From the IMG/VR virus record IMGVR_UViG_3300008255_000185, positions 1 through 47,073 of that record: 47,073 bases of DNA; one strand, given 5' to 3'. A model generated the notes under the pieces. It was not told the DNA's origin and made no database searches. It worked only from the letters and a program-made list of their open reading frames with translations. This document shows positions 1 through 47,073 of the stretch, in pieces; within the stretch, counting starts at the first letter, position 1; each line of letters begins with the position of its first letter. The stretch is from a virus (lineage: Duplodnaviria; Caudoviricetes). The position numbers were made by a program, and so were the translations under genes.

Positions 1-11
1 CGTTTCCTACC
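1..11. repeat. Left terminal 11-bp repeat CGTTTCCTACC (candidate cos cohesive end)
   Basis: Identical to 47063-47073; lies between terS and a Z-like gene when circularised; lambda GpA-type terminase present. Confidence 0.8.
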
Positions 12-93
12 CGTAGGCGGCTGGTCCGCCTCCTACGGTCCCTGAACCGGGGGGCCTCCCGCCGGCGCGGTGGAGGCGCAACGGCGGGCCCGA

Positions 94-678
94 TCAGCTG
101 AGGGCGCCCTTCGACAGGCGCATCAGCTCGTGCTCGATGCGCTGCGGCAGCACCCGGGCGACCGTCGAGGTGAACGCGTCGGCTGTCGCGCCCTTCACCA
201 TCTCCGCTGGGATCGCGACCCCGGACTTGGCTTTGGCAATCGGAAGTCGCGCACCCTCGCTGCGGTAGAAGACGTGACGGCCAGCGATAAATCCCTGCCT
301 ACCGCCAGGCCACTGACCACCGCGCATGAAGGTGGCTGGATAGACCGTGCTTCTGCCGAACGGCTTGGCCACGACACCGATGTCGCCCTCTTTGGGATCG
401 AAGAACTTGAGGCTGACGTCACCGCCGCGGGTCGTCATCGTGTAGGTGAGATCGCCCCACTCCGAACGCTTCGGCTTGCCGATCGCCTTCACGATCACCT
501 TGCGCTTCAGTCCGGTCTGGGTGGTCAGCGCCCGGACGACCTGCGTCTTCGCCATGTCGCCGGCACGATTGATCGCCCGGTTGGCGACCTTGCGCATTTC
601 CTTGTCGCCGAGCGACCTGAGCATGTTGTCGAAGCGGCGAAGCCCCTCGACATCGCCCCAGGTGACCTTCAACGACAT
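94..678 (-). CDS. Phage minor tail/neck protein, lambda gpZ-like
   Basis: Basic protein with 'RAINRAGDMAKTQVVRAL' helix; ATG at 678 preceded by GGGGAG; first gene after the putative late promoter. Confidence 0.65.
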   Translation of the reverse strand: MSLKVTWGDVEGLRRFDNMLRSLGDKEMRKVANRAINRAGDMAKTQVVRALTTQTGLKRKVIVKAIGKPKRSEWGDLTYTMTTRGGDVSLKFFDPKEGDIGVVAKPFGRSTVYPATFMRGGQWPGGRQGFIAGRHVFYRSEGARLPIAKAKSGVAIPAEMVKGATADAFTSTVARVLPQRIEHELMRLSKGALS

Positions 679-694
679 GACGGTCTCCCCAACG

Positions 695-723
695 CAAAAC
701 GCCCCGGTGGGTGACCGAGGCGT
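695..723 (-). terminator. Intrinsic terminator just downstream of the putative late promoter (tR'-like)
   Basis: Minus strand ACGCCTCGG-N7-CCGGGGCGT followed by TTTG. Confidence 0.55.
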
Positions 724-734
724 CTGAACTTTTA

Positions 735-774
735 CAGTGTTCATGGCTTGCACCAAATTCCAGTCGCAAGTCAA
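735..774 (-). promoter_or_regulatory. Putative late promoter (pR'-like)
   Basis: TTGACT at 774-769 overlapping the stop of the upstream gene, AT-rich spacer, then a terminator; -10 not clearly canonical. Confidence 0.4.
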
Positions 775-1631
775 GCCACCTTGCGCTCCCGCCTGTGGGT
801 ATCATCGTCCTGATCCACGAAATTGACCGCGAAGGCGCCGCCGCTCGCCTGTGCCACTCGCCTGTCGTCCCACGGCCATAACCGCCGCGACGGCCCATCG
901 ACCCGGTGCTCTGCGAGCGTTCCGTCGAGGTCGGCGGCCAGCGCCGCCAGCGCCAGGACGAAGACCTGATACTCCGCCCGGTCACTGACCAGCCGCGCCG
1001 GGTCCGGCGTCAGTCGGGCCTTGCGATAGGCGTTCGGGTACGGCCGCCGCAGGACACGGTCGAAGCCATCCGCTTCCACCATCATCAGCGGGCGTCCCTC
1101 GCCGGCGGAGCGCTCCACCATGCGGAACCACGCCTCCTTGCCGTTCGCCCCGCAGACGGGCTTGCGCGTCACCGCTTCCGTCGCCCGCCATTCGGGGAAC
1201 TGGCCGAGGATCGCGAGCCGGGCGATAGTGGCCGGCATACGCCCGCCGTTGATCTGGGCGATCGCCAGTCCGCGCATGTGGCAATCGTCCCGCTCAGTCT
1301 CCGTAAGTTGCGAGCCATCCGCCAGCACCAGATCGGTTAGGACATCGTAGCCAGGCGCCGCGTCGAAGCTGACGCCCGCCAGCCGCGACACCGCCTGCCC
1401 GACCAGCACCGCATCCGGATGCGGCCCGTCCTCGGACGAGAAGTCCGGCACGCAGCCCCAATGGTTCGACATCTGGATCAGCGCAAGCGTCTCGCCGTAT
1501 TCGCTCACAGGGTCCCAGCCGCCACGGCTGGCGCCGGGCCCGGCATGGCGAACAACCAGATCCCCACCCGCCTTCGGCAACTCCTGCCGATACGCCCAGG
1601 CCAACAGCGCTTCAATTCCGATCCGTTTCAT
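771..1631 (-). CDS. Hypothetical protein, candidate late-transcription regulator (Q position)
   Basis: ATG with GAAGGAAAG RBS; last gene of the early-replication operon, immediately before promoter/terminator and cos. Confidence 0.55.
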   Translation of the reverse strand: MKRIGIEALLAWAYRQELPKAGGDLVVRHAGPGASRGGWDPVSEYGETLALIQMSNHWGCVPDFSSEDGPHPDAVLVGQAVSRLAGVSFDAAPGYDVLTDLVLADGSQLTETERDDCHMRGLAIAQINGGRMPATIARLAILGQFPEWRATEAVTRKPVCGANGKEAWFRMVERSAGEGRPLMMVEADGFDRVLRRPYPNAYRKARLTPDPARLVSDRAEYQVFVLALAALAADLDGTLAEHRVDGPSRRLWPWDDRRVAQASGGAFAVNFVDQDDDTHRRERKVA

Positions 1632-1654
1632 CGTCTGTCTTTCCTTCAAGGATG

Positions 1655-1912
1655 GTTATGCAGGGTTGATGCAGGGTCTATGGAGAGACTGTGATGGATG
1701 AATATTCAAAGTTTACAATAACTTGAGAGGATGGATGATGGGTTGGTGGGTTGTCTCTTATCTATGAGGTTTCAAGCTCTCCCCCGAAGCCCCTCTCTTA
1801 CGCGGGCGCACGCGAGAACCCTGCACGACCCACCACACCCCTTGCGGAGCAACGCCCCGCACCCCTCCCCGAACCCGCCAAGGCCACTACCAACCCTCCA
1901 GAACCCTGCAAT
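1655..1912. promoter_or_regulatory. Candidate replication origin with inverted 8-9 bp iterons
   Basis: TGCAGGGT(T)/TGATGGGTT/TGGTGGGTT on the left and ACCCTGCA/ACCCACCA/AACCCGCCA/AACCCTCCA/AACCCTGCA on the right; AT-rich patch; downstream of a P4/D5-type helicase. Confidence 0.55.
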
Positions 1913-2075
1913 ATCCTTCGAAGTCAGACCGGTGGCGTTCCCGCGAATGGTGGGTCGCGGGCAGTTCGCGAAGCCTCGAAAGGGCTCGCGGGAGAGATGA
2001 GAGGATCGGAGCCACCACGCGGCGGCGCACGGGTGCGCCGAGGAGGGTCGCGATTGCCACCAAGGGGCTTGCGGG

Positions 2076-2321
2076 TCACGTCTCCCGCGTCTCGCGCACG
2101 GCCGTCGCCAGCAGGTCGAGCCCGCTCGCAATACTGGACCCGGCATCGCTCGTCGCTTCGGCGAGCTTCATGAACGACAGGTCGATCGCCTGGACCGCCA
2201 CCGGCGGCCCCGCCTCCCGGACGGCCTCGGCGAGCGTCAATATGGCCGCGGCGATGGCGAATTGCCCGTCGTTCACGGCCTTGCGTTCGATGGCCTCTCT
2301 CTGCTGCGCTGTCAGCATCAT
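2076..2321 (-). CDS. Hypothetical protein
   Basis: GGGAG RBS, ATGA coupling to upstream mini-ORF, normal helical composition. Confidence 0.7.
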   Translation of the reverse strand: MMLTAQQREAIERKAVNDGQFAIAAAILTLAEAVREAGPPVAVQAIDLSFMKLAEATSDAGSSIASGLDLLATAVRETRET

Positions 2322-2383
2322 GCGTCTCCCTGGTTGATCCGGCGCAGCACTTCCGCCTTGAGCCGCAGCCCAACCAGAATCAC
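2318..2383 (-). CDS. 21-aa mini-ORF (MILVGLRLKAEVLRRINQGDA)
   Basis: GTGA overlap upstream and ATGA overlap downstream. Confidence 0.4.
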   Translation of the reverse strand: MILVGLRLKAEVLRRINQGDA

Positions 2384-2451
2384 CCGCCGGCGCAATCCTC
2401 GCGGCAATGGCCGGCGAGCGCCATGCTGCAGCCGAACATTGCGTCGGTCAT
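2380..2451 (-). CDS. 23-aa mini-ORF (MTDAMFGCSMALAGHCREDCAGG)
   Basis: ATGA overlap with helicase stop and GTGA overlap with next mini-ORF. Confidence 0.35.
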   Translation of the reverse strand: MTDAMFGCSMALAGHCREDCAGG

Positions 2452-4253
2452 CCGCCGTACCCCGCCGGATACGACCCGTCCTCACCGGGCGGCTGTGGCA
2501 CGTTGATCAGCGTGATGCCGACATAGCGGCGCGCCTGGGCGCCTTCGAGCCGCTGGAACTTCTTGCCCATGATCCGGCCGAAGCGCGTCTCCGAGATCGG
2601 CTTGATCGCCGAGGCGCCGGCCCAGGCCGTGTAGGCGCGGTAGAGATCGCGGGCGAGCACCTCCTCGTCGCCCTTCGGCCGCACGCACTGGCTGACGAAG
2701 CCGCTGGTCGGGTCCATGTCGTCCCGGTATTTCTGGGTCTCCTTCGCCACCTGTTCAGGGATCACCAGCCCCTCGGTGAGGAAGATCCGTGCGCCCTCGA
2801 TCAGCCAGTTGAGGATGCCAGCGCTCTCTTCCATGAATTCGCCGACGACGTCCTCGAAGTCGCGCTGCTGATCGTCGGGAATCGTCTTCGGCCACAGCAC
2901 CACGGCCATGCGCCGCCAGATGCCGTTGTCGGTGCCGGTGATCTCCGGATAGTCATTGCCGCTCATGTGAGCGGTGAAGATCGGTCGGAAGGTGAAGTAA
3001 CCGGCATAGAGGTCGCGCACGCTCATCTCTTCGCCGCCCGTCAGCTCCTTCACCAGGTCTTCGCGCAGGGGCTCGCCGCGCGGTAGTTCCTTGACCCGCA
3101 GGAGCCGACGCCCGTGCAGCAGCGCGATGTCCGGCGAGGCGCCGCCGGCCTGGCCGGATGGTCCGAAGAACGAAGAGGACGGCAGCGTGACCGCCGCCTC
3201 GCCGAGCACTCGGCACATCACCTCCATCGCCACCGACTTGCCGTTGGCGCCATTGCCATAGTGGAAGAACAGCCGCTGCACCGTAATCCCGAGCAAGCCG
3301 ATGCCGAAGCCGACCTGCACCATGCGCCGCTGCTGCGCGTCGGGCTGGAACTCCTCGATGAACCGCGTCCAGCGCGGGCAGGTCGCCTTGGGATCGTATG
3401 CTACGGGCACCAGTTCGCTGATCAGGTCGTCGCGATCGTGGCCGCGCCGCGCCACCATATTTCCACGCCGCACGGTGATCGTCGCGGGCGTGTCCGCCGG
3501 TGCATCCTCACGCTCGGCCTCGGGATTGACCTCCTCGTCCTCTACGATGCCGAAGGTCAGCGTGGCGTTCTTCACCGCGACCTTCAGCGGGTCGGCATTG
3601 AAGGCGTCCGGATCGGTCATCAGATGCGGCGCGACGCAAGTGAGCATCGCCTCGAGCCGGCTCTTGTTGCGGCAGGAAATGCCGTACTTGCGCCGCTCCG
3701 TGCGCGCCCCCTCAATCGCGCCCCGCGCCTTCTCCGCGGCAGTGATCGTCTTCTTGTCGGCGGCCGTCTGCTCGCTGGCCGGCTTCGCCGCAAGTTCCCG
3801 TGCCGCCTCGATCAGCGCCGCCTGGCGCTTCGATGGCGTCAGCAGCCCCGCCTCGGCCTCGATCCGCTTGCCGACAAGCTGGGCGATCCGCTGCGCCCGC
3901 TGGTTGCCTGTGCCGGTATCCCAATGCGTGCCGGTCCAGACGACGAAGGACGGACGCGTCGCCTTCTCCTGTGCCAGCACCCGAAGATCCCGGCCGAAAT
4001 GCGCGATCAGCCGATAGGCGTTGTCGGTGTCGGACTGGTCGAGGCCCGCGCAGAAGGCGAGCGTCGATTCGTCCACCGCCTCGGGATCGCCGGCCTGCGG
4101 GATCTGCAGGCCATTGACGACGACCTTGCCACCGGCAACGGGTTCGCGGGCTTCGGGCTCGGGCGGCGGCGCGGCCACTAGGTCGTCTTCGGAGAAGGCG
4201 CGAGTGAGTGCCGCCCGCACGGCCGCCAGATGTTCGTTCTCGGTCTTTGCCAT
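2448..4253 (-). CDS. P4/D5-family primase-associated SF3 helicase
   Basis: D5_N-like 'DTDNAYRL', Walker A 'GNGANGKS', 'VKELTGGE', 'DNGIWRR', C-terminal winged-helix; start MAKTENE at 4253. Confidence 0.9.
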   Translation of the reverse strand: MAKTENEHLAAVRAALTRAFSEDDLVAAPPPEPEAREPVAGGKVVVNGLQIPQAGDPEAVDESTLAFCAGLDQSDTDNAYRLIAHFGRDLRVLAQEKATRPSFVVWTGTHWDTGTGNQRAQRIAQLVGKRIEAEAGLLTPSKRQAALIEAARELAAKPASEQTAADKKTITAAEKARGAIEGARTERRKYGISCRNKSRLEAMLTCVAPHLMTDPDAFNADPLKVAVKNATLTFGIVEDEEVNPEAEREDAPADTPATITVRRGNMVARRGHDRDDLISELVPVAYDPKATCPRWTRFIEEFQPDAQQRRMVQVGFGIGLLGITVQRLFFHYGNGANGKSVAMEVMCRVLGEAAVTLPSSSFFGPSGQAGGASPDIALLHGRRLLRVKELPRGEPLREDLVKELTGGEEMSVRDLYAGYFTFRPIFTAHMSGNDYPEITGTDNGIWRRMAVVLWPKTIPDDQQRDFEDVVGEFMEESAGILNWLIEGARIFLTEGLVIPEQVAKETQKYRDDMDPTSGFVSQCVRPKGDEEVLARDLYRAYTAWAGASAIKPISETRFGRIMGKKFQRLEGAQARRYVGITLINVPQPPGEDGSYPAGYGG

Positions 4254-4255
4254 GG

Positions 4256-5527
4256 TCAGGCCGCTTTGCCGGTACCGGAGAGGAGGTCGGTGAAGTCCAG
4301 GCCGCGACGGCCGGGCCACAAGGTCCGCACGCGCCGGCCTTCCCTTGCCAGGCGCCGCTCGGCGCGCAGCATTGCGGCGACCGTGGCGTAGGGCTCGGAA
4401 TCGCCGTCGGCGACGAGCAGGATCTCGGTTACCTGCTCGGGCGCCTGCGCGGCATCGTCCGGCGCCTGGTCGGCCTTCGGCACCGGCCCCTGCACCCGCA
4501 GCGGCCGCGCCTTGCCGTTCCTGTCGTCTCGAGTCAGATTCGGATGGCCGAAGGCGCTCTTCGGATCGGCGGGCCCGGCCAGATTGCCGAGATCGCCGGC
4601 GGCGGCGTAGAGCGTGTCACCACGAAACCCTTCCGCTACACCGACGGCCAGAACGTTCTCGATTCCCTCACCGATCACCAGCCGGTGCCGCCCGGCCTCC
4701 GCCAGGATCCGGTCGCTCATCTGCACGAAGCCGACCAGCGGGATCAGCCCGCCTTTCTTGGTCCCGCGCATTTTTTTGGTTGGCAGGCGTTCACCCGGCG
4801 TGCCGGGGTCGGTCAGCACCGGCCGCCCCTTGCGCTGGCCCAAATCGATCCAAGTCAGATGGCAGCCGACGACGACGCCATCGGCATCGACGAATGGCGC
4901 GACCATTGCCGGCCCCTCGTGCACCGCTACCGGATTCTGCTGATCATCTTTCCCGTGCCAGTAGGGGTCGGTGGCAATCGTGCGTAGCGTCGGCAGATGA
5001 GGCAGAGCATGCCTGCCGAGGCGCAGCACCAGATAGTCGTGCACAATCCGGCCTGGGCCGGCCCGCTCCCATTTACCCTTAGCCTTCGCTCGCTCCCGGT
5101 CGCGCCAGGCATTGGCGCTCTGCTCGCTGCGCTCACGTTCGGCCGCCGCCGTCCGGCGCCGCTCCACGAGCCGCTTCTCGCGAGCCTGCCGGTCGGCATC
5201 CGTCTCGTCGACACCATCCGGTACCGGCCGCCCCAGCACGTCGGCGCAGGCGGCAAGGAACCCATCGCGGCGCACGACATCGTGCCCACCGAGATGGGCC
5301 GCAAGGCTAATCGCATCACGCCCGCCGCCTTCGGCCGAGCCGCGGCAGTTCCAGGCATTCTTCATGCTGTTCAGCGAAAATCGGTCGGTGCCGCCGCAGA
5401 CCGGGCACGGCCCGACGCTCTCGGCGGTGCCTGCCGGCTTCATCGCGGCAACCCCCAACCGCGTCGCCACCTCGGCCACCGTGACGGCCCGCGCTTCCTC
5501 GATGAAGAGATCCGTAGCGCTGCTCAT
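4256..5527 (-). CDS. P4-alpha-type Zn-binding/Toprim DNA primase
   Basis: 'GPCPVCGGTDRF...WNCRG' Zn finger, Toprim 'IGEGIEN' and 'ADGD'; ATGA-coupled start at 5527. Confidence 0.85.
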   Translation of the reverse strand: MSSATDLFIEEARAVTVAEVATRLGVAAMKPAGTAESVGPCPVCGGTDRFSLNSMKNAWNCRGSAEGGGRDAISLAAHLGGHDVVRRDGFLAACADVLGRPVPDGVDETDADRQAREKRLVERRRTAAAERERSEQSANAWRDRERAKAKGKWERAGPGRIVHDYLVLRLGRHALPHLPTLRTIATDPYWHGKDDQQNPVAVHEGPAMVAPFVDADGVVVGCHLTWIDLGQRKGRPVLTDPGTPGERLPTKKMRGTKKGGLIPLVGFVQMSDRILAEAGRHRLVIGEGIENVLAVGVAEGFRGDTLYAAAGDLGNLAGPADPKSAFGHPNLTRDDRNGKARPLRVQGPVPKADQAPDDAAQAPEQVTEILLVADGDSEPYATVAAMLRAERRLAREGRRVRTLWPGRRGLDFTDLLSGTGKAA

Positions 5528-6111
5528 TCCGCTGCCTCCCTCGCATCGACAAGCTGCGCATCGGTGAGGAAATCCGGCCCCCAGGCATTGCGGCGCACGG
5601 CATGGCCCCGCGCCTTCGCCCGCTCGATGACGTCGGCGAATTTCAGCCCATGCGCTCGCACCGCGCCGCGCAGCGTCTCCAGCGACAGCACCGAGCCGTG
5701 CCGCTCGCACAGCCGCGCCGAAAGAAAGCCGTCGATTGCATCCGCCGGCTCGACGATGGTGCCCGTGTCAGCTGAGCAGTCCTCATCCTGAGCCTGCCGA
5801 AGGGTCGTCAGCCGCGGCGCGCTCGGCAGCGGCGCGGGCGTCGGCGCGTCCCGCAGGGCCTCATACGGCGGCGCCGTCACCGGCAACTGCAACGACAGTC
5901 CCGACACGACATCGTCCGTCCGGCCCCCGCCGACGCGCTTCGCCAATATCGCGACCATCGCGCCGAAGCTGGCCCGCGAGAGCGGGGCCGCGCCCCGCCC
6001 GCGGACGAAGGCGGCATAGGTGGCGAAGCCGTCGCCCATCGCGAAGGAACCGTGCGCGGAGGCGCGCAGATGGATCTGCGCAAAGGCAAGAAAGCCGGGA
6101 TCCTCTACCAT
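5524..6111 (-). CDS. Hypothetical protein, possible tandem primase-C-terminal winged-helix domains
   Basis: Overlaps neighbours at both ends, GGAGG RBS; N-terminal half resembles the helicase C-terminus. Confidence 0.6.
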   Translation of the reverse strand: MVEDPGFLAFAQIHLRASAHGSFAMGDGFATYAAFVRGRGAAPLSRASFGAMVAILAKRVGGGRTDDVVSGLSLQLPVTAPPYEALRDAPTPAPLPSAPRLTTLRQAQDEDCSADTGTIVEPADAIDGFLSARLCERHGSVLSLETLRGAVRAHGLKFADVIERAKARGHAVRRNAWGPDFLTDAQLVDAREAAE

Positions 6112-6500
6112 CGTCGACCTCCCACGAAGGCGATGCCGAGTTGCCGGGCCATGCCGAGCATGGCGTTGCGCGTGCGCGGCGCAAAGCCTTCAGCCGCCAG
6201 AGCGATCGCAGCCTGGCGGGCGGTCGCCCCTTGCCCGGCCAACTCGGCCAGGCGGGCCTTTTCTTCCTGTGACCACGCAGACGGCGACACGGTAAAAGTC
6301 AGCGCGCGGAGACGCCCGGGGCGGGTCATCGTGATCGCGATATCAGGCCGACGCGGCCCCACACCGCGCCGAGACGCGAGGATGCGTGGATATGTCGGAT
6401 CCACGCCGTAACGTTCAGCAACACGCGCCGATGGTTCGCCCGCCATGTAAGCGGCGACCATCGCCGCCTTGTCGGATTCCTGCAGACGCGGCGCACTCAT
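6105..6500 (-). CDS. HTH DNA-binding protein with GcrA-like C-terminal HTH
   Basis: 'WSQEEKARLAELAGQGATARQAAIAL...TRNAMLG' GcrA-type motif; N-terminal HTH 'VAERYGV'. Confidence 0.65.
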   Translation of the reverse strand: MSAPRLQESDKAAMVAAYMAGEPSARVAERYGVDPTYPRILASRRGVGPRRPDIAITMTRPGRLRALTFTVSPSAWSQEEKARLAELAGQGATARQAAIALAAEGFAPRTRNAMLGMARQLGIAFVGGRRW

Positions 6501-7087
6501 AGCGCCACCTCGGTCGCTGCAATCGTGCCGAACTTCCCGACCTCATTCCCCCAGGTCGCCCAGCCCGGCCGATCCGTCCGCGAGAACAGTTCGAGCCGGC
6601 GGGCGTCGGGAATGAGTTGCTCCGCCGCCGAGAAGGCTTCGTCCGGCTTGCGGGAATGCTCGCGGCGCGGCGCCATGATCAGCGAGCGAACGCTGCGGCT
6701 GGTCCTCGGCGCGCCACGCGTTCCGATCAGGAACGGCTCGTTGGCACTGCGCAGGATGTAGCCGGTGCCGAAGGCCAGCTTGCCGGAGGGCGTCGTCTTG
6801 CCCCAGCTCCCGGCGGTCTTGAAGCTGAAGCCCCAGGCCGCGAGCACGTCGAAGGCCTGCGGCAGCATCGGGTTGGTCGCCCACAGCCACAGGACGCAGT
6901 CCGATGCGGCGAGATCGAGCACCGGCAGCGCCTTGATCGCCGCCAGATCCATGCATGAATATTGCGCCTGGGCACTCTTGGCATCGCCCTTGTCCGATCG
7001 GATCTCGAACGTCCAAGGCGGGTCGGCCATGATCAGGTCGAAGCTCTGCGCTTCGAGATCACCGAAGGGCCAGTCGAACAGCCGCAT
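6497..7087 (-). CDS. MT-A70 family N6-adenine methyltransferase
   Basis: 'IMADPPW', 'LWLWAT', 'GTGYILR', 'EHSRKP', 'LELFSR...WGNE'; TGATG-coupled start. Confidence 0.92.
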   Translation of the reverse strand: MRLFDWPFGDLEAQSFDLIMADPPWTFEIRSDKGDAKSAQAQYSCMDLAAIKALPVLDLAASDCVLWLWATNPMLPQAFDVLAAWGFSFKTAGSWGKTTPSGKLAFGTGYILRSANEPFLIGTRGAPRTSRSVRSLIMAPRREHSRKPDEAFSAAEQLIPDARRLELFSRTDRPGWATWGNEVGKFGTIAATEVAL

Positions 7088-7773
7088 CACGCCGCCCGCC
7101 TTGCGTCTTGCGCGTCGCGCTTGGCGCGCCATTCCGTCTCGCCATGCGCCATCGCCGCATGCGCCGCGCAATACGGTGCCGGGATCGGCCGACCGTCTGG
7201 CGTCCGGCCCTTGATCGCCGGCGTAGCATCGCAGAAGAACAGGGTCCCGACCTGCATCGGATTGGACCCATCCACATGCACGGGCCAACAGCAGCCGCAA
7301 TAATCCTGCAACAGCGCCGGGCGCGTGCCCGGCAGCGGCCGGAAGGCGTGGGCCTTCGCCGGCGGATCGAGCCGCTCAGGGCGCTTGGCAGGCTCCGCTG
7401 CCGGTGCAGGCGTCGCTGCTCGGGACACCGCGTGCTGCGCCCGTTGAATCGGGGCCGGCCCCCTCTCGCGCGGTGGCAGACGATCCGGATGGGATCGCGC
7501 GAGATCGTAGATCTGGTTCCGCGCCAGACCGGTGCGCTCGCCGATCTCCCTCGCTGGAAGCCCCGCCCGCCACAGCGGCGCGACCACATTCAGCCGCTCG
7601 GCGATCCCCAGACGGATTTTGCGTCGCCGCACAAAGCGGACCGGATTGCGGTCGACCAGACCAGCGACGGCATTACGGCTCACGCCCAAGGCCTTGGCGA
7701 TCGCGGCGTAGGTCCCGCCGTCGGCCCACATGGCAGCGGCTTGGGTAATCTCGTCGTCCGACCATTTTGTCAT
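7087..7773 (-). CDS. GcrA-like cell-cycle/transcription regulator
   Basis: 'WSDDEI...IAKALGVSRNAVAG' N-terminus and 'CCWP...FFC...PYCAAH' Zn-binding C-terminus. Confidence 0.85.
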   Translation of the reverse strand: MTKWSDDEITQAAAMWADGGTYAAIAKALGVSRNAVAGLVDRNPVRFVRRRKIRLGIAERLNVVAPLWRAGLPAREIGERTGLARNQIYDLARSHPDRLPPRERGPAPIQRAQHAVSRAATPAPAAEPAKRPERLDPPAKAHAFRPLPGTRPALLQDYCGCCWPVHVDGSNPMQVGTLFFCDATPAIKGRTPDGRPIPAPYCAAHAAMAHGETEWRAKRDAQDARRAA

Positions 7774-8240
7774 GCCGCGTCCACCTTTGCTTCGATCTCG
7801 GCGAGCACCGCCCGCAATTCGGCGATCTCGGTCTTGATCCGGCGGCGTTCGGCGGGCGTCAGCTGACCGTCTTCCATGCCTTCCAGCACCGCCGTTTCGA
7901 CGTCGTGCGCCTCGTGGATCAGGTGGATCGCATCAGCCATGGTCGGCATCGCGCCGGGGGTTGCAGCCCCGCCGGAGCGCGGCACCAGGTCAAAGCCCTG
8001 CAGGGAAGCCAGCGCCCGCGCGTGGAACGGCTGGTCGGCGATCAGGTCGAGATCCAGCGCCACGTCGATGCCGGCAAAGCGGCTGTCCTCGTGGGTGGCG
8101 GCATAGAGCGACAGCATAGGCTGGCCGACGCGGGTCAAGGCCGCCTCGCCGATCGCCTGCGAGCCGCCACCGGCCTTCACCGCCGCGAACGTCGCCGTCT
8201 TCAGCGCTGTGCGCTGGTGGTCGGATGAGGCGCGGGTCAT
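7770..8240 (-). CDS. CII-like phage regulatory protein
   Basis: Downstream of cro; 'DGQLTPAERRRI' C-terminal motif typical of CII/CP76-like proteins. Confidence 0.7.
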   Translation of the reverse strand: MTRASSDHQRTALKTATFAAVKAGGGSQAIGEAALTRVGQPMLSLYAATHEDSRFAGIDVALDLDLIADQPFHARALASLQGFDLVPRSGGAATPGAMPTMADAIHLIHEAHDVETAVLEGMEDGQLTPAERRRIKTEIAELRAVLAEIEAKVDAA

Positions 8241-8407
8241 CGAACGGCCCGCAATGCTGGGTCGACGCTTATTGCGTGACCGCTGCGGCCGTCTGCCGCA
8301 GTTTCACCATCATGACCCGAAGCAAACCAGCGCCGCAGCGCTTCTGCGCCTTGCCCCCCATCCTCCCAGCGCCGAAGATCGGAATGGATCGATAATGGGG
8401 ACGTCAG

Positions 8408-8698
8408 ATGACCAGCGAAGAGCGGAACGAAATCCAGACGGTGCTGCGCGAGCTGCGGGCTCGCAACACGGTGATGGAGACCGTGCAGACGCAGCTGATG
8501 ATCCGGGTCGCCAGTATGTTCGACCAACCGGGCGAGTTTGTTCGAATCGTGATGATGAACGCCGAGGAGAACCTTCTGCGCGCATGTCGCCACGCGACGG
8601 GCGAGGACAAGGCCATCGCGGACGACGCGGCTCAGGTCATGAACGATTACTCGATGCGACTGATTGCGGGGCTGACGCCGCCGGAAAACCCGCAGTAA
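8408..8698 (+). CDS. Hypothetical helical protein, antisense moron inside the cro-cII operon
   Basis: GGGGA RBS, natural globular composition. Confidence 0.65.
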   Translation: MTSEERNEIQTVLRELRARNTVMETVQTQLMIRVASMFDQPGEFVRIVMMNAEENLLRACRHATGEDKAIADDAAQVMNDYSMRLIAGLTPPENPQ

Positions 8699-8703
8699 CG
8701 CCC

Positions 8704-8970
8704 TCACTTGCCCGCTCCTGCGCAGGCCAGATCGCCAACGACCTCCGCCCCGGCCTGCGACTGCGTCGACTCAATCGTATCCACGAGAACGAAGTCGTTC
8801 GGCATCACTCGGTGTGCAGTGATCTCGGCAACGCGCCGCATCTGTTCGGGACGAGGCACTCGCTGGCCGTGAAGCCATTTGCGGACGCCAGAGATCGACA
8901 CGTCGCCGACATCGTCAGCGAACTGGTCGAGGGAGACGCCGGTTTCGGCGAGGTAATCGGAGAGCTTCAT
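8704..8970 (-). CDS. cro: Cro-like HTH antirepressor
   Basis: MKLSDYL...FADDVG...VRKWLHGQRVPRPE...VMPNDF; divergent from the cI-like gene. Confidence 0.85.
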   Translation of the reverse strand: MKLSDYLAETGVSLDQFADDVGDVSISGVRKWLHGQRVPRPEQMRRVAEITAHRVMPNDFVLVDTIESTQSQAGAEVVGDLACAGAGK

Positions 8971-9021
8971 GACGAGAATATTCGCCACATTGGGGAACCT
9001 CGTCAACCCCAATTTGGGGAG
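8971..9021 (-). promoter_or_regulatory. PR-like promoter with two 17-bp operators (8981-8997, 9005-9021)
   Basis: TTGACG-N17-GAATAT-N7-ATG on the minus strand; operators TTCGCCACATTGGGGAA and AACCCCAATTTGGGGAG. Confidence 0.8.
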
Positions 9022-9057
9022 AGAAGGCCAATTGCGAGCTCTGGCAGTATCCCCGGT

Positions 9058-9702
9058 ATGGGAAACCGACTTAAAGAACTCCGCACTGAACGCGGCTGGA
9101 CACATGATCGCGCGGCCGAGGCGATGGCGATATCCCGCGGACAGTTCATCAAGCTGGAGCGCGGTGAACGTCGACTCACTCTGGATTACATTGATCGGGC
9201 CGCCAAGGCCTTCGGCGTGGACCCGACCATGATCATCTCGGATGGCGGCACAGTCGTGTCTGTCCCGATTGTCGGGCGCGCGGGCGCCGGGCCAAACGGC
9301 GAAGTGATTTTCGATGCCGAGCAACAGGTTCTGGAAGAAGTCCCGGCACCGCCAGGAGCCACTTCGAACACCGTGGGGCTCGGAGTGCAGGGCGATTCCA
9401 TGCGTGGCATTGCTAATGACGGATGGCTGATCTTTTACGACGATCGACACTACCCGCCGACAGAAGAAATGTTCGGCGAACTGTGCGTAGTGGGCACCGG
9501 CTCCGGCAACACGCTGGTGAAGTTCGTCCAACCGGGACGCGGCCCCGGCCTCTACGACCTTGAGAGCTACAACGCGCCAACGATGCGGGATGAGCCAGTT
9601 GAGTGGGCGGCGTTGGTGACCTCGATTGTGCCGCGGAGGCCGGCCAGAAAGATCATGCAGAAAAATCCGCTGATCGGACGAGCGACCGCGAAAGCCGACT
9701 AA
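9058..9702 (+). CDS. cI: CI-like repressor (XRE HTH + S24 peptidase domain)
   Basis: 'LKELRTERGWT...LERGER' HTH; 'VGRAGAG' cleavage region, 'VQGDSM' and 'LVK' catalytic motifs; no SD seen (possibly leaderless). Confidence 0.9.
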   Translation: MGNRLKELRTERGWTHDRAAEAMAISRGQFIKLERGERRLTLDYIDRAAKAFGVDPTMIISDGGTVVSVPIVGRAGAGPNGEVIFDAEQQVLEEVPAPPGATSNTVGLGVQGDSMRGIANDGWLIFYDDRHYPPTEEMFGELCVVGTGSGNTLVKFVQPGRGPGLYDLESYNAPTMRDEPVEWAALVTSIVPRRPARKIMQKNPLIGRATAKAD

Positions 9703-9717
9703 GCCTCATCCCGGGTA

Positions 9718-9762
9718 TTCTCCATATTGGGGTTGACTGATTTCCCATAATGGGGAGAGATT
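9718..9762 (+). promoter_or_regulatory. PL-like promoter with two 17-bp operators (9718-9734, 9741-9757)
   Basis: TTGACT at 9733-9738; operators TTCTCCATATTGGGGTT and TTTCCCATAATGGGGAG match the OR pair. Confidence 0.8.
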
Positions 9763-9987
9763 GCTCTCATCGAACCCCGATGGGAGCCTCTCATGCGTTC
9801 CGTACGCCCCTCGACAATCTCTTGCGACACCGCCGGCACGCCGCCCCTGCCCAAGGGCCCGCACCGCCTGGGGTCGCTTCTTCCCTTTGACCACATCGCA
9901 TCCGGTGGCAGGGCCCCTTCGGCCGCCGGGTCGGCGCCGGTCGTCGCGACTCCTCCCAATGCGGCGACCGGAGCGGCCAATTCGGTT

Positions 9988-10659
9988 TCAGGTGGCGTCG
10001 TGAATATCGGAGCCGGCACGGTCGTAGGAGCGGCCAGTCAGTCGAAGGACATATCCGACGGCGCGATCAGGCCACCACGGCACCACCAGTCGATGTTCGC
10101 GGGCGAGATCATCCTCGTAGAAGGCATCGACGGCGGCGTTGTGCGCCAGAGCCTGAACCATCCGATGTCCAGGGGGCTCTTCAGCGTAGATCATCTGCAG
10201 CTCGGCCTTCAGATCAGCGAGGTCAGCATCGCCGCAGGTGTGAAGCCGAGCGAGAACCTGATGTTGCCGCGCTCGAAGTCTGGCATGGGTCCGGGCCTTC
10301 CCGGAAAGATCGAAGACCAGGTCGACGATGCTAGCGGCGACGACAAGAACAGCGGCCGCCCGCTGCCATATCGCTCCGAAATCTCCGAGAATGGCCGAAA
10401 AGCTGGCGGTTCCGCCAATGAGGACCAGCGCCATCAGCGAACGGTGCACGCCGCCAAGGAAGCCCTCACGCATTGCATGATAGGCGGCCTCGGAAGTGGC
10501 GTTGAAGGCGATGTGATGTCGCGTCAGCGCTTCGGGCTGGGCGGCGGCGGCACTGGACGGAGCGGAGCTTTCGTCCCTGGCGAGCCGCGGTCCGGGACGT
10601 TGATCGGCCGTGGCTGGGGTGGCGGAGCCGGTCGGCTCTTGTCGTCGCTCATCGACCAT
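9988..10659 (-). CDS. Two-TM SLATT-like membrane protein (moron, candidate defence/exclusion)
   Basis: GGAGA RBS; helix-TM-TM-helix layout ('AAYHAMRE...HRSL' / 'KARTHARL'); candidate own promoter TTGCGA-N18-TAGAGT at 10778-10749. Confidence 0.65.
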   Translation of the reverse strand: MVDERRQEPTGSATPATADQRPGPRLARDESSAPSSAAAAQPEALTRHHIAFNATSEAAYHAMREGFLGGVHRSLMALVLIGGTASFSAILGDFGAIWQRAAAVLVVAASIVDLVFDLSGKARTHARLRARQHQVLARLHTCGDADLADLKAELQMIYAEEPPGHRMVQALAHNAAVDAFYEDDLAREHRLVVPWWPDRAVGYVLRLTGRSYDRAGSDIHDAT

Positions 10660-10857
10660 TGGTTTTCTCCAATCCTCAATGTCCTCTCCTTCAAGTCTCG
10701 TGAGGATGTTGCGGGCCGATCCGCGGCTGCTACTGCGGATCGGCACCCACTCTACTTTGCTACAACTGACGATCGCAAACAGCCAAAGCGTCGGGTCCAC
10801 ACAAATGATCGCGGGACGTATCGCGTCGGCCCGTTCTTCGATCCCGCCACCGACACG

Positions 10858-10980
10858 ATGATCGTGCCGGCTCGCGCCACCGGCGACGTGGTCATCGTCG
10901 CGATCCTTCTCCTCATCGCCACCATAGCCTCCGTCGCCATCGGCGTCGGTCTTGGTTGGCTGGCCGCCACCCTCAACTGA
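10858..10980 (+). CDS. Small single-TM protein (start uncertain)
   Basis: Hydrophobic C-terminus of the 9793..10980 ORF (VVIVAILLLIATIASVAIGVGLGWLAA). Confidence 0.45.
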   Translation: MIVPARATGDVVIVAILLLIATIASVAIGVGLGWLAATLN

Positions 10981-10991
10981 CGGAGCCTGTC

Positions 10992-11273
10992 ATGATCCAC
11001 ACCCGCCCCATGACTCCCGCAGAGATCGCCGCCCGTGATGCCGCGATCTGCGCACGGATGAAGGCTGCCGGCCTCTGTCCGGAGCGCGAGTTCCCGCAGG
11101 TCTCCGTCGAGGCCGAATGCATGGCCGCCGACATGATCGACATCGCCGGGGGCGTCGAGAGCCGTTGCACCGACGCCGACCTCATCGGCCGCGGCTGGAC
11201 GCCGTGGGAACTGGCGAAACACGGCGCCGCGGCTCGCCAGCTGGCGCTCGGCAAGACGCGGAGGGATGCCTGA
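10992..11273 (+). CDS. Hypothetical protein
   Basis: GGAG RBS; TGATG coupling to next gene. Confidence 0.7.
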   Translation: MIHTRPMTPAEIAARDAAICARMKAAGLCPEREFPQVSVEAECMAADMIDIAGGVESRCTDADLIGRGWTPWELAKHGAAARQLALGKTRRDA

Positions 11274-11383
11274 TGGCCGCCCTCGCTCGCGAGTATGCCG
11301 GTGCGCTGTTCGAGCTCGTCGTCCTCGGCAGCTTCCTGGCGACGCTCGTCATCGTCGCAGCGCTGATCGGCGGTGCCGCATGA
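11273..11383 (+). CDS. 36-aa membrane peptide
   Basis: Coupled at both ends; single hydrophobic helix. Confidence 0.6.
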   Translation: MAALAREYAGALFELVVLGSFLATLVIVAALIGGAA

Positions 11384-11739
11384 CCGCGCCCCATCGCATC
11401 GGCGATCTCGCCGCCGAATTCGGCGTCAGCCTGCGCACCCTGCGCTTCTATGAGGATCGCGGCCTGCTGTCTCCAGAGCGCCGGGGCACGCGGCGGCTCT
11501 ATTCCGATGCTGACCGGAAGAAGCTCGGCCGCATCCTGCAGCTCGCCCGCTTTGAGTTCTCGCTGACCGAGATCGCACGGCTCATAAAGCTCGATCCCGA
11601 CTCCGAGATATTCCTGACGGCGCTGACCATCCGCCTGCAGGACCTCGACGACGACATCGCGGCGCGCATGAAGGCCCGCGAGGATCTGCGCGATCTCGTT
11701 GCCTCCACCTGGCGCGAACACCATGCGGAGGCCGCATGA
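11380..11739 (+). CDS. MerR-family HTH regulator
   Basis: 'IGDLAAEFGVSLRTLRFYEDRGLLSPER...RLYS'. Confidence 0.9.
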   Translation: MTAPHRIGDLAAEFGVSLRTLRFYEDRGLLSPERRGTRRLYSDADRKKLGRILQLARFEFSLTEIARLIKLDPDSEIFLTALTIRLQDLDDDIAARMKAREDLRDLVASTWREHHAEAA

Positions 11740-11912
11740 CCAAGCCTCTCACGCCCTTCCGCGTCCATTTCGACGCCATCGCAGGAAAGGTGCCGGCGCC
11801 GGTGATCATCACCGCCGCGAAACCGCATGACGCCGAGACCGAAGCCCTGCGTCGCCATCCGGACCGCACCGTGGCAAAGGTCAAGCGCGACAAGTCCGGA
11901 GGTCATCCATGA
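11736..11912 (+). CDS. 58-aa hypothetical protein (MTKPLTPFRVHF...)
   Basis: ATGA overlaps at both ends; GGAGG RBS; below the ORF-track cutoff. Confidence 0.65.
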   Translation: MTKPLTPFRVHFDAIAGKVPAPVIITAAKPHDAETEALRRHPDRTVAKVKRDKSGGHP

Positions 11913-12595
11913 CCGCCTGCACGCCAACCCGCACCGGCCGCGCGCTGGACTTCGCCGCGCCGGTCGTCGAGGCCGAGCATCTGTTCAGCGAGATCGCCCA
12001 TGGTCTTTCGCTGATCGCGCGCTTCGCCGGCCAGACCGACACCGCCTATTCGGTGGCTCAGCATTCCGTGCTGATGGCCGAGGTCTGCGAGGACGAGATC
12101 GACGATCCGCTGATCGCCGCCTACTGCCTCCTGCATCACGGGCACAAGGCGTATCTCGGCGACACGCCGAGCCCGGCCAAGGCCGCCCTCGAGGCGGAGT
12201 GGATCACCGTGGGGGTCGAGAAGGGTTTGCCCGACACGATCGTCGAAGCGCAGATCGCTCGCGACCGTTACATGCGGCGGCGGATCGAGCAACGCCTCGA
12301 CACGGTGATCCACCGCGCCGCCTGTCTGCCGCCGATCGATGATCGCGCCCGCACCATCGTCGAGAGCTACGACGTGCGCGCCACCAAGACCGAGCGCCGC
12401 GACCTGATGAAGCGATGGGACCCGCGCCCGTGGCACCCGTCCGTCGAACAGGCACAGCCGCTCTTGCTTCGCCAGCGCCACATCAAGCCGTGGGTCGCTG
12501 GCGTCGCAGCAGAGCGCTTCATCATCGCCCTTAACCGCCTCTGTCCCGATGCGGCCCTCGCCGCCAAACGCCTCGCCGAAGGAGACGCAGCGTGA
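11909..12595 (+). CDS. YfdR-like HD-domain phosphohydrolase homolog with altered motif
   Basis: 'IAHGLSLIARFAGQT...YSVAQHS...LLHHGHKAYLGD...ATKTERRDL'. Confidence 0.8.
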   Translation: MTACTPTRTGRALDFAAPVVEAEHLFSEIAHGLSLIARFAGQTDTAYSVAQHSVLMAEVCEDEIDDPLIAAYCLLHHGHKAYLGDTPSPAKAALEAEWITVGVEKGLPDTIVEAQIARDRYMRRRIEQRLDTVIHRAACLPPIDDRARTIVESYDVRATKTERRDLMKRWDPRPWHPSVEQAQPLLLRQRHIKPWVAGVAAERFIIALNRLCPDAALAAKRLAEGDAA

Positions 12596-12942
12596 AACTG
12601 ATCCGCGAACCGCAGGCCCTCATCGGCCTTCTGGAAGAAGGCGAGCTCGCCGAGACCATGAAGCGCGAGCTGGCGGACACGTTGACCGCGCTGAACGAGG
12701 CGGCCGGACCGAAGGGCAAGGCGAACGGCCACGTGACGCTGAAGCTCAACCTGAAGGTCGAGGCCGGCATGGTGACGATCCAGTCCGACCTGACGTCCAA
12801 GCGCCCCAAGGAAGAGCGCCGCTCGACCGTCTTCTGGGTCACCGAGGACGGCGCGCTCTCCACCCAGCATCCGCGCCAGCACGACATGTTCGAGGGCCCG
12901 CGTGCGGTGCCTTCGCGCAGCCAGGACGCCGTCGGCGAGTAG
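12592..12942 (+). CDS. Conserved phage protein (usual partner of DUF2303)
   Basis: 'G.VTLKL...K.PK...FWVTEDGALSTQHPRQ'; GGAG RBS, GTGA overlap. Confidence 0.75.
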   Translation: MKLIREPQALIGLLEEGELAETMKRELADTLTALNEAAGPKGKANGHVTLKLNLKVEAGMVTIQSDLTSKRPKEERRSTVFWVTEDGALSTQHPRQHDMFEGPRAVPSRSQDAVGE

Positions 12943-12987
12943 CCGGCAAAACCGCTTCCGATTTCCTTACAATGAAAGGACCCGGCC

Positions 12988-13992
12988 ATGGCCGACACGA
13001 CCACGACAGCAACGGCGCCTGAGGCCGAACTGGTGACGCCGACCACATGGAACACCAGCGAGGCCCTGCGGCTGGACGGCGACGCCGTCGAGAAGCTCGC
13101 CACGCTCGGTTCCCGCGCCAGCGGCGTCGAGATCGCGTTCGTCGACTATGCCAACGAGCGCATGCCCGGCCTGCCGGACCGCTTTCCCATCGCCATCGTG
13201 CACGGCGACAAGCCGGAGATCGTCGATCTCAAAGGCAAGGCCGAGCACTGGCGGACGTCACCCGACCGCCGGCGCGGCACCGTCACCGCGGGTTCGCTCC
13301 AGAGCTTCATCGACCTGGTGCAGCGCCACGCCACCGAGCATTCGGTCGTCTTCGCCGATTCCGACTGGACCAAGCCGAGCCTGACGGCGGTCATCGATTA
13401 TCACGACAAGGATCCGAAGGGTTTTGCCGACAATGGCGCCCACCGCGTCCGCTACAACTTCCCGCTCTCCGAAGAATGGCAGGCGTGGGTGAAGAGCAAC
13501 GGCGTGATGATGACGCAGGCGGACTTCGCGGGATTCGTAGAGGATCGCATTCCCGACATCACGGCCGCCGAGGATGCGATCCGCCTGATGGTCGAGCGTG
13601 ATCTGCTTACCACGGTCGCGACGCCGGCCCAGTTGATCCAGCTCGCCCGCGGCTTGCAGGTGAATGTCGAGGCCCAGGTCAAGAACAGCGTCACGCTGCA
13701 GTCGGGCGAAGGCCAGGTCGTCTTCGAGGAGAAGCATACGGGCGCCGACGGTCAGCCGATCAAGGTGCCAGGCGCCTTCGTCCTCTTCGTTGCGCCGTTC
13801 TTCCGCGATGACCCCGTCGAGGTTCCGGTCCGGCTGCGGTACCGCGCCAAGAGCGGTGCGTTGATCTGGTTCTACCAGCTCTACCGGCCGGATCGCGTCA
13901 TTGCGGAGGCCGTCGACCACGCCATGGCCTCGGTGAAGTCGGCTACCGGCCTGCCCGTCTATGAGGGCGAACCAGAAATGCGGTGTGCCTAA
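12988..13992 (+). CDS. DUF2303 (YfdQ-like) protein
   Basis: 'SFIDLV', 'AVIDYH', 'SEEWQAW', 'QADFAGFVED', 'VRLRYR'. Confidence 0.85.
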   Translation: MADTTTTATAPEAELVTPTTWNTSEALRLDGDAVEKLATLGSRASGVEIAFVDYANERMPGLPDRFPIAIVHGDKPEIVDLKGKAEHWRTSPDRRRGTVTAGSLQSFIDLVQRHATEHSVVFADSDWTKPSLTAVIDYHDKDPKGFADNGAHRVRYNFPLSEEWQAWVKSNGVMMTQADFAGFVEDRIPDITAAEDAIRLMVERDLLTTVATPAQLIQLARGLQVNVEAQVKNSVTLQSGEGQVVFEEKHTGADGQPIKVPGAFVLFVAPFFRDDPVEVPVRLRYRAKSGALIWFYQLYRPDRVIAEAVDHAMASVKSATGLPVYEGEPEMRCA

Positions 13993-13996
13993 TCCC

Positions 13997-14251
13997 ATGA
14001 CCACCGCCCGCCCCATTCAGATCGCGGCCTGCGACCGGTTCAGTTCGGCACACAAGGATCTCGGCGCCTTCGTCGATTCCCTGTGCGGCACCGTCGCGAT
14101 CGAATGGCGGCGGGCGGGCGTCGAGGGCGTCCGCATCCTCGACGCCGAGCTGCAGGATGATGTCCTACTGTTGCTCACCGGTCCGGGCCAGGAGCCGCTC
14201 GACCGTGCCGCCGTGAAGACCTTCCTCGAACTGAAGAGGCAGCCGCAATGA
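13997..14251 (+). CDS. Hypothetical protein
   Basis: Operon-packed ORF with ATGA coupling downstream. Confidence 0.6.
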   Translation: MTTARPIQIAACDRFSSAHKDLGAFVDSLCGTVAIEWRRAGVEGVRILDAELQDDVLLLLTGPGQEPLDRAAVKTFLELKRQPQ

Positions 14252-14451
14252 AGATGCTCGTGACCGCCGTCCTGAAATGCGACGGCGCCAACTGGACCTC
14301 ACAGCAGGTCATGGATTGGCTTGACGCCGCCGCGCGCCAGGCTGGGCTGCCGATCGAGATGGCGCAGGTGCTGCCCTACGATCCGCCGGAAGAGCCCGAC
14401 CATTCTGCCACCGACGTCGCCCCACCGGTTCAGACAACAGGCGATCTCTGA
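14248..14451 (+). CDS. Hypothetical protein
   Basis: Coupled at both ends. Confidence 0.6.
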   Translation: MKMLVTAVLKCDGANWTSQQVMDWLDAAARQAGLPIEMAQVLPYDPPEEPDHSATDVAPPVQTTGDL

Positions 14452-14732
14452 TGACGGAGCGTGAACCCACACCGGCGGAAGTCGCCGGCGGGGACATCAT
14501 TGCCCGTCTTCAGACAATGAGCACCAGCGACTGCCTCGATGCGCTGTGCCTAGCAACCGCAATCACACTGTGGTCCGCCGCGACCAACGACAGCGATGCG
14601 CGTGAGGGCGTCGATCTGTTTGGGCGGAATCTGGCCGATGCACTGGCTTGCCTTGGCACCACAGAAGGCGTGAGCGCCGGCGCTGATGCAGTCCACCAAA
14701 GGGACGCTGACCGGAAGGGAGAGCCGCAGTGA
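14451..14732 (+). CDS. Hypothetical protein
   Basis: Coupled at both ends. Confidence 0.6.
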   Translation: MTEREPTPAEVAGGDIIARLQTMSTSDCLDALCLATAITLWSAATNDSDAREGVDLFGRNLADALACLGTTEGVSAGADAVHQRDADRKGEPQ

Positions 14733-15097
14733 AGAATCGTCTGTCCGACCTGAACAACCACCTGTTCGCCCAGCTCGAGCGTCTGTCCGACGAAGGTCTG
14801 AGCGCTGAGCAGGTCGATCAGGAGGTCGAGCGCGCCAAGGCAATCGTCGGAGTGTCTGACCAGATCGTCGGGGCGGCAGCCCTGCAGTTCAAGGCGGCAG
14901 AACTGATCGCCAGACATGGGCGGGGGGTCTCCGACATGATCCCGGAAAGCATGGCTGGACGGCAGATTGAGCACCGCAAAATCGAGGGGCCAAAGAGCGA
15001 CGAAGAGCGCGAACGCGCTGAAGCAGACGCCCGACGGTTCGCTCGCGAAAGCGAGGAAGAGCAGCAGGAATGGGCGCGGCAGGAGGCAGCGCAATGA
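14729..15097 (+). CDS. Conserved phage protein (MKNRLSDLNNHLFAQLERL family)
   Basis: Recognisable N-terminal motif usually found beside an HNH-like gene; GGGAGAG RBS. Confidence 0.8.
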   Translation: MKNRLSDLNNHLFAQLERLSDEGLSAEQVDQEVERAKAIVGVSDQIVGAAALQFKAAELIARHGRGVSDMIPESMAGRQIEHRKIEGPKSDEERERAEADARRFARESEEEQQEWARQEAAQ

Positions 15098-15951
15098 AGC
15101 GCCGCAGCATCCCCTACAGCGCCGACGAAATGGCATGGCTGGAAGCCAACCGCACCATGATCATCAGCGACTATCACCGCGCGTTCTGCACCGCATTCGG
15201 TCGGGATGACGTGTCGGCCGCGAACCTGCACGGGCTGCGCAAGCGCAAGGGCTGGAAGGTCGGCCGCGCGAAGGGCCGCTACGTCGGTCGCCGTCGCCTT
15301 CTCAGCGATGCAGAGGTCACCTGGTTGCGCGAGAACGTGACGCTGGCAACGACGGAATGGCACCGGCAATTCGCCTGCCTGTTCGCCCGCGACGATGTTA
15401 CCGTCTCGCAACTGATCACCTTTCGCAAGAACCAGGGCTGGAAAACCGGCCGCACCGGCTGCTTCGAAAAGGGCGCGGTGCCGGTCAACAAGGGCAAGGC
15501 CTGCGCGCCTGGAACCGGCGGACGGCATCCGAACGCGCGGAAGACGCAGTTCAAGAACGGCCATGAGCCCCACAACACCAAGTATCTCGGGCACGAGCGC
15601 GTCAATAAGGACGGCTATGTCGAGATCAGCGTTGCTGAGACAAACCCGCACACCGGGTATGGGCGGCGCTACGTGCACAAGCACGTCCATCTGTGGACAC
15701 AAGAGAACGGCCCGGTTCCGGAGGGCTTTGCCCTCAAGTGCCTGGACGCGGACAAGACGAACACCGATCCCTCGAATTGGGAGCTCGTGCCGCGCGGCAT
15801 GCTGCCACGGCTCAATGGGCGCTCCGGACGCGGTTACGACAAGGCCCCCGACGAGCTGAAGCCGACCATCATGGCGGTGGCGAAGCTCGAGCACCGGGTC
15901 CGCGAGAAGGCGCGGACGCCATCCCACGCGGCGGGAGGCGACCGTGGCTGA
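15094..15951 (+). CDS. HNH_3-like endonuclease-domain protein with two N-terminal repeats
   Basis: 'G.ERV.KDGY.EI', 'H.HLW...NGPVPEG...DADKTN...SNWELV'. Confidence 0.8.
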   Translation: MKRRSIPYSADEMAWLEANRTMIISDYHRAFCTAFGRDDVSAANLHGLRKRKGWKVGRAKGRYVGRRRLLSDAEVTWLRENVTLATTEWHRQFACLFARDDVTVSQLITFRKNQGWKTGRTGCFEKGAVPVNKGKACAPGTGGRHPNARKTQFKNGHEPHNTKYLGHERVNKDGYVEISVAETNPHTGYGRRYVHKHVHLWTQENGPVPEGFALKCLDADKTNTDPSNWELVPRGMLPRLNGRSGRGYDKAPDELKPTIMAVAKLEHRVREKARTPSHAAGGDRG

Positions 15952-17002
15952 TCACACCAAGATCGAGTGGACCGACGCGACCTGGAACGTCATCACCGGC
16001 TGTTCCGTCGTCTCGCCTGGCTGCACCAACTGCTACGCGATGAAGCTCGCCGGTACGAGGCTGCGCAACATCCCATCGCGCGTCGGCCTGACGCGCGACA
16101 GCAAAGCCGGGCCCGTTTGGAACGGCACCATCCGCTTCAACAAGGAATGGCTCGACCAGCCGCTGCGCTGGCGGCGCCCGCGCATGATCTTCGTCTGCGC
16201 CCATGGTGACCTGTTCGCCGAGGGCGTGACCGACGCTATGCTCGACAAGGTCTTTGCCGTGATGGCGCTGGCGTCGCAGCACAAGTTCCAGGTGTTGACA
16301 AAGCGGCCGGAGCGGATGCGGGCTTACCTGAACGGATACCGCTCTATCGACAACGGGACCGAGGCGTCCGCAGCGTCATTCATTGCGCACGCCGCCCACG
16401 ATCCACTTCTGTTTGACGTCACCGACTGGCCCCTGCCCAACGTCTGGCTCGGCGTCTCGGTCGAGGACCAGAAGCGCGCCGACGAGCGCATCCCGGTCCT
16501 GCTCGACACGCCGGCGGCGGTGCGATGGATCTCGGCCGAGCCGCTGCTGGGACCGGTCGATCTGACTTCGGTCGACACGGGGTCCGGCTGGGTAGATTCC
16601 CTTCAAAGTTACATTCGCTATCCGATGGCGAGCGCCGGCCATTTCAGGAACGAGCCGATCGATTGGCCGCACCTGGACTGGATCGTCGCCGGCGGCGAGA
16701 GCGGCCACGGCGCCCGACCGATGCATCCCGATTGGGCGCGCTGTATCCGCGACCAATGCGCTGCCGCCGGCGTGCCTTTCCTTTTCAAGCAGCACGGCGG
16801 TTGGGCCCCACGGCGCCCAGCCGAACACGGCGATCTCGTAAGCTATCCCAAGTCCGTGATCGTCCGTCCTGACGGCGGCATCACGTCCGGCTTGATGGCT
16901 TACGGTTCGGACGCATGGGTCATGGACCAGGTCGGCAAGAAGGCCGCGGGCCGCCTCCTCGACGGGATGACGCACGACGGCTTCCCGCAGGAGCGGCCAT
17001 GA
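15944..17002 (+). CDS. DUF5131 (Gp37/Gp68) radical-SAM-like protein
   Basis: 'IEWTDATWN..TGC..VSPGCTNCYA', 'LTKRPER', 'WIVAGGESG', 'FLFKQ'. Confidence 0.92.
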   Translation: MADHTKIEWTDATWNVITGCSVVSPGCTNCYAMKLAGTRLRNIPSRVGLTRDSKAGPVWNGTIRFNKEWLDQPLRWRRPRMIFVCAHGDLFAEGVTDAMLDKVFAVMALASQHKFQVLTKRPERMRAYLNGYRSIDNGTEASAASFIAHAAHDPLLFDVTDWPLPNVWLGVSVEDQKRADERIPVLLDTPAAVRWISAEPLLGPVDLTSVDTGSGWVDSLQSYIRYPMASAGHFRNEPIDWPHLDWIVAGGESGHGARPMHPDWARCIRDQCAAAGVPFLFKQHGGWAPRRPAEHGDLVSYPKSVIVRPDGGITSGLMAYGSDAWVMDQVGKKAAGRLLDGMTHDGFPQERP

Positions 17003-17424
17003 CTGACCACCCTGCGCTCCCGCCATCAATCCACGCCGAGCTCGACGCCGCCTTCCGGATCGGACCGCTGATCTCCGAGGCCGCGGCCGCGCGGGTAATC
17101 GGCTTCTCAGCCGACAGCTTGCGCCGGGAGCGCGAAGACGGAAAGATCAGCTACCGCCTCCGCCGCAAGCGGCGCGTCTACGCCCGCGAGGACATCGAGG
17201 CCTATCTCGCGGAGGATCGCCAGTGTCAGTCTACCGGCCCAAGCGCAAGGACGGCTCGCTCAAATCGCCGTATTACCAGTTCGATTTCACGATCACCGTC
17301 CACGGCGAACGTCGTCGCGTTCACGGATCGACGGGGGAGCGAACTGCTGGAGCGGCTAAAAAATTCGAAGAGAGGGAACGCCGCAAGGCGCTCCGCGGCG
17401 GACCCAACGACCATCTCACACTGA
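16999..17424 (+). CDS. Excisionase-like HTH protein
   Basis: 'SEAAAARVIGFSADSLRR...YAREDIEAYL'; C-terminus overlaps the int start, as is common for xis/int pairs. Confidence 0.7.
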   Translation: MTDHPALPPSIHAELDAAFRIGPLISEAAAARVIGFSADSLRREREDGKISYRLRRKRRVYAREDIEAYLAEDRQCQSTGPSARTARSNRRITSSISRSPSTANVVAFTDRRGSELLERLKNSKRGNAARRSAADPTTISH

Positions 17425-19160
17425 CCGAGGCGATCGAGCGCTACGCCCTTGAGGTCCTGGCCGAAAAGCGCGGCGGCCTCGACACCGTCATCGGCCTGCA
17501 GCATTGCGAGCGCCTGTTCGGCGGCGATCGGCGACTGGCCAACATCACCGCCGGCGACATAGCCGAGGTCGTCCTGCGCCGCGCCGCCGAGACCAAGGGC
17601 ACGAAGAACCCGAAGCTCATCGCCGGCGCCACCGTCAACCGCAACATCATCGAGCCGATGCGCGCGCTGATGCACCGTGCATCACGGGTCTGGGGCGTCG
17701 GCTGCGAGCCGCACCGGATTGACTGGACGGCGCTGCGGCGGCGCGAGGCGCCGCCCCGAGATCGCGAGATGACCGAGGCCGAGGCCGAAGCATTCTGGCG
17801 CGAGCTGCGGCTGGACTTCCACCCCTTCACGGCCTTCCTCCTGTCGCGCGGCCTGCGCCTGCGGGCCGCGCTCGATCTGAAGAAGCTCGACGTCGACCTG
17901 CCCAACCGGCGCATCCGCGTATGGATCAAGGCCAAGGGCCTCACCTGGCTCGCGATCTCGGATTTCGATGCCGATCTGATCGCCGCCGAAATGAAGCGCT
18001 CGCCGCTGCCACAAGTCTGGACATACGAGGTGCAGCGCGGTCGGGAGAAAGGTCTGCGCCGTCCGCTCACGGCCGACGGCTATCGCCGCAGCGAGGAGAC
18101 GGCCCTGCGCCGTGCCGGCATCGAGGACTTCCGCCGCCACGACATGCGACACGACTTCGCGACGAAGCTCCTGCGCGCGACCCGGGATCTGCGGCTCGTC
18201 CAGGAGGCGATGAACCATTCCGACATCACCTCGACCATGCGCTATGCGCACGTTCTCGACGAGGATGTGAGGAAGGGATTGAATGCGATGCCCCGGAATA
18301 GTCCCGGAATGCTGACGCGGGCGAAGAAGCCTGAGACAACCGCGGCAATAAGGCCGCCGATCCACACGCCCCATTCGGAGATGAAATCAGGGTCCGTAGG
18401 AACCGCCATTGCCACAGGCCCCCTTGTCGTGAAGAATCCGGGTGAGGCTGTAGAGGGCGAGCATCGACAGCATGAAGTACGTCCAGATGCCGGTGGACAG
18501 GAGGCCGGTCAGGAAGAACGAGATGGCGAAGCCGGTCGTCAGCATCGCGTAGACGATGACGCCCATGAAGGCGCAGGCCGCGCGAACGGTCGATGTAACG
18601 GTCTCTTTCCGGCCATTGTACCAGAGCCCCAGCAGCCACGAGGCGCCGAGGATGGCGACGGCCGATCCGGTCCCGACCTCGCCTATCGCCCGCTCGAATG
18701 CGCGATAGCCGGGGCTCTCGAATGTCCGGCTCGGGTGAAGGAGCGCCAGCCCCCATCCGAACAGAAGCCATGCCGAGAACCATTCAGGCACCCGGCTATG
18801 GTTCTTCCGGCTGATGGAGATGAAGATCATAGGATCGCTCCCGGGATTGCCAGTTCCAGAAGGGCGAGAGCGGTGAGGAACACCACCACCGCCCAGAGCG
18901 CCCAGCGCCAGACAGTCAAGATTTGGCCTTCTCGATCTGCCTCTGCATGTGCGGCACCACCAGGTCAGCGATCTTGCTGTCCGACAGCCCAAGCTTCTTC
19001 ACCGTGTCCGGCACCGATGACTTCACGTAGGAGACGGCCGCACCTGCGGCGTCAGACGTCACCGCGGGCATGGTCCGCGAGCCCCCTGCCCGTGCGATGG
19101 CCGTCAGCGCCGCATTCTCCAGCGCCGATTGCAGGAGTTTCGCTCGCGCCTCATCCTTGA
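17223..19160 (+). CDS. int: Tyrosine integrase (recognisable domain ends about 18330; no stop until 19160)
   Basis: Catalytic R (GLR), HDMRH, NHSD, TMRY motifs; about 276-aa extension is antisense to lysis genes. Confidence 0.85.
   Translation: MSVYRPKRKDGSLKSPYYQFDFTITVHGERRRVHGSTGERTAGAAKKFEERERRKALRGGPNDHLTLTEAIERYALEVLAEKRGGLDTVIGLQHCERLFGGDRRLANITAGDIAEVVLRRAAETKGTKNPKLIAGATVNRNIIEPMRALMHRASRVWGVGCEPHRIDWTALRRREAPPRDREMTEAEAEAFWRELRLDFHPFTAFLLSRGLRLRAALDLKKLDVDLPNRRIRVWIKAKGLTWLAISDFDADLIAAEMKRSPLPQVWTYEVQRGREKGLRRPLTADGYRRSEETALRRAGIEDFRRHDMRHDFATKLLRATRDLRLVQEAMNHSDITSTMRYAHVLDEDVRKGLNAMPRNSPGMLTRAKKPETTAAIRPPIHTPHSEMKSGSVGTAIATGPLVVKNPGEAVEGEHRQHEVRPDAGGQEAGQEERDGEAGRQHRVDDDAHEGAGRANGRCNGLFPAIVPEPQQPRGAEDGDGRSGPDLAYRPLECAIAGALECPARVKERQPPSEQKPCREPFRHPAMVLPADGDEDHRIAPGIASSRRARAVRNTTTAQSAQRQTVKIWPSRSASACAAPPGQRSCCPTAQASSPCPAPMTSRRRRPHLRRQTSPRAWSASPLPVRWPSAPHSPAPIAGVSLAPHP
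18242..18409 (-). pseudogene. Apparently truncated membrane protein gene of the lysis cassette, fused to antisense int sequence
   Basis: AAGGGG RBS, MAVPTDPDFISEWGVWIGGLIAAVVSGFFAR, then reads into the int reverse strand. Confidence 0.55.
18292..18310 (+). repeat. Tandem CCCGGAAT direct repeat, candidate integrase arm-type sites
   Basis: CCCGGAAT at 18292-18299 and 18303-18310 (11-bp period) at the int 3' end. Confidence 0.5.
18387..18830 (-). CDS. Four-TM membrane protein, holin-like
   Basis: Four hydrophobic segments; GGGAG RBS; lysis cassette. Confidence 0.7.
   Translation of the reverse strand: MIFISISRKNHSRVPEWFSAWLLFGWGLALLHPSRTFESPGYRAFERAIGEVGTGSAVAILGASWLLGLWYNGRKETVTSTVRAACAFMGVIVYAMLTTGFAISFFLTGLLSTGIWTYFMLSMLALYSLTRILHDKGACGNGGSYGP
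18827..18919 (-). CDS. 30-aa TM peptide (MTVWRWALWAVVVFLTALALLELAIPGAIL)
   Basis: TTGA and ATGA overlaps at both ends; entirely hydrophobic. Confidence 0.5.
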   Translation of the reverse strand: MTVWRWALWAVVVFLTALALLELAIPGAIL

Positions 19161-19272
19161 TGACGTTGTTCGCCTTCAACCAGGCGATGGCTGCCGGGAT
19201 GGCGATCGTCGTCAGCACCGTGGCGAGCAGCGGCAGGATGACGGCGAGCGTGATGTCGATGGCGTTGTTCAT
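18916..19272 (-). CDS. Holin-like protein (N-terminal TM, LL-H-like layout)
   Basis: N-terminal TM, 'YVKSSVPDTVKKLGL' C-terminus; AGGAG RBS. Confidence 0.7.
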   Translation of the reverse strand: MNNAIDITLAVILPLLATVLTTIAIPAAIAWLKANNVIKDEARAKLLQSALENAALTAIARAGGSRTMPAVTSDAAGAAVSYVKSSVPDTVKKLGLSDSKIADLVVPHMQRQIEKAKS

Positions 19273-19275
19273 GGA

Positions 19276-19593
19276 TCAGGTCTCCTTCTGTGCGAGGGAC
19301 TGTGCCGCCAGCACGTCGGCATAAGCGGCGGAAGCAGCGGCCAGTGCGGTCGCGGCATCGGTTGGCGGATTGGCGCAGATGCGCGTCACCGTCTGGTGCG
19401 CGGCGAGTTCTCGCTGGACGAGGCTGCTGCGGACGTATCCGGTGCTCATGGCCGCGAGGAACACGGCGTGCGCCAGCGGCTCGAACTGGCAGATCCGGGC
19501 AAGCTGCGCCGAAACCGGCACCGGGATCTTCGGATTGGCTGAGACGCAGCCGGAGAGAGCGGCGGCGCAGGCCACCAGTGCGATCGGCTTCAT
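19276..19593 (-). CDS. Lipoprotein of the lysis cassette (spanin-like?)
   Basis: Signal peptide with lipobox LSGC; follows endolysin. Confidence 0.65.
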   Translation of the reverse strand: MKPIALVACAAALSGCVSANPKIPVPVSAQLARICQFEPLAHAVFLAAMSTGYVRSSLVQRELAAHQTVTRICANPPTDAATALAAASAAYADVLAAQSLAQKET

Positions 19594-19611
19594 GGCCGGG
19601 ATCCTTTCGGG

Positions 19612-20334
19612 CTAGAGGCGGGCGGCCTGGACATGCATCCAGTCGAAGTTCCGGGCGCGGCCGAGCGACAGCCACCCCTCGTCCTCCCAGCACTTCCAGA
19701 AAGGCAGTGCGTCCGCCTGAGAGAGACGGGCGCGCGGCGCCTTCCATTGCAGCTGATTGCGGATCGGATCGAAGTCGATCGCGATGCCCCACGAGTGCAT
19801 CGAATAGGCGGACCCGCCGCGCATCCGGCGCACGTTGAGCGAGCCCCCGAACAGGTGGAGGCCGAGGTCTTCGCGCTCGCGGGTGGAGTAGATGCCGGCG
19901 AGCCGCTGGAACACGCGCTCAGCCGATTTCGCGACCTTCTCGTGCATGGTGATCCGGCGGATGCGAACGCTCTTGTCCCACGCCAGGACCATGTCGAACG
20001 GGATGTCGACGCGGGTCTGCCGAGTGCCGACGGCGCCATAGAAGCTCGGCACGTTCCGCTGGCGCGGCCATGTATTTTTGACCATGCCGGGTGCCGCATC
20101 CAGTTCGGTATCGCGGTCGGGGAGATCCGCCATCGTCGCGGGCGATACAGAAGATGCGGAGGCCCGGAGCGCCTTGACCACCTTCGCGTCGGCCATGCCA
20201 TCGACGGTCAGGCCGTGGGCACGCTCGAATGCCTTGAGTGCGGCCAGCGTGACGGGACCGATGATGCCATCGATTGCCCCGCACGGGTATCCGTGGGCGG
20301 TCAGCCGGCTCTGCAGCCACTGTTCAAAGGTCAT
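19612..20334 (-). CDS. Endolysin: PG-binding domain + M15 peptidase
   Basis: 'DGIIGPVT..ALKAF...GLTVDG' PGBD; 'SMHSWGIAIDF' and 'DWMHVQ' Zn-peptidase motifs. Confidence 0.9.
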   Translation of the reverse strand: MTFEQWLQSRLTAHGYPCGAIDGIIGPVTLAALKAFERAHGLTVDGMADAKVVKALRASASSVSPATMADLPDRDTELDAAPGMVKNTWPRQRNVPSFYGAVGTRQTRVDIPFDMVLAWDKSVRIRRITMHEKVAKSAERVFQRLAGIYSTREREDLGLHLFGGSLNVRRMRGGSAYSMHSWGIAIDFDPIRNQLQWKAPRARLSQADALPFWKCWEDEGWLSLGRARNFDWMHVQAARL

Positions 20335-20355
20335 GGACCATCTCCGTTGCGGGCA

Positions 20356-20389
20356 TGAAAAAGCCCGCCGCGGCTGGACCGGGACGGGC
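20356..20389 (-). terminator. Intrinsic terminator upstream of the endolysin
   Basis: GCCCGTC...GGCGGGC followed by TTTTTCAT. Confidence 0.6.
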
Positions 20390-20431
20390 GTGGAATTGGC
20401 GTGCTGAGCAGCGTCCTGCTATGGACGATCC

Positions 20432-20516
20432 GTCACGGTGGCCGCCCTTCCAGGGCACGCCCCACACAGCCGTGACAGGCCCGGCGGTGGAACCCCGAAA
20501 GCGATACTGTCGGGCC
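20432..20516 (+). ncRNA. Two-hairpin sRNA unit 1
   Basis: TGCTATGG -10 with TA at -12/-11; GTCACGG..CCGTGAC, A, GGCCCGGCGG..CTGTCGGGCC. Confidence 0.65.
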
Positions 20517-20555
20517 AACTTCGCTCCCCGCACTTCGGCATGCTATGCAAGGCCA

Positions 20556-20630
20556 GTCGCAGCTTCGGATGGCTCCTCGCTGCGGTCAGGGCCGGCAGTG
20601 CCTTACGGAGGGCGTAGGCGCTGCCGGTCC
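20556..20630 (+). ncRNA. Two-hairpin sRNA unit 2
   Basis: TGCTATGC -10 at the same spacing; GTCGCAGC..GCTGCGGT, CA, GGGCCGGCAGTGCC..GGCGCTGCCGGTCC. Confidence 0.65.
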
Positions 20631-20726
20631 GCCATACTTGCTGCCTCAAATGGCAGGACGGGTAGTTTGTGAGCCATCCACCAAAGTGGCCGTCGCACGC
20701 GCGCCGAGGAATGATATTCTTCCGTA

Positions 20727-20796
20727 GTTGCGGCGGGTTACCCTCTCGGACGCAACAGGCCCGGCAGCCCTCTGCAAGGATCCCAGCTGCCGGGCC
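20727..20796 (+). ncRNA. Two-hairpin sRNA unit 3
   Basis: TGATATTCT -10 at the same spacing; GTTGCG..CGCAAC, A, GGCCCGGCAGC..GCTGCCGGGCC. Confidence 0.65.
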
Positions 20797-20835
20797 GCCC
20801 TCAATCGGACATTATGCGCGCGCTACCGTTGGGCA

Positions 20836-20907
20836 GTCGCGGTGTTGTGAGACTCGCCGAGACTAGGCCCGGCGGCTTGCGCTGTGCCCACTCCCCGCTG
20901 CCGGGCC
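20836..20907 (+). ncRNA. Two-hairpin sRNA unit 4
   Basis: CGCTACCGT -10 at the same spacing; GTCGCGG..CCGAGAC, TA, GGCCCGGCGGC..GCTGCCGGGCC. Confidence 0.65.
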
Positions 20908-20913
20908 GCTCTA

Positions 20914-21951
20914 TCAGGGGGCAGTGGACCGGCTGTCCGTTCCCGCACTTCCGGACGGCTGCTTCAGTTCAAGCGAAGTCGTCGCGCCACCCGAGCGGGT
21001 CGCCTTGTGGGTCACGCTGACGATCCGGTATGTCCCGTCGATACCCGGTCGAGCGCCTGTCAGAACGAACGTGCCCTCCGCCTGCGCGTCGACGGCAAGG
21101 TCGATCTCCACACTGCCGTCGCCAGCATCGCGCTCGCTGTCCGACTTCCGGCCGTTTGCCATGCCGGCGGCCTGGTCTTCGTCGGCCGCCGTCATCCCGC
21201 GAACTTCATCAACGACATCAAGCGCCGCGTCGCCGCTCTCGACTTCGACTTCCCTGCTCTTGAACTGCGCCGAAGCCCTATCGAAGAACTTGACCCTAGC
21301 CTTGGAATAGCGCGGGCGCCCCTTGGACGGATCAATGCTGACGCTGAGGACATTGCCGGGGATGGTCCCGGTGACAGTCGGCATGGCGCCGCCCGTCGCG
21401 CTGGTGCCCTGCCCCCGCTTGGCAAAGACAGCCCGGTCGTTCCGGATCTTGAACGTAGCGCCCAGCTCGCGCGCAAGCTTCTGGCCCCAGCCGAGGAAAG
21501 ACGCCCCATCCGGCGACCAGTATGGCCGGGCGATGCTGGCGAACTCCGGATCAACCACGATGCCAGAGAGGCCCGCCTTCTGTGCCGCCTTTCCTAGCGC
21601 GTCCTGAAGCGTTCCGTCGTCGAGGTGCCAGAGCTGCGCTTCCTTGGCCTTGCCGCGTGTATCGAAGCCCTTGGCGTTCACGTCGAGGATGCGGCCGCCG
21701 CCACGGGTCATCGTCCATGGCGTTGAGTCCACCACGCCCTCGAATACCTTCACGCCCTGGAGGTAGACGACCACGTTGGCGCCGACTGCCGGCAAGAGGC
21801 ACTGCCCGCCCGTATCGTCGAAGGTCAGGTTGCAGGTATCGCTGGCGACGCCGTCCTTGTCGACGACGGTGATCGCGTGAAGGTAGGGGCGCATGTTCGA
21901 CAACACGTCCCGCCCGTCGATCGTGACGCGCCATTCCACCGTCCAGGCCAT
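20914..21951 (-). CDS. Baseplate hub, P2 gpD (late control D) family
   Basis: 'ITVVDKDG..SD', 'LARELGATFKI', 'DGTYRIVSVTH'; order U-X-D. Confidence 0.88.
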   Translation of the reverse strand: MAWTVEWRVTIDGRDVLSNMRPYLHAITVVDKDGVASDTCNLTFDDTGGQCLLPAVGANVVVYLQGVKVFEGVVDSTPWTMTRGGGRILDVNAKGFDTRGKAKEAQLWHLDDGTLQDALGKAAQKAGLSGIVVDPEFASIARPYWSPDGASFLGWGQKLARELGATFKIRNDRAVFAKRGQGTSATGGAMPTVTGTIPGNVLSVSIDPSKGRPRYSKARVKFFDRASAQFKSREVEVESGDAALDVVDEVRGMTAADEDQAAGMANGRKSDSERDAGDGSVEIDLAVDAQAEGTFVLTGARPGIDGTYRIVSVTHKATRSGGATTSLELKQPSGSAGTDSRSTAP

Positions 21952-21956
21952 CGCGA

Positions 21957-22181
21957 TTATCCGAACAGGGAAACGACGGCGCGGGCCGGGAAGCGTTCCG
22001 GGGCGGGTCGATCAGGAATGGTGATAACCGTGCCGAGCGGCAGGATCGGTCCCAGCGCTGCGAGCCCGGGATTGAGCCCCAGCGTCGTCTCGACCAGCGA
22101 CCGCCCGACGACCGGGCCGTATTCCCTCGCGAGGATGGCATCGAGGACAATCCCCTCGCCGCGCACAGTGATCGTCTTCAT
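21957..22181 (-). CDS. Tail protein X (P2 gpX)
   Basis: 'LD.I..REYG...NPGLA..GPILPLGT.I.IP'. Confidence 0.9.
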   Translation of the reverse strand: MKTITVRGEGIVLDAILAREYGPVVGRSLVETTLGLNPGLAALGPILPLGTVITIPDRPAPERFPARAVVSLFG

Positions 22182-22621
22182 CGGCCAAGTGCTCCGAACA
22201 GCGACAGAAGGGTGCCGATGATATTGCCGGCGCTCGACGCACCCGGCGGCTCGATCTTCGTCATCTCGATCGTGTGCTTGACGGTAAAGCCGACGCCATC
22301 GCGCATCAGATCGCCGTGGCTTTCCCGGATGCTCTCGATCACGAACCAGCCGAACGCCTTGCCGTCACCCCGCATGACGGGGAGCCGGGTGCCGGATCGG
22401 CGAAACCCGTGCGCGGCTTCCAGCTCTGTCAGGCCCCCGGTTTTGGACGGCAGCAACTGCCCCGAAAGGGTGATCTTGTCGTCACCCTCGCCCATGAACT
22501 CGCGACCCGGCAGGCCACTGATCAGTGGCTTGACCGCGAAGTCGGCCGAGGCGCTGCGGTCCATCTCGTCCGCGTTGAACGGACGGGTATCCAAGGAAAG
22601 TGACCCAATCTGGTAGAGCAT
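22178..22621 (-). CDS. Tail protein, P2 gpU family
   Basis: 'EFMGEGDDKITLSG', 'GDG..FGWFVIESI'. Confidence 0.88.
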   Translation of the reverse strand: MLYQIGSLSLDTRPFNADEMDRSASADFAVKPLISGLPGREFMGEGDDKITLSGQLLPSKTGGLTELEAAHGFRRSGTRLPVMRGDGKAFGWFVIESIRESHGDLMRDGVGFTVKHTIEMTKIEPPGASSAGNIIGTLLSLFGALGR

Positions 22622-25167
22622 CAGAACCCCGGATGAGTGGTGTCGAACTGACCGCCGTCGATCGCATCCCGCACGGCCCGGCGAAACTCGTTGGCGATAT
22701 CGCTGGCGGTTGCGCTGGCGCCGCCCTGCACGATGATGTTGCCGAAGGTGATCGACTGCGAGCGTGGCTGATGAGCGCCACCGGATGACCCGACAGCAGG
22801 CAAGCCCTGTGGCGCTGGAATGTCGACGCCTCGGTTCATGCCGGCGATCATCGCCGCCGTATCGCGGGCGTTGATGATCCGACCATCGACGGGCGGGACG
22901 AAGAACTCCGGCCCGCGCTCGCCGACCCTATAGAGCGAGTTGCCCGAGACAGGGCCGCCGGTCGCTCTGCCTGGCACATCACCCGGCATGATCGGCTGAA
23001 GCGGATTGGCGTTGGCCGACCCAGCGCCCGCTGCCGTCGATCCGAACGCGCCAATGGACGAAACGGCTCGGCTCGCGCGACGGACCAGACCTTCAATTGC
23101 GGTGACCGCCGATCGAATGCCGTCCACAAGCGCGTTGAACGCCGCGATGATGTTCTCGAAGCTGGGCGCTGGGATCGTCAGGTTAGCGAAGAAGTCGATC
23201 AGCGGCTGAAGTGCAGCGCGAACCTGACCGGGGAATGCTGCAATGTCGGCAACAAACCCGCCGATGCTCTCGCCAATCGAGACGCCGAACGCGCGCCAGG
23301 ATGCAGCCGAAGCGTCGATCGGGCCGGTGATCCTGTTGAACCATCCGAACAGCGTCTCGACAGCCGACGACACCGTGTCGATGATTGCCCCCGCGCCGGG
23401 GAAAGCATTGCGGATACCCTCGCCGATGCCCCGGAACATCTCCGCGATGCCGGACCAGTTCTGATAGATCCACGCACCCGCCATGGCGATGCCGACAAGG
23501 ATGGCGCCGATGCCAGTGGAGATCAGGGCGATCTTGAGCGCCTTGCTCGCAGCCGTGACCAGCCGCATGGGAACAAGCGTTGATGCCAACGCTGCCGCAT
23601 AGCGCCGGAATGATCCACCTGCACCAGTGATGGCACCAGACGCCGCAGTCATGCCTGCTGTCATCTGACGGGATGCGTTGGCATTGGCCAGCGCGGTCGC
23701 CGACATGCCAGCGATCATGGCCTTGGACGCATCAGCCGCCTTGCCTGCCGACAGCGCCGCCGCGTTCGCCATGGAGAACCCGCTGAACGCAGCGCGGCCC
23801 GCAACCTTTGTCCGAGTGCCGAAGATCGACATGGCGCCGGTGGCCGCAGCAACCGCGGCCCCCACGCCTTTCAGTCCGGCGATGGCCGTAGAGAGATACG
23901 CTCCCCGCATCCAGAAGAAGCTCCACTGCGCAGCAATGGCAGCGATGCGGAGACCGACGAGACCGGCAGTAAGCGCGACGACCGTGGAAGTCAGGCGCGG
24001 GTTGGCGTCAGCGAAACGGGCAATGGCGAGGGCGACCGGGCCAAGCGCATCCATGATGCCATTCAGTGCGGGAAGCAGCGAGGATCCGATGGCAATGCCG
24101 GCGGCTGTGACCTTGTTCGAAAACAACTGCATCGAGTTGGCGGTCGTCTCTGAGCGCGTCTCGAATTCGCGCTGTGACGATCCGAGATACTTCGCCTGGT
24201 CCGCGACGCTGCCCAGCGCCTTGTCGTAGAGCTCGATCTGCGTCACCAGGGGCGCAAGCGCGCGGGCTTCGTCGCCGAAGATTTCGGACAGCGTGTTGGC
24301 CCGAAGATGCGACGGCAACTCATTGATCCGCACGATGACATCGCGCAGCGTTCCAACCGCGTCTTCATTGAACCGCTTGGCGACATCCGTTGCGCTCAAT
24401 CCAAGAGCGAAGAATGCGTCCTTTTGCCGAGTGGAGGCAGACGCTCCTTTCGCCAGCGCACGCCCGACGTTCCGAAATGACGTCGCCGCTACTTCTGACT
24501 GAGCTCCGGCTGCGATCATTGCGGAGCCGATGGCAGCGGTCTCAGTTGCTGTGAAGCCATAATATTCGCCGGTTGCGGCGACCGTCCTCATGAACGCGAC
24601 AATCTTCGGGGCGGACGACGCCGAAGTGTTCGACAGATGGTTGATTGCGTCGGCCAAAACTCCCGTCTCTTCCACGGATAGGTTCAGCTGCGTCTTGATC
24701 TCGGCCAGCGCCTGACCGACTTCGCCCGCTGTCATGTCGAACGCGACGCCAACCTTCGCCGCGATCTCGGTAAATGCCAGCAGCTCATTGCCAGCCATAC
24801 CCGCCTGTCCTGCGGCCGCGACGATGTTTGCAATACCGTTGGCAGCGATCGGGATGCGGGTGGACATCTCAATGATGTCGGCCCCCATCTGCTTGAAGGC
24901 TTGCGGTGTCTCAAAGTCGACGACCTTGCGGACGTCGGCCATGGCGCTCTCGAACTCCACAGCCGCCATGATCGGCCCGCGAATTGCGCGGTAGAGCCCA
25001 TAGCCGACCGCCGTGACCTCGACCATCCGGCCGCGCATGGCATCGAGACGGCGGTTGTTCGCCTCAAGCTTCCCCTGCATGGTTGCCACGGACGCAGCGA
25101 TGCCGCGCGCCGGTGCCGTCACCTTGTCGATCAGGCTCAGTATCAGGGAGCTGGTGAGTGTAGCCAT
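22621..25167 (-). CDS. Tape measure protein (TP901 core)
   Basis: 848 aa, Ala-rich, 'FESAMADVRKVVDF', C-terminal 'RATGGPV...VGERGPE'. Confidence 0.92.
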   Translation of the reverse strand: MATLTSSLILSLIDKVTAPARGIAASVATMQGKLEANNRRLDAMRGRMVEVTAVGYGLYRAIRGPIMAAVEFESAMADVRKVVDFETPQAFKQMGADIIEMSTRIPIAANGIANIVAAAGQAGMAGNELLAFTEIAAKVGVAFDMTAGEVGQALAEIKTQLNLSVEETGVLADAINHLSNTSASSAPKIVAFMRTVAATGEYYGFTATETAAIGSAMIAAGAQSEVAATSFRNVGRALAKGASASTRQKDAFFALGLSATDVAKRFNEDAVGTLRDVIVRINELPSHLRANTLSEIFGDEARALAPLVTQIELYDKALGSVADQAKYLGSSQREFETRSETTANSMQLFSNKVTAAGIAIGSSLLPALNGIMDALGPVALAIARFADANPRLTSTVVALTAGLVGLRIAAIAAQWSFFWMRGAYLSTAIAGLKGVGAAVAAATGAMSIFGTRTKVAGRAAFSGFSMANAAALSAGKAADASKAMIAGMSATALANANASRQMTAGMTAASGAITGAGGSFRRYAAALASTLVPMRLVTAASKALKIALISTGIGAILVGIAMAGAWIYQNWSGIAEMFRGIGEGIRNAFPGAGAIIDTVSSAVETLFGWFNRITGPIDASAASWRAFGVSIGESIGGFVADIAAFPGQVRAALQPLIDFFANLTIPAPSFENIIAAFNALVDGIRSAVTAIEGLVRRASRAVSSIGAFGSTAAGAGSANANPLQPIMPGDVPGRATGGPVSGNSLYRVGERGPEFFVPPVDGRIINARDTAAMIAGMNRGVDIPAPQGLPAVGSSGGAHQPRSQSITFGNIIVQGGASATASDIANEFRRAVRDAIDGGQFDTTHPGF

Positions 25168-25179
25168 GTTTCCCCCAGA

Positions 25180-25207
25180 TTGACGACGCCGCAGCTATCG
25201 CTAACAT
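25180..25207 (+). promoter_or_regulatory. Promoter of the antisense moron
   Basis: TTGACG-N16-TAACAT followed by GGAGG RBS. Confidence 0.6.
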
Positions 25208-25233
25208 CCGGCTGGAAAGCACCGGAGGTAAGA

Positions 25234-25527
25234 ATGTCAAGAGTTGTTCGAACGGAAGTCCGAAAGCGCGGGTTCTTCGGGAAGCTGATGAAGTGGTCCT
25301 TCATCCTCTTCAATTTGCTGATGATCTACTTTGTGATCCAAGGCGCAGTCGGCATCAGCGATGGAGCGAAGTCGTTGACGACCGACTACGAAAAAGCCGG
25401 ATATGGCACCGGCGCAGTAATAGGCTTTGGCCTAATGCTTTTCGTGTGGGTGGCAGGCGATGTCATCCTCGGCCTGATGGTCATGTTCACCAGGGGAAAG
25501 ACGACATACATCGAGACTGCCGAATAG
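25234..25527 (+). CDS. Two-TM membrane moron protein (candidate superinfection exclusion)
   Basis: GGAGG RBS, lower GC, 'RKRGFFGK..KW' then two TMs; opposite strand within the tail operon. Confidence 0.8.
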   Translation: MSRVVRTEVRKRGFFGKLMKWSFILFNLLMIYFVIQGAVGISDGAKSLTTDYEKAGYGTGAVIGFGLMLFVWVAGDVILGLMVMFTRGKTTYIETAE

Positions 25528-25531
25528 CGCT

Positions 25532-25735
25532 CTAACGCTTCGGGTTCTCCGCCTTCAGCAGTTTGTTCATCGCCCCGTAATAGGCGAAGAACTTGTCGAC
25601 GTCCCACTCCTCGACGGCATCGATCGGCTGGTGCAGATACCGGCCGACCGCTGCCGCCATCAGTGTGTAACTGCCAGATCCGCCCCCGCCGTCTTGCCCT
25701 TCAGCTCCGCGGCTGCGATCTCCGCGGACTTTCCC
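25532..25735 (-). CDS. Tail assembly chaperone -1 frameshift extension (gpE'/gpGT-like)
   Basis: Slippery G GGA AAG at 25735-25729; -1 frame open to TAG at 25532, encoding ...YLHQPIDAVEEWDVDKF... Confidence 0.75.
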   Translation of the reverse strand, partial: GKVRGDRSRGAEGQDGGGGSGSYTLMAAAVGRYLHQPIDAVEEWDVDKFFAYYGAMNKLLKAENPKR

Positions 25736-25980
25736 ATGAGGGGCGCTACCTCAAGCGCCATCCGTGAGAAATCGTCCAGCCCGAGCTCTTCCACCACTTC
25801 GATCGGCACGTCTGCCATCGAGGCGTAGAGCGCGAAGGTCTTGCGCATCTCGCCCTGGACACCGTCGCCAGCGATCAGATCCCGCGCCTTCATCTTGCGG
25901 AAGGTGAGTTCCGCATAGGTCGTGCCGTCGTGCTCGACCGGATCGTCGAGCTTGAAAGTCAGCGTCTTCTTGTCGGCCAT
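25660..25980 (-). CDS. Tail assembly chaperone (Mu gp41/P2 gpE-like)
   Basis: 'L..PV...G..Y.ELTFRK.K..DL', between tube and tape measure. Confidence 0.85.
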   Translation of the reverse strand: MADKKTLTFKLDDPVEHDGTTYAELTFRKMKARDLIAGDGVQGEMRKTFALYASMADVPIEVVEELGLDDFSRMALEVAPLMGKSAEIAAAELKGKTAGADLAVTH

Positions 25981-25983
25981 CGG

Positions 25984-26511
25984 TTATGCCCCCAGTGCAC
26001 GGCGATGCGTCGCCATCAAATCCTTACCTCCCGTGCGCAAAACCCGCTCCCAGAAGTCGACGTAGAACAGCTCCTTGCCATCCAGCGTCAGTTCGTAGTG
26101 CATCACCTCCGCGAAGGTGTGGGTGCAACCCTGGAACTCGGCAGGATCGCTCTCATCGGGCTCCCAGGATGTGATTGCCCCTTCGATGATGGCGCGGGCC
26201 GGCACAGCAGCCCCGCCACCGCCGGGGCCGCGCTTGATGTAGCTGCCCGCAAAGGTCCAGCGAGCGGTCTCGCCCATGCCGGTGAAGATTTCCGTGTCGA
26301 TGCCCTTCGCCGAGAAGGCCGGTTCCGGCGCCTCGATCCGGGGCATCGCAAAGTTGGCCGCCATCACGCCGCCACCGGGATTGTGCTCGGCGGTCGCGAA
26401 GAGGAGACCCGGCATGGTGAGCGAGGCGATGGTAATGGCGCGAGAGGTGCCGGTCTCTGTCGCCCGACGAACATCCACATTCGTCAGGAGGTAGAGGGAA
26501 GACTGAGCCAT
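25984..26511 (-). CDS. Major tail tube protein (P2 FII family)
   Basis: 'HNPGGG', 'HYELTLDGKE..YVD', follows sheath. Confidence 0.88.
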   Translation of the reverse strand: MAQSSLYLLTNVDVRRATETGTSRAITIASLTMPGLLFATAEHNPGGGVMAANFAMPRIEAPEPAFSAKGIDTEIFTGMGETARWTFAGSYIKRGPGGGGAAVPARAIIEGAITSWEPDESDPAEFQGCTHTFAEVMHYELTLDGKELFYVDFWERVLRTGGKDLMATHRRALGA

Positions 26512-26536
26512 GATGGTGTCCTTTCAGGAGACGGGA

Positions 26537-27787
26537 TCAGGCGACCGCGCTGAGGCGGGCGATGATGTCGGCAACCAGGCCCTCGACAGCGGGGCGGTAG
26601 CGGCGGATTTCGTGATGGGCGACCTTGAAGGCCGGGGCCGGTTCGATCCCGATATTCACCGTCAGATGGCCGAGGCGGATGTTCTCCGGGGAGTTCTTGT
26701 CGGCCCGGAACATCTGCGCGGCGGGCGTATAGCCGAGGATGTCGTCGTCGGCCTTGTGATCGCGCAGCATGAAGGCGATGGAGTTGATCCAGGCCTCCAC
26801 CATGTCCTCGGTGATCTTCTTGCCGAGGAACAGCCGGGTGATCTGCACCAGCTTAACGGTGATGTAGTCGGCACCGCGCACCTGGTGGATCTGCTTCCAC
26901 AGCTCCCCCGTCTCGGTGTTGTCGGTGCCGATGAAGGTGTAGCCGCCATCGGCGATCGCGCCGTCCACATTCACTTCGCCCGGGACGACGATCGACACCT
27001 CGCCGTCGAGCATCTGCTGGCCTTCGGTGGAGCCGTCGAGGATCGAGAACGGGATCTTCCGGGACAGACCGGCGATGCCATAGACCACCCGGTTCGCAAT
27101 CGGATCGAAGGGCTTACCCTCGTTCTCGTTATCGACCCGCATGAACAGGCCGAGCACCCGCGGTCCCATCGGCCGGGTGACCAGCGTCTCGCCCTCATAG
27201 ACACGGGCCGCGACACCGACCGGCATCAGCCGCTGGGAGTTCATCGTTTCACGCGCGTCGATGGCGTTGGCGGACGAGGTGTCATCGACATCGACGACCG
27301 CGATGGCCAGGAGCACGTTCAGCGCCGCATCGAGAGCCGCAACCACCGGATTGGTGGTGTCGAGATCCGCGCGCCAGGCGGTCCGCCCCGCCCAGACCAG
27401 ACGCGGCGTCGCATTGACCAGCGAGGGAACGGATGCAGCATCGGCCAGAGCAGCGACGATGTTCGCAGAGGTCGCCGCCAGCGCGAGGTCGGGATCCGCG
27501 TTGGTGTCCTCTTCGACGCGTGTGACGATGAGATCGGCGCCGACATTGATCGGCCCGAGCTGCGCGTTGATGCCCTTCACAGCATCCGCCAGCGGCCCGG
27601 TGCCAAGCTTCGACGTGTAGGCCGTATCGCTTGAGGAAAACCGCACGGCCGTGCCCAGAGGGAACACCGTGGCATCGGCATCGGCCGAGGTCTCGATCAG
27701 CCAGGCCTTCGAGAAGTCGGCACCGAGGGTGGGTAGCGGCTCGTCGGAGGGACGGCTGAAGGTCATGCCGAAGATGGGCGTCGTCAT
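26537..27787 (-). CDS. Contractile tail sheath protein
   Basis: C-terminal 'NSPENIRLG......EPAP'; GGAG RBS before MTTPIFG. Confidence 0.88.
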   Translation of the reverse strand: MTTPIFGMTFSRPSDEPLPTLGADFSKAWLIETSADADATVFPLGTAVRFSSSDTAYTSKLGTGPLADAVKGINAQLGPINVGADLIVTRVEEDTNADPDLALAATSANIVAALADAASVPSLVNATPRLVWAGRTAWRADLDTTNPVVAALDAALNVLLAIAVVDVDDTSSANAIDARETMNSQRLMPVGVAARVYEGETLVTRPMGPRVLGLFMRVDNENEGKPFDPIANRVVYGIAGLSRKIPFSILDGSTEGQQMLDGEVSIVVPGEVNVDGAIADGGYTFIGTDNTETGELWKQIHQVRGADYITVKLVQITRLFLGKKITEDMVEAWINSIAFMLRDHKADDDILGYTPAAQMFRADKNSPENIRLGHLTVNIGIEPAPAFKVAHHEIRRYRPAVEGLVADIIARLSAVA

Positions 27788-27883
27788 GGTTTGATTCTCC
27801 AATGAGGGAGGTGGCACGGGTCGCGCCGCTCAAAGCCTTGCCGAAGGGCCAATCACGGCACGCAGGCGCATGCAGCGCCCATG

Positions 27884-27907
27884 AAAAAGGCCCGCCGAAG
27901 CGAGCCT
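27884..27907 (-). terminator. Intrinsic terminator
   Basis: AGGCTCGC-TTCG-GCGGGCC-TTTTT. Confidence 0.75.
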
Positions 27908-27985
27908 GATGAGGTGGCGACCGTCCAGGAGACACGGCCGCCATGGCGATCCGCCCGTGTGCACCGGGGAGTTCGGTCGCCAATG

Positions 27986-28012
27986 AAAAAGGCCGCCCTG
28001 GTGGACGGCCTT
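27986..28012 (-). terminator. Intrinsic terminator
   Basis: AAGGCCGTCC-ACCA-GGGCGGCC-TTTTT. Confidence 0.75.
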
Positions 28013-28147
28013 CGCAGAGGTTGCGAGTGCATGCGTGGCAAGTAGCCGATGGGGCCGCGCGTAAAGATCACCAAACGCGAACAGAGCGGCTTCTCACCCC
28101 CCTCGTTCCTGCTACGACTCAAACTCCAAGGTGAAAAGGAGCTTATC

Positions 28148-28447
28148 GTGGTCGATATCGAGGAATTTCAGAGGCAGTTGCAAGAGATGTCGGAGCTCGT
28201 TGCAGATCGGAAGGTATCCGCCGTTCGGTCTGCCTACACTGCAGCACTTGGAACCTTGATAGGTGTCCTGCGCAGCAAGGAAGTGATCGACGACACCGAC
28301 ATCGACAGCATGTGCAATAAGATGGATCGAGCGGCCGTCCACATCCGGGGCAAGAGCGAACTGGTCTCGAAGGAGTTCTCGGCTATGTCTCTGGAACTTC
28401 GGAATGTGTTCGACCAAGTTCGGGGAGAAACCCGAAGGCCTTCATAG
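28148..28447 (+). CDS. Hypothetical helical moron protein
   Basis: AAGGAG RBS before GTG, lower GC, opposite strand. Confidence 0.7.
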   Translation: MVDIEEFQRQLQEMSELVADRKVSAVRSAYTAALGTLIGVLRSKEVIDDTDIDSMCNKMDRAAVHIRGKSELVSKEFSAMSLELRNVFDQVRGETRRPS

Positions 28448-28904
28448 CCTTCTGCGCCGCTGCGGTGATATCCTCACGCGACTTGCAGTCCAGTTCTGCC
28501 GCCCTCTCTGCGCAGCCAGTGACCTCGCCGTCCAGGTGAGCGGCATTCGATGCGCCTGGAGACTTGGTGTCCAGCTGTAATTCCATGCGGAAAATCAGAT
28601 CCGGGGTAAGCGCGCCTGTCTCGTTGAACTCCTGCAAGCTCACGAACTGTCGGCCTTCGATCGGGAGCGGCAGCGGTATCTCAGCCCATGCCGTCGGGTC
28701 CAGAACGATCTCGGGCTCGCCGCTCGTTTCCTTGCCGGGGCAGAAGGTCGCCCATACGCCATCTGCGTTCTCAGGCACCTTCAGTCCTTCGATCTCAGCG
28801 ACCACACGCGGACGCCAACGACCGACGCGCACCATGTAATAGGGATCGAAGAGAAGGGTCGGGCATCCCAGCGGCGCCGTGTCGATCGAGTTCCAGCGGT
28901 TCAT
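28383..28904 (-). CDS. Hypothetical protein (DUF551-like N-terminus)
   Basis: 'W.SIDTAP...PTAWAEIP'; ATGA coupling. Confidence 0.6.
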   Translation of the reverse strand: MNRWNSIDTAPLGCPTLLFDPYYMVRVGRWRPRVVAEIEGLKVPENADGVWATFCPGKETSGEPEIVLDPTAWAEIPLPLPIEGRQFVSLQEFNETGALTPDLIFRMELQLDTKSPGASNAAHLDGEVTGCAERAAELDCKSREDITAAAQKAMKAFGFLPELGRTHSEVPET

Positions 28905-29185
28905 CCCTTGCCCTTTCCTGCGCGCTTGTAGAAGGGCAGCCCGAACAACCGGACGCCGATGAACATGATGGTCGCGATCACTGCCGAGACCCCCGTGAAG
29001 ACCCCGGCGATGATGGGGTGGGCCGCAGCGATGTCCGGCAGGCTATGCCAGACGCAGGACCAGAGCCTGCCGTCGGCGACCAGGCGGTCGACCTGCCCGG
29101 CATAATCGAGATCGTGCGGGCGGCAGCACAGCTCGCCCCACCAGCCTTCGAACCAGCTGGTGCAATGGTCTATTGCATCGGCCAT
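28901..29185 (-). CDS. Small protein with PLA2-like CCxxHDxxY motif
   Basis: 'DHCT...CCRPHDLDY...AD..L..C...MFIGVRLFG'. Confidence 0.7.
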   Translation of the reverse strand: MADAIDHCTSWFEGWWGELCCRPHDLDYAGQVDRLVADGRLWSCVWHSLPDIAAAHPIIAGVFTGVSAVIATIMFIGVRLFGLPFYKRAGKGKG

Positions 29186-29727
29186 GCGTCGAGGACCGCC
29201 TGCGCGCCGTTGGGGATATACCCGAGGGCGTCGAGCGCGCCGAGCGCTTCAGTGGTGACGGCATGATCGCGCAGCACCTGGCTTGCCATCTGGTACTTGA
29301 CCCAGAATGCCTCCAGCTGCGGATCCTTGTAGGCCGTGGTCAGCTGCGCATCCGTCATGCCGCCCGCCAGCTGCACAAGGCCGATGAACTCGAGCTTGCC
29401 GAGGACGCGCGGCTGCGGAACCGGCAGAGGCGGCAGCGCGGCGATCTCGTCCTCCGTCAGGTCGCGCAGCACCGGAACGGCGACGACGCGGCCCGTCTCC
29501 GGGTCGGCGGTCGTCGTGACTTCGCCGGTCTGCGTCTGCAGGCGCGGATCGTACTGGACCGGCGCATAGTCCACCGGCCAGTAGCCGACGCCGTCAAATT
29601 CCTCCGGCACCGGGTCCAGCGCAGCCGGCAGGTCGGCGAGGCTCTCGTCGGAGAGGCCGACGAGAGCGGCGGGGAGACCCACGGGCGCGGACGCCGTCAG
29701 GGTCGAGAGGTCGACGCGAGAGTGCAT
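29170..29727 (-). CDS. Tail-fibre-associated/assembly protein
   Basis: Follows the Gly-rich gene; 'GYWP....P..YDP..Q' motif. Confidence 0.6.
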   Translation of the reverse strand: MHSRVDLSTLTASAPVGLPAALVGLSDESLADLPAALDPVPEEFDGVGYWPVDYAPVQYDPRLQTQTGEVTTTADPETGRVVAVPVLRDLTEDEIAALPPLPVPQPRVLGKLEFIGLVQLAGGMTDAQLTTAYKDPQLEAFWVKYQMASQVLRDHAVTTEALGALDALGYIPNGAQAVLDAWPMQ

Positions 29728-29763
29728 GTCAGGCCACCTTTTTCTTCGTTGTCATTACGCCCA

Positions 29764-30612
29764 TCATGCCGGCTCCATGCTGATGACGATCAAGCCGCCG
29801 GCGGTCCCGTACACAGAACCTTCGCCCGCTGCTAAATTGCGGTCCGTATCGCTTGAGAGTCCGGGGTAGGGAGTGGCGCCCTGATACATATTACCCGCCC
29901 CCAAAGTCATGCGGCTTGAGCCACCGCCGCCGCCGGCACCGCCGAAGCCGTTAGGCTGTCCGCCGCCGCCACCACCACCACCATACCAGCCTTGCCCACC
30001 ATAGCCGCCGCCGCCGCCGCCGTTGCCGGCGGAGTACAGGCCCCCAGCCGTCCCCGAGTTGCTGTTGTAGCCGATGCCGCCGGCGCCACCTGATGACTGT
30101 GACGCCCCTTGACCGGGCTGAGAAGTGAAGCCGTTGCTGTAGGACTGCGTGCCAGCGCTGCCGTTCTGCGCGCCACCAGCACCACCATTGCCGCCCGCGT
30201 AATCTTTGCTACCAGCACCAGAGAAACCGCCGCCACCGCCACCCGCCGCAATAAGCTCCGCATCAGCAATGTTGTTACTCACAGTGGAAAGCCAAGACGC
30301 CTCACCTCCCCTGTAGAGTGTTGCAGGCTTGGCCGCATAGAGCCAAAGGATTGCGCCGCCAGCGACTGTAAAAGTGGACAGGATGGCGGCGCCACCGCCC
30401 CCCACAGCCGCAGTGTTCAGATTGCTAACTTGCCCGCCGGCACCGCCGCCCCCCCATAGCTTTGCCGTGACCGTCGCAGCCTTCGGCACAAGGATGGAAT
30501 GGCTGCCGTTTCGGAACCATTGCTTGTAAGGGAAGAACGGAAGCTCGCCACCACCCCCGCCCTGCGGACGCGGCGCGAGCCCCTGATCGTAGGACGGCGA
30601 AAGACCGTACAT
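29764..30612 (-). CDS. Glycine-rich tail fibre/receptor-binding protein
   Basis: Poly-Gly tracts with 'LWGGGGAGG', 'LIAAGGGGGG', 'GGGGGSS'; lower GC; tail-fibre position. Confidence 0.7.
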   Translation of the reverse strand: MYGLSPSYDQGLAPRPQGGGGGELPFFPYKQWFRNGSHSILVPKAATVTAKLWGGGGAGGQVSNLNTAAVGGGGAAILSTFTVAGGAILWLYAAKPATLYRGGEASWLSTVSNNIADAELIAAGGGGGGFSGAGSKDYAGGNGGAGGAQNGSAGTQSYSNGFTSQPGQGASQSSGGAGGIGYNSNSGTAGGLYSAGNGGGGGGYGGQGWYGGGGGGGGQPNGFGGAGGGGGSSRMTLGAGNMYQGATPYPGLSSDTDRNLAAGEGSVYGTAGGLIVISMEPA

Positions 30613-31019
30613 CAGAAGTTCTCCGTCTCTGCCGTGACCGCGATGCCGGCGGCCAGCGCAACGGCTGCGGCGACGTACAGCCGTTCGTTCGGCTCAAGCG
30701 ACAGCGGCTCGGCGAACGAGATGCCGAAGTCCGTCTGCGACGGCGCGGTCGTGTTCGCCATGGTGTAGGCGGACATGACGACAGCCTTGACGAAGTGCAT
30801 CGTCGTCCCGCCGTCCGTCGAGCGGTAAAGCTGCAACTGCGTGGCCGTGACGGTCGCGCGCGGCACCGCCGTGATCCGGCGGACCAGCCCGCCCTCGGCG
30901 CCAGCCGCGTGCAGGAGGACGGCCGCAGTCGGCGCCGTGTAGTTGTTGTTGGCCGCCGTGAGGATCGCGGTACCGGTATCCTTCGCCTGCGCGAATGGTG
31001 CGGTATAGGTCTTGGCCAT
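30612..31019 (-). CDS. Tail-fibre-associated beta protein
   Basis: TGATG coupling; Thr/Ala-rich beta pattern. Confidence 0.65.
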   Translation of the reverse strand: MAKTYTAPFAQAKDTGTAILTAANNNYTAPTAAVLLHAAGAEGGLVRRITAVPRATVTATQLQLYRSTDGGTTMHFVKAVVMSAYTMANTTAPSQTDFGISFAEPLSLEPNERLYVAAAVALAAGIAVTAETENF

Positions 31020-31020
31020 G

Positions 31021-31473
31021 TCAGCGGGCTCCAGTGTAAGCGATGGCGAGGGCGATCTGGCGGGCTGTCAGGTCAGCAGTCTCGAGCGCATTGAAGCGCG
31101 TGTTCGTCGTCTCCGCGTCGGCCTTCAGCGCGATCGCGTCATTCAACGCAGCGACCGCCGCCTGAAGCTCGACTTTCGTTGCCTTGAGCCCCAGCTGCTC
31201 TGCCATCGTGGTAGCGAAGTCCGGATCGTTGCCGAGCGCCGCCGCCAGTTCATTGAGGGCGTTCAAGGTCTCCGGAGCCGCCCCGACAAGAGCGGCGATC
31301 GCAGTGTCGATATCGGCCTGCGTTGCCGCCCCGTCCGCCAGCACCTTGACCGCCTGCATGACGGTGTCGATGCCGTCGATGGTCGCGGCGAGATTGGGGA
31401 CGTCCACCCCATAGGGATCATTGTCCCTATGGGGCTTGGCCCAATCGAAGTTGACTGTCCGGTTCACCGGCAT
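31021..31473 (-). CDS. Short tail fibre protein (P2 gpH-like shaft motif)
   Basis: 'LVGAAPETLNALNELAAALGNDPDFATTM'. Confidence 0.8.
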   Translation of the reverse strand: MPVNRTVNFDWAKPHRDNDPYGVDVPNLAATIDGIDTVMQAVKVLADGAATQADIDTAIAALVGAAPETLNALNELAAALGNDPDFATTMAEQLGLKATKVELQAAVAALNDAIALKADAETTNTRFNALETADLTARQIALAIAYTGAR

Positions 31474-31476
31474 CGG

Positions 31477-34400
31477 TTAGACCTCCGTTGCACGCACGCG
31501 GAGCTGCCGCACGCGAGGCCGATCCTTCGGCGTGCCCGTCAGGACGATCTCCTGGCGGGTTTCCAGATCGGCGACAGGCGACTCGAGATACTCACGCTCG
31601 ATCCAGTCGTCGCCGAGCGCCTTGGTCGCCGTCGCCGTCTGTGCCGTCCAGTCGCCCTCGTCGCCGATGGACACGGCAACCGAGCTGGAGCCCGGCGCCG
31701 CGACCTCGACGATCGTGCGGACCTTCAGCGCGCCATTGGTCTGGTCGAGATCGACTGCCTCGGACACGTAGCGCGCCGTCTCTTTGAGCCGGCCCCAGAG
31801 GATCTGACACTCCGGCATGACGATCGGCGACAGCGTGGCCGTACCGGTCAGCACCATGCGCAGCGTCACTTCCTCGGTGAGATACTCGTCGAACGGCAGG
31901 TGAGTGTTGGGCTCGAATGCGATGACCTCGCCCGACTCGCGCACCAGTTCAAGCCGCACCCGGGTGGCCGGGCTCGGCTCTTCGATGATGAGCAACACCA
32001 TGATGTCCGAGACGCCCTCGGCGTTGACCACCGAGAGGTCGAACGTGCCGATCTCGACCGTGCGGGTGAGCGACGTGTAGCGCCGCGCCATGATCTCGCA
32101 GGTCAGATCGGTGTCCGGCTGCAGGAGCCAAGACTTTGCATTGCTGCCGTCAAAGAAATCGCCGTTCAAGGGATTGCGGCGAATCCATTCCTGTTTGCGA
32201 GCATCGAAGCCACGGGGGCTGTCCTCCTCGCTCTGGTCGCCGAGCTGCGCCACCGCCACCGAATGATCGGCGTCGTCGGTCAGGATCGCGATTGCCCGGT
32301 AGCTGTTCGCCTGCACCAGGGCGGGGAAGCGGAACGACATTTCCGTCCAGTTGGAAGGCTGGTCGACCGTTGGGCTGGAAACTGTGAAGTCTCCGGGGAT
32401 TACCCCTTCGGCCAGCGTCAGATCGTCCGGCGTGGAGCCGGTCAGTCCGCGAAGCTCGATTGCCACCGCTTTGTTGACGTCACCGCGGGCGGTGAACTCA
32501 ATACGCGCACCAGAGATCTGCCGGGTCTCATCGAGGACAAAAGACTGCGCCACCGGATCGATGGTCGTTGCGACTGTCACCGTTGAGGTGACAGTCACGA
32601 AGGTCGTGATCGTCAGCGTGTGCGTCCCGATGTACGAGGTCGTACCCTGCGATCCGCCCTGCCCCGTAACCACTACCTCCTTCGTGCCGACGCGCGTGTT
32701 GGCGGGGATCAGGAACGACCCCGTCATGACGCCGGAGGAATCGGCGGTCTGGGTGCCATCAACCGTTGCGGTCACGTCGACGCCGTCGAAAGTGATGGTG
32801 TCGAGCAACTCGCCTGGCCCCATCATGCGAATGATGAAGCCCACTCGCAGCTGCCGCATGAACGGCATTTCCTGGGTAGTAGACGACACGCTCGTCGACG
32901 ACGACGAGAAGCTCTCCGTCGACGTAGTGCCGTGCAGACCCTGAGCGATCAGGTCCGGCCGGAAGCCGGTGACCTGAGCGACAAAGGACGACGTCGAGGA
33001 TGACGACGAATTGGTCTGCTGCTCATCCCAGCGGTCAACCGCCGGACGCAATTCGAGTGGCGACGGCAAAGGGGTGAAGTTCAGGTACTTGTTGATCACC
33101 CGGGCCGTCGTCCGAAACGGCTGCGACAGCACCGGCTCTGTGATGAACGGAAGCGAGATCGCGTCCGCGCCGATGTCCACCCCTTCGGGGATGACCTCGA
33201 TCGGCAGCTGCAGGATGCCCTCGACGATCGCTGCGTCTTGCGTAATGCCGAGATCGCGCTGCAGATCATCGCGGAACGGGTCTACAAACGAACCACGCCG
33301 CGACGCCGGGTCACGCTCCTGGATGGTCAGAAGCATGCGCAGCTGTGAGATCAAGTCCACGTTATCGCGCAGCACCCGCAACATTGCTCGCGACTCGGCC
33401 TCGGTGATCTTGCGCTGATCGACGTCGGTGATGATGGGATCGATGCCCCAACGGTTGTCGATCCGGGCAAGCGGCGCGAGCGGCAACGGAACCAACGGCG
33501 GGACCGCCTTGTAGCGCGACGACAGCCCCTCGATGTAGACGACGGCGCCATCGAGATCGATCGCCACCACGTCGATGCGCGGCAACTTCCAGCGATACTG
33601 GATTGACACCGGCTGGCCAACGACCGCGGCCTCAAGCGTGATCGTCTGCCGGCCAACGGCCGTCGGGACGACCGTCGCCACCCAGCGATAGGTCACTGTG
33701 TAAGTAGAGCCAGGCGACGGCTCGATGCCTGCCGGCGACCAGTCGACCTTGTCGGCGGTCAGCTTGTAGTCGGTGTTGGCGGTGTAGGTGGTGCCGCCCT
33801 GGACAACCGAGACGATCGCATAGACCGGCGTGTCCGGCAGCGCATCCGAACCACCGGCGAGCTGGTGCGTGATGGTGCGCGTCACTTCCTTGATGACGGT
33901 CACGACCTGGACGCTGTCGATCGGCCCGTGATTGAGCGTCACGACGCCGCCCTCCGGGTAGATCTGCGTCTCGCCGTTGACCTGCACCAGGTCGGGGTTC
34001 TCGACGCGGCGGAAGCGCTGATCGACCGAGCGGCGAACCTCGCGCCCTTCGGCGCGCAGCGTGCCTGCCGAAATGATCAGCGTCTGCTCATCGGTGGCAT
34101 CGTCGAAGCCGCCGGGCGACACGCGAAAACCGTCGACGATGTGGCTGCCGTGGGTCTGGCGGATATGCCGCTCGACCGCCAGCTCGGCGGACGAGTCCTG
34201 CGGTGCCTGAACCTCGTTCTGCAGAACGCCGTCGATGATCGTGAAGACCGGATAGAAGGGATCGCCATCCTTCGCCCAGACGGCGTCGTAGCGCAGGCGA
34301 CCGGCGAGCGGCTCGCCCTGGCTTTCGGTGTTCGGGACAACGCCCTTCAGCTCGGGATCCTCGACATCGGTGATCGGCGCAGCGGTGACGGCGATACCGA

Positions 34401-34755
34401 TCACAGCGGTGCCGACCATGGCAACGCCGGTGACGGTGCTGTCCGGGACGCGGTGCATGTAGCCGCCGGCCCAGACCTTCGAGTCGCTGACTCGGACGGT
34501 GCCGGCGTCCTGGTCGATGATGACCGTGCCGCCCTCGCGCAGCGAAATTGGGCCGAAGGCACCGTCGCCGACTTCGCCAAGCCGGGCATAGGTGATGCCC
34601 TGCGCCTCGTTGGCTTCAGCGGACTCAACGAATTGCCGCCCGCGGAACAGCAGCTCCGCATAGCGCTTCGCAACGTAGGCCGCACCCGCCCGCTCGCTGC
34701 CGTCTGAATTTTGGCCGTCGAGGCGACGATTGAAATAGTTCGTCAGCGAGAACAT
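31477..34755 (-). CDS. Large baseplate/tail protein (DUF4815-like), 1092 aa
   Basis: Start MFSLTNYFNR (TGATG coupling), 'SAEANEAQ', 'FVDPF', 'DPVAQSF'. Confidence 0.8.
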   Translation of the reverse strand: MFSLTNYFNRRLDGQNSDGSERAGAAYVAKRYAELLFRGRQFVESAEANEAQGITYARLGEVGDGAFGPISLREGGTVIIDQDAGTVRVSDSKVWAGGYMHRVPDSTVTGVAMVGTAVIGIAVTAAPITDVEDPELKGVVPNTESQGEPLAGRLRYDAVWAKDGDPFYPVFTIIDGVLQNEVQAPQDSSAELAVERHIRQTHGSHIVDGFRVSPGGFDDATDEQTLIISAGTLRAEGREVRRSVDQRFRRVENPDLVQVNGETQIYPEGGVVTLNHGPIDSVQVVTVIKEVTRTITHQLAGGSDALPDTPVYAIVSVVQGGTTYTANTDYKLTADKVDWSPAGIEPSPGSTYTVTYRWVATVVPTAVGRQTITLEAAVVGQPVSIQYRWKLPRIDVVAIDLDGAVVYIEGLSSRYKAVPPLVPLPLAPLARIDNRWGIDPIITDVDQRKITEAESRAMLRVLRDNVDLISQLRMLLTIQERDPASRRGSFVDPFRDDLQRDLGITQDAAIVEGILQLPIEVIPEGVDIGADAISLPFITEPVLSQPFRTTARVINKYLNFTPLPSPLELRPAVDRWDEQQTNSSSSSTSSFVAQVTGFRPDLIAQGLHGTTSTESFSSSSTSVSSTTQEMPFMRQLRVGFIIRMMGPGELLDTITFDGVDVTATVDGTQTADSSGVMTGSFLIPANTRVGTKEVVVTGQGGSQGTTSYIGTHTLTITTFVTVTSTVTVATTIDPVAQSFVLDETRQISGARIEFTARGDVNKAVAIELRGLTGSTPDDLTLAEGVIPGDFTVSSPTVDQPSNWTEMSFRFPALVQANSYRAIAILTDDADHSVAVAQLGDQSEEDSPRGFDARKQEWIRRNPLNGDFFDGSNAKSWLLQPDTDLTCEIMARRYTSLTRTVEIGTFDLSVVNAEGVSDIMVLLIIEEPSPATRVRLELVRESGEVIAFEPNTHLPFDEYLTEEVTLRMVLTGTATLSPIVMPECQILWGRLKETARYVSEAVDLDQTNGALKVRTIVEVAAPGSSSVAVSIGDEGDWTAQTATATKALGDDWIEREYLESPVADLETRQEIVLTGTPKDRPRVRQLRVRATEV

Positions 34756-35261
34756 CAGACCCTCAAAATGAAGTTGCGGGCAATCGAGGTGCCGGCGGAC
34801 AAGAACTGCGGGCGGGTCCAGACCAGGCGGTTCAAATCGCCGGGATCCGACACGTCGGCCGGGGCGATGATCGTCTGGCCCTGCGGCACGCCGGCATCGA
34901 TTGTCGGCGATGAGAACAATCCGATCTCGCGGATCGTCTCGTCGGGATAGGTGCCGGCGGGCACCGAGAGGCGCACGCGGGCCCAGCGGGTGCGGGTCTC
35001 GCTGACCGAATACTTCGTGCCGGTGTCGGACAGGATCAGCCCCGCCTCGTCTGGGATGAGAAAGCCCTGAACGGTGGCGCGGGCATAACCGACGAGATCG
35101 AGGACGCCGGTGGATGACAGAGGTGGCGACGGCGGGTTCGCGTCCTCCCACAGAGCATCCCAAGCGGCATCGCCGCGCGACAGGGCGAACAGGAAGGTCA
35201 GGCCGACCAGCTGCTCGGCCATGACCTCGCGGCCACGGGTGGTCAGGATGTCGGCGCTCAT
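34755..35261 (-). CDS. Baseplate-associated protein
   Basis: 'ILTTRGR', 'IREIGLF'; ATGA coupling, GGAGG RBS. Confidence 0.75.
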   Translation of the reverse strand: MSADILTTRGREVMAEQLVGLTFLFALSRGDAAWDALWEDANPPSPPLSSTGVLDLVGYARATVQGFLIPDEAGLILSDTGTKYSVSETRTRWARVRLSVPAGTYPDETIREIGLFSSPTIDAGVPQGQTIIAPADVSDPGDLNRLVWTRPQFLSAGTSIARNFILRV

Positions 35262-36088
35262 GCGACCTCCACTGAGGTGGGAATGATGGTGAGATCGCCG
35301 CCAACGGCCCACGATCCGGATGGGTAGAAGCTTGGCCAGGCCGCCGGCTTGACGTCGGTGAGCGCGAAGGTGTCGTCTGTCTCTTCGTCGCCTTCGGCAA
35401 TCGCGTGCGGACGGATGCCAAAGCGATCGACGTCCAGCCGCATGCCGCCGAAGACCAGCGCCGTCGTCGTAACGTCGACCTCGACGCCGAAGCCGACCTC
35501 ATTGGCCGTCTCGGTTTCCGGGTTGCCGATCCAGCCGAAGGACACCTTGGCGCTGACGCCCGGGATCACCTCGCCGGAATAGCCGTCCATAAGGCCGTCA
35601 TCGAACCGGTGCTTGTCCATGCGGACAGGGCGATGGTCCCGGCCGATCGAGAACATCCGGAACAGCTCGTCCTCGGATGCCTTCGACAGATTGATGATGC
35701 CCTCAAGCTGGGCGATCTGGGCGATGTCCACCGGCGTCGTCGTGAAGCCGACCTGGAGTTCCCACCAGTTGTGCCGCTGGTCGGAGGGGGCGACCGTGCC
35801 CTCGCTTTCGACCCAGCCGATGCCGATCTCGATGCCGCGATCTGTGCCGCGACGCGCCTGCCAGGCCGGGCCCTCGGCCAGCACCTTGCGATAGTCGCGC
35901 ACATACGGAACGACGTCCTCGAGGCCGTAATCCCAGATGAACCAAGGCACCCAATCATCTGGGGTGATGGTGATGCCGTAGTTCTTGATGGTCCCGATCA
36001 GACCGCCGTATCGGCCCAGCGTGTCCCACGTCGCAGCAAGCGCGACCGTTGCCGGCCCCGCGTTAGACGGCAGAAGCTCTGCACTCAT
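35258..36088 (-). CDS. Tail/baseplate protein I (P2 gpI)
   Basis: 'LLPSNA', 'PWFIWDYG', 'RRGT'. Confidence 0.85.
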   Translation of the reverse strand: MSAELLPSNAGPATVALAATWDTLGRYGGLIGTIKNYGITITPDDWVPWFIWDYGLEDVVPYVRDYRKVLAEGPAWQARRGTDRGIEIGIGWVESEGTVAPSDQRHNWWELQVGFTTTPVDIAQIAQLEGIINLSKASEDELFRMFSIGRDHRPVRMDKHRFDDGLMDGYSGEVIPGVSAKVSFGWIGNPETETANEVGFGVEVDVTTTALVFGGMRLDVDRFGIRPHAIAEGDEETDDTFALTDVKPAAWPSFYPSGSWAVGGDLTIIPTSVEVA

Positions 36089-36951
36089 GACGTCAGCCGG
36101 AACGTCGTCAGCGTGATGGCGCCAAGGCGGATCGCCTCATTGAAGCCGGCATAGGCGTTCGCCCAGCCCTGCAGCTCGACCCGCTGAATGCCGGCCCGGT
36201 GCAGGTGCTTCTCGACATAGGACCGGGTCAGGTCGAAGCCGAGACGCTGGTCCGCCGCCATCGCCTCGATCAGTGCTTGTTCCGCCTGATCGATCACGCT
36301 CTCGGGTGTCTCCGGGTACAGGTAGACGTGAGCCGACACGTTCTTCGTGGTGATGATCGCCGGCACGATCTCCACCGTGACATTGCGCGACCGAAACGAG
36401 GGATCGTTCAGCGCCGTCGTCAGTCCCGCCTGCAGCTCCGGCGTGATCAGCCCGCCATTGTCCGACGTCAGCACCGACAGGATCAGCACACGATCCGAGA
36501 AGTCGCGCGTCTCGGCGGTGACCGCGACGTCGCGCACCAGGGGGTCGAAGTTGCGGGCGGCGGACTTGTAGTAGTCGTCCGGCCCGGCTGCCGATTTGCC
36601 CTTCCAAGCGAGCCGAACACGCTCGCGCAGTGCCTCGTCGGTCTCGTCCGGCAGCCGCTCCAGACCGATCCGGGTGGCATGAAGGTCGAGATCTGTCCCG
36701 GTCGCGAACGATGACAGGAGCGCCACGCGAGCCGCATCGTTCAGACGGGCGACGAAATGCATGTCGCCATAGGCGGCGCTGCGGGCTGCGATCGTGCCGG
36801 GGTTGGCGGGAAGACCGGCGACATTGTATTCAACGCCGGCTTCGAGCATCCGCTCGACGAAGTCCCCAAGCCGCTGAGCGCGTGTCGCCTCATAGTCCAG
36901 CGGCTGCACGATGACGGGCCGAGGCAACCCTTCCGTGGTGAAGCGGCTCAT
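36085..36951 (-). CDS. Baseplate wedge J/gp47
   Basis: 'FATGTDLD', 'ETDEALRER', 'AAGP...Y'. Confidence 0.9.
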   Translation of the reverse strand: MSRFTTEGLPRPVIVQPLDYEATRAQRLGDFVERMLEAGVEYNVAGLPANPGTIAARSAAYGDMHFVARLNDAARVALLSSFATGTDLDLHATRIGLERLPDETDEALRERVRLAWKGKSAAGPDDYYKSAARNFDPLVRDVAVTAETRDFSDRVLILSVLTSDNGGLITPELQAGLTTALNDPSFRSRNVTVEIVPAIITTKNVSAHVYLYPETPESVIDQAEQALIEAMAADQRLGFDLTRSYVEKHLHRAGIQRVELQGWANAYAGFNEAIRLGAITLTTFRLTS

Positions 36952-37340
36952 CGTGCCCTCGCATAGCCGTCAATGAACGAAAGCCCGAAGGTCCGCACGC
37001 CCTCGACCGTGTCGTCGCCGAGATGGGCGTTCGGTCGCCAGTCGACTTCGAGGCGGAACCCGGCCCGTCCCGTCCGGATCTCGTCGACCGTACCGGACAG
37101 ATCGACACGTCGAACACGAAACCGCGGCTCCCAGAGATCGATGCCGGTCATCAGCAGCGTCTGGAACACGCCGAACAGGCGCGCCGTCATGAGCCGTCCC
37201 AAAAGCTCGACGATCCCGGCGCCGAACTCGCGCAGCATGACCATCTCGCCGAGCCGGGTCGTGAAAATGATCTCGACTGACTGCAGCGCGGAGGCATAAT
37301 TGTCGATCACCTGCCCGGTGCGCCGGTCGATGTCGGCCAT
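36948..37340 (-). CDS. Baseplate gpW/gp25 family protein
   Basis: 'IDRRTG...QSVEIIFTTRLGEMVMLREFG...WEPRF'. Confidence 0.9.
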   Translation of the reverse strand: MADIDRRTGQVIDNYASALQSVEIIFTTRLGEMVMLREFGAGIVELLGRLMTARLFGVFQTLLMTGIDLWEPRFRVRRVDLSGTVDEIRTGRAGFRLEVDWRPNAHLGDDTVEGVRTFGLSFIDGYARAR

Positions 37341-37555
37341 CAGGAGCGCTTCTGATCGTCCGTGGTGGCGACAGCAGTCTTGGCCTCGCCCTTCGGTTTG
37401 CTGGCGGTAGTCTGCCCGTCCAGCGAGATGCGCGCATAGCCAAGGTCGAAACGTGCCTGTGCGTCCGTCAGCTCCACCTTGCGGTTCTTCGGGACGGGCT
37501 GGCCGTTCACCCAGTCCACGCCATCCCTCACGCGGTAGGTCTTCGTTTCCATCAC
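37340..37555 (-). CDS. Small hypothetical tail protein
   Basis: AAGGA RBS; 'VELTDAQARF' motif. Confidence 0.7.
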   Translation of the reverse strand: MMETKTYRVRDGVDWVNGQPVPKNRKVELTDAQARFDLGYARISLDGQTTASKPKGEAKTAVATTDDQKRS

Positions 37556-37564
37556 GATGTTCCT

Positions 37565-37825
37565 TCAGCTGTTGTCGGCATGGGTTGGCGATCCGGTTGC
37601 AATGACGGCGCCGCATTCTGTCGGATCACCCACGCGGGCCACCGCACGCCCGTCACGGCTGTAAACCGGGGAGCCCGCGATGATGGGATTCGGCCCGTGG
37701 ATGGGGCAGTCGTAGATGTCTCCGACGCGGGCAATCGCGAGACCATCGGCCGAACCCGTTGGGGAGCCGGTGACGATGGCACCACCGTGCGAGCCGGCGT
37801 CCGTCACCCTTGCAACTGGCGGCAT
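37565..37825 (-). CDS. PAAR-repeat spike tip protein
   Basis: Three 'VAR(V)GD/TD' repeats, 'HGG', 'CPIHG', 'CGA.I.TGS'. Confidence 0.92.
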   Translation of the reverse strand: MPPVARVTDAGSHGGAIVTGSPTGSADGLAIARVGDIYDCPIHGPNPIIAGSPVYSRDGRAVARVGDPTECGAVIATGSPTHADNS

Positions 37826-37826
37826 G

Positions 37827-38273
37827 TCAGGGGTTCACGTCGAAGCGCGGAACGACAAAGCGGATGTTCGCCCCAATCTCGAACACCACGTCCGCGTCGG
37901 CATTCAGCATCAGCTTGCCGTCGACCACCTCGAGGCGCACTCCCGCATCTTCGAACACGTTCGCTTCCATGTTCTGGTTCGGCGAGGGGTTTGCGTCGGA
38001 ATAGCCGGCGCGGATCATGAAGCCCTGGCGCGGGTCGCCGGTCGGGTTGACCACGCCGACCACCTGTCCCGGCTTGAGCGGAATGCTGGTCTTGCCCGTC
38101 TCGGGATGCGGATACCACGGCGACAGGAACGGCCCGTCGTCGCCCTCACCCAGCTTCAGGCGGTAGCCCTTCACCGGATCGATCTGCGCGACCGGCCCGA
38201 CCTTCATCGCCGTACCGAACGCAGACTTCAGGAACTCGACATCGGAGCGCAGGGCGATGATCTCGGCGATCAC
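37827..38273 (-). CDS. Baseplate spike gpV (short)
   Basis: OB-fold 'G.V..ID', 'SPW', 'GQVV.V..P.GD..QG'. Confidence 0.8.
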   Translation of the reverse strand: MIAEIIALRSDVEFLKSAFGTAMKVGPVAQIDPVKGYRLKLGEGDDGPFLSPWYPHPETGKTSIPLKPGQVVGVVNPTGDPRQGFMIRAGYSDANPSPNQNMEANVFEDAGVRLEVVDGKLMLNADADVVFEIGANIRFVVPRFDVNP

Positions 38274-39079
38274 GACAGGACCTCGATCGTTCCGGACCGG
38301 TCGATTTCCGCCGCACCCTGCCCCATTTCCGGGGTGACACGGTCCTCGTCGCCGGCCAGCGGCCCGCGGCCAAGGGCGTGCAATTCCGCCGCCGTCATCC
38401 CGTGCCGGCGCTGCAATGTCTTCCAGTCCGGGTCGCTGCCGCCTACGAGCGATTGCATCGTGGTCGCCTGCGCCTGATAGATCGGATCGTCCGTGCCCTG
38501 CAGCTTCGTCAGGAAGGCCGCCAGCGGGCTCTGTGGATCGAGCGCTTCGCCGCGCACCGGATCGTCCAACAGGCTGAGCGTGATGCGGATCTGGTGGCCG
38601 GCGAGACGCTGGCCGTCAGTGTTGCGGCGCCCGCCAATTTCGACCTTCGCCACGCTGTAGTGCAGACCGCGATAGATTTCGGCCCAGGCATTGTCGGGGT
38701 CCGACAGCGCATCGAGGACCTGCCGCTGGACGACATCCAGATAGAATTCGAAGGCACGGTCCGACGGTGGTATCGAAATCCCGACGATTTCCGAGACGTC
38801 GGTTTCCGGATTGGTCGCGGTCATCGCCATCGAGACGCCGGACTCGATCACCAGAACGCACATGCCGTTCTCGATGAGACTGCGGCCGGTGATGCTCTCC
38901 GCGGCACCCGTGTCGGTGTAGACGCTGACGAATGGACGATCCTCGTCCGTGCGCAAGGTGCCGTCGGCCTGAATGTCCAGCGCGCCGTTCGGACTGTCGA
39001 GGACATTCTCGCCGACCAGCGTCTGTCCCTTGATGGCCTCGACGGCGGCAATCCGGAGAGCGATGCGAGCGAGCGACAT
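38270..39079 (-). CDS. Tail completion/terminator-like protein
   Basis: Position between head-tail joiner and gpV; 'PFVSVYT'. Confidence 0.6.
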   Translation of the reverse strand: MSLARIALRIAAVEAIKGQTLVGENVLDSPNGALDIQADGTLRTDEDRPFVSVYTDTGAAESITGRSLIENGMCVLVIESGVSMAMTATNPETDVSEIVGISIPPSDRAFEFYLDVVQRQVLDALSDPDNAWAEIYRGLHYSVAKVEIGGRRNTDGQRLAGHQIRITLSLLDDPVRGEALDPQSPLAAFLTKLQGTDDPIYQAQATTMQSLVGGSDPDWKTLQRRHGMTAAELHALGRGPLAGDEDRVTPEMGQGAAEIDRSGTIEVLS

Positions 39080-39462
39080 CAGGCCTCTCCGAGCGCCAGG
39101 ATGAGGCGGCTTTCCCCGCGATCGTCCACACGCAGCACTTCAAACAGCGGATGCCCGGACCGAGACAGTGCACGGACGCGGTCGCGGGTATCGACGGCAG
39201 GGCCGGTATAGGTCGCCGTGTTGATGTGCAGCTCGGACTTGCCCGCGGCGAGCTGAGTGCGCCAGGACTGAGCATAGCCGCCGGCCATGTTGTTCTCATC
39301 GCCGCCGCCGACCCGCAGCACCGCTTCAATCTCCACCGACGGGCGCGCCGGATCGTGGGCGCCGTCCTTCATAAACGTCAGGCGGACGGGCTCCGCAAAC
39401 GCCTTGTCGGTGGCCGCCAAGGTGCGGTCCCTCACCTCGTGAAAGCGAGCGGCAACAGGCAT
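39079..39462 (-). CDS. Head-tail joining protein (FII-like)
   Basis: Position after capsid; GGAG RBS; beta-rich. Confidence 0.6.
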   Translation of the reverse strand: MPVAARFHEVRDRTLAATDKAFAEPVRLTFMKDGAHDPARPSVEIEAVLRVGGGDENNMAGGYAQSWRTQLAAGKSELHINTATYTGPAVDTRDRVRALSRSGHPLFEVLRVDDRGESRLILALGEA

Positions 39463-39483
39463 GACGATCTCCGGGAAATGGAA

Positions 39484-39503
39484 GGGCCGGCTTGAACCGG
39501 CCC
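39484..39503 (-). terminator. Hairpin after the capsid genes
   Basis: GGGCCGG-N6-CCGGCCC followed by TTCCATTT. Confidence 0.45.
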
Positions 39504-39510
39504 CGCCTGG

Positions 39511-39744
39511 TTACGCGGCGTTGAGAGCCGCGATGATCTCTGCCTTGGTGTCCGAAGACTTCACCTCGACGCCGCGCTTCTCAGCCTCGGCGACGAGTTC
39601 GTCCTTGGTCATCTTGTCAAGATCGGCGGCACTCTCGCCGCCGTCGGCCGTCACGATATCGTCCGATGTCGTACCGCTGTGAAACTGCCCGGCCTTGCGG
39701 AATTTGCCGTCATAGAAGCCGGCCTTCGCGATCATCTCGCCCAT
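39511..39744 (-). CDS. Small HeH/Rho-N-like domain protein
   Basis: 'LDKMTKDELVAEAEKRGVEV....TKAEIIAAL'; TAATG coupling with capsid. Confidence 0.75.
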   Translation of the reverse strand: MGEMIAKAGFYDGKFRKAGQFHSGTTSDDIVTADGGESAADLDKMTKDELVAEAEKRGVEVKSSDTKAEIIAALNAA

Positions 39745-40772
39745 TACGATGCCCTCCCGGTGAGGATCATCTCGGGGCGGGTGCAGACGAACAGCGGGTA
39801 GGAGTAGATCTCCACCCGGTCCCACGCGTCCCGGCCCGACGTGTCGGCCAGCATCAGCCCGTAATATTCCCGGGCCCGCTGGTTGAGATACGGCTTGAAC
39901 TCGTTGGCCGGCGAGAAGCCGACCTTGAAGGCGCCGCGAGCCCCGATCGGGAAGAACTTCGCCTTGTTCGTGTCAATGGCGATGGTCGAGCCATCGTCGG
40001 TGCCACGATAGTTGATGAAGGTGATGCCCTCGATCTCGAACGAGGAGTAACCCTCGATGTTCTCCAGGGTCGCCGCGCGATCGCCATTGACGAGGCGCGT
40101 CTCCTTCACCTGCGGATGATTGAGGAGCGCATCATAGAAGGTGTCGCCCACCAGCGCAGCTACTCGCGTGGCCGGCGTCCAGAGCCCCTTCGACGCCTTC
40201 ATCATGGCCCGCTTGATGTCGCGGCACTTCTTGCGAACGTCGGTGGCATCCGTCGTCAGCGCGAAGTTGACCTCGGCGGGTGCCGTGATGTTCCACTCTT
40301 CGAACCAGTCGATGATCGTGGAACCGTCGGAGTCGAGCACCTTCCCCTGAATGGCGCCGAAGCGCATATGCTCCCACGTCAGCTCCAGATCGTTCATGAT
40401 CTGCGCCGTGCGATCAGCCAGTTCCTGCGACACGTCGCGGGTCTGAACGTCGAACGGCAATGCGGCAACGCCTGCCAGCTCGGCGGCGTAGATCGTCGAA
40501 CCCTTGGCGAGCCGGGTCGTGTTGAACGGCCGGACCTTCGCGCCTTCCGGGATCAGTTCCTCGGGCGGCGCTCCCATCTCGGAGGTCGGGATGAGGGACA
40601 GCGTGCGATCCCGGTCGGCAATCGCGATGGTGCGAGAGCGCGAATAGATCGGTTCGAAGATCCCGAGCGAGCCCAGAAGCTGCGGCCGGAACTCGGTGCG
40701 CTCCACGATCTCTTCGTGGAAGTCGATCACGCCCCAACCGTTCTGGTTGAAGATGTATGTGACAAGTGCCAT
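39744..40772 (-). CDS. Major capsid protein, lambda E family
   Basis: 'T.EHMRFGAIQG', 'YSYPL..CTRPE.'. Confidence 0.92.
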   Translation of the reverse strand: MALVTYIFNQNGWGVIDFHEEIVERTEFRPQLLGSLGIFEPIYSRSRTIAIADRDRTLSLIPTSEMGAPPEELIPEGAKVRPFNTTRLAKGSTIYAAELAGVAALPFDVQTRDVSQELADRTAQIMNDLELTWEHMRFGAIQGKVLDSDGSTIIDWFEEWNITAPAEVNFALTTDATDVRKKCRDIKRAMMKASKGLWTPATRVAALVGDTFYDALLNHPQVKETRLVNGDRAATLENIEGYSSFEIEGITFINYRGTDDGSTIAIDTNKAKFFPIGARGAFKVGFSPANEFKPYLNQRAREYYGLMLADTSGRDAWDRVEIYSYPLFVCTRPEMILTGRAS

Positions 40773-40786
40773 CGATTCAGCCCTCC

Positions 40787-41161
40787 TTATCGGCCGACAA
40801 TGCCGGCGGCGGCCAGGGAGGCGAGCGCGGCGGTTTTCTGCGGGTCGGTGGTGCCGTCTGCGAACACCAGCACGTCGGCGTGCACTTCCGTGTCGCGGAC
40901 GGTAAAGGCGCGCCGCACATCTGCGGCGGTGGCATCGCAGCCCTCGTAGAGGATGGCTGCGGCGGTCTCGCTGCCATCGGCGGCGGCGGGCGCAAACGGC
41001 ACATACTTGCCGGTGGCGGTCACCTTGCCCATCACGGCGCCGGGCTTAAGAACGCCCGCGCCGCTGGCGATGACGCCCTGCTCGCGTGAGCGATAGCCGT
41101 TGGCCTCGGAAACGATGTAGTGACCCGCTCCAGAGAAGCGGTCTTCGGTCAGAATTGCCAT
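40787..41161 (-). CDS. Head decoration protein D
   Basis: 'SEANGYRSRE', 'DGSETAAAIL'. Confidence 0.9.
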   Translation of the reverse strand: MAILTEDRFSGAGHYIVSEANGYRSREQGVIASGAGVLKPGAVMGKVTATGKYVPFAPAAADGSETAAAILYEGCDATAADVRRAFTVRDTEVHADVLVFADGTTDPQKTAALASLAAAGIVGR

Positions 41162-41176
41162 GGGGGAGACCTCCTC

Positions 41177-41578
41177 TTAGCGGCGCTTGTTGGTGCGGGC
41201 GACGGCGTCGGCGAGGACGGACTTGTCACCCTTCGCCGAGGGCGCGCCGCCACCGGTGAGACCTTCGCCATTCAGGCGACGACGGTCGTTCCCTCCGCTC
41301 TCGGCCTTCGGCGCGGCGGCGAGGATGGCCTTGGCCTTCTCGGCCGTGACGCCGGCATCGGCGAGCGCCTTCGCCTGAACTTCGTTGCCCTTGGCCTCGT
41401 CGAGCGCCATGATGGCGTCAGCGTTGGCGCGGGCATCGCGCTCGGCACGAAGCTCGGCCAGTTCCGCATCCTTCGCGGCCTGGGTATCGGCATCCTGCGA
41501 TGCCTTCAGCGTTGCGTTTTCGGCACGAAGCCGTTCGAGTTCGGCGGTGGTGTCCCCGCCCTTCTTGTCGTCCGACAT
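41177..41578 (-). CDS. Nested in-frame scaffold protein (Nu3-like)
   Basis: Strong internal RBS AAGGAG before MSDDKKGG; coiled-coil composition. Confidence 0.65.
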   Translation of the reverse strand: MSDDKKGGDTTAELERLRAENATLKASQDADTQAAKDAELAELRAERDARANADAIMALDEAKGNEVQAKALADAGVTAEKAKAILAAAPKAESGGNDRRRLNGEGLTGGGAPSAKGDKSVLADAVARTNKRR

Positions 41579-42271
41579 GGATGTCTCCTTGTTCTGTCGG
41601 GTGGCAGCGGCGGACGGGCCGCCCTCTTTGGCCGCGTGAAGCGTCCAATTCTTTTCACGGGCGCGGGCGATCAAGCGCTCCGGCGCATGTGCGAATATCT
41701 GTTTGTCGCCATAGGCGTAGGCCGGGGCAGCGCTCGCGAAGTCGACGACATCAGCCGACTTGCGGTCAGCGAATCCCGCCTCGACCGCCTCGTCGGGGCC
41801 GAAGTACGTTTCCGCCTTCATCCACTCTCGGATCTGCGCTTCGGGCTTGCCCGTCTTCTGGACGTAGGCAGTGACGTATGTGTCGGTAACGAGCCGCTGG
41901 ATGTTCGCGGCGCTTGCCAGGCCGTCGCTGTTGGCAGCGAATAGGCTGACGCCGGGCTCGTGGATCATCACGATCGAGCCGCTGCTGATCACGCACTCAG
42001 TTGCCGCGCAGGCGATGATCGTCGCGCTCGACATCGCCATGCCGGCGATCACGACGGTCGTCTTGCCTGACCTCGCCCTGATGGCGCTGGCGATGCCCTC
42101 GGCGTCAAAAACCAAGCCGCCCGGCGAGTTCAAATAGATGGTCAGGTCGCGATCAACGCCCGCTTCAGCGAGCGCATAGAGAGCCTCGCCATGGGTGAAG
42201 AAATCGCCGAACAGATCGAAGCCGACAGCCCCGACAAGATGCAGATCCTTGCCGTCAAAAAATGCGGGCAT
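41177..42271 (-). CDS. ClpP-family prohead protease fused to scaffold
   Basis: 'LNSPGG', 'AMSSAT', 'MIHEP', 'ETYF..DEAVEAGFAD'. Confidence 0.9.
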   Translation of the reverse strand: MPAFFDGKDLHLVGAVGFDLFGDFFTHGEALYALAEAGVDRDLTIYLNSPGGLVFDAEGIASAIRARSGKTTVVIAGMAMSSATIIACAATECVISSGSIVMIHEPGVSLFAANSDGLASAANIQRLVTDTYVTAYVQKTGKPEAQIREWMKAETYFGPDEAVEAGFADRKSADVVDFASAAPAYAYGDKQIFAHAPERLIARAREKNWTLHAAKEGGPSAAATRQNKETSMSDDKKGGDTTAELERLRAENATLKASQDADTQAAKDAELAELRAERDARANADAIMALDEAKGNEVQAKALADAGVTAEKAKAILAAAPKAESGGNDRRRLNGEGLTGGGAPSAKGDKSVLADAVARTNKRR

Positions 42272-42339
42272 TGATGATCCTCAAAATTTTGGCAGCGAAT
42301 AGGGGTTAGCTCGTGGCCAACCGGGATCGGTGCTGCGAC

Positions 42340-42570
42340 CTAGTAGGGACGCGCACGCCCAGAAATCGCGTATCGGGTTCGCCTACCCGACAGCCGCTCA
42401 CACCGGCGTTCGGCAATCCGGAGGGCCGCCTGCACGTTTTCGATGGATGCCTTCGCCCATACTGTTGCGTCGGTACCGAAGCGGGCCTCTGTGACCATCT
42501 CGCCAGACAGCATCGCCATCTCGATTTCGCGAAGCTTCTCCGCGCGAACGCACCAGTCGATCTCGGCCAT
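42340..42570 (-). CDS. Head completion protein, lambda gpW-like
   Basis: 76 aa, 'LSGEMVTEARFG', TGATG-coupled to portal. Confidence 0.65.
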   Translation of the reverse strand: MAEIDWCVRAEKLREIEMAMLSGEMVTEARFGTDATVWAKASIENVQAALRIAERRCERLSGRRTRYAISGRARPY

Positions 42571-44210
42571 CAGGTGTCCTGCCTCGCCGGCTCGCGGTTG
42601 CCCGGCGCAGCCATCCCATCAGGACCGCCGCCCCCGCCCTGGCTGCGGCCGAACGGGATCGGAATGCCGTCCGCGGTCATCTGCTTGATCTCGCGGGCGA
42701 TCTGCGTCAGCACTTCCTGCGGGTTCTTGCCGAGCGCGATCGCCTCGTCGGAATGCGACGACAACCCGAGCTCCATCCTGATCCGTGCAGCAAGAGCGTC
42801 CTTGGCGGGATCGGCAGACGGACGCTCCGGTCCCTGGAATTCAGCCTGGAAGACACTCTCGCGATCGCGGGTGAAGGCTCGATACCCACCCTTGAACTCG
42901 ATCTTGCCCGAGCTGATCATCTCGTCGAGCCATCGTTCGTAAATCGCCTGCGCAAACGGCGCCACAATGCGGGTGCGACGACGCATCACCACCGGCCAGA
43001 TGCTGGCGACACCCATGCGAACCGACGAGTAGGTCGCGTTGGAATGGTCCATCGCGAAGCTCTCGAAGGTGATGCCGAGGCACCGCGCCATTTCTCGCTG
43101 CAGGTTCTGGAAGAACGGCTTATATTCCGAGCCCGGCGTGGCGGCCGTCTTCAGGTCCAGCTCTTCGCCCGGCCCGAGGTGCGCGATCCGCGAAGGATCG
43201 GTGATCGAGACCCCATGTTCCTTCAGGCTGGCAATGCGCTGGCCCCAGACTTCGTAGAGGTCTGAGCGCAGCTCACTGGTGAAGGACGTCCACTCCGCGG
43301 CAGTGTAGCCCTCCGGCGGATCGGTATCGTCGATCGTCTGAATGGCCTCGAAAGCCTCGCGGCTCGCCTCGGGGCTCTTGATGGTCGCCGCGAAGATCGT
43401 CTGCAGCAGCGCCGTCGCCAGTGTCGCGTCGGCAAGCTGGTCGGCCTGCGCTACGACTTTGAGCGCCGGCGCCAGCACGGAGATGCCACGCGGCGCGTTG
43501 AGGTTCTCGCCACGATCCATGACATGGATCACATCGGCAGCCGGGATATCCTTGTCGCGCTCGATGCCGTCCGCATTCTCACGGAACCGGTAAACCCTCG
43601 GCCGACCAATACCATCGTGGAAGATGCCCTGGTCCATTCCCTCGAACAGTCTCGACGTGCGCGGGCAGCGGTGCGGAGCGATGAGCGAGACCTTGGTGCC
43701 GGTCTCACAGCCCAGCCGCCGACGCTCGCTGTCCGTCAGTTCGTCGAAGACGCCAAACGCCTCGCCGTAGGCCAGGTAGGACCGCAGCGCCGCGTCGAGC
43801 ATTTCGGCCACGGTCGATTTGCCTGCGAGGTCGCATTCCTTGGGATTCCACGCCCAGCGCCGCCAGGCCGCCTCGACGGTCCGGCACCAGTCGTTCGCTT
43901 CGTCGTCGCTGTAGCCGAACCGTGCCAGGTCCGCCCGGCAGTTCAGCTTCAGTTCCTCGCCGATCGTATCGCAGAGGATCTGCGTGACGGCCCCAGCGAT
44001 CCAGCCGGAATTGCGCATGAAGTCGAGGGCGAGTGCCGAAGCCCGCTCGGCCGCCTCCCGCACATCATGCTTGGCGTCCCGCGTGATCGCCCGACGCATG
44101 GCGAGGATGCCGGACTTGTCGCCGCGCAGATACCGCGCGGTGGGGCGCGTCGGCGCAACGGCCGTCGAAGGCTTCGCGCCTCCGCGAAACCATTGCGTCA
44201 GAGCGTTCAT
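42570..44210 (-). CDS. Portal protein, lambda family
   Basis: 'RNSG.IAGAV', 'RGIS.LAP', 'NATYSSVR', 'DPAKD'. Confidence 0.93.
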   Translation of the reverse strand: MNALTQWFRGGAKPSTAVAPTRPTARYLRGDKSGILAMRRAITRDAKHDVREAAERASALALDFMRNSGWIAGAVTQILCDTIGEELKLNCRADLARFGYSDDEANDWCRTVEAAWRRWAWNPKECDLAGKSTVAEMLDAALRSYLAYGEAFGVFDELTDSERRRLGCETGTKVSLIAPHRCPRTSRLFEGMDQGIFHDGIGRPRVYRFRENADGIERDKDIPAADVIHVMDRGENLNAPRGISVLAPALKVVAQADQLADATLATALLQTIFAATIKSPEASREAFEAIQTIDDTDPPEGYTAAEWTSFTSELRSDLYEVWGQRIASLKEHGVSITDPSRIAHLGPGEELDLKTAATPGSEYKPFFQNLQREMARCLGITFESFAMDHSNATYSSVRMGVASIWPVVMRRRTRIVAPFAQAIYERWLDEMISSGKIEFKGGYRAFTRDRESVFQAEFQGPERPSADPAKDALAARIRMELGLSSHSDEAIALGKNPQEVLTQIAREIKQMTADGIPIPFGRSQGGGGGPDGMAAPGNREPARQDT

Positions 44211-44218
44211 GCGGGATC

Positions 44219-46327
44219 CTACTTGTATGAATTCCAGCGACCACGGCGGCGGTCGCCCTGCGGCTTCGTGGCCGTCGTCGAGCGCGTCTTGGCGAAGGGG
44301 CTCTCGTCCGCCGCGATGAAGAGGTCAGGCTCGGCGAGATCGCCATGCACGGCGACGAGAAGGTCCGCCCAACGCTCAGCCGTCAGGCGGCGTTTCCGTT
44401 CCAGGTGCCACGCCAACGCAAACGCGTAGACGGTGGCATCGAACCAGTCGTTCTTGCGTCCGACAATCTTGCGCCAGACCCGCTGCGCCGACGGATTGAT
44501 CATCCTGCGGCCGCGCTTTGCCTTCGCCGCCTGAATATCCTCATCAGGATCGACCAGGCGCTCGGCAGTCAGCTCCTGCGCAAATTCCTCGTCACACAGA
44601 TCCGGCGGTAGGTGGATGGTGTTCCGCGGCCACCGCCCGGCCTCGTCCGTTCCCTGCACGAGATTGGCGAGACCAGCGGTGACCTCGGTCTTGATGTCGT
44701 AGTTTCCGACTGGATAGAGCAGCACCTTTGAAACGATGCGGCCCCGCTGATCCTTGATGTCACGCTTCACCGGCGTGCCGAGCCAGGGCAGACCCGACTG
44801 ATGGCGACCGTCGAGGGCGTGGACGTTCGGCCTGCCGGCGCAGAATCGATAGACGCGATCTGTCGAGAAACCGGAATCGATGCCCGAGAGATCGATATCC
44901 TTCTCGCCGCCACCCGCCGTCGGATAGCTTCGACCAAGGGCGTCGGCCAGCTGGATCCATGGCTCGTCGCTTTGGTCAGGCGCGCCTTCGAAGAGTTCGC
45001 GATCGACCAGCCATCGCTGCCCACGCGGCCCGATGGCGTAGACCAGCCATTTGATACCATACCCCTGGACGTCGGCAGCGGAGACGATGAGACCGGCCTC
45101 CTGCGGCACCATGCGGGCCTGAAACGGCTGGGCCCGGGCTGTCTCGACGATCTTCTCCCACTCGACTGTAACGCCACCCGGATCATAGGGCTCGGCCAGA
45201 TCCTGCTGCAGGAACACGCGCAGCTTTGTGGTGTCGCCTTCCGCCTCGATCCAACGATTCCAGATGTCGGCGAAGCGTTCCCGGGGCGCATAGGCCGCCC
45301 ACAGGTGATAGCTCGGCTGCCAGTCTCTGCAGCGACCTTCGCACGGCTTGCAGATCCACTCCGGCATCTCGTCGGGCGTCAGCGCCTGCGGAACTGGCGA
45401 TGCGCCTTCAGGAACTCGCGTGGCGATCCATTCGGCGCGGCCAAGCATCTCCGGCTTGTGTCCGTCGATGATCGCGCCGTCACAGGAGACGCAGCGAAAA
45501 TGCACCGGGCGGGCCGGCTCCTCGCTGGCGGGCTGCATCTGCTCGAAGCCGAGTGCCTGGAACACGCTGCAATGAGGGCAGGGCACATACAGATACCTGC
45601 GATCGCCAGCTTCGAAGTCCGAGGTGATCGCGCATTCGCCGGCGAGACCAGGCGTCGAACCCTGCCATTCCTTGGCGAGGTCGCCGTACATCTTCTGTCG
45701 CGCTCGCGCCTGGTCACGTGGGGAGCCGCGACCGTCCACGTCGCGCGGGTAGCCGGTCGATTCGTCCATCGCCAGGTACTTGATCGAGACCATCTGCAGG
45801 CCCTTCGACGACCCGGCGTTCACGACCTGGGCGAAGCCGCCGGCAAATCGTTTGAACGAAGTCGTCGAGCCCTGCTCGTCCCGACTGTTGACCGGCAGCA
45901 CCTTGTGCGAGATCCGCGGGCTCGCCTCGATCGTCGGCTGCAGCTTGATCCGGTTGAACTTCGTCGCCTCTTCCAGCGTCGGGAGAACGATCATCATCGA
46001 GCCGGGTGCCTGATCGACAATGAACCCGAACCAGTTCTCTATCGCGGTCGATTTGCCGAGCTGCGCCGCCCAGCGCGCCGTCACCCGCCTCGCCGGATGA
46101 TCCGGGTGCAGGCAGTCCTGCGGCTCTCGCAGATACGGAACCCTGTCGGTGCGAAACGGGCCCGGCCATGGCGATCCCGACTCCGCCGACACGACACGGT
46201 AGCGATCAGCCCACTCGCTGATCGTCAGATCCTCGACGGGGCGACTTGCTGCTTCAAGGCCCTTGAACAGGATCTCGGCACCCTGAGGCAGGCTGCCGAA
46301 GTGCTCGCGGGCCGGATGGAGTGTCAT
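44219..46327 (-). CDS. Terminase large subunit, GpA family
   Basis: 'WAAQLGKS' Walker A, 'AMDE', 'STP', 'CPHC', 'ADVQ', 'IDSG', 'NDWFD'. Confidence 0.95.
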   Translation of the reverse strand: MTLHPAREHFGSLPQGAEILFKGLEAASRPVEDLTISEWADRYRVVSAESGSPWPGPFRTDRVPYLREPQDCLHPDHPARRVTARWAAQLGKSTAIENWFGFIVDQAPGSMMIVLPTLEEATKFNRIKLQPTIEASPRISHKVLPVNSRDEQGSTTSFKRFAGGFAQVVNAGSSKGLQMVSIKYLAMDESTGYPRDVDGRGSPRDQARARQKMYGDLAKEWQGSTPGLAGECAITSDFEAGDRRYLYVPCPHCSVFQALGFEQMQPASEEPARPVHFRCVSCDGAIIDGHKPEMLGRAEWIATRVPEGASPVPQALTPDEMPEWICKPCEGRCRDWQPSYHLWAAYAPRERFADIWNRWIEAEGDTTKLRVFLQQDLAEPYDPGGVTVEWEKIVETARAQPFQARMVPQEAGLIVSAADVQGYGIKWLVYAIGPRGQRWLVDRELFEGAPDQSDEPWIQLADALGRSYPTAGGGEKDIDLSGIDSGFSTDRVYRFCAGRPNVHALDGRHQSGLPWLGTPVKRDIKDQRGRIVSKVLLYPVGNYDIKTEVTAGLANLVQGTDEAGRWPRNTIHLPPDLCDEEFAQELTAERLVDPDEDIQAAKAKRGRRMINPSAQRVWRKIVGRKNDWFDATVYAFALAWHLERKRRLTAERWADLLVAVHGDLAEPDLFIAADESPFAKTRSTTATKPQGDRRRGRWNSYK

Positions 46328-46980
46328 TGCAGTTCGATGCCCCGGGCAGCTCGATCAACGTCCTCTGCCTCGCCACCGGCATCGCGCGTGCGCTGGATCG
46401 CGTCGAGGCGGTCGAGCAGCTCGCGGTGGAAGACTTCCAGACCCTTCCGGCTGAACTGCTTCAGGGCCAGGCGTGCGGTGCGCTCCTCCCAGCCATAGCG
46501 AACGGATAGGCTGGCGGCCTCCGTTTCGATCGCCCGGTCGAAGGCGCTCTGCATCAGTGCAACGGAATCACGTCCGGCCTGGTCGACTTCAGCGACCACA
46601 GTCAGCTGCCGGCGGCGCACCGCCAGGTCCATTTCCTTTAGCTCGGCATCGGCCTGCGCCTTGCGGGCGGCACCGTCCGACTGGGTGCCGGCAAAGCGCT
46701 TGGTTGCACCACCAGCCTTTGCAGGAGCAACGGCGCCGGCCACCGCTGTGCGGATGCGGATGTTCTCGCCGCGATGCTGTTGCAGCGCGTCCAGATCTAC
46801 CAGGTTCGACTGGCCTGCCCGGCGCAGCGGCAACGCCTCGGCATGCTGCTTCAGATATCGCGAGAGTGTGGAGCGGTCGACGACATCGCCGGCAGCCGAA
46901 AGCCGCGACGCCGCATCGGTGATCGAGACCCACTCACCCTCAAGGCTGGCGCCGGTCATCGTGGCCTGTTCATCGCTCAT
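46324..46980 (-). CDS. Terminase small subunit
   Basis: N-terminal HTH ('SITDAA...DRSTLSRY'), coiled coil, ATGA overlap with terL, adjacent to the end. Confidence 0.75.
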   Translation of the reverse strand: MSDEQATMTGASLEGEWVSITDAASRLSAAGDVVDRSTLSRYLKQHAEALPLRRAGQSNLVDLDALQQHRGENIRIRTAVAGAVAPAKAGGATKRFAGTQSDGAARKAQADAELKEMDLAVRRRQLTVVAEVDQAGRDSVALMQSAFDRAIETEAASLSVRYGWEERTARLALKQFSRKGLEVFHRELLDRLDAIQRTRDAGGEAEDVDRAARGIELQ

Positions 46981-47062
46981 CGTGCCGTTCCGTGCACCGC
47001 ACGTGTGCCGCACGTGCGTTCCGTGTACCCCTTTTCGAGGGTGCTACTGGCGAAATCTCGGG

Positions 47063-47073
47063 CGTTTCCTACC
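47063..47073. repeat. Right terminal 11-bp repeat CGTTTCCTACC (candidate cos cohesive end)
   Basis: Identical to 1-11; about 80 bp upstream of terS start. Confidence 0.8.

Follow-up and report, generated by a model that had tools for sequence, protein, structure and literature searches.

A four-unit RNA array between the gpD and endolysin genes

The window analysed here, 47,073 nt of IMG/VR record IMGVR_UViG_3300008255_000185, is a whole temperate myophage, with recognisable terminase, portal, capsid, sheath, baseplate, repressor, integrase and primase genes. Its integrase is nearest to those of Jiella pelagia (78%) and Aurantimonas endophytica (77%), and the nearest prophages by gpD are found in Pararhizobium, Terrihabitans and Aurantimonas/Aureimonas. 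Given the integrase values and the gpD kinship, the host is probably a Jiella/Aurantimonas-type bacterium. The integrase frame (17223-19160, +) spans 645 codons, compared to ∼370 aa in close homologs, and its extension overlaps lysis-region genes on the opposite strand. Another + strand ORF (24901-25527), with a C-terminal part similar to PHROG 6586, interrupts the tail operon beside the tape measure gene and is likely a second moron.

A gap of 579 nt separates the gpD and endolysin genes. The four two-hairpin units that a preliminary description had placed in this gap are all present, each consisting on the + strand of two hairpins joined by a linker of 1–2 nt (Table 1). Flanked only by gpD and the endolysin, they have no dedicated effector gene next to them, as had been noted. 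They lie on the + strand between − strand genes and hence antisense to the late operon. In related phages the same junction is often short, and many relatives carry unrelated inserts on the opposite strand there, which identifies it as a moron site, also in line with the earlier account. In phage L144 the junction (L144:3250-3720, −) is filled by about six strong hairpins, several of them U-tailed, which look like an unrelated small-RNA cluster at the same site.

Table 1. Features of the phage gpD–endolysin junction
Feature	Coordinates	Strand	Basis or remarks
Endolysin (PG-binding + M15 peptidase), flanking gene	19612..20334	−	PHROG 17001, Pfam
Terminator-like hairpin + T5, just before endolysin start	20358..20389	− (late strand)	Sequence
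Predicted extended −10 of unit 1, TGn-TATGGA	20417..20425	+	Sequence; offset common to all four units
RNA unit 1	20432..20518	+	Fold z −4.1; model R2 47.8 bits (unit 1 in R2 training set)
Unit 1 hairpin 1	Stem 20432-20438/20470-20476	+	Long branched loop; then linker A
Unit 1 hairpin 2, with C-run loop	20478-20516	+	
Predicted extended −10 of unit 2, TGn-TATGCA	20541..20549	+	Sequence
RNA unit 2	20556..20632	+	Fold z −4.2
Spacer between units 2 and 3, longer, weakly folded	20633..20711	.	Fold z −0.5 (+), 0.75 (−)
Predicted extended −10 of unit 3, TGn-TATTCT	20712..20720	+	Sequence
RNA unit 3	20727..20798	+	Fold z −3.2; model R1 (untrained on unit 3) 34.9 bits
Spacer with unit 4 −10 element (TACCGT, 20824-20829)	20799..20835	+	Kept in related phages beside other units
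RNA unit 4, ortholog of last L001 unit	20836..20909	+	Fold z −1.5 (weak)
gpD tail protein (late control D), flanking gene	20914..21951	−	PHROG 52, named relatives

The units had been read as + strand RNAs, and fold stability supports this in part. Units 1 to 3 fold well on that strand; unit 4 does so weakly, and unit 2 also folds well in reverse (− strand z of 0.0, −5.3, −1.6 and −0.5 for units 1 to 4). The reported bias towards G-U wobbles on the + strand is evident in the core stems, where 72 pairs comprise 63 Watson-Crick, 7 G-U, 0 A-C and 2 mismatched pairs; the 7 G-U against no A-C argue for + as the sense strand. The scaffold motif GGSCCGGCRG, proposed to be conserved, has seven exact matches in the 47 kb, six of them inside the array. 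A scan of the phage against Rfam 15 gave no match at gathering, consistent with the earlier failure to recognise a family; the gap itself gave four weak matches, all far below threshold.

The best of these weak matches is that of the terminator-like hairpin before the endolysin to Rfam c4-a1b1 (15.5 bits, compared to a gathering threshold of 46.7). Similar elements occur in L001, L026, L034 and L144; the hairpin is general to these phages and probably separate from the RNA array.

Units turn over among related phages

The closest relative, IMG/VR locus L001 (gpD 91%), has an array of three units at this junction, with different loops and combined differently. The spacer between units 3 and 4 matches L001 at 85% over 59 nt, and unit 4 matches the last L001 unit at 78% over 68 nt. 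These two units have in common an 8-nt loop-2 core, GTGCCCAC (shuffle P = 0.006, uncorrected, for the best of the pairs listed). For the longer spacer between units 2 and 3, we found no homolog and no block in common with L001. Contigs from DNA runs X2 and X6 (low depth, with 30-nt loose ends) place the unit 3–4 spacer beside other flanking units. Together, the L001 and X2/X6 arrangements show that units are gained, lost and re-paired while unit types keep their loop core. L001 also has an inserted 43-aa ORF rich in lysine, which separates the endolysin leader from the first RNA unit (L001:3730-3860, −).

Unit number and loops had been expected to vary at the gpD–lysis junction. L001 agrees with this expectation. 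When 142 gpD-flank loci (81 + 61, after exclusion of 19 of 80 viral loci as apparent duplicates) were searched with model R1, 141 were without an array, L001 being the sole exception. A search of IMG/VR with a two-unit pattern returned nothing. On other viral contigs, a single unit lies in the tail module of L469 and a unit pair in L480.

Two further sets of elements were noted in passing. The Aurantimonas sp. VKM B-3413 prophage has three two-hairpin units at its gpD–lysin junction (L026:6090-6500, −); their second stem is similar (GGCYCGG), they are U-tailed, and model R3 does not score them at E ≤ 1. They may form a distantly related sister family. Another RNA-like element, at L165:2501-2620 (−) and also in L163, L166, L167, L190 and L325, has three hairpins, of which the first has a CU-rich loop and the last the same stem. 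In L165 it lies between the terminase and portal genes of a phage-like element, ahead of a 238-aa gene.

The phage units belong to a multicopy Mesorhizobium family

Judged by sequence and predicted fold, the four phage units are members of an uncatalogued RNA family that is multicopy in Mesorhizobium. The exact motif occurs at 111 places in 64 of 201 genomes of this genus, compared to one for the reversed control. These data do not support the initial picture of a phage-specific system. Across 401 genomes of the taxonomic family the motif was present in three, two of which were again Mesorhizobium. Model R3 gave 19 matches in genome G042, 17 of them at E < 0.02. When 151 genomes of the order were searched with R3 (34 candidates scored per genome), strong matches were confined to two Mesorhizobium genomes (6 and 4), and two weak matches appeared chance-like on inspection. 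A looser stem pattern, run over 151 relatives of genome G002, matched at the control level. Named copies lie on pMLb of M. japonicum MAFF 303099 and on plasmids of Mesorhizobium strains AR02 and B1-1-8.

A pattern scan of metagenomes yielded 119 loci, most of them explained by chance matches within coding DNA. Among them, L192/L254 and L264 are real solitary units in bacterial-looking DNA, and L226 is the phage itself. Several bacterial loci have clusters of two or three units. The neighbours are varied small-gene islands (DUF768, DUF982, DUF3606, SRAP, DNA ligase), and we found no constant partner gene among 67 ORFs from 30 bacterial loci. A tRNA gene lies within 1.5 kb of the unit in 5 of 20 loci. 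No Rfam family covered a unit at gathering in 20 loci, nor at E ≤ 5 in 20 more.

The 201 Mesorhizobium genomes contain no close relative of the phage, their gpD matches being 38–41% in seven genomes. In Jiella/Aurantimonas, no chromosomal copies were seen (0 of 41) in a weak search that had no positive control. Unannotated sRNAs of 65–85 nt (MH_s12, MH_s36 and MH_s37) are described for M. huakuii 7653R (PMC5596092), and one of these may be a family member. The transcript table of that study, which gives coordinates only, holds none of the family motifs as text, and we found no unit copies on the 7653R plasmids.

One stem covaries and the other is nearly invariant

The preliminary description had predicted covariation in homologs, and this was found. 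In an alignment of nine distinct units, 96% of the cells are paired and 9 of 19 pairs have two-sided changes, a level that none of 500 shuffles reached. The corresponding figures for 65 distinct rows are 97.7% and 12 of 19. Both alignments were fitted to the model and so lean towards it, and the larger one consists of related sequences and includes a few weak or reverse-strand rows. Within the 65 rows, stem 1 shows covariation in all eight pairs. Stem 2, by contrast, is nearly invariant: nine of its first ten pairs are of one pair type, or a wobble of it, in nearly all rows. One pair is split almost evenly between G-C (33) and G-U (32).

For the counts that follow we used 63 units (7 phage, 56 bacterial), obtained after removal of one weak match (L310:88-149) and of identical rows. 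The sense strand folds better in all 7 phage units and in 46 of the 56 bacterial ones (53/63 in all).

The linker region (phage 20473-20487) resembles the core of the Mesorhizobium SRP RNA (L466:1501-1597), with 13 of 15 nt matching in 6 of 63 units. Shuffled SRP sequences reached a maximum of 12 in 60 tries against one unit, and the pairing of the linker differs from that in SRP RNA. The resemblance is probably a coincidence or a relic.

Each unit carries its own predicted promoter

The units had been described as separately promoted, with a −10-like TA at a fixed distance. A TA does lie exactly 12 nt before the first G in all four phage units and is preceded by TGn in three. With a TA frequency of 0.024 in the gap, four at one offset would arise by chance with a probability of ∼3e-7 per offset. 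More broadly, TGnTA is found within 28 nt upstream of 6/7 phage and 24/56 bacterial units, compared to 0/7 and 7/56 in windows 30 nt farther up, and none was seen on the opposite strand downstream of the units. These data bear out predicted promoters for separate + strand RNA genes. A strict sigma-70 scan of 20000-21300 detected neither a promoter nor a terminator; in Alphaproteobacteria, −35 and −7 positions are often weak.

Comparison of copies delimits the unit. In 440 of 533 aligned unit pairs, the alignment stops no more than 20 nt past the second stem. Among the 68 pairs in which it extends 40–200 nt upstream and does not extend downstream, most reach 50–70 nt. Because homology stops after stem 2 and reaches 50–70 nt upstream, the mobile unit is a predicted promoter plus an RNA. 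The copies share an upstream element, GGAAA...TGC...GCTAAT. In many Mesorhizobium units (e.g. L295, L310 and L319), GGAAA lies ∼30 nt before a partly palindromic GCTAAT-W-TTAG, which suggests an unknown transcription factor common to these predicted promoters. T-rich tails are confined to 12 of 63 units, and most units therefore lack the usual Hfq handle; exceptions of this kind are noted in Caulobacter (PMC12559287).

These features bear on the idea that the units are idle as free RNAs, being either near-neutral repeats or elements that work at the DNA level (REP/MITE-like, or insulators made of a promoter and a hairpin), and have spread in accessory DNA. The copies are indeed dispersed, multicopy and restricted to one genus, and they sit in accessory islands, with tRNA genes, IS elements and small genes nearby. 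However, the upstream element is conserved on one side only, the copies end right after stem 2, and no terminal inverted repeats were seen by eye on aligned copies. REP/MITE repeats have terminal inverted repeats or tagged palindromes and no promoter of their own. The strand-specific G-U pairs, the compensatory changes and an unpaired loop motif that is conserved (see below) argue for selection on an RNA, and we consider inert repeats distinctly unlikely. What the sequences show is a structured, strand-specific, multicopy family of putative RNA genes, each with a predicted promoter and a conserved exposed C-run.

A C-run is conserved in loop 2

The loops were thought to be freely variable. They do differ between units and between relatives; loop 2, however, keeps a C-run. 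In the bacterial units it reads CCCAA in 47 of 56 (shuffle mean 6.8), and 6 of 7 phage units have CCC (shuffle P = 0.011) and 4 of 7 CCCA (P = 0.002). The exception is unit 2, with the apex GAGGG. The C-run is predicted to be exposed, with a mean unpaired probability of 0.91 in phage and 0.86 in bacterial units, and one subfamily repeats the motif CCCAAC inside a single loop. Of the 164 intergenic CCCAAC sites in the genome as a whole, 39 lie in hairpins, a proportion like that of control hexamers. In L311 and L317, a divergent hairpin on the opposite strand, ∼60–110 nt upstream of the unit, has another stem and the same C-run/AAC loop motif.

Tracts resembling the anti-SD sequence, to which attention had been drawn, are present in the phage loops without being enriched: CTCC occurs in 1/7 loop-1 and 1/7 loop-2 phage sequences, which is the shuffle level.

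We then looked for targets of the loops. None of the eight phage loops paired with 51 phage translation-start regions better than shuffles did, and the same loops gave nothing above shuffles or chance against the endolysin leader (P = 0.2–0.97) or the rest of the phage genome. Seven loop-2 sequences, the phage's four among them, were compared with 1282 Mesorhizobium leaders, and none beat its eight shuffles; these leaders derive from our own script's gene calls on 1.6 of the 6.7 Mb of genome G008, which is not the phage's likely host. The earlier claim of targeting loops thus gained no support from pairing. Likewise, the full seed complement GTTGGG occurs three times at −20 to −6 of the 1282 genes (2.8 expected). 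The leader test itself works, because the control motifs are enriched in the same interval (GGAG, 417 versus 65 expected; TGGGAG, 18 versus 2.5). G-runs are also enriched there (GGGG, 97 versus 43 expected; GGGGA, 59 versus 10), and a CCCC seed could therefore reach a subset of ribosome-binding sites. Such pairing does not account for the AAC extension.

The near-invariance of stem 2 fits protein recognition better than a plain terminator. In one alternative reading, a host RNA-binding protein recognises stem 2 and the C-run, and the units serve it as decoys or handles: the many copies would titrate or recruit the protein, and the phage array would raise the dose or retune it. That stem 2 hardly changes while stem 1 covaries freely would be expected in such a case, as would the repeated CCCAAC of one subfamily, the high copy number, the usual lack of a U-tail and the null target searches. 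On the other hand, no candidate protein emerged and the neighbouring genes vary; recent duplication would also yield an invariant stem; and orthologous phage units keep distinct loop cores, which a decoy for a single protein would not need. Because stem 2 hardly varies, U-tails are mostly lacking and the target searches gave no signal, this reading is a serious rival to base-pairing and the main one, though the less likely of the two.

Comparison with known RNA systems

One close parallel is with LhrC1-5 of Listeria monocytogenes, which PMC4132741 describes as multicopy two-stem-loop sRNAs with their own promoters and a shared upstream element. Their C-rich loop motifs, including that of the terminator loop in the last hairpin, mediate pairing, and the array units share such C-rich loops. 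In contrast to the array, LhrC copies are almost identical, 111–114 nt long, chromosomal and found in Firmicutes, and their motif is UCCC. The units described here are 60–90 nt long, with diverged loops, CCC(C)AA and mostly no U-tail, and are phage-borne and alphaproteobacterial; we claim no homology. Two traits of sibling base-pairing sRNAs are nonetheless seen: paralogous genes, each with its own predicted promoter, and a conserved, accessible C-rich loop motif.

A second parallel is with the anti-sRNAs AgvB and AsxR of EHEC prophages (PMC4104026), short phage-encoded RNAs with conserved 3′ and variable 5′ parts, located at a lambdoid moron site near late and lysis genes. The array likewise combines a moron position in the late/lysis region with conserved and variable parts. 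AgvB and AsxR are 51–60 nt long and Hfq-bound, with a single-stranded variable 5′ end and one member per site on different prophages, whereas here four tandem units have two loops each and their own predicted promoters.

Multicopy hairpin sRNAs with pyrimidine-rich loops and variable-number clusters are familiar in Rhizobiales, examples being the cuckoo/alpha-r14 RNAs (CcsR, RSs0680; PMC4615179) and AbcR/alpha-r15 (PMC3346310). Cuckoo RNAs are described as having CCUCCUCCC loops on variable stems, and their clusters can be co-transcribed with a small gene (PMC4615179). The units differ in having a conserved second stem, a predicted promoter per copy and CTCC in only 1/56 loop-2 sequences. We accordingly rejected cuckoo, defined by CCUCCUCCC in each hairpin loop: CCTCC occurs in 0/56 loop-2 and 3/56 loop-1 bacterial sequences and in 0/7 phage sequences for both loops. 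AbcR/alpha-r15 and suhB/alpha-r8, with an anti-SD seed and a U-tailed terminator, were rejected on the lack of an Rfam match and the T-rich tail in just 12/63 units. The alpha-r8/suhB RNAs SisA-D are also dispersed paralogous alphaproteobacterial sRNAs, described as having a single-stranded UUUCCUCCCU and a Rho-independent terminator (PMC12559287), both of which the array units lack. The family thus matches no entry of Rfam 15 and lacks the motifs by which cuckoo, AbcR and alpha-r8 are defined.

A phage-borne tandem array in which the scaffold is constant and the loops change from one close relative to the next also calls to mind the guides of an RNA-guided effector (of the TIGR, bridge or CRISPR kind), with loops that would serve as spacers against rival phages or host DNA. 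TIGR-Tas systems share the tandem stem-loop units with variable loop content; as described, they have two 8–12-nt spacers between box C/D motifs and an adjoining Nop-domain gene (PMC12045711). The array has neither. Its flanks are gpD and the endolysin, its units have separate predicted promoters, no constant partner was found in the 30 bacterial loci, and the loops vary from ∼12 to 30 nt with no paired box C/D visible by eye on the alignments; TIGR-Tas was rejected on these grounds. More generally, no Nop, Cas, TnpB or IS110-type match was obtained for 73 phage ORFs against PHROGs or 30 against Pfam (several ORFs are unannotated), and family members are mostly solitary promoter-bearing genes. 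No exact copy of the 20-nt second loop of unit 4 was found in IMG/VR, and the gap as a whole has no meaningful match in 50,697 phage records. Guide RNAs are thus a very improbable explanation.

The units could instead act in cis, as C4/CI-type antisense immunity RNAs against the lysis leader or phage genes, or as type I antitoxins. C4/CI RNAs are defined by loops complementary to sites in the phage's own transcripts, and type I systems of the Sib/Ibs kind by a small hydrophobic ORF on the opposite strand. The weak c4-a1b1 match in the endolysin leader lies beside the array, and units that run antisense to the late transcript are bound to interfere with it to some degree. Yet no loop pairs with the endolysin leader above shuffles or matches the phage genome exactly above chance, and for none of the 63 units does the opposite strand contain, within 250 nt, a small hydrophobic ORF preceded by an SD. 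The leader hairpin also occurs in relatives that have no array, and no Rfam C4 family matches at threshold. We give this explanation very little weight.

In the openly accessible articles searched on Mesorhizobium and Rhizobiales sRNA families and on phage sRNA clusters, we found no account of these RNAs, and searching for motif strings gave nothing relevant among the best 30 of 2,339 matches. Nor did we find there a description of a phage moron in which paralogs of a multicopy bacterial family, each self-promoted, stand in tandem with diversified loops.

Proposed mechanism and implications

We propose, with roughly even confidence, that the units are sibling sRNAs expressed in the lysogen, whose exposed loops pair with host mRNAs or host small RNAs. 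Each unit would be transcribed from its own predicted promoter; that the array lies at a moron site and runs antisense to the late operon suggests expression during lysogeny. Transcripts would end at the second stem, which is very stable, instead of at a U-tailed terminator. The loops would act in trans on G-rich stretches of host mRNAs or sRNAs, with the loop-2 C-run as seed. In this scheme the phage would have taken up a host-type sibling-sRNA cassette and expanded it in tandem, after which the loops diverged, so that each copy would reach a different set of targets.

The case for loop-mediated pairing is drawn from the analogy with LhrC and the EHEC anti-sRNAs and from the distinct loop cores that orthologous units retain. 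Loop-mediated sRNA–sRNA sponging in Alphaproteobacteria is illustrated by the sponge CrfA (PMC12559287). Counting against base-pairing are the lack of a target signal, the scarcity of T-rich tails, the near-invariant second stem, the absence of a C-run from unit 2, and the fact that no chromosomal copies were seen by the weak search of the likely host group. Another version, to which we assign a small probability, is that the second stem and C-run form a loading handle for an unknown host protein, which the remaining loop sequence would program. If so, Mesorhizobium would carry dispersed guide-like RNAs for a chromosomal effector, and temperate phages would bring in reprogrammed arrays that redirect or jam it.

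These findings add an abundant and apparently overlooked RNA family to Mesorhizobium, a well-studied legume symbiont, with up to ∼17 copies per genome. The named copy on pMLb makes the family directly testable in M. japonicum MAFF 303099. They also reveal a temperate phage that carries, at a moron site, a tandem and diversified array of this Mesorhizobium-type cassette, whose units have been exchanged among related phages. Should the loops determine the targets, phages would be expanding and retargeting a riboregulator of host type; should a protein bind the constant stem, the family would point to a new RNA–protein system.
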